From contig JAYRVH010000043.1 of the NCBI GenBank assembly GCA_041918615.1, positions 143,350 through 207,349 of the forward strand: DNA of 64,000 bases, written 5' to 3'. The notes beneath the pieces are model-generated. The model searched no databases. It was not told the origin of the DNA and worked only from the letters and a program-made list of their open reading frames with translations. Positions 1-64,000 of the stretch are shown piece after piece. The position numbers and the translations under genes were made by a program. This DNA comes from Acidimicrobiales bacterium. GTDB taxonomy: Bacteria; Actinomycetota; Acidimicrobiia; Acidimicrobiales; DATDAH01. The number at the start of each line of letters is the position of its first letter. Position 1 is the stretch's first letter.

Positions 1-206
1 GGACGAACCTGAGCTTGCCAGGCGTGGGAGAGGCCGACACGGAAGGAAGGTACACCGCGCGTCGAATGCTCACGAAGAGCCGACCGGGCCGATGCAGACC
101 CCACGAACCTGATCAACCCGAGCCGACCGCCCGTCGCCCCTGGACCTGATGGGCGCCCGCACGCCCGGACGCCTGCGCTCACCGCGCCCCGGGGTGGCCG
201 GAGGAG

Positions 207-780
207 GTGGGGCGGACGATGGCAATTGCCGGGAGCCCGGAGATGCACGACGCCGCACCGACCGGTGCGTTCGATGCGGACCGTCGGCCGCGGGTCGCGG
301 CCCGCTGGGGATGGTCGGTGGCGCTGACCCTCACCGCAGGGGTGTTCCTCTTCGTTCTCGTGATCGCCCCCTACGCGGCGAACAGCGACCGTGTGTACGG
401 GAGCGCCCTCCACAACCGGGTCACGACCTACTACCTCTGGTACGACGACCTCGCGGAGGTGGAGCGGGGCACGCTCGCCGCCGGCGACCAGAACCATCGT
501 CCGATCCTGCCGGACGACCAGATCCCCTCGCCGGGGAGGTACCTCCGCGACCACACGCTCGGACAGGTGGCCGATCGTCTGGCCACGGGCTGGCGGATGC
601 AGTGGGCGATCGTGACCCACGGCGGCACCCATGAGGGCAACTTCGGCTACGGCCCGGGCCTGATGCTCCTCGGCGCCGCGAGCCTCGTCGCCGTTGCGGT
701 CGTGAACGCGGCCGTCCGCTCGGGCCAGATCGTCGGTGGCTACCGACCCACCCCGGGGGCGACGGCGTCAACCGTCAGGA
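207..780 (+). pseudogene. Possible remnant or 5' part of a membrane-protein gene. The frame has no stop until 2261, running antisense through the next gene.
   Basis: The first ~190 codons of ORF 207..2261 look protein-like: a TM helix (WGWSVALTLTAGVFLFVLVIAPY), diverse composition and a second hydrophobic stretch. After ~780 the translation becomes Arg/Pro/Gly-rich and lies antisense to the dehydrogenase gene. Confidence 0.25.
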
Positions 781-980
781 GTCAGTGGGCCCGTCCGCAC
801 GAGCACGTCACCGGTCGCCGCCGGGACAACGTCGCCGACGCGCGACAGCAGATAGGCGACCACCTCGCACTGCGTTGGTGGTCGGCGGAGGGGCGGCCGG
901 GGCGACCGCCGGCGCGATGGGACCGGACGGTCGGGGCGATCGGCTCGTGCCGGCCGGAACCGGACGGCCCGCTGAGCCGG

Positions 981-2267
981 TCAGCGCGGAACCAGCCGGT
1001 AGACCCCTCCGAGGATGGACGTGAGGAACACCTCACCGTTGTCGTCCACGTCGACCGAAACCATCTGGGGCTCGTCGACCGTTGCCAGCGTGAACTCCTC
1101 GAGTCCCCCCTCGGCGCTCTCCCGCAGCCCGAAGATCGCCTTGCCGCAGATGTCGGCGAACAGGTAGTCGCCCACGAGCGCGGGGATCTCGGACCCCCGG
1201 TAGACCGTTCCCCCGACCACGCCGCAACGTCCCGCCCGGTGCGCGTACTCGTACTCGGGAGGGGAGGGTGGCGGGCCGGCCACGCTCGGATCCGCGGCCA
1301 TGAACGGCCGGCTGCCCTCGTACTGCGGCCAGCCGAGGTTGGTGAAGTTCCCACCGCCGGCAGAGGCGCGAAGGATGTTGATCTCCTCCAGCGACTCGTC
1401 ACCCACATCTGGCACCCACAGGTCACCGGTCGCGCGGTCGAAGCTGATGCGGAACGGGTTCCTCGCCCCGACGGTCCACACTTCCCGCCGCCCGGCCACC
1501 CCGTTGTACGGGTTGCCCGCAGGCGTGCCGTACGGGTCGCCGGGAGGGATCTCGTAGCCGCCTGCAGGGTCGGGATCGATACGCAGGATCTTGCCCAGCA
1601 GGCTGTTGGGATCGGGAGCCTGGGTCGCCGCGCTCCCGTCGCCCACGCCCAGGTAGAGAAAGCCGTCAGGGCCGAACCTGATCCCGCCGCCGATGAGGTT
1701 GGTCTGCACCGTGCCGTCGGGGCGGTCGACCACGATGATCTCGTTGCCCGGCCCGAACGACCGCCCTCCGTCGGCCACCGCGAAGGCCCACACGGCCAGA
1801 TCGTGCGCCTTGTCGGTGAAGGCGAGGTAGAGCGTCGATCCGTCCGGCGAGAAGGTGATGCCCACCATGCCTTCGAGGCCGTCCTGGGAGGCGACCTGAC
1901 CGGACACGTCGAGCACGGGCTGTTCGACGGTGCGATAGGAGCCGGGGCCCCCACCGGCCACCGGGCGGAGGAGCATGACCCGGCCATCCAGCAGCGCGAC
2001 GTACAGGTCGTCGGCGCCGGGCCGGGACGCGACCGCCGTCGGCATCTCGAACCGACCGACCTCCTCGAGCCGGTAGGGCGCCTGCTCCGCCGGGCCACCT
2101 GTTCCCTGCCCCCCGGCGGCGACCTCGGAGCGGGGGACGAGCACGAGATCGCCGGCGGAATCACGCCCGAGCGCCGCGACGGAGACCGCAGCGATGCAGG
2201 TGAGCGCGAGCCCGACCCCGATGATCCCCGTCGCCACACGTCGGGAGCCAGGCGTGGGTGAGGTCAC
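981..2267 (-). CDS. PQQ-dependent sugar (glucose/sorbosone) dehydrogenase family protein, secreted or membrane-anchored
   Basis: 428-aa ORF with an N-terminal hydrophobic anchor. Beta-propeller-type motifs (GARNPFRISFD, LGWPQYEG, GKILRIDPD) are typical of soluble PQQ dehydrogenases. Confidence 0.85.
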   Translation of the reverse strand: MTSPTPGSRRVATGIIGVGLALTCIAAVSVAALGRDSAGDLVLVPRSEVAAGGQGTGGPAEQAPYRLEEVGRFEMPTAVASRPGADDLYVALLDGRVMLLRPVAGGGPGSYRTVEQPVLDVSGQVASQDGLEGMVGITFSPDGSTLYLAFTDKAHDLAVWAFAVADGGRSFGPGNEIIVVDRPDGTVQTNLIGGGIRFGPDGFLYLGVGDGSAATQAPDPNSLLGKILRIDPDPAGGYEIPPGDPYGTPAGNPYNGVAGRREVWTVGARNPFRISFDRATGDLWVPDVGDESLEEINILRASAGGGNFTNLGWPQYEGSRPFMAADPSVAGPPPSPPEYEYAHRAGRCGVVGGTVYRGSEIPALVGDYLFADICGKAIFGLRESAEGGLEEFTLATVDEPQMVSVDVDDNGEVFLTSILGGVYRLVPR

Positions 2268-2408
2268 CGGGAAAGTCTAGGCGGCCCTGAACGGCCCACT
2301 GCCGCGGCCGGTCGACGCGCCCGAGGGAGCCGACGGACCCGGCCCCAGCCCGAGCGCATCACCGCAGCATGGGTCGTGCCACTCGATGTCGAGGTCCGCC
2401 CGCGATCC

Positions 2409-3983
2409 TCAGCCGCTGGCGCTGAGCGCGGTCCCGATCGCCGGGTACATCGCGGCAGCCACGGCCCGGGCGCCGTCCTCGTTGACGTGCACGACGTCTG
2501 ACAGCACCGGCCCGTCGAGGCCGTCGTAGGCGGTCGAGATGTCGATGGCCTCTGCGGGCAGCCGGTCGCGGATCCTCGCCCAGAGCGCCCGAATCGAATC
2601 GAAGACGAAGTCATCAGGGGACTGGGCATACACGAGTTCCTGTTCGCCCGGGTCGAGCGGCTCCCTCGAGTAGAGGTCGGGCTGCCAGAAGTGCACGACC
2701 CCGACGCCGTTGGCCGCGCCCAGGTCGTTCGCCAGTTCCACCCCTTGCCGATAGGTGTCGACCACGTTGCCGACCAGGTCGTCGAGAGGCAGGTCCCCCG
2801 CCAGGACCGGCGCGTCACCAGGCACCAGGGGCGAAGGCGGCGCCACACTGCCCCCGGGATTGAACTCGGCGTTGAACGCCGCTCGCAGCCGATTCGACTA
2901 GAGTTGGCCCGGCTCCCCGGCGATGTCGAGGTGGGCGATGGAGTTCAACATCTGCAACGCCGCGTCGTTGGTGCCGTCGTAGAACACCGCCAGGTCCGCC
3001 CGCTCGCCGGCCGCGAGCAGTTGGGCGAAGATCATCGTCTCCTGGTAGTTGGTCGCGCCGGGGCTGCCGTAGTTGCGGGCCCGGATCGGCCGGCCTTCGG
3101 CCTCGGCCAGCCGGACCACCTCGGAGGGGATCGTGTGCTCGTCGCGTTGCGCGTCGAAGCCGAACATCGTCGAGCCGCCGAAGAACCAGACGTCGAGCGG
3201 CTCGCCGGGAACGGCGGTCACATGGCTCCGCCGCACGCGGTTCTCCACATTGACGTAACGACCCTCGAAGTCACGGATCGAGCCCATCGTGGCAGGCGTG
3301 TACACCCCGCCTCCAGCAGCCGCCCCCAACTCAGGCATCGTCTCGGGGAGCCAGGGGAGGTCGCGTAGGGCCGCCGAATCGGCGGGCCCGAGCGTCGATG
3401 CGCCGGAGAACTCGGGAACGGGTGTCGAGCGCTTCTCGACCAGGCGGAATGCGCCGAAGAGCAGGGCCTGGACGGCGAGGACGGCCAGCACCGTACGGAC
3501 CGTCCGGGCCCGCTGCGAGCGACGCGTCGCGGGAGCGAGGATCGATCGCTCGTCGCCGTACGTTCGAAGGGGACGATCCACGTGCGACGTCGATCGGGCC
3601 TGCCACCCGCTCGCCCCGCTCGGGGGACCGAGCATGTCGACCCGAAGGAGCCGAAGAACCAGGCCGATCGGCGTCAGGATCAGGTAGTGGACCGGGAGCA
3701 GCAGGATCGTCGCGAGCCCCACGCCGACAGCGTGGGCCACCCGGTGCTGCACGGTCGCCAGGCGCCGGACGAAGGCATCGGAGACCATCGATGCCTGCGC
3801 GATCACCAGCGAGACGAGCACAGCCACCGCTGCGGCCCACAGTCGTCCCAGCACCGCCAGGACCAGGCCGACGACCAGCAGCCCGATCGCCGGCGCCAGC
3901 CGCTCCCTCAGCGACGGCGGCGCGGGCGGCAACACCGGATCCGCCCATCGGTGGCCCAGGGCCGGCTCGGCACCGGCAGTCAC
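2409..3983 (-). pseudogene. TM-anchored SGNH/GDSL-like hydrolase or acyltransferase, interrupted by one in-frame TAG (2898..2900). Paralog of 33657..35270.
   Basis: ORFs 2898..3983 and 2409..2846 are in the same frame and are separated only by a TAG. Joined, they align end to end with the intact paralog (FFGGSTMFG/FFGGSVMFG, RDEHTIPS, HFWQP/YFWQP, D-V-V-H). Confidence 0.7.
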
Positions 3984-4303
3984 GGGGCGGCCTCGTCGGC
4001 GGGAGGCCCCGCGACCCCGAGCTCATCGTGATACTGGCAGGCCACCACCACCTGGGCGTAGGTGCCCCACATCTGCTGGGGCACGTCGTCGGTCACGGGC
4101 GAAGCCAACATCCGCAACTGGGCGTCGGGGAAGTCGTCGAACAGGTATCCGCTCACGCAACTCGCCGTCGCCGGGGTGAAGCCCTCACGCTGGATGATTC
4201 CCGCCTCGAACTCGGCTCTCGTCATCGCCGTCTCCTGGTCGCCACCACCGCACCCGGCCGCGAGCAGCCCGACCGCGAGCAGTGCCACCAACGCGCGGGT
4301 CAC
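3980..4303 (-). CDS. Small lipoprotein (hypothetical)
   Basis: Signal peptide with a lipobox (LLAVGLLAAGCGGG). The stop overlaps the downstream gene start. The start codon is uncertain; the ORF extends to 4408. Confidence 0.55.
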   Translation of the reverse strand: MTRALVALLAVGLLAAGCGGGDQETAMTRAEFEAGIIQREGFTPATASCVSGYLFDDFPDAQLRMLASPVTDDVPQQMWGTYAQVVVACQYHDELGVAGPPADEAAP

Positions 4304-4487
4304 AGGCGCACCGACCGGGGCGATCGGGCCGTCGGGTCGTCCGAGCGGGCGATCCGCACCACCGGACGGAAGGGCCTCACCACGGCCCCGATCATGCCAC
4401 AGGCACACCTCGGTCAGATCGCGGGGGACACCCTCGCCGTCGCCATCGCAGCGATCGGCTGTCCTCCCTCTGGTCGCTACCCGGCCG

Positions 4488-5249
4488 TCACTTGGGGGGC
4501 ATCCGGATGCCGCCGTCGAGACGGACCGTCTCGCCGTTCAGGTAGCCGTTGGTGACGAGCTCGGTGGCCAGGGAGGCGAAGTCCGCCGGGGTGCCGAGGC
4601 GCTTGGGGAAGAGCACGCTCTGGCCCAGCGCCTCCTTCTGCGGATCGGGCAGCAGACCGAGGAGCGGCGTGTCGATGAGGCCAGGGGCGATGGTGTTCAC
4701 CCGTATGCCCACGGCGGCGAGGTCGCGGGCGATCGGCAGGGTCATGCCCACCACGCCACCCTTCGATGCCGAGTAGGACGCCTGGCCGATCTGGCCGTCG
4801 AAGGCAGCCACGGACGCGGTGTTGACGATCGCCCCCCGCTCGCCGAACTCGAGCGGCTGGGTGGCGCTCATGGCCGAGGCGGCGAGGCGGATGCAGTTGA
4901 ACGTGCCGATCAGGTTCACGGACACGACCTTCTCGAACACCCCGAGGTCGTGGGGCGCACCGCTGCGATCGACCGTTCGCTGCGCCCACCCGATGCCGGC
5001 GCAGTTCACCAGGACCCGCAGCGGGCCCATCTCGACGGCGGCGTCGACGGCGGCCTGCACCTCGTCGGGGTTGGTGACGTCGGCGTGCACGAACGCCCCG
5101 CCGACCTCCTTCGCCAAGGGCTCACCCTTGTCGTCCGCCATGTCGAGCACCACCACATGGGCGCCCCGCCCGGCCAGCTGCCGGGTGGTCGCCTCACCGA
5201 GCCCGGAGGCGCCTCCGGTGACGATTGCCGAAACTCCGTCGATGTCCAT
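4488..5249 (-). CDS. SDR-family 3-hydroxyacyl-CoA dehydrogenase (type II / HSD10-like)
   Basis: 253 aa with TGGASGLG cofactor motif, YSASK catalytic motif and C-terminal NGETVRLDGG. Confidence 0.9.
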   Translation of the reverse strand: MDIDGVSAIVTGGASGLGEATTRQLAGRGAHVVVLDMADDKGEPLAKEVGGAFVHADVTNPDEVQAAVDAAVEMGPLRVLVNCAGIGWAQRTVDRSGAPHDLGVFEKVVSVNLIGTFNCIRLAASAMSATQPLEFGERGAIVNTASVAAFDGQIGQASYSASKGGVVGMTLPIARDLAAVGIRVNTIAPGLIDTPLLGLLPDPQKEALGQSVLFPKRLGTPADFASLATELVTNGYLNGETVRLDGGIRMPPK

Positions 5250-5357
5250 CTGTCGACACTAGGCAGCCCTCTCGACCGCGGTCGAAACGGCCCGCCGGGG
5301 TCGACCCCACCCTGACATGCGAGGCGCAGCTGGCTGTCCGCGGCCGGAGCGCCAGGG

Positions 5358-5738
5358 TCACGGGTCCGGGGTCGGCGCGCCCCAGGCGCCGCCGCCGGGG
5401 GTGAGCATCCTGGGCACATCGCCGGCCATCGACCGCAACGTGCATTTGTCGCCCAGGCGCTCGGCTCGGGCCTCGTCGCCGCTCGGCAACAGCCAGTTCT
5501 CTCCGACTGCTCCGGGTCCGCCGCCGGCCAAGCCCCAGGGCTGGCTCACCCGGCGCTCGGTGATCAGGCTGATCGTCACATTCTCCAGCATCAGCAGGTC
5601 ACGCTCGATGCCCTCACCACCAGGTGCCCTCCCGGCGCCGCCGCTCCCCCGCCGCAGCCGGTAGCGAAGCACCCGCATTGGATACGCCCGCTCCAGCGCC
5701 TCGATGGGCGTGTGGAGCGTGTTGGTGAGCTCCGACAA
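5358..5738 (-). pseudogene. hyuB 3'-terminal fragment, copy A. The frame is intact, and this is the most diverged copy.
   Basis: Translates as SELTNTLHTPIEALERAYPMRVLRYRLRRGSGGAG...ITERRVSQPWGLAGG...MLTPGGGAWG, collinear with the last 122 codons of hyuB (10022..10389). The upstream gene body is absent. Confidence 0.85.
5718..5728 (-). repeat. Degenerate copy of the 11-nt boundary core (minus strand TCACCAACACG)
   Basis: Lies at the upstream edge of fragment A, in the same position as the cores at 7351, 9339 and 10451. Confidence 0.5.
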
Positions 5739-5792
5739 TGCGGCACAGCGGTGGCCGGCCGACCCGGACGCAAATCGCGGTCCTCACGAGTC

Positions 5793-6938
5793 CTATTCGT
5801 CGCCCCGAGGCAGCTCGCGCTGAGCGTCGAGCGCGGCGTGCTCGCGGAGGTACTCGCGGAGGTAGGGCATCGTGTAGTCGACTTGTCCATGGCCGACCGG
5901 CTCGATGAGCTCGGTCGCAATCAAGCGCAGCCGATACTGGCTCGCGTAGTTGCCGTCGACGTCCAGCCTTGCAGCGATGTCGCTCATCCGTGAGGGGCCA
6001 TTGTCATGTGCCATGGCGAGGAGGAAGGTGCGGGCGACCCCGGGCAGGTCTGCGATGGCTGGTTCGTGGACGAGCGAGCCGAGCCGGCGACGGGCGGCGA
6101 CGACCCCAGCGTTGACATCGTCGGCTGAGACCTGCTTGTGGCGGGGTTGTTGGCGCCAGATGTGGTATCCGACCAGCTGGATCAGGAACGGGTAGCCGCT
6201 CGTCGCCTCAGCGGCTCGCAGCGCGAGCTCATCAGAGATCTTGCGGCCGGTTCGTTCGATGGGGTCCTGGATCGCGATCGACACCTCGTCGAGCGACACC
6301 CGCCCGAGCGAGTGGCGATCGGCCCGTCTCAGGAAGGTGAGAACGTCGTCATTGAGGACGGCGCTCACCGCTGAGGGGAGACCCGCACCGGCGAACATCA
6401 TCTCCCGTTCTTCCCGCACGAGGTGCTGGAGGACTGAAGCCAGCTCACGAAATTCGTCGACCTGGTGGTGATGAACCTCGTCGAGCGTGAGGAGCAGGCC
6501 GGCGCCCGACTCGGACAGCAATTCGCATGCTGCCGTGGTCTGCGTACGAAGGGCGGGGACCATCCGATGCGACTCGTCTGTCGTCCACGAGGCACCGCCG
6601 AGGCCCATCGGCACGTTGATACCGGTCAACGTGGACTTGGTGCCCTCTGGATCGATCTCGCGCAGCAGGCCCGGAAGGTGCTCACTCACCAGCCGTGTCA
6701 CGAATCCAGGAGTCGCCGTCTCGGAGATGACCCGCCAGCCCTGCTGGCGGGCAAGATCCTCCACCTCGTTCAGCATCACCGTCTTTCCTGTCCCGCGAGC
6801 ACCCGTGTACAGCGTCACCCGCCCGGGGGCCCCAGGGCCGTCCTCGAGCCCAGCGGCGAAGTCATCGAGCAGTTCGGATCGTCCGACGAGCAACGGTGGG
6901 GACACACCGAACGTGGGAGTGAACGGGTTGCGTGCCAC
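5793..6938 (-). CDS. AAA/STAND-type ATP-binding protein with a C-terminal winged-helix-like domain (ATPase_2 / Orc1-Cdc6-like)
   Basis: 381 aa. Walker A GARGTGKT, Walker B LLLTLDEVH, and a C-terminal region (MSDIAARLDVDGNYASQYRLRLI) resembling a wHTH. GTG start. Confidence 0.8.
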   Translation of the reverse strand: MARNPFTPTFGVSPPLLVGRSELLDDFAAGLEDGPGAPGRVTLYTGARGTGKTVMLNEVEDLARQQGWRVISETATPGFVTRLVSEHLPGLLREIDPEGTKSTLTGINVPMGLGGASWTTDESHRMVPALRTQTTAACELLSESGAGLLLTLDEVHHHQVDEFRELASVLQHLVREEREMMFAGAGLPSAVSAVLNDDVLTFLRRADRHSLGRVSLDEVSIAIQDPIERTGRKISDELALRAAEATSGYPFLIQLVGYHIWRQQPRHKQVSADDVNAGVVAARRRLGSLVHEPAIADLPGVARTFLLAMAHDNGPSRMSDIAARLDVDGNYASQYRLRLIATELIEPVGHGQVDYTMPYLREYLREHAALDAQRELPRGDE

Positions 6939-6963
6939 GACGGCCAGCGTAACCGAGGGCCCG

Positions 6964-6998
6964 GTTAGAGGTCGTTAGATTTGTTAGAGATTGTTAGA
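6964..6998. promoter_or_regulatory. Four phased direct repeats of GTTAGA (TCTAAC on the minus strand) in an AT-rich patch
   Basis: GTTAGA occurs at 6964, 6974, 6983 and 6993 (spacing 10/9/10 nt). This is 26-60 nt upstream of the ATPase start at 6938 and begins where hyuB homology of copy B ends. Confidence 0.5.
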
Positions 6999-7361
6999 CA
7001 TCGGAGGGTAACCCCATCCGCCGCCGCATGGAGTCAGCATCCGGGCGACGTCGCCGGCCTTCAGGTCGATCGTGCACTTGTCCGGCAGGCGCTCCGCCCG
7101 ATCCTCGTCGCCGCCAGGGAGCAGCCAGTTCTCTCCGACGGCGCCGGGTTCGCCCCCCGCCAGGCCCCAGGGCTGGCTCACACGCCGCTCGGTGATCAGC
7201 GACACGGTGGCGTCGATCAGCACCTGCAGATCGCGCTTCGATCCTCTCGCCACCCGGCGCCCACCCAGCGCCGCCGCTCCCCTGCCGCAGCCGGTAGCGC
7301 AGCACCCGCAGAGGGAACGCTCGCTCCAGCGCCTCGATCGGGGTGTTCTTGGTGTTGGTCA
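6984..7361 (-). pseudogene. hyuB 3'-terminal fragment, copy B (frameshifted)
   Basis: Two overlapping frames give LTNTKNTPIEALERAFPLRVLRYRLRQGSGGAG... and ...DLQVLIDATVSLITERRVSQPWGLAGGEPGAVGENWLLPGG...GGGWG. There is a 1-nt indel near 7240. The last codons (YPPMSNNL) are replaced by the GTTAGA element. Confidence 0.85.
7351..7361 (-). repeat. 11-nt boundary core TGACCAACACC (minus strand)
   Basis: The plus strand reads ggtgttggtca, identical to 9339..9349 and 10451..10461. Homology to hyuB starts here. Confidence 0.6.
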
Positions 7362-7403
7362 ACCGTGTCGGCACCGCTGAGGGTGATCGCCGGAGACTCG
7401 GTC

Positions 7404-8663
7404 TCACCGAGGGTTGGCGCTCCACAGCGCGGCGATGGGCACGGCGGCGATTCGCTCGCTGAGTGGGAAGGCCCTCGGTCCTGTGTGGAGGACCGCTCCC
7501 GAGAGGAACCGTTCACCGAGGCGGTCTCGTAGCCATTCGAGGTGCGCGGCGTCTCGACGAGCCGGCGAGGCCGAAGCCTTCACCTCCACGGCTACGACAC
7601 GATCGCCCCCGAGCTCGGCAAGGAGATCGATCTCGTGGCGACCGTTCTTCTCGCGCAGGTGGAACAGCCGGGGGCGTCGAGCGCTCACCTCGATCTCAGG
7701 TCTGAGCTGTGCTGCGACGAACGTGTCGAGCACGCGGCCCATGAGGTCGCCGTCCCGCATCACGGTGGCTTCGTCGAGCCGCAATGCCGCGCCGACGAGC
7801 GATGCGTCACTGAGGTATCGCTTGGGTGTCTTCACCAAGCGCGAGAGCCGATTCGTCAGCCAGGCGGGGACGACGTCGAGTACGAAGAGGTTCGTGAGGA
7901 GGCGCTCGTACGCGAGGGCGGTCTTCCGGTCGATGCCGGCGGCCTCATAGATCGTCGAGTCCGCAACGATCCCTGCCGAGTTGAGCGCCAGGACCTCGAA
8001 GTACCGGGCGATCCGCGCCGGGTCCCGGCCAGAGAGTTCGACCGCGTCTCGAGTGAGGATCTGTTCGAGGTAGCTCTCGAGCCATCGATCACGTTCGCGA
8101 CCATCGAGCCGCAATCTCGCGTCAGGGAAGCCGCCGCTGAGGGCCAGACCGATGTATCCCGGGAGGTCTGGTGCTGGATCAGGGTGGCCGAGGGCCATGG
8201 CATCGCCCTCGGCCAACACATCGATCGGATTCGACGCGCGCGTGCCGGCAGCGATCTCGCGCTCGATCAAGCTGTGGATGCTCAGTCGGACGAGGCGCCC
8301 GGTTCCTGGCCAGGTCTGCGCATCGAGATCAGCTCTCACACTTCCCGTGAGTAGGAAACGCCCGGGTCGGGGGTCGTCATCAACGGCACGCTTGACGGCC
8401 CCGAGAACCTCCGGCACCGCCTGCCATTCGTCGAGCAGCACAGGCTCCTCCACACGGACCAAGGCTGCATCTGGATCCGCTGCGAACGCCGCTGCCTCGG
8501 CCGGTCGATCGAGGCGGACGACGCTGGCTGCGTACCTGCGCGCGGTCGTGGTCTTCCCAGCGGCCCGCGGGCCGACCAGGAGAACGGCGGGGTGCGCCGC
8601 GAGGAGCCGTGGCAAGTCCTCGTCGACCAAGCGTCGGACGTAGGAGGTGGCCACATCCCGCAC
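7404..8663 (-). CDS. AAA-family ATPase with a DUF4143-type C-terminal domain
   Basis: 419 aa. Walker A GPRAAGKTT, Walker B VLLDEWQ, and a C-terminal nuclease-like/DUF4143 signature (EIDLLAELGGDRVVAVEVKAS). Confidence 0.85.
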   Translation of the reverse strand: MRDVATSYVRRLVDEDLPRLLAAHPAVLLVGPRAAGKTTTARRYAASVVRLDRPAEAAAFAADPDAALVRVEEPVLLDEWQAVPEVLGAVKRAVDDDPRPGRFLLTGSVRADLDAQTWPGTGRLVRLSIHSLIEREIAAGTRASNPIDVLAEGDAMALGHPDPAPDLPGYIGLALSGGFPDARLRLDGRERDRWLESYLEQILTRDAVELSGRDPARIARYFEVLALNSAGIVADSTIYEAAGIDRKTALAYERLLTNLFVLDVVPAWLTNRLSRLVKTPKRYLSDASLVGAALRLDEATVMRDGDLMGRVLDTFVAAQLRPEIEVSARRPRLFHLREKNGRHEIDLLAELGGDRVVAVEVKASASPARRDAAHLEWLRDRLGERFLSGAVLHTGPRAFPLSERIAAVPIAALWSANPR

Positions 8664-9050
8664 GATACCACTCTGGACCCATCCTCGTTCCCGATTGAGA
8701 CCACCTGTTCTTCCTGATCAAGACCACTATGGGATCCCTATCTCGACCAACCCTCCGCGTGGCGCTGGGCCGTGCTGCCCGCCAGCTACTGCGGGACTCC
8801 GCCGGGTGACGCGCCCCCGGCGCTCGCCCCCATCGGGGCATCGGTCTGTTCAGTCATTCCTCTCCCGTTACCACCGTCCCGCGATCTCTGCGCAACTGGA
8901 GGGGTTCCCTCTGCGGAATTGGACGGTGGTCTCCTGCGGTACCGGACCTGCCTCGGAACTCACGAGTGCAGCAGTTGGCCCCAACCGCCGCCGTCGGGCG
9001 CCAGCTTCCGGAGGACGTCGCCAGCCTTGAGGTCGATCGTGCACTTGTCC

Positions 9051-9094
9051 GGCAGGCGCTCGGCCCTCGCCTGGCAGGCGCTCGGCCCTCGCCT
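9051..9094. repeat. Perfect 22-bp tandem duplication (ggcaggcgctcggccctcgcct x2)
   Basis: Read directly from the sequence. The other three hyuB 3' copies carry a single unit. 22 nt is not a multiple of 3, so it causes a frameshift. Confidence 0.9.
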
Positions 9095-9338
9095 CGTCGC
9101 CGCCCGGTAGGAGCCAGTTCTCGCCGACCGCTCCCGGCTCGCCGCCAGCCAGGCCCCAGGGTTGGCTCACGCGACGCTCGGTGATCAGCGACACGGTGGC
9201 GTCAACGAGCACCTGGAGATCGCGCTCGATCCCCTCGCCAACCGACGCCAGACCAGCGCCGCCGCTCCCCTGCCGAAGCCGGTAGCGCAGTACCCGCAGT
9301 GGGAACGCCCGCTCCAGCGCCTCGATCGGCGTGTTCTT

Positions 9339-9349
9339 GGTGTTGGTCA
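9339..9349 (-). repeat. 11-nt boundary core TGACCAACACC (minus strand)
   Basis: Lies at the upstream edge of fragment C, 23 nt downstream of the vapC stop. Confidence 0.6.
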
Positions 9350-9372
9350 ACACGCTCCACGCGCTGCACCGG

Positions 9373-9756
9373 TCAGCGGCGAACGACGGTGACCGTGCAC
9401 CGAGGTCCGGGAGCGAGCGCAAGGCGCGCATCGGCGGTGACGAGCGGCACCTCCAGCGCCTCAGCTACAGCGACGTAGGTCGCGTCGTAGGCACTGACAT
9501 TGTCACGCAACTCCCAGATGCGGGCGAGCAGGCCGCTCACACCCACTCGCTCGATTCCAAGTTGCGCCCACGTGTCAACGGCCCGCCAAGCATCGTCGGT
9601 CTCGACCTCGCCTCGCAGGACCTGAGCACGCAACGCTTGCACCACCTCGGAATCGGCCAGGTGAGGACAGGCGACCGAACCTTCGCGAAGCCTCGCTCTG
9701 GCATCACCGTCGTTGAGCAGCCCGAGCACCGCTGCTGATGCGTCGATCACGATCAC
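9373..9756 (-). CDS. vapC: PIN-domain toxin VapC
   Basis: 127 aa with N-terminal MIVIDASA and the acidic residues typical of PIN domains (YDATYVAVAE, LVTAD). There is a 4-nt overlap with the upstream antitoxin ORF. Confidence 0.85.
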   Translation of the reverse strand: MIVIDASAAVLGLLNDGDARARLREGSVACPHLADSEVVQALRAQVLRGEVETDDAWRAVDTWAQLGIERVGVSGLLARIWELRDNVSAYDATYVAVAEALEVPLVTADARLALAPGPRCTVTVVRR

Positions 9757-9974
9757 CGCTCAGCGCGCCCAACCTCGATGTCCCTCACGATGGCCGCGGC
9801 CTCCACACCCAGGTCGGGAAGTTGCGCCAGCAACGCGGGATTGGCATCCCGGCGCGCGATGAGTGCCAACTCCCGCGTGGCGTACGCCGAGACCGACAGG
9901 CCCTCGCGGGCAGCCAGACGTTCGAGCCGCTCGCCGACTTCGTCGGGCACGTTCCGAAGGTAGAGAGTCTTCAT
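9753..9974 (-). CDS. vapB: RHH/FitA-like antitoxin (VapB-type)
   Basis: The last 73 codons of ORF 9753..11300 read MKTLYLRNVPDEVGERLERLAAREGLSVSAYATREL..., typical of FitA/StbC-type antitoxins. The rest of that ORF is antisense to hyuB. An alternative start lies ~18-21 nt upstream. Confidence 0.75.
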   Translation of the reverse strand: MKTLYLRNVPDEVGERLERLAAREGLSVSAYATRELALIARRDANPALLAQLPDLGVEAAAIVRDIEVGRAER

Positions 9975-9982
9975 GTCGCAGA

Positions 9983-9992
9983 ATGCTAGCAT
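9983..9992. promoter_or_regulatory. Perfect 10-bp palindrome ATGCTAGCAT just upstream of vapB (candidate operator)
   Basis: Read directly from the sequence. It lies in the 47-nt gap between the hyuB stop and the vapB start. Confidence 0.35.
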
Positions 9993-10021
9993 CATCCTTT
10001 CAATCTGCGACAGTGGGGCGC

Positions 10022-11647
10022 TCACGACGACGGGGGCTCGCCCCAGCCGCCGCCACCCGGCGTCAGCATCCGCAGGACGTCGCCGGCCTTGAGCTGGATC
10101 GTGCACTTGTCGGCCAGGCGCTCGGCCCTGCTCTCGCCACCTCCCGGCAGGAGCCAGTTCTCCCCCACCGCTCCGGGCTCGCCGCCGGCCAAGCCCCAGG
10201 GCTGGCTCACCCGCCGCTCGGTGATCAGGGACACGGTGGCGTCGACGAGCACCTGGAGATCCCGCTCGATCCCCTCGCCACCCGACGCCAAACCCGCTCC
10301 GCCACTCCCCTGCCGCAACCGATAGCGCAGCACCCGCAGCGGGAATGCTCGCTCGAGCGCCTCGATCGGGGTGTTCTTCGTATTTGTCATGTTCGTGTGG
10401 ATTCCCGACTGGCCCGGCACACCCGCCACGGACTGGTGTCCTTCGTCGACGGTGTTGGTCATGGCAGTGGGCACGCCGCTCATGCCGTCCCGGCCGGGCC
10501 GGGCGCCCTGACCGCCACCGACGGTCTCGTAGTAGACCCACGCGCCGGCGCCCCCGACGCCCTCCCCGCCCACGAGCAGGTTGTTCATCGTGCCCTGGGA
10601 GGCGGCCGGCACGCGGCCTGGGAGGGCCTGGGCGAGGGCCCCGAGGCACACATCGGCGACCCGTTGGCTCACCTCCACGTTGCCCGCCCCCACTGCCGCC
10701 GGCGACCGGGCCGCGACCACCGTGCCCAGTGGCGCGACGACCGTGACCGGCCGCATGGCGCCGCCGTTGGCCGGGATCGTGGGGTCGGTCACCGAGCGGA
10801 GGGCGAAGCCCACGGCCGAGGCCGTGACCGCCTCGACGGCGTTCACGTTCCCTCGGCGCTGGGTACCGGTGCCCGTGAAGTCGAACGTCACCTCGTCGCC
10901 CGCGACCGTGAGGGTGACCACGACCGGCGTCGGCACCTGCTGCTCGGCGGACGGGCCGAAGGAGTCGAGCACATCCGCGAATCGCCAGGTGCCGTCGGGC
11001 ACCTGCGCGATGGCCGCACGCGCCCGGCGCTCGCCGTAGTCGAGCACCTCGTCGAGCGGCGCACCGGTCAGCGCCGCCAGGCCGGCGGCACCGACCACGT
11101 TGGCCCCGATCTGGGCGTCCAGGTCGCCGGCACGCTCCGCCGGCGTGCGCGAGTTGGCCAGGAGCACCGTCCGGACGCCCGGGTCGAGCACGACGGGCGG
11201 AAGTCGCAGGCCCTCCTGGAAGATCTCGACGGCATCGGCCGGAAGCGAGCCGGGGGCGCCACCGCCGACATCGGCGTGGTGGGCGCGGTTGGCCACCCAT
11301 CCCACCAGACGGGCTCCGGCGAACACCGGTGCCACGAGGGTCAGGTCGTTCAGGTGGGTGCCACCGGCGAAGGGGTCGTTGAGGATCACCTGATCACCGG
11401 CACCCAGGTTGTCACCGAAGACGGCGATGGCCGCAGCGACCGACGCCGGCATCGACCCGAGATGCACGGGTATGTGCTCCGCCTGCACCAGCAACTCGCC
11501 GGTGGCCGTGAACAGGGCGGCCGAGCAGTCGGCCCGCTCCTTGATGTTGGGACTGAACGCAGCCCGCCGGAGAACGGCCCCCATCTCCTCGGCGACCGCC
11601 GTGAGCCGTGAGATCAGCACCTGGAGCGAGGCGGCGTCGAGGCTCAC
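10022..11647 (-). CDS. hyuB: Hydantoinase B / oxoprolinase family protein
   Basis: Family motifs are present (NIKERADCSAALF, NDPFAGGTHLNDL, HTNMTNTKNTPIEALE). A GTG start at 11647 overlaps the hyuA stop (GTGA). The ORF track extends to 11710. Confidence 0.9.
   Translation of the reverse strand: MSLDAASLQVLISRLTAVAEEMGAVLRRAAFSPNIKERADCSAALFTATGELLVQAEHIPVHLGSMPASVAAAIAVFGDNLGAGDQVILNDPFAGGTHLNDLTLVAPVFAGARLVGWVANRAHHADVGGGAPGSLPADAVEIFQEGLRLPPVVLDPGVRTVLLANSRTPAERAGDLDAQIGANVVGAAGLAALTGAPLDEVLDYGERRARAAIAQVPDGTWRFADVLDSFGPSAEQQVPTPVVVTLTVAGDEVTFDFTGTGTQRRGNVNAVEAVTASAVGFALRSVTDPTIPANGGAMRPVTVVAPLGTVVAARSPAAVGAGNVEVSQRVADVCLGALAQALPGRVPAASQGTMNNLLVGGEGVGGAGAWVYYETVGGGQGARPGRDGMSGVPTAMTNTVDEGHQSVAGVPGQSGIHTNMTNTKNTPIEALERAFPLRVLRYRLRQGSGGAGLASGGEGIERDLQVLVDATVSLITERRVSQPWGLAGGEPGAVGENWLLPGGGESRAERLADKCTIQLKAGDVLRMLTPGGGGWGEPPSS
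10451..10461 (-). repeat. 11-nt core TGACCAACACC inside functional hyuB (first MTNT)
   Basis: Identical to the cores heading fragments B and C. A degenerate second copy (TGACAAATACG) lies at 10379..10389. Confidence 0.6.
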
Positions 11648-13452
11648 CGGGCGCCTCTCGCTCCCCGCACGAGGCGCAGGGCACCCGCTGCGCCGGGCTC
11701 GGCGCGCCACCCCTCGGGCAGCCAGATGGTGGTGTCAGCCTCCACGATCGATCCCGGGCCGACCGCGCCGCGTCGAGAGGGCACGGGGAGGTCGATCACG
11801 TCGACCGGGGCGGGGCGTCGCGCGGTGGCCCGCATCGCCACCACCTCGACCGGTGTGCCGGGACGGGCGTAGCCGTTGCGCCGCTCGTGCTCGGCCGGAA
11901 ACGCCGCCACGTCGGGCACCGACAGCTCGTGGGCCTGACCGGCGTAGCGACAGTCGACGAGCCGCTCGACCGTCACCCCCTCCCCACCGAGGGCCGCAGC
12001 CGCCTCTTCCGCGAGTGCATCCAGTGCGGCCTCGAGCCCGTCCCTTCCCGCCGGGGCCGGCCACGAGCGCACCAGATCGTGCTGGCGGGGGCTGGCCATC
12101 ACACCGACCGCCGACAGGACCCCGGCCCGGGCCGGCACCAGCACGGTTCCGACCCCGAGGGCATCGGCCAGGGCGCACGCGTGGAGCGGGCCCGCTCCCC
12201 CGAAGGCGACGAGCGCGCCGTCCCGTGGATCGACCCCGCGGCCAACCGACACCGTCCGCAACGCCCGCTCCATGGCCGCGTCGACCACCGCCAGCACCCC
12301 CTCCGCGGCAGCGCGCGCACTCCCAAGCCCGAGCCGCGAGAGGGCCGCCTCGGCGCTCGCGAGATCGAGCCGGCCGAGACCAGGAAGCTCGACGTCGGGC
12401 GGGAGACGGCCCGCCACCAGATCCGCGTCGGTCACGGTGGGCAACCGACCGCCACGGCCGTAGCAGGCTGGGCCGGGGTCGGCCCCCGCGCTGGCCGGGC
12501 CGACGACCAGCGCACCACCCGGATCGACCCGTGCAACGGAGCCGCCCCCGGCCCCGATGGTGTGGACGTCGAGCGACGGGACCCGGACGGGGAGGCCCGC
12601 GACCTCCCGTTGGGCCGCCGGAGCCGGCCGCCCGTCGAGCACAAGGCACACATCGGTGCTCGTGCCACCCATGTCGAAGCTGAGCGCCGCAGGGAACCCG
12701 TTGGCCTCGGCCACGGAGGCGGCGGCCTGTGCCCCACCGGCAGGACCCGAGAGCAGCAGGAGTGCGGGCCGGGCCGCCGCCTCCCCGACGGGGATGAGCC
12801 CGCCCGCCGACGTCATCACCAGCACCTCTCCCGCCAGGTCGGCGAGGGCCCCCAGGTAGCGACCGCAGGAGGGTCGCAGGTAGGCGTTCATCACCGTCGT
12901 CACCGTCCGCTCGTACTCGCGGAACTCGGGGGCCACCTCATGGGACGCGCTCACGTCGTGGCCCGCCTCCCGCAACTGCCCGGCCACCCACCGCTCGTGA
13001 TCCGACGCCAGGTCGGCGTGGAGCAGGCACACGGCCACGGCGTCCACGTCATCAGGCAACACGGGGACGACACCGGGCGCCTCGGTCTCAACACCGCGGT
13101 GATCGATCCGCCCGGCCACCTCGTAGCGCCGGCCACGGGGTACCAGCGGCTCGGGCCGGTCGATCCAGGGGTCGTAGAGCGAGGGCCGGTTCTGACGGCC
13201 GATCTCGATGACGTCGGCGAAACCAGCGGTGGTCACGAGGGCCACCGCGGCACCCGACCGCTCGAGGAGCGCATTGGTCGCGACCGTGGTCCCGTGGGCG
13301 AGCGAGCCCGGAAGCAGGCCACCACCCATCCGGTGGACGCCCTCGCGCACGGCGGCCGAAGGCTCCTCCGGCGTCGAAAGCACCTTCAGGGTGGCCCCAC
13401 CCTCGGTGACCAGATCGGTGAAGGTCCCACCCGCGTCAGAGCCGACTCGCAC
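11644..13452 (-). CDS. hyuA: Hydantoinase A / oxoprolinase family protein
   Basis: 602 aa with N-terminal MRVGSDAGGTFTD, plus FDMGGTSTDV and HTIGAGGGS motifs. Translationally coupled to hyuB. Confidence 0.9.
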   Translation of the reverse strand: MRVGSDAGGTFTDLVTEGGATLKVLSTPEEPSAAVREGVHRMGGGLLPGSLAHGTTVATNALLERSGAAVALVTTAGFADVIEIGRQNRPSLYDPWIDRPEPLVPRGRRYEVAGRIDHRGVETEAPGVVPVLPDDVDAVAVCLLHADLASDHERWVAGQLREAGHDVSASHEVAPEFREYERTVTTVMNAYLRPSCGRYLGALADLAGEVLVMTSAGGLIPVGEAAARPALLLLSGPAGGAQAAASVAEANGFPAALSFDMGGTSTDVCLVLDGRPAPAAQREVAGLPVRVPSLDVHTIGAGGGSVARVDPGGALVVGPASAGADPGPACYGRGGRLPTVTDADLVAGRLPPDVELPGLGRLDLASAEAALSRLGLGSARAAAEGVLAVVDAAMERALRTVSVGRGVDPRDGALVAFGGAGPLHACALADALGVGTVLVPARAGVLSAVGVMASPRQHDLVRSWPAPAGRDGLEAALDALAEEAAAALGGEGVTVERLVDCRYAGQAHELSVPDVAAFPAEHERRNGYARPGTPVEVVAMRATARRPAPVDVIDLPVPSRRGAVGPGSIVEADTTIWLPEGWRAEPGAAGALRLVRGARGAR

Positions 13453-13538
13453 GTCGCGACCGTATTCCGCTCACGGGCCTCGTCGACGATGCCGATGGAG
13501 ATGGTGTCGGTGTACAGCACGCGGGCGAGAGGAGCGCA

Positions 13539-14075
13539 GTGGCCAGGTTGCGGCGGAAAGCCAAGAAGTCGGAGGACGCCGACCTCGCCGAGAACGTCGA
13601 TCTGAGCGACCGCGAGCACGCATGGTGGGCCGCTCGGCCGCGCCTGACACTCACCTATGGCTTCGACGCCGACGCCGACACCGCTGGCGACACGGGCGAG
13701 GTCCCCGACGCCGCGCCCGCGGACCAGAGCTCCTGGCAATTCACGCCCATCTTCCAGGCGGACGGCGCCGGCCACATCGAGCAGGAGCCTCAGCACGAGC
13801 AGGAGACCGAGACCCAGGCCCGACATGATGCCCGCAACCTCGCCGAGATCTTCGGTGAGGAGTCGGCCTACCGGGCGCTCGGCCTCTCACCTGGCGCCCC
13901 GTGGGCGGACGTGGTCACCAACCATCGTCGACTGGCGAAGCTGTACCACCCCGACCGACTCCTCGATGCCGACCCCATCACCCGCGCTGAGGGCGAGGCG
14001 AAGATGCGTGACGCCAACGTCGCCTACGAGACCCTCCGCCGGTGGTCCCGTGAGACCGCCGGCGGCGCGGGCTGA
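13539..14075 (+). CDS. J-domain (DnaJ-like) protein
   Basis: 178 aa. C-terminal J domain with an HPD motif (YRALGLSPGAPWADVVTNHRRLAKLYHPDR). Confidence 0.8.
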   Translation: MARLRRKAKKSEDADLAENVDLSDREHAWWAARPRLTLTYGFDADADTAGDTGEVPDAAPADQSSWQFTPIFQADGAGHIEQEPQHEQETETQARHDARNLAEIFGEESAYRALGLSPGAPWADVVTNHRRLAKLYHPDRLLDADPITRAEGEAKMRDANVAYETLRRWSRETAGGAG

Positions 14076-14528
14076 TCAGGTGCTCGGCGGCATGCTCCCC
14101 GAGCGACCGCTCTGGCTCTGGCAGGCCTGAACGGCCAGCAGGTCCACCAGGTCGTTCATCGGGTCCCCGCTGTGACCCTTCACCCAGTGGAACACCACGT
14201 CGCCCCGCTCGAGCACGAGTCCGATGAAGGGCTCCCAGAGGTCGCGGTTGGCCACGGGCTTCTTCTGGCTGTTGGTCCAACCCCGCCGCACCCACCCCCG
14301 GTGCCACCCGTCGTTGAAGCACTTCACGACGTACGTCGAGTCGCTGAAGATCTCGAGGGGGCCGGGGTTGGCCACCACCGCCTCGTGGGCGGCCACGATC
14401 TCCATGCGTTGGTTCGTGGTGCGCGCCGCGCACCCGCTGGCGAACGCTCCGCCGGGAATCGCCCAGGCCCAACCGCCTGGGCCCGGGTTCCCCGAACAGG
14501 CGCCGTCGGTGTACGCGTGGGTGGTCAT
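14076..14528 (-). CDS. rnhA: Ribonuclease HI
   Basis: MTTHAYTDGACSGNPGPGGWAW..., SDSTYV and WVKGHSG motifs. The start was taken at an internal ATG of ORF 14076..14567. Confidence 0.9.
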   Translation of the reverse strand: MTTHAYTDGACSGNPGPGGWAWAIPGGAFASGCAARTTNQRMEIVAAHEAVVANPGPLEIFSDSTYVVKCFNDGWHRGWVRRGWTNSQKKPVANRDLWEPFIGLVLERGDVVFHWVKGHSGDPMNDLVDLLAVQACQSQSGRSGSMPPST

Positions 14529-14587
14529 CTTCGAATCGTGGCATGTCACCCGTTGCGATCCGGGCATCCACCCGTGAGGCTGTGCCC

Positions 14588-17293
14588 ATGATCATCGACG
14601 GATTCGTGCACCAGCTGCCCGACACGGATCCGGAGGAGACCCGGGAGTGGCTCGAGTCACTCGATGCCGTGGTCGCCAGGCGCGACCGCACCCGCGCCCG
14701 CTTCCTCATCGCCAGGCTCCTCGAACGGGCGCGCGAGCTGCAGGTGGGCGTCCCTGCGCAGGTGAGCACCCCCTACGTCAACACCATCCCCGCCGACGAG
14801 GAGCCGTGGTTCCCCGGTGACGAGCACCTGGAACGCAGGATCCGGGCCTTCATCCGCTGGAACGCGGCGGTGATGGTGGTGAAGGCCAACAAGCACGACG
14901 AAGGGATCGGCGGCCACCTCTCCACGTTCGCGTCCTCCGCCGCCCTCTACGAGGTGGGCTTCAACCACTTCTTCCGGGGGAAGGACGACGGCCTGGCCGG
15001 CGACCACGTCTACATCCAGGGTCACGCCGCACCAGGCATGTACTCGCGGGCCTACCTCGAAGGCCGCCTGTCGGCCGACCAGCTCGACCACTTCCGTCGC
15101 GAGGTCCGCGGTCGGGGACTGTCGAGCTACCCGCACCCCCGGTTGATGCCGGATTTCTGGGAGTTCCCCACCGTGTCCATGGGGCTCGGGCCCCTCAACT
15201 CCATCTACCACGCCCGATTCAACCGGTACCTCCACAACCGCCGGATCGACGACACCAGCGGGTCGCGGGTCTGGTGCTTCGTCGGCGACGGCGAGTGCGA
15301 CGAGCCCGAGACACTCGGCTCGATCTCCCTGGCCGCACGCGAGCAGCTCGACAACCTGACCTGGGTCGTGAACTGCAACCTCCAGCGGCTCGACGGGCCG
15401 GTGCGCGGCAACGGCAAGGTCATCCAGGAGCTCGAGGCGATCTTCCGGGGGGCCGGGTGGAACGTCATCAAGGTGATCTGGGGCTCGAAGTGGGACGACC
15501 TTCTGGCCCGCGACGTCGACGGCGTCCTCCTCGAGAAGATGAACAGCACCGTGGACGGCGACTTCCAGCGCTACGCCACCTCCGACGGCGCCCACATCCG
15601 TGAGCACTTCTTCGGGCCCGACCCCCGGCTGCGCAGCCTCGTCGAGCACCTCACCGACCACGAGCTCCGCCTGCTCCCGCGCGGCGGCCACGACTACCGC
15701 AAGCTCTACGCCGCCTACAAGTGGGCCACCGAGCAGCGGGGCGCCCCCACCGTCATCCTCGCCAAGACGGTGAAGGGCTGGACACTCGGTCCGGGCGTCG
15801 AGGGACGCAACGCGACCCACGGGATCAAGAAGATGTCCACCGATCAGCTGCTCGAGCTCCGTGAGCGACTCTCGCTGCAGACCGAGATCGCGGAGGGCTC
15901 ACTGGCCGACGGTGCCGATCCCCCCTACTTCCGGCCGGCCGAGGATTCGGCCGAGCACCGGTACCTCAGGGACCGGCGCAACGCACTCGACGGCTCCCTC
16001 CCCCGCCGGGTCGTCCACGTCAATCGGCCACTCGACCTCCCCGACGACGCCCCGTTCACCGAGCTTGCCGCCGGCTCTGGTCGTCAGTCGGTCTCCACCA
16101 CCATGGCCTTCACCCGGCTGCTGCGGAACCTGCTGCGCGACGAGGCGTTCGGGCCCCGGGTGGTGCCGATCATCCCCGACGAGGCCCGCACCTTCGGGAT
16201 GGAGGCGCTGTTCCGCGAGTTCGGCATCTACGCCGCACAAGGCCAGTTGTACGACCCCGTCGATGCCGAGCTCCTGCTCTCGTACTCCGAGGCGCAGTCG
16301 GGCCAGATCCTCGAGGAAGGGATCACCGAGGCCGGATGCATGGCCAGCTTCACCGCCGCAGGGACCGCCTACGCCACGCGCGGCGTTCCGATGGTGCCGT
16401 TCTTCGTCTTCTACTCGATGTTCGGGTTCCAACGGGTGGGAGACCTGGTCTGGGCCGCGGCCGATGCCCGCGCCAGAGGGTTTCTCTTGGGCGCCACCGC
16501 GGGGCGGACCACACTGCTCGGCGAGGGGCTCCAACACCAGGACGGCCACAGCCTGCTCCTGGCCTCGACCGTGCCCACCTGTCGCTGCTACGACCCGGCC
16601 TTCGCCTACGAGATGGCGGCGATCATCCGTGACGGCATCCACCGCATGTACGGCGACGGCGAGGACGTCTTCTACTACCTCACCCTCTACAACGAGAACT
16701 ACGAGATGCCGGCGGCGCCCGAAGGCGTCACCGACGGTGTTCTCCGGGGCCTGTACCGTTGGGCCGCCATCCCCGAGGGCCTCGCCGCGGACGCACCGGC
16801 CGGCTCGATCCTGTTCTCCGGCACCACTCACCGGGCCGCCCGCCAGGCCCGTGACGAGTTGGCCGAGCACTTCGGGGTGGGCGTCGACCTGTGGAGCGCG
16901 ACCTCGTACAAGGCTCTCCGCGAGGACGCCATGTCCGTGGAGCGGTGGAACCGTCTGCACCCGACGGCGGTCGACCGACGGGTGCCCTTCGTCACCGGAC
17001 AACTCGCAGCCGGGACCGGGCCGGTCGTCGCCATCACCGACTTCATGCGGGCGGTGCCCGACCAGGTCGCCCGCTGGATCCCCCGCCCCTACCGCTCGCT
17101 CGGCACCGACGGTTTCGGCCGGAGCGACACACGAGAGGAGCTCCGCTCGTTCTTCGAGGTGGACGCGGGCCACCTGGTCGTTGCCCTGCTCGCCGGCCTC
17201 GCCGATGCGGGCACCATCGACCGCGAGACGGTGCGGGACGCCCTCGACCGCTACGACCTCGACGCCGACCGCGCCGACCCCTGGGAGCGCTGA
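14588..17293 (+). CDS. aceE: Pyruvate dehydrogenase E1 component, homodimeric type
   Basis: ~900 aa. N-terminal DTDPEETREWLESL and ThDP-binding region GDGECDEPE, with full-length collinearity to AceE-type E1. Confidence 0.95.
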   Translation: MIIDGFVHQLPDTDPEETREWLESLDAVVARRDRTRARFLIARLLERARELQVGVPAQVSTPYVNTIPADEEPWFPGDEHLERRIRAFIRWNAAVMVVKANKHDEGIGGHLSTFASSAALYEVGFNHFFRGKDDGLAGDHVYIQGHAAPGMYSRAYLEGRLSADQLDHFRREVRGRGLSSYPHPRLMPDFWEFPTVSMGLGPLNSIYHARFNRYLHNRRIDDTSGSRVWCFVGDGECDEPETLGSISLAAREQLDNLTWVVNCNLQRLDGPVRGNGKVIQELEAIFRGAGWNVIKVIWGSKWDDLLARDVDGVLLEKMNSTVDGDFQRYATSDGAHIREHFFGPDPRLRSLVEHLTDHELRLLPRGGHDYRKLYAAYKWATEQRGAPTVILAKTVKGWTLGPGVEGRNATHGIKKMSTDQLLELRERLSLQTEIAEGSLADGADPPYFRPAEDSAEHRYLRDRRNALDGSLPRRVVHVNRPLDLPDDAPFTELAAGSGRQSVSTTMAFTRLLRNLLRDEAFGPRVVPIIPDEARTFGMEALFREFGIYAAQGQLYDPVDAELLLSYSEAQSGQILEEGITEAGCMASFTAAGTAYATRGVPMVPFFVFYSMFGFQRVGDLVWAAADARARGFLLGATAGRTTLLGEGLQHQDGHSLLLASTVPTCRCYDPAFAYEMAAIIRDGIHRMYGDGEDVFYYLTLYNENYEMPAAPEGVTDGVLRGLYRWAAIPEGLAADAPAGSILFSGTTHRAARQARDELAEHFGVGVDLWSATSYKALREDAMSVERWNRLHPTAVDRRVPFVTGQLAAGTGPVVAITDFMRAVPDQVARWIPRPYRSLGTDGFGRSDTREELRSFFEVDAGHLVVALLAGLADAGTIDRETVRDALDRYDLDADRADPWER

Positions 17294-17337
17294 CCGACGT
17301 CGGGTCGTGGTGTGACCACCTTCGCTAGGGTGAGCCG

Positions 17338-17949
17338 ATGCCCTCCACGACCGAGCCAGGCTCCCCCGAAGAGCGGTGCCAGGCGGCCAAGCACCCCGTC
17401 AGCATGGTCGCGGGCCCCCACGGCCAGCCGTTCCACCCGTTGCTGGCGTCCATCCCGTTCGGGGCATGGGTCATCAGCTTCGCCTTCGACCTCGCCGCCC
17501 ACTTCGCCCACGAGGAGGTCGTCTACTCGCGGGCTGCGTTCTGGCTCATCGGCATCGGCATCGTCAGCGCGATCCCAGCGGGAGTCACCGGGACCCTCGA
17601 CCTCCTCAACGTCGCCCGCAATACGCAGGCCTTCCGCACCGGGGTCACCCACATGGTGTTGAACAACATCATCCTCGTCGCGTTCGTCGTCTCGTTCCTC
17701 CTCCGGCGGGGGACTCCGAGCACCGAGGCGGCCGAACTGCCCCTCATGGCCCTCTCGGTGGCCGCGCTCGCGCTGCTCGCCGCCTCGGGCTGGCTCGGCG
17801 TGCGGCTGATTTATCGGTACGGCGTGCGCGTCGTCGACGAGGCCACGCAGGCCGAGGGGTTCCAGCTGCTGACCCCCACGGCCGACGCCGCACCGGCCGA
17901 GGCGGCACCGGCCGAGGCAGATGACACGGAGGTCGAGGCCGCTCCGTGA
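17338..17949 (+). CDS. DUF2231-type membrane protein
   Basis: HPLLASIPFGAWV and multiple TM helices, with a low-complexity acidic/Ala tail. Confidence 0.7.
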   Translation: MPSTTEPGSPEERCQAAKHPVSMVAGPHGQPFHPLLASIPFGAWVISFAFDLAAHFAHEEVVYSRAAFWLIGIGIVSAIPAGVTGTLDLLNVARNTQAFRTGVTHMVLNNIILVAFVVSFLLRRGTPSTEAAELPLMALSVAALALLAASGWLGVRLIYRYGVRVVDEATQAEGFQLLTPTADAAPAEAAPAEADDTEVEAAP

Positions 17950-18527
17950 GCACCGTCGTCATCCCCATCACCGGCGACGAAGTCGCTGACCAACTGCTTG
18001 CCGACGAGCCCCTCGCCCTGGTGCTGGGCATGCTGCTCGACCAGCAGGTACCGATGGAATGGGCGTTCCGCTCGCCCGCCCGGCTGAAGGAGCGCCTCGG
18101 CGGCACCCTCGACGCCGACGCGATCGCGGCGATGGCCCCCGAGGACCTCGAAGCGGTGTTCAAGATCACGCCGGCGCTACACCGTTTCCCCGGAGCCATG
18201 GCGCGCCGCACCCACGACCTCTGCCAGCGCCTGGTGGACACCTACGACGGTGAGGCGGCAACCGTCAGGACGGGCGCGCACGACGCCGCCGACCTGTGGG
18301 ATCGGTTGCGGGCCCTGCCCGGTTTCGGCGAGGAGAAGTCCGCCATCTTCCTCGCCCTGCTCGGCAAGCGCCTCGGGGTGGCCCCCGCGGGTTGGGAGGC
18401 CTTCGCCGGCCCGTTCGCCGACGACTCGCCCCGCTCGGTCGCCGACATCGACTCCCGCGACGCGTTCGACCGCGTCCGTGCCTGGAAGAAGGCCCAGAAG
18501 GCCCAGGGGCGGTCGAAGGCCGACTGA
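17946..18527 (+). CDS. HhH-GPD-type base-excision-repair-family protein
   Basis: 193 aa. LPGFGEEKSAIFLALLG helix-hairpin-helix region. The start overlaps the upstream stop. Confidence 0.7.
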   Translation: MSTVVIPITGDEVADQLLADEPLALVLGMLLDQQVPMEWAFRSPARLKERLGGTLDADAIAAMAPEDLEAVFKITPALHRFPGAMARRTHDLCQRLVDTYDGEAATVRTGAHDAADLWDRLRALPGFGEEKSAIFLALLGKRLGVAPAGWEAFAGPFADDSPRSVADIDSRDAFDRVRAWKKAQKAQGRSKAD

Positions 18528-18573
18528 CCGCGTCCGGCTGCAGCGCGACCGGACGGGCATCGGCGGTCGTCTC

Positions 18574-19350
18574 CTACGCGCTCGATGCGGCCGGGAGCGT
18601 GTGCTTCTGGCGATCCAACCAACCGAGGAGGACGGCCACGGCGCGGGGATCGTGACGGAGCTGGTGGCCCGCCCCGCCCACGAACCGGAGTTCCGCTGAC
18701 CCGTGGGCGTCGGCCAACAAGCGAGCGTCGAAGTCGGGGACCACCTCGTCCAGCGAGCCGTGCATCACCAGCAGCGGGCGGGGGGCCAGTTGTGCCGCGC
18801 AGTCGAGGGGGCGGATCGCCTTGAGCTGGCGAGACCAGACGTCCACGGATTCGGGCCAGTCCGGATCATCGATCACACCCACCTCACGTGCGTGCGCCAG
18901 CAGGCGGGCCGGCCGCCGGGCCCAATCGTCGAAGTCGGCGGGCGCCCCGATCGAGGCCACCCCCGCGATGCGAGGGTCGACGGCACCCGCACAGATGCCG
19001 AGTGCCCCACCGGTGCCGAACCCGGCGCACCACACCCCGTCCGCCGCCTGGTCGCGCCCGAGGTGGTCGACGGCGGCTCGCAGGTCGTCCAGCCACCCCT
19101 GGAGCGAGAACTGCCCCTCCGACGGGCGGCAGCCCCGGAGGTTGAAGGCGAGCACCACCCATCCGAGCTCGGTGGCGATCCGGTCGGCGAGCTGGGGATA
19201 GGTGTGCGCCGACTTGGGGCCGCCGCCGACGCCCGCCGGGAAGCCATGGAGCAGGGCCAGGCCCGGAAGCCCTCGGCCGTCGGACGCGTTCGGCGGCAGT
19301 GCCAGGTGCGCCGCCAGTTTGAGGTTGCCCGAGCGGAAGCGGTGCTCCAC
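18574..19350 (-). CDS. Alpha/beta hydrolase
   Basis: 258 aa. Nucleophile elbow-like GFGTGG, plus a late His (GAGHQL). Confidence 0.8.
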   Translation of the reverse strand: MEHRFRSGNLKLAAHLALPPNASDGRGLPGLALLHGFPAGVGGGPKSAHTYPQLADRIATELGWVVLAFNLRGCRPSEGQFSLQGWLDDLRAAVDHLGRDQAADGVWCAGFGTGGALGICAGAVDPRIAGVASIGAPADFDDWARRPARLLAHAREVGVIDDPDWPESVDVWSRQLKAIRPLDCAAQLAPRPLLVMHGSLDEVVPDFDARLLADAHGSAELRFVGGAGHQLRHDPRAVAVLLGWLDRQKHTLPAASSA

Positions 19351-19353
19351 CGT

Positions 19354-19551
19354 TCAGCCGAGGCGATACCCGCGGTTGCGGGCCTCGGCGAGGGTGTCCG
19401 GCCCGAAGCACAGGAAGGACTCTGCCGCCATCAGCTCCGCGATCACCTCCGGATCGGTGACCTCGTCGTCGAGGTCGTACACGATCTGGCTGCGCTTGTC
19501 CCCCAGCCACCGGTTGTGCTCGAAGCGGGTCGGTCGATCCATGGACGCCAT
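19354..19551 (-). CDS. Small hypothetical protein (65 aa)
   Basis: MASMDRPTRFEHNRWLGDKRSQIVYDLDDE... has protein-like composition. The start was chosen at an internal ATG of ORF 19354..19665. Confidence 0.5.
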   Translation of the reverse strand: MASMDRPTRFEHNRWLGDKRSQIVYDLDDEVTDPEVIAELMAAESFLCFGPDTLAEARNRGYRLG

Positions 19552-19571
19552 GGTAGATCCTCGGGCGCGAA

Positions 19572-19599
19572 CGAGGGGAGGGCCGAAGCCCTCCCCTCG
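19572..19599 (-). other. 12-bp GC-rich stem capped by a UUCG tetraloop (minus-strand RNA)
   Basis: cgaggggagggc-cgaa-gccctcccctcg on the plus strand. It lies 21 nt upstream of the ATG at 19551, within a ~250-nt intergenic gap. No U-tract follows. Confidence 0.4.
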
Positions 19600-19805
19600 C
19601 TCGTGCTGCCGGAAGTTCCGGACGGTGTGTGACCCGTCGAGGTGACGGGTGCCGGTTGGGACCAAGTCCCGGCCACCGGTGCCGGCGGTGTCTGGCGTGG
19701 ATTCGCCTGGCGGTCCAGCGAGCCGACTAGCGGCCAGCCACCTCCGAAGTCCCAGAAATCATGTGACTACTCAGTTGGACCACCTCCTTTCTTCGGTCCG
19801 ACCAG

Positions 19806-20291
19806 TCAATCACGTGGCGAGCCGTCGCGGGTGTCATTTTCGGCCTGTTCCTCGAGCGCCGAGGGATCGGGCACGGGCGTCCCGATGGCACCGATCGACT
19901 CGAGGTAGGCGTTCTCGGCCGTGAGCACCGCTGCAGCCTGCCCGCGGGTGACGTCCCACCCCACCTGGTCCGCCCGGCCCATCAGGTAGACGAGGGTCTC
20001 GTCGTCCGCCACCACGATCAGACCGGAGCCCACGGCGTACCGCACACCGTCGGTCAGGTCATTCGAGCGGAGGTAGTCGAGGTGCCACCGCAGCAGCCGT
20101 TCGACCTCGTCGAAGCTCAGTTGGGCACTGACCTCGTCGGGAACCGCCGATGCCACGAACTCGACGGCCTCGGCCATGTCGAATCGGGCCTGGGGTGGCG
20201 CCGCCGCGAGCTGGGCGGTCACCCGCCCGACCGCCACGAGGGCGATGCACACCACGGCGACGACGGCCAGGCCGACGAGGAAGGCCGTCAC
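19806..20291 (-). CDS. Hypothetical membrane-anchored protein
   Basis: The C-terminal 161 codons of ORF 19806..20981, starting at a GTG. An N-terminal TM helix (FLVGLAVVAVVCIALVAV) is followed by a soluble domain. The upstream part of the ORF is antisense to the acyl-CoA dehydrogenase gene. Confidence 0.6.
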   Translation of the reverse strand: MTAFLVGLAVVAVVCIALVAVGRVTAQLAAAPPQARFDMAEAVEFVASAVPDEVSAQLSFDEVERLLRWHLDYLRSNDLTDGVRYAVGSGLIVVADDETLVYLMGRADQVGWDVTRGQAAAVLTAENAYLESIGAIGTPVPDPSALEEQAENDTRDGSPRD

Positions 20292-20301
20292 CGGTGTCGG
20301 C

Positions 20302-21417
20302 TCAGAGGCCGATGCGTTGCGCCAGCAGCTCGCGGTGGTACGTGGGATCGCCGAACAGGAGCTCGGACGACTTGGCCCGCTTGAAGTACAGGTGGGCCGG
20401 GTGCTCCCAGGTGAACCCGATGCCGCCGTGGATCTGGATGTTCTCGGCCGCGGCGTGGAAGTAGGCGTCGGAGCAGTAGGCCTTGGCGAGGCTGGCCACC
20501 GAGGGCAGTTCGTCGTTGAGCTCGGAGGCGCACCATCCGGCGTAGTAGGCAGCCGACTTGGCCGACTCGACCTCGAGGAGCATGTCGGCGCACTTGTGCT
20601 TGATGGCCTGGAACGAGCCGATGGGCCGGCCGAACTGCACGCGGACCTTGGCGTACTCGACCGACATGTCGAGGCACATCTGCGCACCACCCACCTGCTC
20701 GGCGGCGAGGGCCACGGCCGCGAGGTCGAGCACGCGCTCGACCACGGCCCACCCGCCGCCATCAGTGCCCACCAGCGTCGCCGGCGTGCCCGAGAACTCG
20801 AGCCGGGCCTGCTTGCGGGTCTGGTCCATGGTGGCGAGCGGCGTGCGGGTGAGCCCGGTGGCATCGCCGGCCACGGAGAACAGGCTGACGCCGGCCGGCG
20901 TGCGGGCGGCCACCAGGACGAGGTCGGCAGTATGGCCGTCGAGCACGAACATCTTGGTGCCGTCGAGGACCCAGCCGTCACTCCCCGACGTGGCGCTCAT
21001 GGTGACTCCCGCTTCGTCCCACCGGCCGTTGGCCTCGGTGAAGGCCAGGGTGGCGACGGTCTCGCCCGAGGCGATGCCGGGAAGCAGGTCGGACTTGGCG
21101 GCGTCGTCACCCGAGTGGATCAGGGTGTTGGCGGCCAACACCACGGTGGAGAAGTAGGGCGCGCACAGCAGCGACCGGCCCATCTCCTCGAGCACGACGA
21201 TGAGCTCGACGTAGCTGTAGCCGGAGCCGCCGAACTCCTCGGGGATGATCAGGCCCTGAAGGCCCATCTGGTCCGCCATCTGCGACCACACCGCGGTGTC
21301 GTAGCCCTGCTCGGTGTCCATCTGCTCACGGACGGCGGCTTCACTGGACTTGGTCTCGAGGAACTGACGGACGATGCGCCGAAGTTCTTCCTGTTCCTCG
21401 CTGAAGGCGAAGTTCAC
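20302..21417 (-). CDS. Acyl-CoA dehydrogenase
   Basis: 371 aa. The C-terminal catalytic region (IHGGIGFTWEH) and overall ACAD architecture are present. Confidence 0.9.
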   Translation of the reverse strand: MNFAFSEEQEELRRIVRQFLETKSSEAAVREQMDTEQGYDTAVWSQMADQMGLQGLIIPEEFGGSGYSYVELIVVLEEMGRSLLCAPYFSTVVLAANTLIHSGDDAAKSDLLPGIASGETVATLAFTEANGRWDEAGVTMSATSGSDGWVLDGTKMFVLDGHTADLVLVAARTPAGVSLFSVAGDATGLTRTPLATMDQTRKQARLEFSGTPATLVGTDGGGWAVVERVLDLAAVALAAEQVGGAQMCLDMSVEYAKVRVQFGRPIGSFQAIKHKCADMLLEVESAKSAAYYAGWCASELNDELPSVASLAKAYCSDAYFHAAAENIQIHGGIGFTWEHPAHLYFKRAKSSELLFGDPTYHRELLAQRIGL

Positions 21418-21600
21418 GGTGGGGAGCCCCCTGTTGCGGTGTTCGGAATGGTCGAACCTGTCTACTAGACCGACCGGTCAAGAGCGAGACCGGGCAGGGC
21501 ATCACATCTGCTCCTCGTTCCTCGGAGCGGCTCCGCCGTCCGGTTCGGCGGCCTGCTGCTCCGCCCCGCTCCCCGACGTCGACGCCGTAGCCTGGGGTCC

Positions 21601-22218
21601 GTGAGTTCCCCCACTCTCCATTACGAAGACACCCAGGCCGAGATCCACAAGGTCGTGGTCGGGCCGTTCGAGAACAACGTGTTCGTGCTGCGCTGTCGGG
21701 CGACCGGCGAATCGGTCCTGATCGACGCCGCCAACGAGCACGAGAAGCTGCTCGAGCTCTGCCGGCGGCTCGACGTGCGCAAGGTGCTCGAGACCCATGG
21801 CCACTGGGACCACATCCAGGCCGTGCCCGCGGTGCGCGACGCCGGGTACGAGGTCGGGATCACCGCCGAGGACTCGACCGAGTTGGACTCCTATGACTTC
21901 GTCCTCGAGGACGACTCGGTGATCGACGTCGGCCGCCTGCGGCTGCACACCCTCTTCACGCCGGGCCACACGCCGGGGTCCATGTGCTTCCGCGTCGAGG
22001 GGTCTCCGGTCCTCTTCAGCGGCGACACGCTCTTCCCGGGCGGTCCCGGCAACACGAGCACCGATGGAGCGGACTTCGGCCAGATCATCCGCTCCATCGA
22101 CCAGCGCCTGTTCTCGCCCCTCGACGCGGAGACGCTCGTGCTCCCCGGCCACGGCGACGACACCACGATCGGGGCCGAGCGCCCCCGACTGCAGGAGTAC
22201 GTCGATCGCGGCTGGTGA
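21601..22218 (+). CDS. MBL-fold metallo-hydrolase (glyoxalase II-like)
   Basis: 205 aa. HGHWDH metal motif and TPGHTPGS. Confidence 0.85.
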   Translation: MSSPTLHYEDTQAEIHKVVVGPFENNVFVLRCRATGESVLIDAANEHEKLLELCRRLDVRKVLETHGHWDHIQAVPAVRDAGYEVGITAEDSTELDSYDFVLEDDSVIDVGRLRLHTLFTPGHTPGSMCFRVEGSPVLFSGDTLFPGGPGNTSTDGADFGQIIRSIDQRLFSPLDAETLVLPGHGDDTTIGAERPRLQEYVDRGW

Positions 22219-22285
22219 GCCGGGCGAACCGCGGGCGTGCGGCAACGTCCCTGCCCGGTTCCGGGCATGGAGAGAGGACCTGCGT

Positions 22286-22334
22286 GATCATTGAGACGAA
22301 ATACCACTATCGCTGTAGTGGTAATACAATGATC
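22286..22334. promoter_or_regulatory. Nested inverted repeat abutting the sufC2 start
   Basis: GATCATTG-N8-TACCACTA-N6-TAGTGGTA-N3-CAATGATC. Both arm pairs are perfect. The segment is AT-rich for this window and ends 2 nt before the GTG at 22337. Confidence 0.45.
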
Positions 22335-22336
22335 CG

Positions 22337-23107
22337 GTGAGTTCTCCACCACTCCCGTCGGCAGCCGCGGCACCGTTGTTCGAGATCGAGGGCCTACGGG
22401 TCGCCGCGGCGGGGGTCGAGATCCTCAAAGGTGTCGACCTGGTGGTCGGCGAGGGGCAGCTGCACGCCCTGATGGGGCCCAACGGGTCCGGCAAGTCCAC
22501 CTTGGCCAACGCGCTCCTCGGCAGCCCCGAGTACGAGGTCACGGGCGGCCGGGTGCGCTTCCGGGGCGACGACATCACCGACTGGTCGCCCGACATCCGC
22601 GGCAAGGCCGGCCTGTTCCTCGCCTTCCAGTACCCCCAGGCCATCGCCGGGGTCTCTGTGATCAACTTCCTGCGCCAGGCCCTCTCGGGCCGCAAGGGCA
22701 TCGATCTCTCGATCCTCGAGCTGCGCCTGTCGATCATGGAGTGGATGAAGAAGCTCGACATGGACCCCTCGTTCGCCGACCGCTACCTGAACGAGGGTTT
22801 CTCCGGCGGCGAGAAGAAGCGGAACGAGGTGCTCCAGATGGCCATCATGGAGCCCGACATGGCCATCCTGGACGAAACCGACTCGGGGCTCGACATCGAC
22901 GCCCTTCGAGTCGTCGCCAAGGGCGTGCAGGAGGTGCGCGCCGCTCGACCTGGCATGGGCGCGCTGGTGATCACCCACTACCAGCGACTGCTCGACGAGT
23001 TGCAGCCCGACCGTGTGCACCTGCTGATCGACGGCCGCATCGTCGAGAGCGGCGGGCCCGAGCTCGCCCAGCGCATCGAGTCCGAGGGCTTCGAATCATG
23101 GCAGTGA
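22337..23107 (+). CDS. sufC: Fe-S cluster assembly ATPase SufC (copy 2, canonical-looking)
   Basis: GPNGSGKST, FSGGEKKRNE, LDETDSGLD and ITHY motifs. The true start is possibly a few codons downstream. Confidence 0.9.
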   Translation: MSSPPLPSAAAAPLFEIEGLRVAAAGVEILKGVDLVVGEGQLHALMGPNGSGKSTLANALLGSPEYEVTGGRVRFRGDDITDWSPDIRGKAGLFLAFQYPQAIAGVSVINFLRQALSGRKGIDLSILELRLSIMEWMKKLDMDPSFADRYLNEGFSGGEKKRNEVLQMAIMEPDMAILDETDSGLDIDALRVVAKGVQEVRAARPGMGALVITHYQRLLDELQPDRVHLLIDGRIVESGGPELAQRIESEGFESWQ

Positions 23108-24351
23108 GCCCCGTGGGCCACGCCCTCGACACCGCCGCCGTCCAGGCCGACTACCCCATCCTCTCCGAGACGGTCCACGGCAAGCGCCTCGTCTACCTCG
23201 ACTCGGCGTCGTCCTCGCAGAAGCCCCGCGTCGTGTTGGACGCCATGGACCACTACTACGAGACGACCAACGCCAACGTCCACCGCGGCGTCTACCAGAT
23301 CGCCCAGCAGGCCACCGCCCTCATGGAGGGCTCCCGCGCCAAGGTGGCCCGGTTCATCGGGGCCGATTCGAGTGACGAGATCATCTTCACCAAGAACTTC
23401 ACCGAGGGGTTCAACCTGCTCGCCCGGTCCTGGGGAGGCGCCAACCTCGGCCCCGGCGACGCGGTGGTGCTCTCACACATGGAGCACCACTCCAACATCG
23501 TGCCGTGGCAGATCATGGCCGCCGAGAAGGGCTTCGAGATCCGCTGGCTCCCCGTCGACGCCGACGGCCAGCTCGACCTCGGTGACCTCGATCGCATGCT
23601 CGACGGCGCCAAGCTGCTCAGCGTCACCGCCATGTCCAACGTGCTCGGCACGATCAACCCCATCCGCCACCTGGCCGACGCGGCGCACGCCGCCGGTGCC
23701 CTCGTGGCGGTCGACGCCTGCCAGTACGTCCCGCACCTCCCCACCGCGGTCAGCGACTTCGATGCCGACTTCCTGGCCTTCTCCAGCCACAAGATGTGCG
23801 GCCCCACCGGCATCGGCGTGCTGTGGGGCCGGTCCGCGCTGCTCGACGCCATGCCACCGTTCCTGGGCGGGGGCGAGATGATCCGCGACGTTCGCCTCGA
23901 CGGGTTCACCGCCACCGAGCTGCCGTGGAAGTTCGAGGCCGGCACCCCGCCGATCGCCGAGTCCGTCGGCCTCGGGGCCGCCATCGACTACCTGGAAGGG
24001 CTCGGTATGCCCGCCGTGCGCGAGCACGAGGTCAGCCTCACGGGCTACGCCCTCCGCACCCTCCACCAGCGCTTCGGCGACAAGATCACCATCCATGGAC
24101 CGTCCGAGCCGGCGGCGCGGGGCGGCGTGCTCTCGTTCACCCTCGCTGACATCCACCCCCACGACATCTCGCAGGTGCTCGACCAGGAAGGCGTCTGTGT
24201 GCGGGCGGGCCACCACTGCGCCAAGCCCCTGATGCGGGTCCTCGGGGTGGGCGCCACCGCACGCGCCTCCCTGTACGTTTACAACGACGAGCGCGACGTC
24301 GACGCTCTGGCCGACGCTCTCGACGCCACGTTGGCGTTCTTCACGCTCTAA
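23098..24351 (+). CDS. sufS: Cysteine desulfurase SufS
   Basis: 417 aa starting MAVSPVGH. YLDSASSSQKP, SSHKMCGPTG (PLP lysine) and RAGHHCA (catalytic Cys) motifs. Overlaps the sufC stop. Confidence 0.9.
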   Translation: MAVSPVGHALDTAAVQADYPILSETVHGKRLVYLDSASSSQKPRVVLDAMDHYYETTNANVHRGVYQIAQQATALMEGSRAKVARFIGADSSDEIIFTKNFTEGFNLLARSWGGANLGPGDAVVLSHMEHHSNIVPWQIMAAEKGFEIRWLPVDADGQLDLGDLDRMLDGAKLLSVTAMSNVLGTINPIRHLADAAHAAGALVAVDACQYVPHLPTAVSDFDADFLAFSSHKMCGPTGIGVLWGRSALLDAMPPFLGGGEMIRDVRLDGFTATELPWKFEAGTPPIAESVGLGAAIDYLEGLGMPAVREHEVSLTGYALRTLHQRFGDKITIHGPSEPAARGGVLSFTLADIHPHDISQVLDQEGVCVRAGHHCAKPLMRVLGVGATARASLYVYNDERDVDALADALDATLAFFTL

Positions 24352-24365
24352 GGAGGGCGGCACCC

Positions 24366-24848
24366 ATGCCCGGTCTCGAAGACCTGTACCGAGAGATCAT
24401 CCTCGACCACTACCGCAACCCCCGCAACCGGGGCGAGCTCGCCACGCCGCCGGCCCACCGGGTCGAGGGGTTCAATCCCCTGTGTGGCGACGAGATCGTG
24501 GTCTACCTCCAGCTCGACGACGAGGGCCGGGTCGCCGACCTCAAGATCGGCGGGCAGGGCTGCTCGATCAGCCAGTCCTCCGCCTCCATGATGTCGGCCG
24601 CCGTGAAGGGCAGGACCACCGAAGAGATCCAGGCCATCACGCGTGCCTTCAAGGCCATGATGTCGATCCACGAACAAGAGCTCGAAGGCGACGAAGCGGT
24701 CACCGACGACGAGCCCGCCGACGAGATCAATCTCGGCGATCTCGAGGCGCTCCGTGGCGTCGTGAAGTTCCCCGTCCGCATCAAGTGCGCCACCCTGTCC
24801 TGGAACACCCTGGCCCAGGGCATCGAGGAAGCGGTGGGCGAGGGCTGA
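24366..24848 (+). CDS. sufU: SufU/IscU-like Fe-S scaffold or sulfur-transfer protein
   Basis: LYREIILDHYRNPRN, NPLCGD and GQGCSIS motifs. Confidence 0.9.
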   Translation: MPGLEDLYREIILDHYRNPRNRGELATPPAHRVEGFNPLCGDEIVVYLQLDDEGRVADLKIGGQGCSISQSSASMMSAAVKGRTTEEIQAITRAFKAMMSIHEQELEGDEAVTDDEPADEINLGDLEALRGVVKFPVRIKCATLSWNTLAQGIEEAVGEG

Positions 24849-24860
24849 TCGCGCCGTTGA

Positions 24861-25601
24861 TCAGCTCCCCGAGGCGTCCCGCCCCGCCGGTGCAGCCGGG
24901 GGTGGCTTGCGGGGGACGAGCACACCGCGGAGGAGGTTCCACAGATACTGGTGGGCGACGTGCATCACGCTGATCTTCGACTCACCTCCCTGGCGGCGCG
25001 ACTCGTGGGTCGGCACCTCGGCGACGCGAAAGCCGTACTGCAGGCACTTCATCGCCATCTCCTGCTCGATGGTCGTGATGTTGCTCGTCGTGCCGATGCG
25101 GCGGCCCACGTCCGTGCGGATCGCCCGGAAGCCGTTCTGGTAGTCGGTGAACCTCATGCCGAAGCGGTAGTTGATGGTCAGGCTGATCACCAGGCTGCCG
25201 ATGAGGCGCAACACCTCGTACAACGAGCCGAAGAGCTCCTCGCTGCCGCCCAACATGCGGGAGCCCATGACGAGGTCCGCCTCGCCGGCGGCGATCGGCG
25301 CCACGAGCCGCACGACGTCTTCGATGTCGTGTGAACCGTCAGCATCGGCGAAGACGGTGATCGGGTGCCTGACGTTGTCCAGGCCGACACGGATGGCGTC
25401 GCCCTTGCCGAGACCGTTGTCCGTGACGACCCGCGCCCCGTGGCGGAGCGCCAGCTCGACGGTGCGGTCCGTCGACCGACCGTCGACCACCACGAGGTCG
25501 TCGGTCAGCTGCCGGGTTGCGAGGAGCACCGGCTCGATCGTGGCCTCCTCGTTCAGCGCGGGGATGACGATGCTGAACGATGTGGAGGTTCCGAGCTCCA
25601 T
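24861..25601 (-). CDS. Family 2 glycosyltransferase (polyprenol-phosphate sugar transferase-like)
   Basis: FSIVIPALNEE, VVDGRSTD and ADADGSH (DxD) motifs. The start was taken at an internal ATG of ORF 24861..25733. Confidence 0.85.
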   Translation of the reverse strand: MELGTSTSFSIVIPALNEEATIEPVLLATRQLTDDLVVVDGRSTDRTVELALRHGARVVTDNGLGKGDAIRVGLDNVRHPITVFADADGSHDIEDVVRLVAPIAAGEADLVMGSRMLGGSEELFGSLYEVLRLIGSLVISLTINYRFGMRFTDYQNGFRAIRTDVGRRIGTTSNITTIEQEMAMKCLQYGFRVAEVPTHESRRQGGESKISVMHVAHQYLWNLLRGVLVPRKPPPAAPAGRDASGS

Positions 25602-25845
25602 TGGGTCGTGCTCCTTTCGGTCAGGCCCGCGCCACCGGGCGATGGGCCATCGCGGCCTCCGCCCGGCGGTGGAGCGTGACGCGGTCGTCCCGGGGTCGGC
25701 CAACCGCGTCGTCCCTGCCTCGGACACGGGCACGGCACCGTATCAGCCGCGCCCGACACGACGGCGCCCCATCCGCGCCTGCCGTGCGGGCCTGCGGGAG
25801 ACGACCCGGGAGGCCGCCGGCGTTCAGGTACGGTCGTAGGCTCCG

Positions 25846-27921
25846 GTGCCCGTTCACGATGGGCAGTTGCAGCAGCGACGAGGGCGGGAGCGACCTATGG
25901 AGGCAGATCGAGGCACGGGTCACGGCCCTTCGTCGACGTCGCGCCTCACCGGCTGCAGGCTACGCGACCTGACCGCGCGGCAGCGGGTCACGGCCTTGGT
26001 ACTCGCGGTCGTCGTGGCCGCACCGTTCGTCATCGCGGCGTTCCAGGCCCATGCGGACGGGTGGTACCCGATCGGTGACAACGGCACGATGTTGACGGTT
26101 GCTCGTCAGGTCTTCAGTGCCCATCCCCCCTTGACCGGCGAGGTCGCCTCGGGCACACGGTACGGGGGCCACCCGTTCCATCCCGGGCCGATGGTCTACT
26201 ACGTGCTCGCGCCGTTCGTCGCCGTCTTCGGTGGCGCCACCGGCCTGTTGGTGGGCGCGGCGGTGGTGTCAACGGCCTCCGTCCTCCTGATCGGCTACGT
26301 CGCCCTGCGGACCGCGGGCCCCTACGCCGCGCTCTGGGCCTGGGTGACGACGCTCCTCATGTGCTGGTCCCTCGGCGGAACGGCCTTCCTCTATCCGCCG
26401 TTCAAGACCATCTCGGCCCTTCTCGTCATCCTGCTCTTCCTCTACACGAGCGCGGCCCTGGTCAGCGGTCGGAGCACGCTGCTGCCGCTCTGGGTGCTCG
26501 CCGCCTCGTACCCGATGGCAGCGACCATGCGCTACCTGCTTCCGATCGCGGCCGTGGCAGGGGTGACGGCGGCACTCGTCGTGGCCCAGAGGTGGCGACG
26601 TGCCACCGCCGACCCCGACACCGCCGCGTCGTTTCGGCAGCGAGCGCTCGCCGTGGCGACCCTCGACCGGTCCGAGCGACGATCGGTCGTCATCGGCGCG
26701 CTCCTCGCCGTGGCCTGCTGGTGGGCGCCGGCCTACGAGGCCGCCACCAACAGGGGCGGCAACGTCCTCGAGCTGTACCGGGCATCGCGCGCTGCCGCAG
26801 AATCGACGGACGGGCTCCGGCTGGCGATCGGTGAGCAGGCCAAGGCGCTGCTGCTCGACCCGGTGCAGAATGCGGTGGGCTTCGGAACCCCGGCGACCGG
26901 CCACGTCGTGGTGGTCGTGCTCCTCATGGCGGCTGTCGGCGTCATCCTCGTGCGCCGGCACCGGCTGATGGGCCGGGCCCGGTGGGCGTATGTCCTGATT
27001 GCACTCGCGGCGCTCGTGTTCATGGTCGTCTCGTTGGCGACCACGCCGGCGGACGAGGGCTTCGGCAGCTACCGGACCCTGGCCGCCTCGCCGGTCGGCG
27101 CCTTCGTGGTCTTCGCCGCCGGGCTCGTGGCCGCACTCGCGCTGCGGTCACCCCGGCCGTCGATGGTGCCCGCTCTGCGAGCCTCGGCCATCGGCGCGGT
27201 CGTCCTCGGCTCGTTGGCGATCGCGGTTCCCGGGCCCATCGACGCATCCACCGAGTCGGACCGGTGGGCGTATGCGGCGACGCGCGGACTCGTGGACGAG
27301 GCCGCTCCCCTGCTGCAGGCGGATGGCCGGTGGCGGGTGTGGGTGATCGGCGGGCGGACGACCCCGACGGTGCTCGTCGGCTTCAAGGCCGGCCTGGAGG
27401 CGGCGGGCGTGGACACCGGAATCGACTCACGTGCACCCGGGCTTGGTGCCACGCTCGACCAAGAGCCGCCCCCACTCGCCGGCGACGTGCTGTTCACGGT
27501 GTCGGGGCTCCGTCCTCCCCAGGGCGACTGGACCGTCGTCGGCACCTACGACCCGCCGGATCGGTCCACCGCCGAGGCCGACGAGACGGCTCGCCAACTC
27601 GTCGACTTCGCCCGACAGACCAATCCCCGACCCCTGGAAGCGTTCGTCCAGACGGTGCCGAGGTTCATGTGCCCCGAGCTCGCCCCGCAGGGCTTCCAGG
27701 GCGATTGCCCCGCAGCCGCCGAGATCCTGGCTACCGAGAACCCCGTCGCCGAGCTCCCCCCTGCAATCGTGGCGCTGGTGTACCTGGTCCAGTTCGGTGA
27801 GAACTCGCAGTTCCCGGTCATCGATGGCCCGAAACCACCCCAGGAGCTGCTCGACGCGGCCGCCGAGACCTGGGACGACGTTCCCCTCACCGTGTACGCG
27901 CTGCGTCCCGGCGACTCCTGA
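25846..27921 (+). CDS. Large polytopic membrane protein, possibly a GT-C-fold glycosyltransferase
   Basis: 691-aa ORF with about 10 or more hydrophobic helices over the first ~470 aa, then a soluble C-terminal domain. Divergent from the GT2 gene. The function is inferred only from architecture, and the start is uncertain. Confidence 0.55.
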   Translation: MPVHDGQLQQRRGRERPMEADRGTGHGPSSTSRLTGCRLRDLTARQRVTALVLAVVVAAPFVIAAFQAHADGWYPIGDNGTMLTVARQVFSAHPPLTGEVASGTRYGGHPFHPGPMVYYVLAPFVAVFGGATGLLVGAAVVSTASVLLIGYVALRTAGPYAALWAWVTTLLMCWSLGGTAFLYPPFKTISALLVILLFLYTSAALVSGRSTLLPLWVLAASYPMAATMRYLLPIAAVAGVTAALVVAQRWRRATADPDTAASFRQRALAVATLDRSERRSVVIGALLAVACWWAPAYEAATNRGGNVLELYRASRAAAESTDGLRLAIGEQAKALLLDPVQNAVGFGTPATGHVVVVVLLMAAVGVILVRRHRLMGRARWAYVLIALAALVFMVVSLATTPADEGFGSYRTLAASPVGAFVVFAAGLVAALALRSPRPSMVPALRASAIGAVVLGSLAIAVPGPIDASTESDRWAYAATRGLVDEAAPLLQADGRWRVWVIGGRTTPTVLVGFKAGLEAAGVDTGIDSRAPGLGATLDQEPPPLAGDVLFTVSGLRPPQGDWTVVGTYDPPDRSTAEADETARQLVDFARQTNPRPLEAFVQTVPRFMCPELAPQGFQGDCPAAAEILATENPVAELPPAIVALVYLVQFGENSQFPVIDGPKPPQELLDAAAETWDDVPLTVYALRPGDS

Positions 27922-27972
27922 AGGCGAGGCTCGTCTCCAGGAGCCGAGGTACCGGGGAGCCGGCGCCCCTCA

Positions 27973-28773
27973 TCAACCCAGGGGGTCGGCGAAGGGGTCG
28001 AGGTTCGCCGCCACGATGGGCGCCTCCCTGACGGCCTCGTCGACGCCGAAGCGGGCGTAGCCATCGACCTCGAGAGCCTCGGCGAGCTCGGGGCCGCCCG
28101 ACTCGCGGATGCGGCCCGCCACCAGGATGTGGACGTGGTCGCTCTTCAGCTCGTGCAGCAGGCGGCTGTAGTGGGTGATGGCGAGCACGCCAAGGCCCCA
28201 TTCGGTGGTGGCCTCTTCGACCCGACGGCTCACCATGCGCAGCGCGTCGACGTCGAGGCCCGAGTCGAGCTCGTCGAGGATCGCGATCGCCGGCTGGAGC
28301 ACCCCGAGTTGCAGCGTCTCGTTGCGCTTCTGCTCGCCACCCGACAGGTCGACATTCAGCTCGCGGGCGAGGAAGCGCTCGTCGAAGCCGATGCGCTCGG
28401 CCTCGACGACCATGCGGGCCCGCATGTCCGCGAAATCGCGGCCGCTGGCCCGGAACGACTCGGTGAACAGATCTTCGAGCGAAACACCAGGGACCTCGGT
28501 GGGATACTGCATCGCCAGGAACAGACCGGCCTGGGCGCGCTCCCACGGTGCCAGGGTCAGCAGGTCGACACCGTCGAGCGTCACGGACCCGGCGGTGACC
28601 TCGTAGCCGGGACGACCCGTGATCACGTGCGACAAGGTGGACTTGCCCGAGCCGTTGGGGCCCATCACGGCGTGGACCTCGCCGCTACGCACCGTGAGGT
28701 CCACGCCCCGGAGGATCTCGCGACCCTCCACCGAGGCACGCAGCCCGTCGACCACCAGCTCATGAGCGCTCAC
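27973..28773 (-). CDS. sufC: SufC-like ATPase (copy 1, divergent, with a C-terminal extension)
   Basis: GPNGSGKST, LSGGEQKRNE, LDELDSGLD and ITHY motifs. The GTG start overlaps the Rieske gene stop (GTGA). Confidence 0.85.
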   Translation of the reverse strand: MSAHELVVDGLRASVEGREILRGVDLTVRSGEVHAVMGPNGSGKSTLSHVITGRPGYEVTAGSVTLDGVDLLTLAPWERAQAGLFLAMQYPTEVPGVSLEDLFTESFRASGRDFADMRARMVVEAERIGFDERFLARELNVDLSGGEQKRNETLQLGVLQPAIAILDELDSGLDVDALRMVSRRVEEATTEWGLGVLAITHYSRLLHELKSDHVHILVAGRIRESGGPELAEALEVDGYARFGVDEAVREAPIVAANLDPFADPLG

Positions 28774-29087
28774 GGCAGCACCACCCAGACATCGCCGTCG
28801 ATGACATCGACCTCGTAGACCGGGGTGGGTTTCGTGGCCGGCAGTGCCGCGGGCACGCCCGTGGACAACGAGAAGGCACTGCCGTGCTTCCAGCACTCGA
28901 TCTGGCGCTCCTCGACGAGCACGTCGCCCTCGGACAGCGAGATGTCCTGGTGGGTGCACCGGTCGCCCAGGGCATACACGTCGTCATCGATACGGACCAG
29001 GGCCAGCCGGCGGTCACCGACGCTGACGGCACGGGCGGTGCCCGGTTCGATCTCGTCGAGGGCGCAGAGCCGCTCACGTGTCGCCAT
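28770..29087 (-). CDS. Rieske [2Fe-2S] ferredoxin associated with the suf operon
   Basis: 105 aa with CTHQ...CWKHG (CxH...CxxH). ATGA overlap with the sufD stop. Confidence 0.85.
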   Translation of the reverse strand: MATRERLCALDEIEPGTARAVSVGDRRLALVRIDDDVYALGDRCTHQDISLSEGDVLVEERQIECWKHGSAFSLSTGVPAALPATKPTPVYEVDVIDGDVWVVLP

Positions 29088-30358
29088 CAGTCCACCGGCC
29101 CTTCGAGCTTGTCGGTGATGCGCCCGCGCAGCATGGCGACGAGGGGCGCGACGGGTATCTGGTTGAGCACCTCGGTGAAGAACCCTGCGACGACCAGGCG
29201 CTCGGCGACGGCGGGCGGAACGCCCCGGCTCTCCAGGTAGAACCGCTGCTGCTCGTCGATGGGACCCACGGCCGAGGCGTGGCTGCAGTGGACGTCGTTG
29301 TTCTCGATCTCGAGGTTGGGCACCGACTCGGCCCAGGCGTGCTCGGAGAGCTTGATGTTGCGGTTCGTCTGGAACGCGTTGGTGCCCCGCGCGTCGGGGC
29401 GGACACGGATGAGGCCGGTGTAGACCGACCGCGAGTGCCCACCAACGGTGCCCTTGAACAAGAGGTTGCTCGTGGTGTCGGGCGCGACGTGGTCCTGGAA
29501 CGTGCGGAAGTCGAGCGTCTGGGTGCCATCGCCGAAGTACACCGCGAGCAGGTCGCCCGATGCCCCCCTTCCGGTGAGCGCGCAGTCGGTACGCAAGCGG
29601 GCATAGTCGCCACCCAGAGCCGCAGTGGCCGACACGAGTTGGCCCTGCGTGCCCACCCTCGACGCCTGCGTGCCGATCTGCCACACCTGTCGACCGAGGT
29701 CCTGCACAGCCAGGTAGGTGACCCGGGCCGACGCGCCGAGATCGAGCTCGACGACCGGCACGACCACCGCGCGCACGTCAGCCGACACCTGTAGGTCGAC
29801 CAACGTGAAGGCGCTGTTCTCGCCGGCACGGACCGCGAGGCGGGGAAGCGACAGCGCGTCGGCGGCCGCGGTGTACTGGACCACCACGATCGGCAAGTCG
29901 ACGTCCACCCCGCGAGGCACGTCGAGCACGGCAGGGCACGGGGCAAAGCCATCGCTCAGCGCCCCGAAGTAGTCGTCGGGTGCACCGACCACGGCTCCGA
30001 GCACTGCCTCGCCGGTGGCTGCGCCTGCAGCGGTGGAGAGGACCACGCCCGCCACCCCGTGCGCTTCATCGAGGTCGGCGTGAACCAGGTGGCCGTCGAC
30101 GACCACCAACAGGCCCGACCGGGGACCCACCACCGCATCGGCGCGCTGCCGACACTGCTCGACGATGGCCGCGGGGTCCGAGGGCGCGGCGACGAGCGGG
30201 AAGTCGTCGGCCACGAACTCGCCGATGCGGCCATAGCGCCACACCTCCTCGTCGGTGGTGGGAAGGGCAGCGTCCGCGAATCGCTCGGCGGAACGGGCGC
30301 GACGGCGCTGGAGCCAGTCTGGCCCAGCGGAGGCGGTGACAGCGTCGGCTTGTGACAT
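29087..30358 (-). CDS. sufD: Fe-S cluster assembly protein SufD
   Basis: 423 aa. The C-terminal beta-helix region has SufD motifs (QTNRNIKLSEHA, VHCSHASAVGPIDEQQRFYLESRG). Confidence 0.9.
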   Translation of the reverse strand: MSQADAVTASAGPDWLQRRRARSAERFADAALPTTDEEVWRYGRIGEFVADDFPLVAAPSDPAAIVEQCRQRADAVVGPRSGLLVVVDGHLVHADLDEAHGVAGVVLSTAAGAATGEAVLGAVVGAPDDYFGALSDGFAPCPAVLDVPRGVDVDLPIVVVQYTAAADALSLPRLAVRAGENSAFTLVDLQVSADVRAVVVPVVELDLGASARVTYLAVQDLGRQVWQIGTQASRVGTQGQLVSATAALGGDYARLRTDCALTGRGASGDLLAVYFGDGTQTLDFRTFQDHVAPDTTSNLLFKGTVGGHSRSVYTGLIRVRPDARGTNAFQTNRNIKLSEHAWAESVPNLEIENNDVHCSHASAVGPIDEQQRFYLESRGVPPAVAERLVVAGFFTEVLNQIPVAPLVAMLRGRITDKLEGPVD

Positions 30359-30500
30359 GGGTCGAATCAGTGCCTCATGGGACTCGGTCGCTTCGCGCGA
30401 GGCGAGAGGGAGCCACGACTGACCCCGCAGACGGTCATCCTACCGGCGGCAGGAGGAGCTCAGCGGCTCGGATCGTGCCCGTGCAACGGGACCCTCAGGG

Positions 30501-30851
30501 CTACTTCTTGCGCTTCTTCTTCCGGCGGAAGCGACCCTTGCGACCCCGGTCGGCCTCCAGGTCGGCCAGAACCTGCGGGCCGGCGGCATTGATGATGTTC
30601 TCGGCCTCGTCGAGCAGCGCAGCCACGCTGCCGTCGTCCTGGCCCAGGCTCGGTGGCTCGGCCGGAGACGGTGGCGTGACCAGGGTGCCGTGGCTCCACC
30701 CCACGTCGGCGAGCCGCCGGGTGTACTTGGGGCAGTCCGCCGGGCATCGCCACGGGGCTTCGGGGGCGAGATCGAGGTCGCACTTGCGGACCGTCTCGCC
30801 GTTCGCATACGAGCGGCTCTCGAAGTACTTGCAGTCCTCGCGCATCGGCAT
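30501..30851 (-). CDS. Small 4-Cys protein with a polybasic tail (hypothetical)
   Basis: 116 aa: MPMREDCKYF...RKCDLD...WRCPADCPKY...RGRKGRFRRKKKRKK. It is the last part of ORF 30501..31448. The start could lie up to ~28 codons upstream. Confidence 0.55.
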   Translation of the reverse strand: MPMREDCKYFESRSYANGETVRKCDLDLAPEAPWRCPADCPKYTRRLADVGWSHGTLVTPPSPAEPPSLGQDDGSVAALLDEAENIINAAGPQVLADLEADRGRKGRFRRKKKRKK

Positions 30852-30991
30852 CCCGCCATCTTGCCAGGGATCGAGCGGGCAAAATGGCGCACCCGGTTCG
30901 GCCGCCCGCAGCTCGAGGGGCTCGGCGAGGTGAACGAGGGACGAGGGACGAGGGGGCGGATCCCAGGGGTGATGCGGGCCTGCTTGCGAAC

Positions 30992-31954
30992 TCAGTCCGC
31001 CCCGCCCGGGCTGGTGAGTGCGCCTGGCGCGACCGTCGTGACCGTGACACGCACCATCCCGTCGGCGACCGCGAGGTGGTGGCGGTCGGTGTCGGCACTC
31101 ACCTCGTCGTCGCCGAGGTCCAGTACGGCCACCGGCGTGAGCTTCCGACCATGCCAGGGGCACACCTGGCAACGCCCCTCGATGGGCAACGGGTCGAGGT
31201 CGGCGCCCTCGTGCGGGCACATACGGGCAAACGCGAGGAGCTTGCGGCCCTCCCTGGTGAGCTTCAGGCCGAGATGGTCGTTGCGGCCCACATAGGCCCA
31301 ACCGCCCTCGACCACCTCGTCGACGGGGATGGGCGGGTACACGGGCACCGGCATCGGCGGGTCGGGCACCACCACGTTGTTGGCCCCGACGTGCAGCGTG
31401 TCGCGTATGTCGCGCGGCGCGCCGTCGCCCTTGTAGGTGTAGCCCCACGAGCGCAGCTTGCCGCGGCGTTCCCGCAGGACGCGGTCCTCGGACATGAGCT
31501 TGCGGTGGTTCTTGCGCAGGAGGAAGCGGATCGCCGGCCAGAAGAGCATCCAGAACGGCCGCGCCGCCACGGTGTAGGTCGTGACGGCCCGCGTGCGCGT
31601 GGGCGTGAGCGCGATGAACTCGTGCTCGGTGACCATGGTCCAGGCCATCACGGTCACGAAGTGGGTCTGGTGGTTGGGCTCGGTGTCGTAGTGCACCAGG
31701 ATCAGGGGGAAGGGCACCCCGAGCACCTTCTGGAAGCTGATCGACGCCTGCAGGTCGTGCTCGGCCACGCAGACGATGTCGTTGATCAGGCTGTGCACGA
31801 AGTTGCGGTGCAGGACGTCCTTGTTGTTCCAGTCCACGTCCGTGGGCAGGTACTCACCCTCGGTGTCCAACTGCACGGTCCGGTGCACCATCCCGTGGTC
31901 ACCGAGCCGCTCCAGGATGGCGGTGTAGTCGAGCTTCAACACGGCATCCGACAC
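30992..31954 (-). CDS. Two-domain protein: unknown N-terminal domain plus a C-terminal Rieske-type [2Fe-2S] domain
   Basis: 320 aa from a GTG. The C-terminal region has CPHEG...CPWHG (CxH-N17-CxxH). The N-terminal ~200 aa match no motif I can name. Confidence 0.7.
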   Translation of the reverse strand: MSDAVLKLDYTAILERLGDHGMVHRTVQLDTEGEYLPTDVDWNNKDVLHRNFVHSLINDIVCVAEHDLQASISFQKVLGVPFPLILVHYDTEPNHQTHFVTVMAWTMVTEHEFIALTPTRTRAVTTYTVAARPFWMLFWPAIRFLLRKNHRKLMSEDRVLRERRGKLRSWGYTYKGDGAPRDIRDTLHVGANNVVVPDPPMPVPVYPPIPVDEVVEGGWAYVGRNDHLGLKLTREGRKLLAFARMCPHEGADLDPLPIEGRCQVCPWHGRKLTPVAVLDLGDDEVSADTDRHHLAVADGMVRVTVTTVAPGALTSPGGAD

Positions 31955-31992
31955 TAGTCCGCCGGTGGGGGCTGCCTGGCCAAACGCCTGGC

Positions 31993-33660
31993 TCAGGCAG
32001 CCGTGGGTTCGGGCTCGCGCTGGCGCTCGGGCGCACCCGAACCCAGCCCCCGACGACGCTGACGGAGCAGGGCGTCGAGTTGGGTGGCCTCTTCGTCCTT
32101 GCCGAACCAGGTCCGGGCGTAGCCGAGGAGGCGCTTCGGCCGAAGCACGTTGGCCACACCGTAGAACGAGCACAGCATCAGCAACTGCGCGGTGCGGAGC
32201 TTCCGGGTGCTCATGCGCGGGTTGTAGCTCTGGTGCATGCCCGACGACCAGGACAGGGCAGTGTAGGGATACTCCTCGGTGACCTCGAGGATGCCGGCGT
32301 CGACCAGCTTCTTGAAGTCGGCGCTACCGGGATAGGGGCCGAATATCATCACCGCGGCATCGTTGGCCCCGGCCCGTGCGGCGCGCATCATGAAGCGGAA
32401 CGACTTCAACACGTCGGACCAGCGCTCTTCGGGGTGGCCGATGATGATGTTGATCTTGGTGACGAGACCGATCCGCTTGGCGTCGCGCAGGGACGTCAGG
32501 ATCATGTCGAGGCTGACCCGCTTGTCGTAGATCTCGAGCATGCGCTCGCCACCGGCCTCGGGGGCGTAGGTGATGTTGCGGCAACCCGTGTCCCACAGCC
32601 GCTGCAGCACCTCGGCGTCGAGGGCTTCGGCCCTGGTGCCGACAGGTAGCTGCCAGATGAGGCCGGGGGCCCGCTCCTCGAGGGCGTCGCAGAACCGCAG
32701 CGTCCACTGGCGCTTGGTGATGGCCGTGAGGTCGCAGAAGTTGACGTTGCGGACGCCGTAGCGCTCGACGTAGTCGGCGATCTCGTCGGCGACCTCGTCC
32801 GGCTCACGCACCACGTACCGGGTGGTCCACATCTGCGGCGACGAGCAGAACGAGCATTTGTAGGGACACCCGCGGGTGGCGAGCACCGGCATCGAGCGAC
32901 CCCGGTTGACGCCGAACGAGTCGGCGAAGCGGAAGTACTCGTCCAGCGGGAAGAGCTCCCAGGCGGGCCGGGGCACCTCGGGCAGCTTCTTGGTGGTGAT
33001 GCGTGTGGTCAGGCCCCCGTCACAGGCCTCGCCGCCGTTGCGGAAGACCACACCCTCGAACCCGTCGAGCGGCACGCCGTTGGCCACTCGGTCGGCCAGC
33101 TCGACCACGGTCAGCTCGCCCTCGCCCAGCACGCAGGCGTCGATGGCGTCGGTCTGCTCGAACATCCACTTCCAGTAGCCCGTGGCGTTCTCGCCACCAC
33201 AGACGATGAAGGCGTCGGGGAAGCGCGCCCGGATGGCCTCGGCGATCTCGCGCACGTGGGGCCACTCGTGCAGGAACATGTGGGTGATCCCGATCATCTT
33301 GGTGTCGGGATGGATGCGGTCCACGATCTCGTCGATCGGAAGCCCGCATTGCCGCAGGCGTCCGATGGGGCTGTCGACATCGACGATGCGGTCGATCCCC
33401 TCGCCCGCGGAATCGATCACGTCGACCTGGTGACCGCTGTCGCGGAGCACGGCGGCGATGTAGGCCAACCCGATCGGGGGCACCGGCCCATACCAGGAGA
33501 AGCTCTTCGGAAAAACGATGGTGTTCGGTCGCACCAGCGCCACTCTCGTGGACAATCGCCCCACTGGTCGACCGAGCGTCACGCTCGTCGATGACATCCG
33601 ACGGAATCTACCAGGGAATGGCCCGGCGTCCCAGGTCCGTGCCGCCGACCCCTGGCTCAT
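31993..33660 (-). CDS. B12-binding-domain radical SAM enzyme (class B)
   Basis: N-terminal Rossmann-like B12 region (VALVRPN...PPIGLAYIAAVLRDSGHQVDVID). CxxxCxxC is present as RGCPYKCSFC. The ATG at 33660 overlaps the upstream stop (ATGA); an alternative ATG is at 33597. Confidence 0.9.
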   Translation of the reverse strand: MSQGSAARTWDAGPFPGRFRRMSSTSVTLGRPVGRLSTRVALVRPNTIVFPKSFSWYGPVPPIGLAYIAAVLRDSGHQVDVIDSAGEGIDRIVDVDSPIGRLRQCGLPIDEIVDRIHPDTKMIGITHMFLHEWPHVREIAEAIRARFPDAFIVCGGENATGYWKWMFEQTDAIDACVLGEGELTVVELADRVANGVPLDGFEGVVFRNGGEACDGGLTTRITTKKLPEVPRPAWELFPLDEYFRFADSFGVNRGRSMPVLATRGCPYKCSFCSSPQMWTTRYVVREPDEVADEIADYVERYGVRNVNFCDLTAITKRQWTLRFCDALEERAPGLIWQLPVGTRAEALDAEVLQRLWDTGCRNITYAPEAGGERMLEIYDKRVSLDMILTSLRDAKRIGLVTKINIIIGHPEERWSDVLKSFRFMMRAARAGANDAAVMIFGPYPGSADFKKLVDAGILEVTEEYPYTALSWSSGMHQSYNPRMSTRKLRTAQLLMLCSFYGVANVLRPKRLLGYARTWFGKDEEATQLDALLRQRRRGLGSGAPERQREPEPTAA

Positions 33661-35270
33661 CCGCCGGCCACGGCCCCCTGGGCTGCGAGTTCGGGGCCCA
33701 CCCGGTCCCACATGGCCTGTGCCATCTGGCGAGCGCACGCCTCGTCGGTGTGCACGACGTCGTAGAAGCACTGCTGGCCGTCGAAGACGTGGGTCAGGTC
33801 GGTGACCTGCTCTGGCAGGCGGTCGGTGATGGCCGGCTCCCATCCGGCGGCACGGGGCTGCCAGAAGTACCGGACCGGCACCTGGTGGTCCAGGGCGAGG
33901 TCATCGACCAGTCCGAGGGCACGTTGGTAGATGTCGAGTGCGGCTTCGGTCTGTTCCTCGGGCGTTCCCTGCACCGCCAGGTCGGCGCCGGGCAGCGACG
34001 GCTGACGCTCCGTGACCGTGTCGTAGAACCGCCACGCGGCGCTGTTGCGCCGGTAGCTGTCCATCAGCTCCGACAACCCGTCGAGGGTGTCGGGCGGGGT
34101 CGCCCGCTCCTCGCGGAAGTCGCGGATCAACCCGTCGATGACCACCGCCGAGTGGTGCGTCGGATCGGGGTTGAAGTCGGTCATCTGGACGTCGAACTCG
34201 TTGAACCCGTCGAGGAACACGACCATGTCGAACTGCTCGCCCGCACTGAGGAGCCGCTCCAGGTACTGGTGCTCCTGCCAGGCCACCCAGGCCGGGAAGC
34301 CGTAGTTGTGCACCTCGACGGCGACCCCGTTCGCCTCCGCGATGCGGGCGAAGGCCGACGGGATCGTGTGCTCGTCGCGCTGGCCCACTCCGAACATCAC
34401 CGAACCACCGAAGAAACCCACCTTCAGTGGCTCGACCCCGGCCGGGACCGGGGGCTCGTACGACAGGCGCTCGCGCTCGTTGACGTTGACGGTCTCGCTC
34501 GTGAAGTCGTTGTGCCCGCGCACGATGTAGGGGACGTAGTCGTTGGTCTGCAGCTCGAACGCAGCCATGTCCTGGCCATGTTGCGGCGCCCAGGGAGCGG
34601 CGTTGATCGGCGGATTGCCCATGTCGCGGGACAGCGATTGCTCGATCTGAGCGACCAGGTCACCCCGGTCGATGGGCGGGAGTGTCTCGGTCGCCGTCAT
34701 CACGACCCCGACGGCGAGGTCGACGGCCACGAGCACGGCGACGACGAACACCGCGGTGACCAGCTTCGACCGCTTGGCACCGGGGACGACCGCCGGCTCG
34801 GTGCCGAACCCCCGCTTCGGTGAACCGGTCGGGCCCATCGCCACCTTGGGGATCCACCCTTCGCCCAGGCCGCGCGGGCGGCCGAGCCGACCCCGGTGGA
34901 ACACCAACTCGAACACAGCGGCCGGCACGAAGAACAGGGCGAACGTCACCGAGAGCAGGCCCCAGCGAAGGACATGGCCCACCGCCCGCCCGAACCAGTC
35001 GAGCCCGCGCACGAACGACCGGTCGAATGCCGGCGACGTGACCCTCGCAACGGTCACGCCCGTGATCACCGTGACGAGCACGACTGCTCCGACCCATCGG
35101 TCGCGTGACACGAGGAGTCCCGCCACCAACAGCGCCACGCCGACCGGGAGCAGTAGCGAGAGTGCCCGGTGACGGGAGCGGGCGGGTGGCTCTCCCGCAC
35201 CCCACCAGGGCGCCGGCAACTCGCCTTGGATCACGGTGGGCGCCGATGATCCGGTGTCAGCCGTGCTCAT
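33657..35270 (-). CDS. TM-anchored SGNH/GDSL-like hydrolase or acyltransferase (intact paralog of 2409..3983)
   Basis: 537 aa from an ATG that overlaps the upstream stop (ATGA). N-terminal TM helices are followed by FFGGSVMFG, RDEHTIPS and D-V-V-H motifs. Confidence 0.8.
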   Translation of the reverse strand: MSTADTGSSAPTVIQGELPAPWWGAGEPPARSRHRALSLLLPVGVALLVAGLLVSRDRWVGAVVLVTVITGVTVARVTSPAFDRSFVRGLDWFGRAVGHVLRWGLLSVTFALFFVPAAVFELVFHRGRLGRPRGLGEGWIPKVAMGPTGSPKRGFGTEPAVVPGAKRSKLVTAVFVVAVLVAVDLAVGVVMTATETLPPIDRGDLVAQIEQSLSRDMGNPPINAAPWAPQHGQDMAAFELQTNDYVPYIVRGHNDFTSETVNVNERERLSYEPPVPAGVEPLKVGFFGGSVMFGVGQRDEHTIPSAFARIAEANGVAVEVHNYGFPAWVAWQEHQYLERLLSAGEQFDMVVFLDGFNEFDVQMTDFNPDPTHHSAVVIDGLIRDFREERATPPDTLDGLSELMDSYRRNSAAWRFYDTVTERQPSLPGADLAVQGTPEEQTEAALDIYQRALGLVDDLALDHQVPVRYFWQPRAAGWEPAITDRLPEQVTDLTHVFDGQQCFYDVVHTDEACARQMAQAMWDRVGPELAAQGAVAGG

Positions 35271-36667
35271 GGCGCGTGCTCCTCTGCTCGACGCGAGAGG
35301 AGGCCCGCGGCGAGAACCGCGACGAGCGGCATGACCGGATAGCGATAGTGAGGTTGGGCGACGGCGGCGACGATGGCGACGGTGAACAAGATGATCGGGA
35401 CCCAGATCGGCAACGCCCGACGGCACGCGGGCACCAGCACGAGGCCGGCCAGCGCCAGCAGGCAGACGACCCACAGCCACACGTTGGCCAGCGCGCCCAG
35501 CGGGTCCTGCCATGCCCCCGCCCAGTTGGTGCGTTCGTAGTTCCGGGCGCTGTCGACCACTCGCCCCTCGTCGCTCCATGTCTCCCACACCTTGTGCCCG
35601 ACCAGTTTCACCTCGGTGATCGGGTGGGTCACAGCCCAGTGCACCGCGTCGGACACCCTCGCCTGGTACCACGCGACCTCATCCGGCCCGGCGGTGCCGA
35701 GGTCCGGGGGAACGGGCAGCCCGCGGGAGCGGTACTGCTCGGCGTCGTCGTACGGCGAGCCGCGGAAGCACTCGATCCGCAGCTGCGGATTGGCCAGGCT
35801 CTTCTCCCAGTCGACCGAGATGTCGTCGTTGTGGCCGAAGCACAGAGCGGACGCGTTGCTGGTCGAGCCGGGGCTCCAGATTCCCACTTGCACGCCATTG
35901 CGAATCGTCCAAGGCACGAGCAGGACCGCAGCTCCCGCGAGGACGAGACCCGACGCCCGGACCCCGTCCCTCCACGAGGCGCGCCACGACCCGCGCCGCA
36001 CCCGAAGGGCGAGCACCGGCACCGCGAGCCCGATGATCCCGGGGGCGCGGAACAGCACCGCGAGGCCGACCAGCAGACCGGCGAGCAGCCAATTGCGACG
36101 AGGGACGTCGTCGTCCCGAGATCCGGCCAGCAGGATCACTCCCAAGAAGACGGGCGTGAACGCCGTCTCGGTGTGCGCGGTCGACGTGTAGTAGATGAGC
36201 GCGGGACTCAGCGCCACCAGCCACGCCGCGATGGCGCGGGCCCGGAGCCCGATCCAACGCTCCGCCAGCATCCCGGTGAAGCAGATGGTGAGCGCGCCGG
36301 CCACCGCGTTCACGAGCGATGCTGCGAACGCCGGGCTGAGCCAACCGGTGGCATCCGCGAAGCCCACGAACGGGGCCAGCACGATCGGGTAGCCAGGCGA
36401 CCAGTACGCACTCGGCCCACCGGCGCCGCCGAAGGTCGGGGTGTCGCCGTTGGTGAGCTCCAGCGCGATGCGCAGGTACTCCGAGGGATCGGTCGGGAAT
36501 TGGGGCGTTCGGGTCACCACGACCACCCAGACCAGGCGGAGCAGGCCGCCCACCACGATCGCGGCGACGAAGGCCCGGCGGGCAGGATGCGACCGCTCGG
36601 CGACCACACCCGGCGATGTCACGGCGGGACCCTCCTGCGACCGGACCGACCCGTCACCCAACGTCAT
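35267..36667 (-). CDS. GT-C-fold glycosyltransferase (GT39/PMT_2/ArnT-like)
   Basis: 466 aa with multiple TM helices. The first loop (TDPSEYLRIALELTNG) and general layout are typical of polyprenol-phosphate-dependent GT-C enzymes. Confidence 0.75.
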   Translation of the reverse strand: MTLGDGSVRSQEGPAVTSPGVVAERSHPARRAFVAAIVVGGLLRLVWVVVVTRTPQFPTDPSEYLRIALELTNGDTPTFGGAGGPSAYWSPGYPIVLAPFVGFADATGWLSPAFAASLVNAVAGALTICFTGMLAERWIGLRARAIAAWLVALSPALIYYTSTAHTETAFTPVFLGVILLAGSRDDDVPRRNWLLAGLLVGLAVLFRAPGIIGLAVPVLALRVRRGSWRASWRDGVRASGLVLAGAAVLLVPWTIRNGVQVGIWSPGSTSNASALCFGHNDDISVDWEKSLANPQLRIECFRGSPYDDAEQYRSRGLPVPPDLGTAGPDEVAWYQARVSDAVHWAVTHPITEVKLVGHKVWETWSDEGRVVDSARNYERTNWAGAWQDPLGALANVWLWVVCLLALAGLVLVPACRRALPIWVPIILFTVAIVAAVAQPHYRYPVMPLVAVLAAGLLSRRAEEHAP

Positions 36668-36775
36668 CCGCTCGCAATTCCTTCGTCGGCTCTCGATGGG
36701 TCCGCGCCCTCTGATCGGCGGCAAGTGTAGCTGCCACCACTTCGCGGACAACAGCGCCCACGGCGCCGCTGCGGC

Positions 36776-38179
<1,404 letters not shown>

Positions 38180-38407
38180 GGTTTTCGACTCCCTGGAGGA
38201 TGGTCGCAATTAGTCCTACGCGCATAGTAACAAACCGGCCACTCGGCTCCTCCTCACCCGGACCGCCTTCGACCTCCCGGGTCGTCCCGACCCGCCGGTC
38301 ACGCACCACGCCGGGCCGACACCGACGCCTCGGCTTCAGGGCGGGCTGTCGATGCCGATAGTCGCGTGGACCGACCACCGAGCCGAGGCCGACGGCAGAC
38401 AGCGCCG

Positions 38408-41299
38408 ATGAGCACACCCACCACGACCGACCTCGAGACGAGGCTCCCGCCGGACGGGGCCGACGACCCCGCACTCGCGTGGCACGAGGGGCCTCGCCCA
38501 CCCGCGTTCGAGGACGCTCCCGTCGGGCTCATCGTGGCCGACCGGCGCGGCCAGGTGGTCAGGGCCAATGCCAAGTGGCGGGAGATCACGGGCTTCTCGG
38601 GCGTGCTGCCCCTCCAGGACCACGAGGCGTGGGCGCTCGTCCATCCGGAGGACCGACAGGCTGTCTGGAGCGCGTGGGGACACGCCTGCTCGGTCGGAGC
38701 CGATCTCGAGCTGCGCGCCCGGATCCTCACGCGGGACGGCGAGGTCCGCTGGACCGACCTACGCGCCACACCGGTCCGTGATCGCAACGGCGCCCTCGTC
38801 GGATTCGCCGGATCGGTGCTCGACCTCACCGCCGTGCTCGACGACCAGGGGACCTTGCCGGAGACGGAGCCACGGTCGGTGGCAATCATCGACTCGCTGC
38901 CGTGCGGTATCGCCATCTACACGCCGACCGGCGAGATCGAGGCGTGCAACACCCGGGCCCACGAGATCCTCGGCGTCAGTCGCGAAGACCTGCTCGCGCT
39001 CCGGATCCCGTGGGAGACCTGGAACCTGGTGGATGTCGACGGCGGGCCCATCGACCCCGGCGACCTCCCCGCCGAACGAGCCCGTCGGGAGCACACCCGA
39101 CCGCCTGCGATGATCGTCGGGATCACACCGCCGGGACGTGCCCGCATCTGGATCGAGATCAGCGCAAGCCCCCTCGAGTTCGACGGCGGCGATCCCGGGG
39201 CGGTCGTGGCGTCGTTCTCGGACGTCACCGAGGCCAAGCGGGCAGGGGACGACCTCCGTGACAGCGAGGCCCACCTGCGCTCGATGTCCGAGTCTCTGCC
39301 GGTCGCCGTGTTCCGGTGCAACCTCGAGGGCCGCCTCACGTACGTGAACCCACGGTTCTCGGAGATGACAGGCATCGGCGGCCCCGAGACCTTCCGGCTG
39401 CGCGCCTTCGACCTGATCCACCCGGACGACCGTGCGGAGACGGTGGCGGCGTGGGCCGAAGCCACCGCCGAAGGCGACCGATTCGACGGCCGGTTCCGGA
39501 TCGTGGCCCGAGGTCACGGCATTCGGTGGGTCCAGTGCGCCCTGACCGTCGTTCGGGACAGGTTCGGCACCCCGACCGGCACCGTCGGATCGCTCGACGA
39601 CGTGAGCACGCTGGTGGCTGCCCGCGAGCACAGCACCCGCCTGGCCGCCATCGTCGAGTCGAGCACCGACCTCGTGGTCGTGTTCGACGAGGGATCCGGC
39701 GAGGTCAGGTACCTGAACGGCGCGGCGCGTGACCTGCTCGGCTACGTCGACCTCGACGGGCTCGTCATGAAGGACCTGCTCACCGAGTCATCCGACGGCG
39801 TGTACGTCGAGGACGTCCGACCCGTCCTCCTCCGCGGCGAGACCTGGAGCGGCGAGCTGGTGATGCGCTCCGTCGACGGCGAGGAGCGTCATGTGTGGCA
39901 GTCGGTGGCCGGGGAGTTCGACGACGACGGCGTCCTGGTACGGATCTCGACGATGGGTCGGGACGTCACGGACCGGCGCCAAGCCGAGAACGAGCTGGCC
40001 CACCAGGCCACCCACGACCCGCTCACCGGCCTACCCAACCGCTCGCTGCTGCTGCACCACCTGGAAGCGGCGATCGCCCGCACACGGAGGGACGGCACCA
40101 TCGTCGGACTGCTCTTCCTCGACCTCGACCGCTTCAAGGCGGTCAACGACAATCGAGGCCACGACGTGGGCGACGAACTGCTCCGCCAGGTCTCGCAGAG
40201 GATCGCAGGCGTGTTGCGTCCCGCCGACACGGTCGCCCGCCTCGGCGGCGACGAGTTCGTGGTCCTGTTCGACGAGGTCGAGAACGCCGACCATGCAGTC
40301 GCCGCCGCCCAGCGGGTGTGCGCCGCCATCGAGGACAACCCGTTCGGGGTGGCGAGCCTCGAACTGACGATGACCACGAGCGCCGGACTGGCGGTGTCCG
40401 CTCGGGGCGATCAGCCCGAGGCGCTCCTCCGGAACGCCGATGCGGCGATGTACCGAGCCAAGGAGAACGGCCGGGCGCGGCTCGAGCTCTACGACGAGGC
40501 CATGCGCCGACGCACCACGAGCCGTCGCATGCTCGCCGAGGAGTTGAGCACCGCCATCACCGAGGGCGACATCAAGGTGCAGTACCAGCCCCAGGTCAAC
40601 CTGCGGACCGGCCTCGTCGTGAGCGTGGAGGCCCTCGCCCGCTGGAACCATCCCGACAGGGACGCCATTCCGCCCTCCGAGTTCATCCCCCTCGCAGAGG
40701 ACACCGGCCTCATCGTCGGCCTCGGTCTCGCGGTTCTGCACCAGGCCTGTGAGGACGCTGCCCGGTGGCAGGCCGAGCTCGGGCCCCGCGCACCGCGCGT
40801 CGCGGTCAACCTGTCGCTCCGCCAGCTCGCCCAGCCCAACCTCCCCGACATCTTGTCCAACCTGCTCAACCAGTTCGGGGTCGACCCCTCCCTCATCAGC
40901 CTGGAGGTTCCCGAAGCGGTGCTGACGGGCGACGTGTCCTCCTCCATCGCCGCGCTCGAAGCGCTCAGCGCCGTCGGCGTGTCGCTCGCGATCGACAACT
41001 TCGGCAGGGGCGCCGCCTCGCTGATGAACCTGCAACAACTCCCGGTGGACACCCTGAAAGCGGATCGCACCTTCGTGGACGGCCTCGGGCCCGATCCGAT
41101 GGACTCGGCCATCGCCGCCGCCATCATCAGCCTCGCCCACAACCTGAACCTCGAGGTGATCGCCGAGGGAGTCGAGAACGTCGAGCAGCTGGCCGAGCTC
41201 CGGGCCCTCGGATGCGACGGCGCCCAAGGGCACCTCTTCGCCGCGCCCATGGACTCGGGTGCCGTCCGGCCGTACTTCGGCCACGTGTTCGCGGTGTAG
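38408..41299 (+). CDS. Multi-PAS diguanylate cyclase/phosphodiesterase (GGDEF-EAL)
   Basis: Several PAS-like repeats, followed by RLGGDEFVV (GGDEF) and VEALARW (EAL). The ORF track starts at 38366. Confidence 0.9.
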   Translation: MSTPTTTDLETRLPPDGADDPALAWHEGPRPPAFEDAPVGLIVADRRGQVVRANAKWREITGFSGVLPLQDHEAWALVHPEDRQAVWSAWGHACSVGADLELRARILTRDGEVRWTDLRATPVRDRNGALVGFAGSVLDLTAVLDDQGTLPETEPRSVAIIDSLPCGIAIYTPTGEIEACNTRAHEILGVSREDLLALRIPWETWNLVDVDGGPIDPGDLPAERARREHTRPPAMIVGITPPGRARIWIEISASPLEFDGGDPGAVVASFSDVTEAKRAGDDLRDSEAHLRSMSESLPVAVFRCNLEGRLTYVNPRFSEMTGIGGPETFRLRAFDLIHPDDRAETVAAWAEATAEGDRFDGRFRIVARGHGIRWVQCALTVVRDRFGTPTGTVGSLDDVSTLVAAREHSTRLAAIVESSTDLVVVFDEGSGEVRYLNGAARDLLGYVDLDGLVMKDLLTESSDGVYVEDVRPVLLRGETWSGELVMRSVDGEERHVWQSVAGEFDDDGVLVRISTMGRDVTDRRQAENELAHQATHDPLTGLPNRSLLLHHLEAAIARTRRDGTIVGLLFLDLDRFKAVNDNRGHDVGDELLRQVSQRIAGVLRPADTVARLGGDEFVVLFDEVENADHAVAAAQRVCAAIEDNPFGVASLELTMTTSAGLAVSARGDQPEALLRNADAAMYRAKENGRARLELYDEAMRRRTTSRRMLAEELSTAITEGDIKVQYQPQVNLRTGLVVSVEALARWNHPDRDAIPPSEFIPLAEDTGLIVGLGLAVLHQACEDAARWQAELGPRAPRVAVNLSLRQLAQPNLPDILSNLLNQFGVDPSLISLEVPEAVLTGDVSSSIAALEALSAVGVSLAIDNFGRGAASLMNLQQLPVDTLKADRTFVDGLGPDPMDSAIAAAIISLAHNLNLEVIAEGVENVEQLAELRALGCDGAQGHLFAAPMDSGAVRPYFGHVFAV

Positions 41300-41311
41300 C
41301 ACACCCGATGC

Positions 41312-43117
41312 TCAGGTCGAGCGGTCCGCTCGGTCGAGGGCCTCGGGTGCACCAGACCAGGTGTCGAACAGGGCCGCGTAACGGCCGTGTTCGGCAAGCA
41401 ACTCGTCGTGGGTGCCGAGCTCGGCCAGCCCACCGGCGTCGACCACGCCGACCCGGTCGGCTCGCTCGGCGGTGGACAGCCGGTGGGCGATGACCACCAC
41501 GGTGCGCCCTTGCATGAGGCGGTCCATGGCCACCTCGACCAGGGCCTCCGTCCCGGGGTCGAGGCTCGAGGTGGCCTCATCGAGCACCAGCAGGCTCGGG
41601 TCCGCGAGCGCGGCCCGAGCGAGGGACACCAATTGCTTCTCGCCCGCCGAGAGCCGAGAGCCCCGCTCGCGCACCTCGGTGTCGACCCCCTCCGGCAGCG
41701 CCGCGAACCGTTCGAGCGCGCCGATCGCAGCGAGCGCGTCCTCGACGTCTCGATCCGAGGCATGCCGACGGCCGATACGCACGTTGTCGCGGATCGAGCC
41801 CGCGAAGAGGAAGCCCTCCTGGGGGACGACCACGATCCGCTCCCGGAGCGAGCGCAGGGTCGCGTCGCGCAGGTCGACACCACCGAAGGTGACGGTGCCT
41901 TCGGTGGGGTCGTAAAGGCGGGCCACGAGCTTGGCCAGGGTCGACTTGCCCGCACCGGTGGGCCCGACGAGAGCGAGGCGCTCCCCCACCGAGATCGTCA
42001 GGTCGACCGACCGCAGGACCGTCGGGCCGTCGCCGTAGGCGAACGACACTCCCGAGACGACCAGTTCGCCCTCGCCGGGCAGGTCGACGGCAGCCTGACG
42101 CTCGGCGACGTCGACCGGGGTGTCGAGCACCTCGTAGACCTTCGCGAGACCGGCGCCCGCCGACTGCACCGTGTTGAAGAGCTGACTCAGCTGTTGCACC
42201 GGCTCGAAGAGGTTCGAGAGGGTGAGCACGAAGAAGGTGACGGTGCCGATGGTGACCGTGCCCTGGTGGACCAGCCACCCGCCCAACCCGACCACGGCGG
42301 CGGTGGTGCCGATACCGGCGAACTCGATCACCGGCAGGTACCAGGCCTGCACCTTCACCGACGCCATGTGCGCGTCGTACAGCACGCGGTTGCGCTCGGC
42401 GAAGCGTCGGCTCTGGGCGCCCTCCCGGCCGAAGGCCTGGATCACCCGCACGCCGGCGATCGACTCCTGGAGGTTCGACAACGTCCCCCCGATCTGGTCG
42501 CGCACGACCAGATAGGCCTCGTTGGAGTCACGTTGGAACTTGATGCTGGCCACAACGACGAACGGCAGCGCCAGCAGGCACACGAGTGACAGCTGCCACG
42601 ACACGGCGACCAGGACCACGATCGAGAGCACCAGCAGCAGGACGTTGCTGACGAACTGCAGCAAGCCCATCTGGACGAGCTCGGCCATCGAGTCGACGTC
42701 GGACGTCATGCGAGACACCACCACCCCGGCCTTCTCCCGGTCGTAGTACGGCATCGAGAGCTGCTGGAGCCTGTCGAACACCGCCAGGCGCAGGTCCCGC
42801 AGGAACGACTCGCCCACCCGGCTGACGACCAGGACCTGGCCGCGGTACACGACGTACGCGACCAGGGCCACGACCACGTAGGCCGCGACCGCCAGGTCGA
42901 GCGCGGCCGCATCTCCCGCGCTGATGCCGTTGTCGATGCCGTAGCGCACGAGCAACGGCCCGGCCAGGATCGTCAGCGTCCACACCACGAGGAGGACGCA
43001 CGCCAGGACGACCTGACCCCGGTACGGGCGCAGCATGGCCGCCGCCCGGCGCCCCAACCGGCGCGCCTGCTCGGCATCGAGTTGGTCGGCCGCGTCCACT
43101 CCGGCCTGGTTCCACAT
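41312..43117 (-). CDS. ABC exporter, fused permease/ATPase subunit
   Basis: 601 aa. A 6-TM domain, then GPTGAGKST, LSAGEKQ and LLVLDEATS motifs. Confidence 0.9.
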   Translation of the reverse strand: MWNQAGVDAADQLDAEQARRLGRRAAAMLRPYRGQVVLACVLLVVWTLTILAGPLLVRYGIDNGISAGDAAALDLAVAAYVVVALVAYVVYRGQVLVVSRVGESFLRDLRLAVFDRLQQLSMPYYDREKAGVVVSRMTSDVDSMAELVQMGLLQFVSNVLLLVLSIVVLVAVSWQLSLVCLLALPFVVVASIKFQRDSNEAYLVVRDQIGGTLSNLQESIAGVRVIQAFGREGAQSRRFAERNRVLYDAHMASVKVQAWYLPVIEFAGIGTTAAVVGLGGWLVHQGTVTIGTVTFFVLTLSNLFEPVQQLSQLFNTVQSAGAGLAKVYEVLDTPVDVAERQAAVDLPGEGELVVSGVSFAYGDGPTVLRSVDLTISVGERLALVGPTGAGKSTLAKLVARLYDPTEGTVTFGGVDLRDATLRSLRERIVVVPQEGFLFAGSIRDNVRIGRRHASDRDVEDALAAIGALERFAALPEGVDTEVRERGSRLSAGEKQLVSLARAALADPSLLVLDEATSSLDPGTEALVEVAMDRLMQGRTVVVIAHRLSTAERADRVGVVDAGGLAELGTHDELLAEHGRYAALFDTWSGAPEALDRADRST

Positions 43118-44931
43118 CAGTTGCCGGCTCCCGCGAGGTCCAGGCCGGCGCCGCCGGTGGCGCCCGAGCCATCCGAGGCGCCCTGCCGCTCCGTCGACGC
43201 CAGGATCTCCCGGTACCGATCACTCGTCGCCAACAAGTGGGCATGGGTGCCGTCGGCCACCACCCGGCCCCCGGCCAGGACGACCACCCGATCGGCCAGC
43301 GCGACCGTGGCGGCGCGATGAGCGATCACCACGGTGGTGCGTCCCGACATCACCACCTTCATCGCATCCCGGATCTCGTGCTCCTTGGCGGGGTCGACCG
43401 ACGAGGTGGCGTCGTCGAGGATGAGCACCCGAGGATCGGCGAGGATCGCCCGGGCGATGGCGATGCGCTGACGCTGGCCCCCCGAAAGCGAGAAGCCCCG
43501 CTCGCCGATCTCGGTCGCGTACCCGTCGGGCAGATGCTCGATGAACGAGTGGGCGCCGGCCAGGCGGGCAGCGCGTTCGATGCTCTCGACGGAAGCATCG
43601 GGGTCGGCGAAGGCGATGTTGCCCGCCACGCTGTCGCTGAACAGGAAGGTGTCCTCGAACACGATGCCGACCGCCCGGCGGAGCGCACGCAGCCCCAGGG
43701 TCGTCACGTCCACGCCGTCGATGAGCACCCGGCCCTGGCTCACGTCGTAGAAGCGGGGCAGGAGCCGGGCGATGGTGGTCTTGCCCGCGCCGGTGGCGCC
43801 GACCACGGCGACCGACCCTCCCGCGGGCACCACCAGGTCGAAGCCGTCGAGCACCGGACGCCCGTCGGGCGCATAGGCGAACCGCACGGCTTCGAAGCGG
43901 ACCTCTCCCACCGGCGACCCCGGCGAACGGGGGGCGGGCAGCCCCGCCCCGGACGGGTGATCGAGGATCACCGGCGTCGTATCGAGGATCTCGTGCACCC
44001 GTTCGGCAGATGCCACCGCCCGTTGTGCCTGGGCGATGATCATCCCCAGCATGCGGAGGGGCCAGATGAGCAAGACGACGTAGATGTTGAAGGCCACGAG
44101 CGAGCCGAGCGACAGCGTGCCGTTCAGCACCTGGTGGCCGCCGTAGCCGAGGACGGCGACGAGCCCGAGGTTCGGCAGCAGGTCGAGCGCAGGCAGATAG
44201 GTGGCCCGGATGCCGGCGGCGGCCATCGACTCGCGATAGACATCGTCCGCCTCGGCCCGGAGCCGGTCGGCCTGCACCGACTGGGCGCCGAAGCCCTTCA
44301 CCACCCGAACGCCCGACACGGTCTCCTCGACCACGCTGGCCAGCTCGGCCGACTCCCGTTGTATGCCCATGACCGGCCCCTGGAGCCGGCTGGAGAACCG
44401 CTTGGCGAGCACGTTCACGAACGGCAGTCCGGCGAGGGCGAGTACCGCCAGCACGGGGTCGATGGTGACGAGGATCACCGTCACGAGCACCACCGTCAGC
44501 AGGTTGGACATCGTCAGGGGGATGAGCACGACCAACTGCTGCACCTGCTGCAGGTCCGTGTTGGCCCGGCTCATCAGCTCACCGGTCTGCGACTGGTCGT
44601 GGAACGCGAAGTGCAGGCGCTGGAGGTGCGCGAACAGCCGGTCGCGCAGGTCGGTCTCGGCCCATCGGCTCTCACGGAAGGCCAGGTAGCGGCGGAGGCC
44701 TGTGAACACGGCGGCCACCACGCCGACCGCGACGATGAGAGCCGTCCAACGGAGCAACGCGGCGCCGTCGAAGGGGTCGATGCCCCGATCGATGGCGTTC
44801 TTCACGAGCAGTGGAACGCTCACCTTGGCCGCTGTCCACGCCAGGCCCACGAGCACACCCGCCGCCACCCCACGCCATTGACGCCGCAGCAGGGACCGGA
44901 TCAGCCGGGCGCCTGGAGAGCGCTCCGTCAC
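43117..44931 (-). CDS. ABC exporter, fused permease/ATPase subunit (partner of 41312..43117)
   Basis: 604 aa. GATGAGKTT, LSGGQRQR and ILILDDATS motifs. Abuts the downstream partner gene. Confidence 0.9.
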   Translation of the reverse strand: MTERSPGARLIRSLLRRQWRGVAAGVLVGLAWTAAKVSVPLLVKNAIDRGIDPFDGAALLRWTALIVAVGVVAAVFTGLRRYLAFRESRWAETDLRDRLFAHLQRLHFAFHDQSQTGELMSRANTDLQQVQQLVVLIPLTMSNLLTVVLVTVILVTIDPVLAVLALAGLPFVNVLAKRFSSRLQGPVMGIQRESAELASVVEETVSGVRVVKGFGAQSVQADRLRAEADDVYRESMAAAGIRATYLPALDLLPNLGLVAVLGYGGHQVLNGTLSLGSLVAFNIYVVLLIWPLRMLGMIIAQAQRAVASAERVHEILDTTPVILDHPSGAGLPAPRSPGSPVGEVRFEAVRFAYAPDGRPVLDGFDLVVPAGGSVAVVGATGAGKTTIARLLPRFYDVSQGRVLIDGVDVTTLGLRALRRAVGIVFEDTFLFSDSVAGNIAFADPDASVESIERAARLAGAHSFIEHLPDGYATEIGERGFSLSGGQRQRIAIARAILADPRVLILDDATSSVDPAKEHEIRDAMKVVMSGRTTVVIAHRAATVALADRVVVLAGGRVVADGTHAHLLATSDRYREILASTERQGASDGSGATGGAGLDLAGAGN

Positions 44932-45121
44932 GGGAGGCCTACGGGCACGGCACGGCCTACGACGGCGCGTCAGGGTCGTCGGCGACGAAGTGCACGCAGA
45001 CGTGGTGGGCGCCGTCGCCGCGGCGAGCCCTCACCGTTCGACCACCTCGTCGGCGGACGCAGCGGCCGTCTGCAGTTCGGGGCCGAACGCAGCGGGGCCG
45101 ACGGGTCCGAGGATCACCGGG

Positions 45122-45649
45122 TCAGGCTAGGCGGGTCACGAGCCGAAGCTCGTGGCGATACCGCCGCCCTCGCTGCACGTAGAGCTCGACGGCCTCCGCG
45201 AACGCGCCGAAGGGCACGGCCCCGAGGCGGAGCACCGCCGGCACGCCGAGAGCCATCGCCCCCGACGGCACTTCCATGTCGTTCGGCACCACGGCATTGG
45301 CCCCGACGATCGCTCCCGACCGGACGACGGCCCGGTGCAGCACCACCGAGCCCGAGCCCACGAGCGACCCCTCCTCGATGACGCATCCCTCGAGGTGTGC
45401 GTTGTGGCCCACCACGCACGCCGCGCCGATCGTCGTGTCGTGGTCGCCGGTGGCATGGACGATGGTGCCGTCCTGGACCGATGTGCGCGCACCCACGACG
45501 ATGTGCCCGTCGTCGCCCCGGAGCACGGCGGTCGGCCACACGGTGGCGTCCGCGCCGATGGTCACCAACCCGATGATCACCGCGTCGGGGTGGACGTAGG
45601 CGTTGGGATGGATCTCGGGGACGGCCGCGCCCAGCGCGTAGACGGGCAC
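45122..45649 (-). CDS. Gamma-carbonic-anhydrase-like / left-handed beta-helix (LbH) protein
   Basis: 175 aa from a GTG, with hexapeptide repeats (IHPNAYVHPDAVIIG..., VGHNAHLEGCVI). Confidence 0.85.
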   Translation of the reverse strand: MPVYALGAAVPEIHPNAYVHPDAVIIGLVTIGADATVWPTAVLRGDDGHIVVGARTSVQDGTIVHATGDHDTTIGAACVVGHNAHLEGCVIEEGSLVGSGSVVLHRAVVRSGAIVGANAVVPNDMEVPSGAMALGVPAVLRLGAVPFGAFAEAVELYVQRGRRYRHELRLVTRLA

Positions 45650-45657
45650 GACCGGGC

Positions 45658-46161
45658 TCAGGCTTCGAAGCGCCCGTAGCCGCCCCGGAAGAACACGAGG
45701 GGGAGGCCGGCGCTGGCGGCGTCCAGGTCGACGGCCCGGCCGATGACCACGAAGTGGTCGCCCTCGTCGTGCACGCGTTCGATCTCGCAGTCGACCCAGC
45801 CCAGCACGTCGGAAAGGACCGGCGACCCGGACCGGCCGGCGGTCCACCCGACGCCCCCGAACTTGTCGTCGCTCCTGCTGGCGAAGACCCGGCACAGGTC
45901 TTCCTGGTCAGCGGTGAGGATGTTGGCGCAGAACGCACCCGATGCCTCGATGAGCGGCCAACTCGACGAGGTCTTCTGGGGACAGAACAACACGAGGGGC
46001 GGATCGAGCGAGACCGACGCGAACGAGCCGATGGCCATGCCGACGGGTGTCCCCTCGTTCACCGCGGTGATCACCGTGACACCCGTGGGAAAGTGACCGA
46101 GCACGTTGCGGAAGTGGGCGCCGTCGATTCCTGCGGCATCCGGGCTGGTCGGGTTGGTCAC
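45658..46161 (-). CDS. Flavin reductase family protein
   Basis: 167 aa. FRNVLGHFPTGVTVIT and SVSLDPPLV motifs. Confidence 0.85.
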   Translation of the reverse strand: MTNPTSPDAAGIDGAHFRNVLGHFPTGVTVITAVNEGTPVGMAIGSFASVSLDPPLVLFCPQKTSSSWPLIEASGAFCANILTADQEDLCRVFASRSDDKFGGVGWTAGRSGSPVLSDVLGWVDCEIERVHDEGDHFVVIGRAVDLDAASAGLPLVFFRGGYGRFEA

Positions 46162-46200
46162 GATCGTGCTCCTGGGACGGCTGACGGGTCGCCGCCGAGA

Positions 46201-47061
46201 CTACCGAGGAACGGCGACTCGGGAACCCAACAGAACCGTCAGCCCCTCGGCGGCGCAGATCACCTCGTCGATCCCCGTGTCGTCCGCCATGCTCCGGGCT
46301 TGGCCGGCCAGGCGGTCGAGGGTGTCGTCGTCGTGGGTCGGGTCGTGATGGAAGAGGGCGAGTCGTCGCGCCCCCGACTCGCGGGCCACGTGCACCGCGT
46401 AGTCGACCGTGCAATGCCCCCAATGAGCTTTCTTGTCGAACTCGTCGGGGGTGAATTGCGCATCATGGATGAGCAGGTCCACCCCGTCACAGAGGTCGAG
46501 GACCGATTCGGCGATGCCGAACCCGCCGTCGATCGGTTGCTGGTGGTCGCTCAGGTAGGCCACGGAGACGCCCTCCCAGTCGACGCGGTAGCCGTTCGTG
46601 AGGCCCACGTGGGGGACGTTGCGGACGCGCACCTTGGCGTCGCCGATGGCCAAGTCGGTGTCGGCCACGTCGTGGAACGAGACGTCACCGTCCAACTCGG
46701 CGATGCCGACGGGGAAGTAGGGCGGCCGCATGAACGTGTCGAAGGCCGCGGCCATGCCCAGGCCGGGCTGCGGCGGGCCGTAGATGTCGAGGGAGGCGCC
46801 GGCGCGGTGGAGGGGGGTGAAGAAGGGCAGGCCCTGGACATGGTCCCAGTGCAGGTGGGTGACCAGCGCGACGCCCCGGAACGGGTCGTTCCCCACGAGC
46901 GTGTCGCCCCAGAAGCGCAGGCCGGTGCCCAGGTCGAGGACGATGGGATCGGCGCCGGGGGCCTCGAGCACCACACAGGCGGTGTTGCCGCCGTATCGCT
47001 GATTGGCCGGGCAGGGGCACGGGGTGGAGCCCCTGACCCCGAAGAACGTGACGTTGAGCAG
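46201..47061 (-). CDS. MBL-fold metallo-hydrolase
   Basis: HLHWDH motif and later His/Asp ligands. The start is uncertain: no ATG or GTG lies near the conserved N-terminus, so a CTG was assumed. Confidence 0.7.
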   Translation of the reverse strand: MLNVTFFGVRGSTPCPCPANQRYGGNTACVVLEAPGADPIVLDLGTGLRFWGDTLVGNDPFRGVALVTHLHWDHVQGLPFFTPLHRAGASLDIYGPPQPGLGMAAAFDTFMRPPYFPVGIAELDGDVSFHDVADTDLAIGDAKVRVRNVPHVGLTNGYRVDWEGVSVAYLSDHQQPIDGGFGIAESVLDLCDGVDLLIHDAQFTPDEFDKKAHWGHCTVDYAVHVARESGARRLALFHHDPTHDDDTLDRLAGQARSMADDTGIDEVICAAEGLTVLLGSRVAVPR

Positions 47062-47141
47062 CGGTCCCCCCTTCCTTGTGGACAACCCTAACGAACGCCG
47101 CGTGTTCACGGGGCGCGTGTGACGGGCGTCATACTCGTCCC

Positions 47142-48014
47142 ATGAACAGCACCGTGCACCGCGTGACCGCCCGAGGCCTCGAGTTCGCGTACCTCGAGGC
47201 CGGAACGGGGCCGCTGGCGTTGTGCCTGCACGGGTTCCCTGACGGCGCCTGGACCTGGCGCCACCTGCTGCCGACCCTGGCCGATGCCGGGTTCCGTGCT
47301 GTGGCACCGTTCAACCGCGGCTACGCGCCGACCGCGGTGCCCACCGACGGCATGTACCAGGCGGGCGCGCTCGCCGCCGACGCCAACGCGCTGCACGACG
47401 CGTTCGGCGCTGACGCCGACGCCGTGATCATCGGCCACGACTGGGGCGCAATGGCCGCCTACGGCGCTGCCGGCAGCGCACCGGCGAGGTGGCGGAGAGT
47501 GATCGCCGCCGCCGTCCCGCCCGCGGACGCGATGGGCATGACCTTCTTCACCTATGACCAGTTGCGGCGGTCCTGGTACATGTTCTTCTTCCAGCACCCC
47601 CTTGCCGAGATGGCCGTTGCCGCGGACGACCTCGCCTTCATCGAGCGCCTCTGGGCCGACTGGTCGCCCGGCTACGACGCCGACCAGGACCTCCCCCGGG
47701 TCAAGGAGTCGCTGAGGAGCCCCGAGCGCCTAGCCGCCGCACTCGGGACCTACCGCGCCACCCTCGGCGACGGTCCGCAATCCGCCGACCTCTCGGGCGA
47801 ACAGGCCGCGTGCGGCACCACTCCCCCGCAACCAACGATGTACCTCCACGGCACCCGAGACGGGTGCATGGGCATCGACGTGGCGCGTGCAGCGGCCGCG
47901 GCCTTCGACCGCGAGGGCAGCCGCTTCGAGGAGATCGAAGGCGCCGGCCACTGGCTGCACCTCGAATCGCCAACCGCGGTCAACCGCCTTGTCGCCGACT
48001 TCGCAACGAGCTGA
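47142..48014 (+). CDS. Alpha/beta hydrolase (epoxide-hydrolase/haloalkane-dehalogenase-like)
   Basis: LCLHGFPD, GHDWGA (nucleophile Asp) and a C-terminal GAGHW motif. Confidence 0.85.
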   Translation: MNSTVHRVTARGLEFAYLEAGTGPLALCLHGFPDGAWTWRHLLPTLADAGFRAVAPFNRGYAPTAVPTDGMYQAGALAADANALHDAFGADADAVIIGHDWGAMAAYGAAGSAPARWRRVIAAAVPPADAMGMTFFTYDQLRRSWYMFFFQHPLAEMAVAADDLAFIERLWADWSPGYDADQDLPRVKESLRSPERLAAALGTYRATLGDGPQSADLSGEQAACGTTPPQPTMYLHGTRDGCMGIDVARAAAAAFDREGSRFEEIEGAGHWLHLESPTAVNRLVADFATS

Positions 48015-48087
48015 GACCGCGGCCCGGACGCGGCCGTGCCCCGCCACCGCCAGGTGGTGGCAGGGCGCCGGTCAAACGCTGAGGCTG

Positions 48088-48942
48088 CTAGTTGGCCGCC
48101 GTGGTCGTGGTGCCACCGCCACCGCCACCGCCACCGCCACCCCCGCCTGAGCCCGAGCTGACGAAGGCGTCCTCGGTGATCGCGTCCTTGGTGGGCATGA
48201 AGGCCACGGGGACCTGCTCGTCGGAGAGGAAGCCCCGCAGCACCGCCATGTGCCGGGCTTCCACGCCGCCGATGCCCATGATCGCCTGTCGCAGCGTCGT
48301 CGTGCTGAGCACACCGGTGGCGAACACGTAGGTCTCGGCGGCCACGGTCTCGAGCGTGAGTGCCAACTCGACGACGCTGGCCTCGTCGGTGAGATCGGCG
48401 ACCGCCGGGTCGATCACGTTCTCCTGCACGAACGGGTTCGGATCGGTGAACTCGTTGCCACCGGCCGCCACCGTGGCCGCCTGCAACGCACCGGCGTGCT
48501 CGTCGTGCTGATCGCGGAACAGGGTGGCAGCCGATGCGACGTCCGCCGTCGTCACGAGACCTGAATCGATGGCGGCCTGATAGGTGTTGACGGCGAGGAT
48601 CTCGAGCGACGTCGCGGTGCGGAGCAGCGTGAGGTCGGTGTCCGCGGCGCCCGCTGCAGCCGTCGTGGTCGTCGCGCTCGCGGCGTTGCCGCTCTCGGCG
48701 ACCTCGGTGGCATCGCTGCCGCACGCCGCCAACACGGCGGCGCCGAGCACGGTCACCCCGCCGATCTTGAGGAAGCCCCGGCGGTTGGGCAGGCCCAGCA
48801 TCTGGGCCTTGGCCGAGGCGGGGATGTCGTCTTCGGAGCCGAACACCCGTAGCAGCGAGTCACGCCACGGGCGCATCGCCGCCTTCTGCTCGGCTCGAGA
48901 GGTGGTCAACTGCCGCCGCACCTCGTCACGGGAGAATTCCAT
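48088..48942 (-). CDS. Ferritin-like-domain protein with an internal RR/lipobox-type export signal and a Gly12 tail
   Basis: RRGFLKIGGVTVLGAAVLAACGS begins ~50 aa into the ORF. Ferritin-like helices follow (FRDQHDEHAGAL, ARHMAVL). An SD-like GAAGGAA lies 6 nt before the ATG at 48942. Confidence 0.7.
   Translation of the reverse strand: MEFSRDEVRRQLTTSRAEQKAAMRPWRDSLLRVFGSEDDIPASAKAQMLGLPNRRGFLKIGGVTVLGAAVLAACGSDATEVAESGNAASATTTTAAAGAADTDLTLLRTATSLEILAVNTYQAAIDSGLVTTADVASAATLFRDQHDEHAGALQAATVAAGGNEFTDPNPFVQENVIDPAVADLTDEASVVELALTLETVAAETYVFATGVLSTTTLRQAIMGIGGVEARHMAVLRGFLSDEQVPVAFMPTKDAITEDAFVSSGSGGGGGGGGGGGGTTTTAAN
48109..48147. repeat. GCCACC-type simple repeat encoding Gly12
   Basis: Reiterated gccaccgccaccgccaccgccacc is read directly. 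It translates on the minus strand as GGGGGGGGGGGG. Confidence 0.8.
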
Positions 48943-48974
48943 CTTCGTTTCCTTCTTTCGTCTCGGGCGGGGGG

Positions 48975-49703
48975 TCAGGCGTTGACCGGGTAGTCGGCGG
49001 GGTTCAACGCGGTCTCCTGGTTCTCGAAGCTCGGGACGTACTCCTCGAGGTCCTGACCCAGAGCCTGCCCGAGGACCACCGCGTGCTGCGCCTCGACGGG
49101 CAGGATCGTGGCCACGGCCACGGCGTTGGTCGGGTCCTGGAGGATGCCGAGGCTGAAGAAGTAGGTCGAGGCCGCGCCGTTCTCGAGGTCCTGGGCGATC
49201 TGCAGCAGCGCCGCCTGGTCGGCCGCGTCGGCGATCAGGGGGGCGAAGACGTCGAGCACCGCCTGGTTGGCCTCACCCGTCGCCGCATCGCCGGCGACCC
49301 CGGCGAACGCTCCCGCATGCTCCTGGTGATGACCGGCGAACGTGTTGGCCACGTCGAGGACCGCCGGGTCGAGCAGCCCGGTTTCGCCTGCTGCACCGTA
49401 GGCGGCGACCGCGGCGAGCTCGACGCTCTCGGCGAAAGCGGCAAGGTCGCCGTCGCTGATCTGGTCCTGCGCCCACGCCGCCGGCATGAGCCGTGACATC
49501 GGCACGAGTGCCGAGCCCAGGGTGAGGGCGGCTCCGCCGAGTCCGGCGGTGCGGATGAAATGGCGACGGCTCGCCCCCAGCTTCCGTGATGTCTCACCGA
49601 GGTGCACCTCACGAAGGTCCTCGTCGATCGTCCTCATCGCGTGGTGGTGCTGGTCGTCGACATCAGCGGCCAGCTGACGCAACTCGCTCGTGGTGATCTC
49701 CAC
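48975..49703 (-). CDS. Ferritin-like-domain protein with an internal twin-arginine-type signal (paralog of 48088..48942)
   Basis: The GTG at 49703 is preceded by AAGGAGA-N6. SRRHFIRTAGLGGAALTLG occurs ~45 aa in. Also has FAGHHQEHAGAF and VEAQHAVVLG. Confidence 0.7.
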   Translation of the reverse strand: MEITTSELRQLAADVDDQHHHAMRTIDEDLREVHLGETSRKLGASRRHFIRTAGLGGAALTLGSALVPMSRLMPAAWAQDQISDGDLAAFAESVELAAVAAYGAAGETGLLDPAVLDVANTFAGHHQEHAGAFAGVAGDAATGEANQAVLDVFAPLIADAADQAALLQIAQDLENGAASTYFFSLGILQDPTNAVAVATILPVEAQHAVVLGQALGQDLEEYVPSFENQETALNPADYPVNA

Positions 49704-49807
49704 GGTGGGTCTCCTTGTTCGGGGTTGGGGGGAGCGGCGATGCGGTGTGGCCGATGGCCGCACCGGCGCCGGCAGGCGCAATGGGCGCCCACCGGTGAGC
49801 GGGGCCC

Positions 49808-50242
49808 TCAGGAGACCGTGACGCTACCGGTCATCTGACTGTGGATGTTGCAGTGATAGGTGAAGTCGCCGGTCTCGTCGAAGGTCTGCTCGAAGGTCGA
49901 GCCGCCGTCGATGTTGCCGGAGTCGAACGAGTCGTCGTCCGCCGTGACCGTGTGGGCGAAGTCGTCGTTGTTGGTCCATGTGACGGTGTCGCCCTGGCCG
50001 ATCTCGATCGGATCGGGGGTGAAGGTGAAGTTCTCGATCACCGGCGCTGTGGGGTCACCACCCGTGTCCGCCGCGGCGGTGGTGTCGGTCGTGTCGCCCC
50101 CCGAACCGGAGTCCGTGGCGGTTGTGTCGGAGGAACTGCTGTCGCTGCTGTCGTCGCTGCCGCAGGCCGAAAGGCCGAGCAGGAGCAGAACGGCGAGCAG
50201 GACACCGGTCAGGCGTCTCGCGGGGGTCGTGCTGGGGGTCAT
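49808..50242 (-). CDS. Cupredoxin (plastocyanin/amicyanin-like) lipoprotein
   Basis: Lipobox LLGLSACGS, a Ser/Thr/Asp-rich linker, then copper ligands (H...YHCNIHSQM). Confidence 0.85.
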   Translation of the reverse strand: MTPSTTPARRLTGVLLAVLLLLGLSACGSDDSSDSSSSDTTATDSGSGGDTTDTTAAADTGGDPTAPVIENFTFTPDPIEIGQGDTVTWTNNDDFAHTVTADDDSFDSGNIDGGSTFEQTFDETGDFTYHCNIHSQMTGSVTVS

Positions 50243-50419
50243 GGGCTCTTTCCGCTTTCGATCGTTGAGCTTGCCGTCGCGGAAAGACTCTTGCACGCTT
50301 GCAGAGGTGGCGTGGATTCGACCGCCGGCGACCTCGAGATCCCGGGCCTCGTAGTCGGGTCGTGGGCCCCGTTGGCCCTTCACCGCCCGGCGCTCTCCAC
50401 CTTGGTGCCCCCCACGCCA

Positions 50420-51280
50420 TCAGTCCGCGAGGAACAGCCAACCTTCGCGTTCGGTGACCAGTGCCTCGTCCACCAGACCGGTCGCGACCCGGTTGGCCCG
50501 AGCGGCATCGTCGGGCCAACCCATGGCCGACGCCAGGTCGGCGGCGGCGACCGGCCCACGACGCAGCGCATCCACGAGACGGCCGCGCCCCTGGCGGTCC
50601 GACCCCTCGAACCGGGACTGCGGTCCGCTCACGCCAGCCGAGCCGACGGCCGGGTCGGGCGCCGCGTTCCCATCGGCCGACCAGCCGCACCGGTCCGCCA
50701 CCGGGCACCGGGCACACCCCGGCGCCCGCGCGGTGCAGACGACGGCGCCCAGGTCGAGCAGCGCCTGGTTCCACGCCCATCCGAACCCCGACGGAACCCA
50801 GCGATCGGCATCGGCCTGGGCCTCGGCGCCGCTGAGCGTCCGCGCCGCCCGGCGCGCCAGGACCCGGGCCACGTTCGTGTCCACGACGGCGACGTCGCGC
50901 TCGAACGCGAAGGCCAACACCGCCCGAGCGGTGTACGGACCCACGCCCGGCAGGCGGAGCAGGTCGTCGATCTCGTCGGGGACGACTCCGTCGTGCCGGT
51001 CGACGATCTCCCGTGCCGCCCGGTGCAACTGGCTCGCACGGCGGTTGTAGCCGAGGCCTGCCCACGAGCGCACGACATCGGCCTGGCGAGCTGTCGCACA
51101 CGCCAGCGGGTTGGGAAACGCATCAAGGAAGGCGTGGTACTTCGGCACCACCCGGGCGACCTGGGTCTGCTGCAGCATCGCCTCACTGACCAGGATCGCC
51201 CAGGGATCACGGGTCTGCCGCCATGGCAGATCACGGCCCGAGTGGGCCGCCCACCGCAAGAGGGCCTGCTGGTCCTTCAT
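50420..51280 (-). CDS. mutY: A/G-specific adenine DNA glycosylase (MutY-like)
   Basis: LPWRQTRDPWAILVSEAMLQQT, an HhH motif (LPGVGPYTA) and a 4-Cys cluster (C...CARCPVADRC). Confidence 0.85.
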   Translation of the reverse strand: MKDQQALLRWAAHSGRDLPWRQTRDPWAILVSEAMLQQTQVARVVPKYHAFLDAFPNPLACATARQADVVRSWAGLGYNRRASQLHRAAREIVDRHDGVVPDEIDDLLRLPGVGPYTARAVLAFAFERDVAVVDTNVARVLARRAARTLSGAEAQADADRWVPSGFGWAWNQALLDLGAVVCTARAPGCARCPVADRCGWSADGNAAPDPAVGSAGVSGPQSRFEGSDRQGRGRLVDALRRGPVAAADLASAMGWPDDAARANRVATGLVDEALVTEREGWLFLAD

Positions 51281-51413
51281 GAGGGCCGCTCGACTCCGCC
51301 CGCTGGGCCCGGCGCCGAGTGCCGGCCCACGACCGCCCCTGGCGGGGCCGGCAGCAGTCACCCCCACGCAGGTGGGGACGGCCGGCCACGAGCGGGAGCG
51401 GCGTCCTTCCCCG

Positions 51414-52232
51414 TCATCGGTCGACCGGCGCGGGAAGGGCCGCCAACACCGCCTCGGCCCACAGTCGGTAGCCCCGGTCGCTCGGGTGGAAGTCGTCCGC
51501 GGCGAACAGCGCGCCGGGATCGCGGCGGAACGCCGGGCCGGTCTCCCCCGCGATGTCGACGTAGGTCCGACCTTCTTCGGCCGCGAGATCCTGGATCACG
51601 GCATCGATCGTGCCACCCCGGACGCCGGCGACGAAGCGCAACGGTTGCGCGAAGCGCGGCGTCGAACCCAAGTCGGGTACCCCGAGCATGACCACAGTCG
51701 CCCCAGGCGGAAGTGCGTCGAGCAACCGGCGGTACCGGGCCCCGAAGTCGGCCGCACGGGTGAGGTGCACGGTGTCGTTCGCCCCCACGCTGAGCACCAC
51801 GACGTCGATCGGGCCCGACGGCAGGCGAGGCACCTGCTCGTCGAGCACATCGCTGATGCGGGCGCCCGACACCGCCAACACCGTCAGGTCGACGGGTCGG
51901 TCGAAGCCCTTGGCCACGAGTCGGGGAAGCGTTGTTCCCGCGCGGGACGAACCGACGCCCGCCGCGGTGGAATCACCGAGCCAGACCAGGTGTTGCCTCC
52001 CGCCGGGGCGAGCGACACCGACGATGCCGTCGAGGTCGTAGGGATCGCGGTCGGGCAGGTTGGCACCCCGAGCGGCGATCATCACCTCGACCCCGACCAC
52101 GGCGGCTGCAAGAGCGGGAACGGCGAGCACGACCAGGACCGCCACGGCGACCCGGCGGCGAGTGATCAGGCGTCGTCCCAGATCGACTCGTCGTACGGGC
52201 GCTGGCGGGGCGGGGCGGCATCGCGCTTCCAC
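51414..52232 (-). CDS. SGNH/GDSL hydrolase, membrane-anchored
   Basis: WLGDSTAAG (block I), GANDT (block III) and D-F-H-P (block V). The ATG at 52232 overlaps the upstream gene by 67 nt, so the start is uncertain. Confidence 0.75.
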   Translation of the reverse strand: MEARCRPAPPAPVRRVDLGRRLITRRRVAVAVLVVLAVPALAAAVVGVEVMIAARGANLPDRDPYDLDGIVGVARPGGRQHLVWLGDSTAAGVGSSRAGTTLPRLVAKGFDRPVDLTVLAVSGARISDVLDEQVPRLPSGPIDVVVLSVGANDTVHLTRAADFGARYRRLLDALPPGATVVMLGVPDLGSTPRFAQPLRFVAGVRGGTIDAVIQDLAAEEGRTYVDIAGETGPAFRRDPGALFAADDFHPSDRGYRLWAEAVLAALPAPVDR

Positions 52233-52684
52233 ACCATCACCTTGCGGCGGAAGTAGCAGACCTCTTCGCCGCGCTGGTTGATGCCCTTGGTCTCGACGGT
52301 GACCACCCCCCGGTCGTCCTTCGACGAGGACTCACGCTTGTCCAGCACCTTCGTCTCCGCATAGATCGTGTCGCCGTGGAACGTGGGCCTGCGGTGCGTG
52401 AGCGACTCGATCTCGAGATTGGCGATGGCCGAGCCGCTGACATCGGGGACGCTGAGGCCCAGCACGAGCGAGTAGACGAGGTTGCCAACGACCACGTTCT
52501 TCTTGTGCACGGTCTCGTTCTCCGCGAACCACGTGTTCGTGTGGAGCGGGTGGTGGTTCATGGTGATCATGCAGAACAGGTGGTCGTCCGCCTCGGTGAT
52601 CGTCTTGCCGGGCCAGTGGCGGTACACGTCGCCGACCTCGAAGTCCTCGAGATAGCGGCCGAAGGGGCGTTCGTACGTGGTCAC
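52166..52684 (-). CDS. MaoC-family (R)-specific enoyl-CoA/mesaconyl-CoA-type hydratase
   Basis: 172 aa from a GTG. Hot-dog fold motifs are present (MNHHPLHTN, THRRPTFHGDT). Confidence 0.85.
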   Translation of the reverse strand: MTTYERPFGRYLEDFEVGDVYRHWPGKTITEADDHLFCMITMNHHPLHTNTWFAENETVHKKNVVVGNLVYSLVLGLSVPDVSGSAIANLEIESLTHRRPTFHGDTIYAETKVLDKRESSSKDDRGVVTVETKGINQRGEEVCYFRRKVMVWKRDAAPPRQRPYDESIWDDA

Positions 52685-52826
52685 AGGGAGCCTTTCGTGG
52701 GTCTCGAGGCCGAGTGGTCGAGCGTTGCCGGGCAACCCGTTCGTAGCAGACGCCGAGGGCGGTCCGGCGAAAGGGCGATGAGGCGGGCAGGCCACGGATG
52801 GTATCGGCAGCACCTGGCTCGGTACC

Positions 52827-54470
52827 GTGCGGCCCATGAGCGACCTCCACCCCACCCCTCTCACCTCGCCGGACCTCGCCGCGGCTGCCGCCGCAATCGA
52901 TCTCTCGAGTGCGGTGGTGAGCGCCGCCACGACCCACCTCGCGGCAGTGGGCCTCGACGACAACCAGGCGCTGGCCTACGACCTGGCCCACGCGGCGTCG
53001 GCCATCGAGATGGCCAGCGGCCTGCTCGCCTATGGCGCCAAGGGCGACATCGAGGGCCGCCTGACGTGCGCGTTCGTGGCCGACGCGGTCCACGACCTGA
53101 GCGCCAGGATCTTCGGCCGCGAGGCGCAATGGGGCGTGGAGCCCGGTGCGGTCGACGGCGCCCGGCCCTTCCTGGCTGCCTACCGGGACCCGGCCTTCCT
53201 GGCCGGCCTGGCCGACCAGGAAGGGCCACGCCACCTCGACGCCGACTTCGAGTTGGTGCAGGACACCTTCCGTCGCTTCGCCGAGGACAAGATCCGCCCG
53301 GCGGCCGAGCATGTCCATCGCACCAACGGCGACGTGCCCGAGGACATCATCTCAGGGCTCGCCGAGATGGGCGGCTTCGGCCTGTCCGTGCCCGAGGAGT
53401 ACGGCGGCTTCGCCGGCGGCGGCGAGAGCGACTACCTGGGCATGGTGGTCGCCACCGAGGAGCTCTCGCGGGGCTCGCTCGGCATCGGCGGCTCGCTCAT
53501 CACCCGACCCGAGATCCTCACCCGTGCGCTGGTGAAGGGCGGCACCGAGGCCCAGAAGCAGGAGTGGCTCCCCAGGCTGGCCACCGCCGAGGTCATGGCC
53601 GCCGTCGCGGTCACCGAGCCCGACTTCGGCTCCGATGTCGCCGGCATCAAGGTGACCGCCACGCCGACCGAGGGCGGCTGGCTGATCAACGGGGTCAAGA
53701 CCTGGTGCACCTTCGGAGCCCGTGCCGACGCACTGATGCTGCTGGCCCGCACGGACCCCGACCGCTCGAAGACCCACCGGGGCCTGTCGATGTTCGTGGT
53801 GCCCAAACCCCGCGGCGAAGGCCACGGCTTCGAGTTCGTCCAGGAGGTCGGAGCCGACGGCGGTGCGCCCGGCGGCGGGAAGATGGAGGGACGGGCCATC
53901 GACACGATCGGGTATCGGGGCATGCACTCGTACGAGATCGCCCTCGACAACTGGTTCGTGGCCGCGGCCAACCAGGTCGGTGGCGATGAGGGGCTCGGCA
54001 AGGGCTTCTACTACCAGATGGAGGGATTCGAGAACGGCCGCCTCCAGACCGCGGCCCGGGCCGTCGGCGTGATGCAGGCCGCCTACGAGGACGCCCGCCA
54101 GTACGCCCTCGACCGCACGGTCTTCGGCCATCCCATCGCGGAGTACCAGCTCACCCGGGTGAAGCTGGCCCGCATGGCGGTGCTGATCCAGGCCAGCCGC
54201 CAGTTCTCCTACGCAGTCGCCACCATGATGGCCAGCGGCGAGGGAGCCCTCGAGGCGTCGATGGTGAAGGCGTACGTCTGTCGCGCCGCCGAGTGGGTGA
54301 CACGTGAGGCGATGCAGATCCACGGCGGGTTCGGCTACGCCGAGGAGTATCCCGTCAGCCGCTATTTCGTGGACGCCCGTGTTCTGTCCATCTTCGAGGG
54401 CGCCGACGAGACCCTGTGCCTCAAGGTGATCGCCCGCCGCCTGCTCGACCGCCAGAAGGCCGCCGCCTAG
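52827..54470 (+). CDS. Long acyl-CoA dehydrogenase with a ~170-aa N-terminal extension (methylsuccinyl-CoA-dehydrogenase-like)
   Basis: 547 aa. The ACAD core runs from ~residue 170 (FRRFAEDKIRP...) to the end (IHGGFGYAEEYPVSRYF). The extra N-terminal domain is unusual for ACADs. Confidence 0.85.
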   Translation: MRPMSDLHPTPLTSPDLAAAAAAIDLSSAVVSAATTHLAAVGLDDNQALAYDLAHAASAIEMASGLLAYGAKGDIEGRLTCAFVADAVHDLSARIFGREAQWGVEPGAVDGARPFLAAYRDPAFLAGLADQEGPRHLDADFELVQDTFRRFAEDKIRPAAEHVHRTNGDVPEDIISGLAEMGGFGLSVPEEYGGFAGGGESDYLGMVVATEELSRGSLGIGGSLITRPEILTRALVKGGTEAQKQEWLPRLATAEVMAAVAVTEPDFGSDVAGIKVTATPTEGGWLINGVKTWCTFGARADALMLLARTDPDRSKTHRGLSMFVVPKPRGEGHGFEFVQEVGADGGAPGGGKMEGRAIDTIGYRGMHSYEIALDNWFVAAANQVGGDEGLGKGFYYQMEGFENGRLQTAARAVGVMQAAYEDARQYALDRTVFGHPIAEYQLTRVKLARMAVLIQASRQFSYAVATMMASGEGALEASMVKAYVCRAAEWVTREAMQIHGGFGYAEEYPVSRYFVDARVLSIFEGADETLCLKVIARRLLDRQKAAA

Positions 54471-54497
54471 CCCACGCCTGGCCCCTTCCCCCCGATT

Positions 54498-54540
54498 CTC
54501 GACGCAATAGCTGTCGGATTCCGACAGCTATTGCGTCGAG
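54498..54540. terminator. Perfect 20-bp inverted repeat between convergent genes (bidirectional terminator candidate)
   Basis: ctcgacgcaatagctgtcgg-att-ccgacagctattgcgtcgag, located between the stops at 54470 (+) and 54553 (-). No clear U-tract. Confidence 0.6.
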
Positions 54541-54552
54541 TTGGCGGACGGG

Positions 54553-55497
54553 TCAGGGGGCGGGGGTGCGGGTGAAGCCGGCTCGTTCGCCGCGGCTGAC
54601 GACCTTGATGGCCACCTTGCGGGACGCCTCGTCGATCATCTCGTCACCCATCATCACCGCGCCCTTGCGGTCGCCGGTGGTGGTGGCCTCCTCGTAGGCG
54701 TCGAGGACCGCCCAGGCGTGGTCGAACTGCTCCTGGTTGGGGCCGAACACCTCGTTGAGGATCGTCACCTGATCGGGGTGGAGCGCCCATTTCCCATCGA
54801 AGCCCAGGATCTGCGTGCGGGTGCAGAAGTCGCGGAAGCCGTCGTTGTCGCGCACCCTCACATACGGGCCATCGATGACCTGGAGGCCGTTGGCCCGACC
54901 CGCCATGAGGATCTTCATGAATGGGTAGTGGAAGTAGTCGCCGGGGTACTCGGGGATCTGGAGCCCGCCCTGCAGCGACGGCATCTCCATCGATGCCGAG
55001 AAGTCCACCGGGCCGAGGATGATGGTCTCGGTGCGGGAGGACGCCGCACAGATCTCCTCGACGTTGATGAGACCCTGGGCGGTCTCGATCTGTGCCTCGA
55101 TGCCGATGTGGCCCTGGGGCAGGCCCGCCTTGGCCTCCACCTGGGTCAGCAGCAGGTCCATGGCCACGACCTCGGCGGCGGTCTGCACCTTGGGCAGCAT
55201 GATCTCCTCGAGGCGCTCACCGGCGTTGCCGACCACCTCGATGATGTCGTACGCGGTCCATTCGGTGTCCCAGGCGTTCACCCGGACGCACAGCACCTTG
55301 TCACCCCAGTCCTGGTTCTTGATGGCGTCGACCACCTTGGCCCGGGCCGCCTCCTTCTCGAGGGGAGCGACCGAGTCCTCGAGGTCGAGGAAGACCATGT
55401 CGGCCGGGATGTTCGGCCCCTTGCCCAGCATCTTCTCGCTCGATCCGGGGATCGACAGGCAGGAGCGACGCGGCAGGTTTCGGGTGCGTTCGGACAT
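54553..55497 (-). CDS. HpcH/CitE-family lyase (malyl-CoA/beta-methylmalyl-CoA lyase-like)
   Basis: 314 aa. FLDLEDSVAP, a long TIM-barrel-type sequence, and C-terminal MIDEASRK. Confidence 0.85.
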   Translation of the reverse strand: MSERTRNLPRRSCLSIPGSSEKMLGKGPNIPADMVFLDLEDSVAPLEKEAARAKVVDAIKNQDWGDKVLCVRVNAWDTEWTAYDIIEVVGNAGERLEEIMLPKVQTAAEVVAMDLLLTQVEAKAGLPQGHIGIEAQIETAQGLINVEEICAASSRTETIILGPVDFSASMEMPSLQGGLQIPEYPGDYFHYPFMKILMAGRANGLQVIDGPYVRVRDNDGFRDFCTRTQILGFDGKWALHPDQVTILNEVFGPNQEQFDHAWAVLDAYEEATTTGDRKGAVMMGDEMIDEASRKVAIKVVSRGERAGFTRTPAP

Positions 55498-55541
55498 GGG
55501 CCGATGGTATGCGCCCACTACTCGGGAACTCCAAGTGCGGG

Positions 55542-56738
55542 TCAGCCCGCCTGCAGCACCGCCGGGGTCAGCGGCTCGGACAGCAGGCGCCCGAACCGGG
55601 CCGGGTCGCCACCGACCCATCGGCGACAGAGGGGGAGCCCTTCGACGTAGCAGCTGATGTAGGCCCGCCAGGTGGGATCGAGCAGGAACCGGACCGCCTT
55701 CTCGGCACGCGCCTTCGACAGCAGCGCCCAGCGCTGGAGGTAGGCGATCGCCGCGTCAGGATCGGCGTCGTCCTCATGGAGCAGGAGGGCGGTGTTGCCC
55801 CTCACGGCATCGAGCGCCTGACCCGCCTCGGCCACGGCCGCTGCGACCTCGGCGTCATAGGGCACCCCGAGCGGCAGGAGGTGCTCGGCCACGATCGCCT
55901 CCGGTCGCACCCCCACCAGCACTTCAAGGCCGAGATCGGCCAGACCCTCGGCCAGGAGGCACTGCGGCGTGCCCACGAGGAAGATGGTCTCCTCGAGATG
56001 CCCGCGCCGGCGCACGAGCCCGGCCTCCTTGCGGACGTGTTCGGTGTGATGGCCCGGGTAGGCCTCGTGAGCCACGAGATGAGCCAGGGTGGGGCTCAGC
56101 ACGGGCAGGTCGATGTTGATGGCCACCCGGCTCTGCAACCGACCCTGGTAGTAGTTGAAGCCCGACCACGGCTGATCACCCACGAGCTCGAAAGTGACCT
56201 GCTCGCCCTCGGGGAGGCCGAACATCTCGTGCGTTCGGGCGCGGAAGTCCTCGGCCAGCGAGGCGACGGCCGCGTCGAGACGATCGGTCGGCACCGCCTG
56301 GGCCTCCCGCCACGTGCCGTACCGCTCGGCCAGCGACCCCGAGCCCGGAAGCACCCCGGCCATTGCCCGGTGCGCCTGCTCGAATCGCTCCTCCGGCACG
56401 CGTCTCGGCCGAACCCCGTAGCAGGACTCCACCTCGTCGGAGTAGCCGATCGGGTCGCCCCGGAGCTTCGCCCCGGTCGTCACGAGACCGGCGACCTGCG
56501 CCCGCAGCCACACCCGGCGGGGTCGGTCGAGGCCGTCGGCATCACCCGACGAGTCAAGGTCCGCCACCAGGCGGGAGGCCTCGGCAACCAGGTCGTCGAG
56601 GGTCACCCTCGGTTCCCGTTCGGCACGACGGGCCAGGTCCGGCGGACCGTAGTAGGCGTCCACGAGGCCGTCGAGGTGACGGCCCATCCGCAGGCCGAGG
56701 AGCAGGTACCGCTCGACCAAGCCGATCTCGGGCGTCAT
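55542..56738 (-). CDS. DUF885-like putative metallopeptidase-fold protein
   Basis: 398 aa from an ATG that overlaps the upstream stop. HEAYPGHH motif. Confidence 0.65.
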   Translation of the reverse strand: MTPEIGLVERYLLLGLRMGRHLDGLVDAYYGPPDLARRAEREPRVTLDDLVAEASRLVADLDSSGDADGLDRPRRVWLRAQVAGLVTTGAKLRGDPIGYSDEVESCYGVRPRRVPEERFEQAHRAMAGVLPGSGSLAERYGTWREAQAVPTDRLDAAVASLAEDFRARTHEMFGLPEGEQVTFELVGDQPWSGFNYYQGRLQSRVAINIDLPVLSPTLAHLVAHEAYPGHHTEHVRKEAGLVRRRGHLEETIFLVGTPQCLLAEGLADLGLEVLVGVRPEAIVAEHLLPLGVPYDAEVAAAVAEAGQALDAVRGNTALLLHEDDADPDAAIAYLQRWALLSKARAEKAVRFLLDPTWRAYISCYVEGLPLCRRWVGGDPARFGRLLSEPLTPAVLQAG

Positions 56739-57418
56739 CCCAGATGGGCGCGCAGGAACGACAGGGTCCGCACCCAGGACTGGTGCGCGGCGTCCTCGTC
56801 GAAGACCTCGGGACGGGCGTCGTTGAAGAAGGCGTGCTCGGCCTCGGGATAGACGAAGAGCTCCACCGACTTGCCGAGGTCGGTGAGCTCGGCCTCGAGC
56901 GAGCGGGCAGCCGCCACCGTGAAGAACCCGTCCCTGCCCGCGTAGTGGCCCTGGACCGGCGCCCGGAGCCTCGACCAGTCGGGCTGGGCCTCGGGCCACG
57001 GGATCAGGCCGTAGAACGGAACACACGCCTTGATGTCGTCGGGCTCCTGGCAGGCCAGCACGAGGGCGAGTCCGCCACCCATGCAGTAGCCCGTCACGCC
57101 GACGCCACGACCGTGCACCCTGTCGTGGCCCTCGAGGAACGCGACCGCTCCACCCAGGTCGCGGGCCGCCTGGGCCAGGTTGAGCGCCATCATCAACTTG
57201 GCGGCCTCGTCGGGCTCGGTGGTCGTCTGCCCGCGGTAGAGGTCGGGTGCGAGCGCGGTGAAGCCCTCGTCTGCGAACCGGTCGCACACGTCGATGATGT
57301 GGGGGACGAGGCCCCACCACTCCTGGATCACGAGCAGGCCAGGACCCGCGCTGCCGTGCCCGGGGGTGGCCAGGTAGCCGTTGCCGTTGCCGCCGGCGAA
57401 CTGGACGCGCTCACCCAT
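56735..57418 (-). CDS. Dienelactone hydrolase family protein
   Basis: 227 aa. GYCMGG nucleophile elbow and a late His (EAEHAF). Confidence 0.85.
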   Translation of the reverse strand: MGERVQFAGGNGNGYLATPGHGSAGPGLLVIQEWWGLVPHIIDVCDRFADEGFTALAPDLYRGQTTTEPDEAAKLMMALNLAQAARDLGGAVAFLEGHDRVHGRGVGVTGYCMGGGLALVLACQEPDDIKACVPFYGLIPWPEAQPDWSRLRAPVQGHYAGRDGFFTVAAARSLEAELTDLGKSVELFVYPEAEHAFFNDARPEVFDEDAAHQSWVRTLSFLRAHLG

Positions 57419-57426
57419 GCCGGTGC

Positions 57427-57891
57427 TCAGTAGCCGCCGGCGAGCTTGTGGTGGTCCCAGGAGACCACCTTGTCGGTGTTGATGACGATCGCCGAGCGCT
57501 TGTGGGCGAGCCCCGCGGCGATGGCGTCGAGGTCCTCCGGCTTGTCGACCGGGAAGTAGCGCTCCACCACCGAGCGAGCCACCGTCATCACCGTCTCGGG
57601 ATCGTCCGAGACCTCAGCGGTGCCGACCAGTTCGACCCCTCGCAGTTCCTCGTACTGATCGCCGTCCTCGACCAACACGGTGATGCGGGGGTCTCGCAGC
57701 AGGTTCTTCACCTTCTGTGACTTGGTGAAGGTCTCGAAGGCCGGCTTGCCGTCGATGAACCCGTACCACATGGCCACCAGGTGGATGTTGCCGTCCGGGC
57801 CGAACGTGGCGATGTTCATCGTCTGGCGCTCACGAAGGAAGCCGTCCACTTCCTCGTCGGACATGCGGACGACTTCTCGGCGTGACGGCAT
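57427..57891 (-). CDS. PPOX-class (pyridoxamine 5'-phosphate oxidase-like / F420-dependent) protein
   Basis: 154 aa. Split-barrel signature (MNIATFGPDGNIHLVAMWY, PRITVLVED). Confidence 0.8.
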   Translation of the reverse strand: MPSRREVVRMSDEEVDGFLRERQTMNIATFGPDGNIHLVAMWYGFIDGKPAFETFTKSQKVKNLLRDPRITVLVEDGDQYEELRGVELVGTAEVSDDPETVMTVARSVVERYFPVDKPEDLDAIAAGLAHKRSAIVINTDKVVSWDHHKLAGGY

Positions 57892-57933
57892 GGCCGACGA
57901 GGCTACGTCGGTCGGGAGGGTGTGTGCACGGCG

Positions 57934-58734
57934 TCAGAGTCGCACGAGGAGCTCGGCGGCGACCGGGCAATCGGTGCGGCGGAGCGCGTCTGCCGGCCGT
58001 TCAGGACCACTCGGACCGACGATGCGGTCCACCAGGTCGAGGGGGACGAGCTCGTCGTCGGACTCCCATGGCTCCTCGGCGACCTCGACCCGCCCCGCGG
58101 CGGCCTCCCACACGCGGCGGGGAAGCAGGCGTCCGACCCCGGCGACCAGCCACACGGGGGTCCCCTCGTGACGGGCGACCGCGGCCGCTGCACGTGAGCC
58201 GGCCACGGCCATGAACCCGGAGGGGCCGACGGCCGATGCCTCGAGGAGGACGAGGTCGGCCGCAGCCGCCGCCGCGCCCAGGCCCTGCGTGGCCACATCG
58301 ACGGCATCGACCTCGGCGGCGGCCAGTCGCCGGACGAGACCCGACCCCTCGCCCAGCACGTCGACCACGAGGGCCTCGAGATCACCTCGGCGTGGGATGG
58401 CGTCGCCCACCTGCTCGGGCCAGCCCAGCAGGCAGACGGTGGCGGCGTCCGGAAGGGCATGGGCCAGCTCGATGACCGTGGCGTCGGCGTCGATCTCGTC
58501 GGCGGCGCGCCACGCCTCACCCATCGGATCGTCGGCGGTCAGCACGCGACCGCACAGCCACCAGAGCGCCCCCGAGGTCGGGTGCCGGGACACGATCCGC
58601 CGGCAGGCCGTCACCATGCCGGCAGGGTCCGACCGGAACGCCCCTAACGCCGAGGCAGTCTCCTGGACCAGCAACGACTGGTCGACCCCCGACGCCCGGG
58701 CGACGTAGCGGAGCCGCTCGATCGGGTGCACGAC
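57934..58734 (-). CDS. Hypothetical protein, weakly eIF-2B/ribose-isomerase-fold-like
   Basis: Starts near VHPIERLRYVARASG. The Ala-rich Rossmann-like C-terminal half (DLVLLEASAVG) resembles IF-2B family proteins. The assignment is weak. Confidence 0.45.
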   Translation of the reverse strand, partial: VVHPIERLRYVARASGVDQSLLVQETASALGAFRSDPAGMVTACRRIVSRHPTSGALWWLCGRVLTADDPMGEAWRAADEIDADATVIELAHALPDAATVCLLGWPEQVGDAIPRRGDLEALVVDVLGEGSGLVRRLAAAEVDAVDVATQGLGAAAAAADLVLLEASAVGPSGFMAVAGSRAAAAVARHEGTPVWLVAGVGRLLPRRVWEAAAGRVEVAEEPWESDDELVPLDLVDRIVGPSGPERPADALRRTDCPVAAELLVRL

Positions 58735-58801
58735 GGCGAGAGTACCGCTGAGGACGTCGGAAGTCGTTCGGCATCGTGATGCCCGACTAGTTTCTTCGGC
58801 C

Positions 58802-59293
58802 GTGGCGAGTGCTCCCCCTGCCGACATCGAACTCGAGCCAATGGATGGCCAAGGCCGACCGCTCTCCGAATGGCTGACGACCTTCCAGCTGGTCTGCGTG
58901 GTGCTCGATCCCTACACCTGGGAGAGCGCCTGGATCCTCGAGACCGCCGGTCGCCTGCTGCGCACGTACGCCGAGTCGGACTGCCGCGTCGCCTGGTTGG
59001 TCACCGCCCCTTCCGCGGAGGCCCGGCAGTTCCTCGGCCCCTGGGGCGAGGAGATCCTCACCTTCGTCGACCCCGAGCGCGAGATCGTCAAGGCACTGCA
59101 TCTCGAGCAGCTACCGGCGCTGGTGCACATCACCCAGGACGGCGCGCTCGCCGGCGTGGCCGAAGGTTGGGACGCCGCCGACTGGCGGCCCATCACCCAT
59201 GAGCTCAGCCGCATGCTCAGTTGGAGCACCCCGGTGCTCCCCACCGCCGGCGACCCCGGCCCCTTCGCCGGCTCCCCCGCCCTCGGCGCCTAG
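58802..59293 (+). CDS. Hypothetical thioredoxin-fold-like protein (no CxxC motif)
   Basis: 163 aa with protein-like composition. Divergent from 57934..58734. Confidence 0.5.
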   Translation: MASAPPADIELEPMDGQGRPLSEWLTTFQLVCVVLDPYTWESAWILETAGRLLRTYAESDCRVAWLVTAPSAEARQFLGPWGEEILTFVDPEREIVKALHLEQLPALVHITQDGALAGVAEGWDAADWRPITHELSRMLSWSTPVLPTAGDPGPFAGSPALGA

Positions 59294-59294
59294 C

Positions 59295-60722
59295 TCACAA
59301 GAGACCGCCGCGGCTCATCGCCTCGATGTCGAGGGCACTGTCGACCTCGGCCTCGGTGAGCAGGCCCCGTTCGAGCACGACCTCACGGATCGTCTTCTCC
59401 TCCTTCAACGACGCCTTGATCACCTCGCCCGCCGCCTCGTAGCCGATGTAGGGGCTCAGGGCGGTGCCGATGGAGGGCGACGACTCGGCATGGCGCCGGC
59501 AGCTCTCGACGTTGGCCTCGATCCCGTCGATGCACTTGTCCGCGAAGACGCGGCTCACGTTGGCGAGCAGCCGGATGGACTCGAGCAGGTTGCGGGCCAT
59601 CACCGGCATGAACACGTTGAGCTCGAGCGTTCCCTGTGACCCACCGAAGGCAACCGCGGCGTCGTTGCCGAAGACCTGCGCCCCCACCTGGGTCACCGCC
59701 TCGGGGATCACCGGGTTGACCTTGCCCGGCATGATCGACGACCCCGGCTGGAGACCGGGGATGAGGATCTCGCCGAGGCCGGTCCGCGGCCCGCTGCCCA
59801 TCCAGCGCAGGTCGTTCGCGATCTTGATGAGCGCCACGGCCACGGTGCGGCACTGTCCCGAAGCCTCGACCAGTGCGTCACGCGCGCCCTGGGCGGCGAA
59901 GTGGTCGCGAGCCTCGGTGAGCGGCAGCCCCGTTCGGTCGACGAGTCGCGCGATCACGGCAGGGGCGAAGGCGGGCGGTGCGTTGATGCCGGTGCCGACG
60001 GCCGTTCCACCCAGCGGGATCTCACCGACGTGCGCCAGGCAGCCATGGAGTCGCTCGGCGCCCTGGGAGACCTGGGCGGCATAGCCCGAGAACTCCTGCC
60101 CGAGCGTGACCGGGGTGGCATCCATGAGGTGGGTGCGACCCGACTTCACCACGTCGGCGAACTCGTCGGCCTTGCGCCGAAGCGCCGTGGCCAGGTGTTC
60201 CAGCGCCGGGAGGAGATCGGCGTCGATCGCCTCGACGGCGGCCAGATGGATGGCCGACGGGAAGACGTCGTTCGAGGACTGGGAGGCGTTCACGTGATCA
60301 TTCGGGTGCACGGCGCCGGCAGTGCCGAGGCGCTCCGATGCCAGCGTGGCGATCACCTCGTTCGCGTTCATGTTCGACGACGTGCCCGAACCGGTCTGGA
60401 ACACGTCGACGGGGAAGTGCTCGTCCCAGTCACCGGCGGCCACCTCGTCGGCGGCCCACGCAACGGCCTCGCCGATGCGGGCGTCGACTCCGGGCACCTC
60501 GTCGAGCCCCGCGTTGACCCTGGCGGCATCCCCCTTGATGAGCGCCAGCGCACGAATCAGGCGGCGTTCGATGGTGAGGCCCGAGATGGGGAAGTTCTCG
60601 ACGGCACGCTGGGTCTGGGCGGCGTACTTGGCGCGGACCGGTACGTGCACGTCACCCATCGAGTCGCGCTCGATGCGGAACTCCTGGTTGCCGGACGGGC
60701 CGTCGGACGATGCGTCGCGCAT
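59295..60722 (-). CDS. fumC: Class II fumarate hydratase
   Basis: 475 aa from an internal [28 protein letters not shown] signature. Confidence 0.9.
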
Positions 60723-60811
60723 GTTTCCGACCGTAGCGGCCGCCCGCTGCGCACTGGAGGGCGGGCACCGGGGAGACCGCCGACGAGCGCACTGGTACGC
60801 GCGCCCAGGGC

Positions 60812-61699
60812 CTACAGAGGCGGCCTGAGTGGGTGCGCCACGAAGAAGGCCCAGAGCAGGTCGCCGCCCCCGACCGTGGCACCGGTCGGCCACGCCGCAT
60901 CGGCACCGGCGAGCTCGTAGGACTCCACAGCCGCTCCGTCCGCGCAACCGCGGAAGGTCCGGTGGGTGACGTCGGCCGCCGGGGCCTCACTTCTGGGTTC
61001 AGGGCTGCAGCCGTAGCGGTCGGCCCATCGGGTCAAGGCCTTCCGCTGCTCGGGTGCGGGGGCGCTTCCGAAGAGGCCGAGCAACGGGACGGGACGCTCC
61101 TGTGGGCACGCGACGGGATAGGCGACGTCGCCCACCACGCCGACGGCGGCGATCCGATCCGACAGATCGCAGGCCAGGCGGCCGGCGAAGCGGGCACCGT
61201 CCCCGAGGCCGGCAAGGTAGACCCGCTGAGGCTCGAGGCAGAAGTCGTCCTGCGCCTGATCCAGCAGGTCGGCGACGAAGGCGACGTCCGCAGAGTCGCC
61301 GCGGTGGTCCCAGGCCGGCGGGTCGCCGGTGGCCTGGGGGGTGAGGGTGACGAACCCGTCGGTCTCGGCGGTCTGGGAGAGGCCGCTGATCGTGGCCTCC
61401 TCGAGGGCGGTGCTCCCGGAGTCGTGCAGGTCCACCACCACGGGCATGGCCACGCCCTCGTACGAGCTCGGCACGTAGCGGAGGTAGGAGCGCTCGATGC
61501 CGCCCGACTCGATCGTCTCGAAGCTCGTGCCCGTCGCGACCGGCTCGGCGGCCACGCAGGTGGGATCGAGCGGCGGCACGGTGACGGCGATGCCGGTCGT
61601 GGAGGTGGGAACGGCGTCTTCGGGCTCGCCGCCACCACCGCACGCCGATGCTGCGAGCGCGAGCGCGAAGGCGACGACCGGCACCGACCGTCGTGGCAC
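60812..61699 (-). CDS. Lipoprotein esterase (PHB-depolymerase/LpqC-like alpha/beta hydrolase)
   Basis: Lipobox [11 protein letters not shown], then [11 protein letters not shown] and [10 protein letters not shown]-type motifs. A GTG start is assumed. Confidence 0.65.
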
Positions 61700-61706
61700 G
61701 GTTCGG

Positions 61707-63314
<1,608 letters not shown>

Positions 63315-63444
63315 CCCGCCATTGTGGGGGTTCGGACAGCGGTTGACGCGGCAGATACGCGTAGAGGGAAATAGCCGGACCGCTGGCCTGGTTGGGCAAC
63401 ACGTTGCCCCGACCGATCCCGCCACCACCAGGAGCGCATCACCG

Positions 63445-63831
63445 ATGCCCGTCGAGCCCGCCGTCCGAGACCTGATCGCCGCCGGCAACTTCGCCGCCCT
63501 CGCCTACCACCGTGCCGACGGCACCATCGCCAACCACGTCATGTGGGTCGACACCGACGACGACCACCTGCTCGTCAACACCGAGGTGCATCGGCCCAAG
63601 TTCAAGGCGATGGAAGCGAACCCCGACGTCACCATCACCATCTGGGACAAGGCCAACCCGTACCACTACGCCGAGGTTCACGGCACCGTCGTCGACACCG
63701 ACGACAGCCAGGCCGCAAGGGACCACATCGACACGTTGTCCCAGCGTTACAACGGCACCGACTACGCCAACCCCATCCAGAGCCGCCGCGTCATCGTCAA
63801 GATCGCGCCGGACCGCCAGCGGGTCCAGTAG
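63445..63831 (+). CDS. PPOX-class F420-dependent oxidoreductase-like protein
   Basis: 128 aa from an internal ATG of ORF 63133..63831 (NFAALAYHRADGTIANHVMWV, DVTITIWD). Confidence 0.8.
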   Translation: MPVEPAVRDLIAAGNFAALAYHRADGTIANHVMWVDTDDDHLLVNTEVHRPKFKAMEANPDVTITIWDKANPYHYAEVHGTVVDTDDSQAARDHIDTLSQRYNGTDYANPIQSRRVIVKIAPDRQRVQ

Positions 63832-63852
63832 CGGCGGCCGCTCGCCCGCAGG

Positions 63853-64000
63853 TCATTCGCGCCACCACCGGTCACACACACAGGCGTAATCCACCGGGAT
63901 CTCAGGATCACCAGGCTCCAGGCCCAGCTCCTCGACCTCTTTGAACCATCGATCACGGAGCGAGGTCGGCAGGTCTGCACCGCACCAGGGACAGTGAGCG
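63853..64000 (-). CDS. 3' end of a gene running off the window (Cys-rich, hypothetical)
   Basis: My own translation of the minus strand gives ...AHCPWCGADLPTSLRDRWFKEVEELGLEPGDPEIPVDYACVCDRWWRE, with the stop at 63853..63855. It is not in the ORF track because no start lies in the window. Confidence 0.35.
   Translation of the reverse strand, partial: AHCPWCGADLPTSLRDRWFKEVEELGLEPGDPEIPVDYACVCDRWWRE

Follow-up and report, generated by a model that had tools for sequence, protein, structure and literature searches.

The MTNT-coding site in hyuB is, at a probability that we put at about 0.78, the attB of integrative mobilizable elements driven by a large serine recombinase (LSR), and the array of repeated hyuB ends in the window (the whole stretch of 64,000 nucleotides analysed here) is a stack of mini-elements. 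The array is best seen as built from mini-elements that lack a recombinase and accreted site-specifically, much as CIMEs or pseudo-SCC elements do. Since recombinase-less stacking at an att site has already been described for both (CIME, PMC5704250; pseudo-SCC, PMC6243372), the hyuB hotspot adds a further case to a known process and reveals no new mechanism.

Four hyuB ends enclose three cargo modules

The hyuB gene (Hydantoinase_B; 10022..11710, minus strand) matches Pfam PF02538 in two stretches (E 5e-180). Its last ~370 nt are present in the window as four direct copies on the minus strand, as the first-pass annotation had reported and as a repeat search, a MAFFT alignment and a tblastn search with the HyuB C-terminus (four matches, E 1e-42 to 1e-84) confirmed. 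The in-gene end occupies 10022-10390 by alignment, and alignment and tblastn together place the displaced ends C, B and A, likewise on the minus strand, at 8960-9347, ~6984-7359 and 5358-5726. Pairwise identity among the copies is only 78-85%. The two lesions listed earlier, a 22-bp duplication in C and a 1-nt indel in B, are both real: C contains a perfect 22-bp tandem duplication (9051-9094, Tandem Repeats Finder) and B one extra A near 7237. Copy A is an intact 126-aa ORF and the most divergent of the four ends. Its status as the outlier also holds at the peptide level, where TPIEALERAFPLRVLRYRLRQGSGGAG is the same in the in-gene copy, in C and, after frame repair, in B, while A reads TPIEALERAYPMRVLRYRLRRGSGGAG at the corresponding place. 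The 11-nt core TGACCAACACC, which had been taken as the common start, does occur at 10451-10461, 9339-9349 and 7351-7361, with CTCACCAACACG as the version in copy A; however, it is mostly conserved coding sequence, and the real shared boundary is the AC dinucleotide inside it (in copy A at 5725-5726, after GCTC).

Each interval between the copies holds one module on the same strand, a claim that Pfam bears out. These are a vapB-like RHH antitoxin (9753..9974; FitA-like_RHH/RHH_5) with a vapC-like PIN toxin (9373..9756; PIN), an AAA_14 + DUF4143 ATPase (7404..8663) and an AAA_16 (STAND/Orc-like) ATPase (5793..6938), all on the minus strand, in units of 1.1, 2.0 and 1.6 kb, respectively. The DUF4143 ATPase matches the PADLOC defence candidate PDC-S01 (E 1e-103). 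On its downstream side, the array borders on a chromosomal SDR gene (4488..5249, minus strand; Pfam adh_short) that is 90% identical in amino acids to its counterpart in the nearest relative (L009). No recombinase gene was found in the array, in agreement with the first-pass annotation, or in the rest of the 64-kb window, and we therefore infer the enzyme from relatives.

The differences between the copies are mainly synonymous, with dN/dS of 0.12-0.25 and dS of 0.46-0.84 (dN/dS 0.12-0.18 for the in-gene end against the other copies, 0.18 for C against B, both displaced). Thus, the copies diverged as ends of working genes.

An in-frame scar in hyuB

The join between the hyuB body and its present 3' end had been implied to be clean. 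We found there an overlooked 72-nt in-frame scar (region 10379..10462, minus strand): exactly 60 nt separate the core with the MTNT codons at 10451-10462 from a second MTNT block, ATGACAAATACG, at 10379-10390, and HyuB thereby gains an in-frame insertion of 24 amino acids. The translation across the junction reads ...GMSGVPTAMTNT-VDEGHQSVAGVPGQSGIHTN-MTNTKNTPIE..., and the Pfam Hydantoinase_B domain is split in two by the insertion. Its two components are a P' arm and another copy of the target, recoded synonymously. Of 81 loci, 13 have homologous scars, all with the exact 60-nt spacing, and their second MTNT block avoids the native ACC codon (1/13 vs 48/62 loci, Fisher p = 4e-6). An in-gene scar of the window type is also present in L085, whose element carries an LSR.

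As it stands, hyuB is a chimera in which the 72-nt scar joins the resident body to a 3' end matching the replacement ends that elements carry. The in-gene 3' end presumably came with the vapBC unit. Composition and nearest-neighbour tests did not show the in-gene end to be foreign or A to be the native end. That each insert had brought its own 3' end, as proposed earlier, is directly supported for one unit only, copy B with the AAA_16 gene: among the window copies, B is closest to the in-gene hyuB end of L012 (83.5% nt), and in L012 this end is followed by the same AAA_16 gene.

Proposed attachment sites and their arms

Displaced copies in the window and at about 10 other loci all start at one AC dinucleotide, within the (G/C)AC of the MTNT codons (window, L003, L019, L037, L042, L056, L059, L074, L076, L090). 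The proposed crossover AC of attL lies at 10458..10459 on the minus strand, inside ATG-AC-CAACACC, and is the symmetry centre of the attP reconstructed for L059 and for the vapBC unit of the window. The L059 attP reads GGTAGTCAA-N10-GTTG-AC-CAAC-N10-TTGACTACC, i.e. 23-nt inverted arms (complementary at 16/23 positions) that flank a non-palindromic AC. LSRs use non-palindromic centres and attP half-sites of roughly 25 bp (PMC3783163), and the reconstructed anatomy is typical of this enzyme class.

In the window, the first part of the scar is the P' arm of attL, CAACACCGTCGACGAAGGACACC (10435..10457, minus strand), which is complementary at 15/23 positions to the right-end, P-type arm of the vapBC unit, GGTGCAGCGCGTGGAGCGTGTTG (9348..9370, minus strand), next to the AC at 9346-9347 (random mean 6.7; P(>=15) about 1e-4). 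The vapBC arm, 23 nt long with GG.. at -23 and GTTG at -4, has the register of the LSR-adjacent arms of L059, L081, L082, L083, L092 and L094; such arms measure 23 nt in 6/7 cases and 22 nt in L090. The right-end arm of the DUF4143 unit, CCTCAGCGGTGCCGACACGGTTG (7360..7382, minus strand, then AC at 7358-7359), is homologous to the arms of L019 and L037 (GGTGTCC...GTTG|AC). In our reading, its motif lies nearer to the centre, in an attB-like spacing.

Several observations speak against the LSR reading. The vapBC unit is the only one of the three in the window with attP-like geometry in both arms; in the DUF4143 unit and the AAA_16 unit, the arm on the right has degenerated or shows attB-like spacing. 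Moreover, mini-units and LSR element of one array differ in L081 and L090, where the mini-unit arms are unlike the element's P arm. Copies C and B, which are scarless, presumably either lost the scar or never had one, and an extra assumption is needed for them: either the scar was lost between the two MTNT blocks, or the elements were of a type without a scar.

LSR elements occupy the same site in relatives

Is there an enzyme that uses this site? In eight distinct relatives, elements of 7.5 to >12 kb are inserted at the identical nucleotide position, and an LSR with Resolvase, Recombinase and Zn_ribbon_recom domains was found in 8/8 contexts examined, with identities to the L059 protein down to ~50%. 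The LSR gene lies a few to ~100 nt from a displaced hyuB end (L059, L081/L042, L082, L083/84, L090/91, L092, L094/95), and the L085 element is closed by its LSR. A TrwC relaxase is present in 4/8 of these elements, alongside defence genes, and most of the elements carry defence genes (ThsB, RM, AbiE, pP_pnuc_1). Salinilacustrithrix flava has a scarred hyuB on a finished chromosome, and in a second assembly of this organism an LSR adjoins a displaced hyuB end. The first-pass annotation had considered a trans-acting enzyme or an undescribed cassette-type mechanism to be required; because LSR elements occupy exactly the hyuB site in relatives, no undescribed cassette mechanism is needed.

Extra hyuB ends downstream of hyuB were seen at at least 10 other Acidimicrobiia loci; by tblastn they occur in only 8 of 80 related loci, and the site is plain, with no scar, in 62 of 81. 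The site is polymorphic for presence and absence: L009 has no array at hyuB, in L048 the SDR gene directly follows an uninterrupted hyuB, which is the empty site, and other relatives carry different cargo at this position. Successive site-specific insertions into one target inside hyuB, as first suggested, fit the common AC start, the synonymous divergence and this polymorphism.

Proposed course of array formation

We propose that a clade of Acidimicrobiia integrative mobilizable elements with an LSR uses as attB the conserved MTNT-coding site ~370 nt before the end of hyuB, and that strand exchange would take place at the AC inside ATG-AC-CAAC. Behind the P' arm, the element would carry a short linker, a synonymously recoded target motif and a replacement for the last ~120 hyuB codons. 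After integration, hyuB would stay readable with an in-frame scar of 24 aa, while the old 3' end would be displaced downstream and then decay. Repeated integration would stack elements, the newest adjoining the gene body, and this presumably gives the order of the insertion events in the window. The three stacked units of the window are devoid of recombinase and transfer genes, each retaining one toxin-antitoxin or defence-type module, and would be mini-elements, either decayed leftovers or units that an LSR encoded elsewhere may still move. An LSR probably made the window's own junctions.

Alternative explanations

The mini-units might instead be active non-autonomous cassettes that are excised as circles and re-inserted at hyuB by an LSR acting in trans, which we regard as rather unlikely; if true, the locus would resemble an integron whose cassette array is operated by a serine recombinase. 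Small units do turn up repeatedly, as self-contained blocks, in more than one array and at varying positions: vapBC is shared by the window, L056, L074 and L090, the AAA_16 gene by the window, L012, L087 and L098, and DUF4143 genes are present in six loci. The P and P' arms of the vapBC unit are as good as those of LSR-bearing elements. However, the arms of older units are degenerate, and the mismatch in L081 and L090 between mini-unit arms and the P arm of the LSR element weighs here as well. In L089, a right arm is joined via AC to a scar, the junction expected of a circle, but two tandem units, as in L042, would produce it equally, and the L089 contig is continuous, with no minor circular form seen. 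Recent spread is not seen either: cargo dS between genomes is as high as that of hyuB, and a near-identical cassette in another hyuB background was not found, the best AAA_16 match being 92% identical in amino acids. Growth of the array by Campbell-type integration of circles bearing a hyuB 3' end, or by unequal crossing-over or duplication, seems improbable to us as its origin. Homology of 370-440 nt is on hand, LSRs do not normally act on attL (PMC3783163), and the expected product, a displaced copy with the whole scar, exists in L042 (scars 59/60 identical) and L089, where homologous recombination or tandem duplication fits better than attP × attB recombination. This route leaves unexplained why copies in about 10 genomes start at the same dinucleotide after GTTG-type non-hyuB sequence, as well as the symmetry of the inverted arms, and in-situ duplication predicts neutral divergence, in conflict with the dN/dS between C and B. 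It could add to arrays, but not found them.

We give very little credit to the idea that the DUF4143 ATPase, for which a PD-(D/E)XK nuclease domain is predicted, acts as a selfish gene of the homing type, cutting at the MTNT site and inserting a copy of itself. No other cargo is as common as DUF4143 genes, the target motif is highly conserved, and DUF4143 is reportedly placed in the PD-(D/E)XK superfamily. Yet units with only vapBC or only AAA_16 have identical boundaries, arrays in L019, L056 and L090 contain no DUF4143, homing replaces sequence and does not stack duplicated ends, the family matches PDC-S01, and the site is already accounted for by LSR elements. It is just as hard to believe that strain variants of hyuB ends were collapsed or chained during metagenome assembly. 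The source is apparently an uncultured Acidimicrobiales, and repeats of ~370 nt can mislead short-read assemblers; the copies, at their level of identity, are too divergent for k-mer chaining. A contig from another data set, L088 (CXWK01000557.1), is 99.0% identical to window positions 14241-7714 and repeats the order hyuB-scar-vapBC-C-DUF4143, lacking the 22-bp duplication of copy C. Because this independent metagenome contig carries the same order, the part of the array that it covers is not an assembly artefact; its coverage stops before B, the AAA_16 gene and A. Comparable arrays occur in many assemblies, Mb-scale contigs included (L098), and the two Salinilacustrithrix flava assemblies argue in the same direction.

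Comparison with known systems

CIMEs are among the closest known systems. In the ICESt1-type model, CIMEs keep attL and attR, have lost integration and transfer genes, and are stacked by later site-specific integrations in a three-step scheme, while autonomous relatives with an integrase use the same att site (PMC5704250). The hyuB array likewise stacks recombinase-less units at one att site that autonomous relatives also occupy. In contrast to the mostly tyrosine integrases at tRNA or gene 3' ends, the hyuB relatives use an LSR at an internal target ~120 codons from the stop. Whereas a CIME newcomer enters the att site holding the gene end, each new unit at hyuB would come in beside the gene body and bring a fresh gene end of 370 nt; the units measure only 1.1-2.0 kb.

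In staphylococci, SCC elements use the serine recombinase Ccr and one site in the 3' part of rlmH (orfX), their cargo includes restriction-modification and other accessory genes, and pseudo-SCC cassettes without ccr lie in tandem in composite islands bounded by direct repeats (PMC6243372; 10.1101/336396). The hyuB array resembles them in that units lacking a recombinase are stacked at a single position within the 3' portion of a conserved gene, but host phylum and target gene are unrelated, and the recombinase clade is probably unrelated too. The SCC site lies at the extreme end of orfX, where few codons are replaced and no scar is left, whereas the hyuB system replaces about 120 codons and leaves a 24-aa insertion. 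Some prophages and islands, such as phage 21 and e14 in E. coli icd, integrate in the coding region of a protein gene with a substitute gene end and leave the old end as a pseudogene. The hyuB elements also keep their target functional with a substitute end. Those prophages and islands have tyrosine integrases, a segment of attP/attB identity and usually single insertions, whereas the hyuB site is of LSR type, its scar contains a recoded copy of the target, and its arrays comprise several units. Integron arrays look similar in layout to the hyuB array: both are series of short units on one strand, most with a single gene, that lack a recombinase of their own, and both include toxin-antitoxin cassettes. 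Unlike them, the hyuB array lacks an IntI tyrosine recombinase as well as attI or attC hairpin sites, its repeat is a 370-nt coding fragment, and the enzyme of its relatives is a serine recombinase on mobilizable elements.

Cargo modules

The vapB-like antitoxin has counterparts with 75-88% amino-acid identity in the hyuB arrays of L074, L090 and L056, and vapC-like homologues adjoin hyuB ends in the same three loci. DUF4143-type genes lie between hyuB ends in L003 (twice), L042/L081, L059 and L074. The AAA_16 homologue of L012, 92% identical, lies directly 3' of hyuB; other homologues are found partly in hyuB arrays (L098) and partly elsewhere. Between-genome dS is alike for cargo and hyuB and near saturation, and the units are therefore old; dS cannot separate old transfer from vertical inheritance with loss. 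The cargo is lower in GC than the hyuB body (0.64-0.69 vs 0.75), also at third codon positions (GC3 0.77-0.79 vs about 0.9). Short 10-nt repeats of TCTAAC type (6964..6998, minus strand; Tandem Repeats Finder) lie in the stretch from the end of B to the AAA_16 gene, and the same motif also precedes the AAA_16 homologue in L087.

Four hyuB ends and their cargo

The final ~370 nt of hyuB occur four times in direct orientation on the minus strand of the window, as seen in a repeat search, the minus-strand sequence and a MAFFT alignment: once attached to the gene (10022-10390) and three times as displaced ends, C (8960-9347), B (about 6984-7359) and A (5358-5726). A tblastn search with the HyuB C-terminus recovered all four at E values of 1e-42 to 1e-84, which excludes chance. 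The alignment and a tandem repeat check agree with what the first-pass annotation had reported on the copies and their peptides: C contains a perfect 22-bp tandem duplication (9051-9094), B one additional A, and A, which had been named the outlier, shows the highest divergence of the four and retains an intact 126-aa ORF.

Pfam assigned the hyuB product to Hydantoinase_B and the downstream flank to a short-chain dehydrogenase (SDR), and over all array ORFs the cargo of the three units between the ends (hereafter mini-units) comprised RHH, PIN, AAA_14 plus DUF4143, and AAA_16 domains only. The small RHH antitoxin gene overlaps the downstream PIN toxin gene by 4 nt; the predicted VapB matches a FitA-like RHH profile at E 1e-5, under the Pfam cut-off, and the PIN match is over the cut-off. 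In layout and domains the pair thus corresponds to a predicted VapBC toxin-antitoxin module. The DUF4143 ATPase matches the PADLOC profile PDC-S01 nearly over its full length (E 1.4e-103, profile positions 10-420 of 422), which makes it a defence candidate of this type. Homologues of the AAA_16 ATPase are also found away from hyuB, one of them beside a restriction-modification (RM) methylase gene. Overall, the predicted mini-unit cargo is of the defence or addiction type.

The hyuB site in related genomes

Could the array be an artefact of assembly, a concern already raised in the first-pass annotation? A contig from another metagenome data set (L088, CXWK01000557.1) is 99.0% identical to window 14241-7714 and has the same order of hyuB, scar, vapBC, C and DUF4143. 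It ends before B, the AAA_16 gene and A, so that it reproduces the part from hyuB to DUF4143 and covers the remainder not at all. Based on this contig and on many comparable arrays, we rejected an artefact. The 22-bp duplication of C is missing in L088 (~5140), which, at 99% identity, points to a strain-level mutation of very recent date in a copy that is displaced and hence unselected.

We compared 80 out of 532 confirmed relatives (L numbers denote related loci or contigs from other genomes); scar counts refer to 81 loci. The best relative of the window HyuB is 81% identical, and the protein places the window in Acidimicrobiales. Extra downstream hyuB ends were present in 8 of the 80 loci (L003, L011, L019, L037, L042, L059, L074 and L076), further arrays were found in L090 and L098, and L056 retains a 20-nt remnant of a hyuB end. 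The cargo recurs as well: DUF4143 ATPase units lie between copies in L003 (twice), L042, L059 and L074, AAA_16 units occur in L019, L012 and L098, and vapBC units in L056, L074 and L090. The closest relative, L009 (HyuB body 85% and SDR 90% identical at the amino acid level), has neither array nor scar, and L048 represents the empty site, an uninterrupted hyuB with the SDR gene 322 nt downstream. Thus, the empty site and the alternative cargo that the first-pass annotation had proposed to look for both exist, and the site is polymorphic for presence and absence of inserts.

Large serine recombinases at the same site

Eight elements bearing a large serine recombinase (LSR) occupy the identical hyuB site in relatives, four of them with a TrwC relaxase. 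In the L059 locus, the 7.5 kb between the two hyuB ends encode a TrwC relaxase, a ThsB-type TIR protein and an LSR of 468 aa (Resolvase, Recombinase and Zn_ribbon_recom domains), with the start codon of the LSR gene 15 nt away from the displaced end of hyuB. A search with this protein gave 290 homologues at E <= 1e-30, and in every context fetched (L081, L082, L083/84, L090/91, L092 and L094/95) the LSR gene adjoins a Hydantoinase_B fragment, at identities to the L059 protein falling to about 50%. L081 is the contig that holds L042, L082 comes from a further assembly of Salinilacustrithrix flava, the species to which the finished chromosome with L039 belongs, and L093, a second contig, has the LSR of L092 at its edge. 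Searching for the pattern of the window's scar type led to L085. There, a hyuB end with this scar marks the start of a 12.5-kb element that encodes pP_pnuc_1, a type IIG RM enzyme, an AAA_13/21 ATPase, TrwC and, at the far end, an LSR truncated by the end of the contig. At hyuB, the full LSR elements (L083/84, L085, L090 and L001) are small defence islands, and the genes found on LSR elements encode pP_pnuc_1, ThsB-TIR, type IIG RM, AbiEi/AbiEii, a DAC-domain protein, DUF4365, and SMODS together with a PLD-SNF2 helicase.

In the window itself, neither tblastn with the L059 LSR over the 64 kb nor a profile of 80 homologues searched against all ORFs >= 60 aa returned an LSR, and Pfam on about 60 ORFs returned no other recombinase; the genes are housekeeping genes. 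The earlier observation that the array encodes no recombinase thus extends to the whole 64-kb window. Of the two options named with it, a trans-acting enzyme or an undescribed cassette-type mechanism, the second is not needed: as judged from the relatives, the missing integrase is a predicted LSR carried on mobilizable elements at the same site. The array is an unusually designed case of a known type of system, and no new recombination mechanism is revealed.

We also considered other known systems. An integron was rejected, as no Phage_integrase-type protein is found among the about 60 window ORFs or near the arrays of relatives; moreover, an integron attC is a hairpin, whereas the unit ends in the window are hyuB coding fragments. 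A tyrosine-recombinase island at a gene 3' end was rejected likewise: every element examined lacks a tyrosine recombinase, the enzyme beside the att site is always an LSR, and no tyrosine recombinase was found near scarless arrays or array-less scarred genes (L074, L011, L001, L004, L006 and L052). A homing-nuclease reading was considered and rejected. The hyuB mini-units resemble the pseudo-SCC cassettes of staphylococcal composite islands, on which serine recombinases act (PMC6243372). The target here is hyuB in Acidimicrobiia and not rlmH/orfX with Ccr; the likeness to SCC-type islands is an analogy only.

The proposed crossover site

All four window copies and the copies of about 10 other loci share a boundary at the dinucleotide AC, the proposed crossover. 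Serine integrase sites have attP half-sites of ~25 bp and a central dinucleotide that sets polarity (PMC3783163). Joining the right end of the L059 element to its left end gives GGTAGTCAA-N10-GTTG-AC-CAAC-N10-TTGACTACC, a reconstructed attP whose two 23-nt arms are complementary at 16/23 positions and flank the non-palindromic AC. The corresponding value for L081 is 14/23, and in the vapBC unit of the window the right arm GGTGCAGCGCGTGGAGCGTGTTG (9348-9370) and the P' arm CAACACCGTCGACGAAGGACACC (10435-10457) are complementary at 15/23 positions, against a chance mean of 6.7 (P(>=15) about 1e-4). The 23-nt register, with GG.. at -23 and GTT(G/C) beside AC, is kept by six of seven LSR-adjacent right arms, the arm in L090 being 1 nt shorter. 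A non-palindromic dinucleotide between imperfect inverted half-sites of ~20-25 bp is the geometry of LSR sites, and it is found in the putative att sites of L059, L081 and the vapBC unit.

In attB, the distal (zinc-ribbon) motif lies nearer to the centre than in attP, by 5 bp for a Listeria integrase (PMC3783163). By eye, GG(C/T)GT-type motifs sit 5-7 nt nearer AC in the hyuB arms (at -18 in the B arm) than in the P arms (at -23), and the window P' arm reads as the native B' arm with a 7-nt insert (CAACACC-GTCGACG-AAGGACACC versus CAACACC-AAGAACACC), a pattern compatible with this spacing rule. The first-pass annotation had treated an 11-nt core as a unit; the sharing is real, but since the MTNT codons are present in both partners and the arms are centred on AC, the core resolves into the AC crossover plus conserved coding sequence. 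An excised circle of the vapBC unit would carry the junction ...GTGGAGCGTGTTG-AC-CAACACCGTCGACGAAGG...

A fixed scar inside hyuB

The in-frame joining at the in-gene junction, as described earlier, stands, but the full structure had been overlooked: ATGACCAACACC (10451-10462) is followed by a 60-nt spacer and then by a second, recoded MTNT block, ATGACAAATACG (10379-10390). The translation reads ...SGVPTAMTNT-VDEGHQSVAGVPGQSGIHTN-MTNTKNTPIE..., and the Pfam domain is split in two. Such an insertion is present in 13 of the 81 hyuB loci, in three sequence types, and the spacing between the MTNT blocks is exactly 60 nt in all 13. The scar consists of the P' arm, a linker and a second target copy (PGQSGIHTxMTNT) running into the replacement end. 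The recoded block of the window has counterparts in 12 other loci (e.g. L003 ~11264, L019 ~11297, L059 ~3991): one of the 13 scars keeps the native ACC directly after AC, compared with 48 of the 62 unscarred genes (Fisher p = 4e-6), five scars have AAT in place of AAC, and the second blocks use ACA/ACT/ACG and often AAT, rare codons for a 70%-GC genome.

Does this recoding protect an element from its own recombinase? We rejected self-immunity as an explanation because insertions of LSR elements are found at recoded sites (L059, L090) and in the second block itself (L087); any such immunity would be at best partial. In L087 (2740-2900), the second MTNT block of a type-I scar is directly followed by a type-II P' arm (ATGACGAACACAAGTCAAGTAGCTACCGGTC), and this double scar shows that the target copy carried by an element is itself used for integration. 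Past it, the hyuB end is mostly deleted and the start of an AAA_16 gene follows, cut after about 40 codons; a HipA/HTH module lies upstream. A third scar type (GTTGCTGATGTACTCCAGTC...) is found in hyuB of L004 and L006 (~11180-11260), where hyuB is followed by ordinary genes (adenylate cyclase, hemerythrin, catalase) and neither a displaced hyuB end nor an LSR lies within 10 kb. These scars look like relics, which suggests that scars can outlive their elements.

Divergence of the copies

A duplication in situ followed by decay would put displaced copies near a dN/dS of 1. Here, with two indels repaired, pairwise dN/dS was 0.12-0.25 (dS 0.46-0.84), including the comparison of C and B, both of which are displaced. 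These values argue that the copies still formed the ends of working genes when they diverged and that their displacement was probably fairly recent. Copy B is best matched by the in-gene end of L012 (83.5%), which precedes the same AAA_16 gene (92% at the amino acid level, with HyuB at 70%), and L087 keeps the same end-of-gene sequence, together with TCTAAC repeats, before this gene. The earlier proposal that each insert brought its own end is thus directly supported for B with the AAA_16 gene; a test of co-transfer between cargo and upstream copy gave support for this pair alone and was uninformative for vapBC and DUF4143. Serial site-specific insertion with replacement gene ends, proposed in the first-pass annotation, holds as the central inference.

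The composition of hyuB does not set body and 3' end apart: scarred genes show no larger GC3 difference between the two than scarless ones do (p = 0.24), and the window values are 0.90 and 0.89. The HyuB body is nearest to L009 (85% versus <= 76% at the amino acid level), and none of the four ends is nearest to the L009 end (ranks 5-9 of 85), in a region too short and too conserved for tracing the ends by nearest neighbours. Neither test singled out one end as foreign or as native. Between genomes, dS lies at 0.6-1.4 for both cargo and hyuB, a range compressed by GC3 bias in which old transfer and vertical descent are not separable.

What the mini-units are

In the model of accretion by cis-mobilizable elements (CIME), elements that no longer have genes for integration and transfer, yet retain att sites, become stacked as others integrate later (PMC5704250). 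The mini-units fit this description: they are bounded by putative att sites, have neither integration nor transfer genes, and LSR elements use the same site in relatives. No intermediate between a full element and a mini-unit was found. Alternatively, the mini-units of 1-2 kb could be living non-autonomous cassettes, each a circle with one defence or toxin-antitoxin gene, a replacement hyuB end and an attP, which an LSR acting in trans would capture and shuffle at the hyuB site; if true, the system would be the equivalent of an integron run by a serine recombinase, with the interior of a housekeeping gene as capture site. That the mini-units are discrete is supported by their recurrence as blocks in different genomes and positions, and L074 shares the window order vapBC-copy-DUF4143-copy at about 70-75% amino acid identity. 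Against present-day mobility, between-genome dS of the cargo is as high as that of hyuB, and in the window the two older units have right arms that are degenerate or attB-like in spacing. In L081 and L090, the mini-unit arms are also unlike the P arm of the LSR element with which they share an array, a mismatch on which we rejected mobilisation in trans by that element. We consider living cassettes unlikely and prefer recombinase-less elements stacked by accretion.

A junction that bears on circles is present in L089 (1524 nt, from the same metagenome as L086), where an AAA_16 right arm of the L019 type is joined via TTG-AC to a type-I scar (...ggtgtccataccgTTGACCAACATCGTCAACGAAGGACACC...). 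It could be the junction of an excised circle, but a tandem pair of scarred units fits equally well; L089 and L086 both stop at one and the same position within the hyuB end. Displaced copies that retain the scar occur in L042 and L089 and suggest that homologous recombination between hyuB ends also reshapes arrays. In L042 (11972-11990; ~18909-18913 in L081), the DUF4143 stop lies 3 nt from the GTG-AC junction of the next, scar-bearing copy, and the two scars of the locus differ at 1/60 positions. For this locus, homologous recombination or a duplication seems a better fit than integration by attP x attB.

The hyuB site is the proposed attachment site of an apparently undescribed family of LSR mobilizable elements in the poorly studied and mostly uncultured Acidimicrobiia; a literature search on serine recombinases and hydantoinases returned nothing relevant. 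The target is internal and catalytically conserved, and the gene is kept intact by ~120 replacement codons and a recoded target, at the price of a fixed 24-aa scar. Since the site gathers vapBC, PDC-S01, AAA_16 ATPases, ThsB, RM, AbiE and CBASS-like genes, it offers a handy anchor for mining defence and toxin-antitoxin genes in metagenomes, and the naturally paired attB and attP of a new LSR clade may be of interest to genome engineers.

Minor sequence features

An Rfam scan of window 4000-12000 matched no RNA family. Short AT-rich TCTAAC-type repeats (6964-6998, period about 10, 3.6 copies) lie past the end of copy B and ahead of the AAA_16 gene. Such repeats also precede the homologous AAA_16 gene in L087 (~2950-3010), and given this conservation they may serve the AAA_16 unit as operator or promoter. 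In the 300-nt spacer from copy C to the DUF4143 start, two GGTCT(T/C)(G/A)ATC motifs ~20 nt apart were noted by eye upstream of the gene (8690-8740, minus strand); this pair may likewise be an operator.
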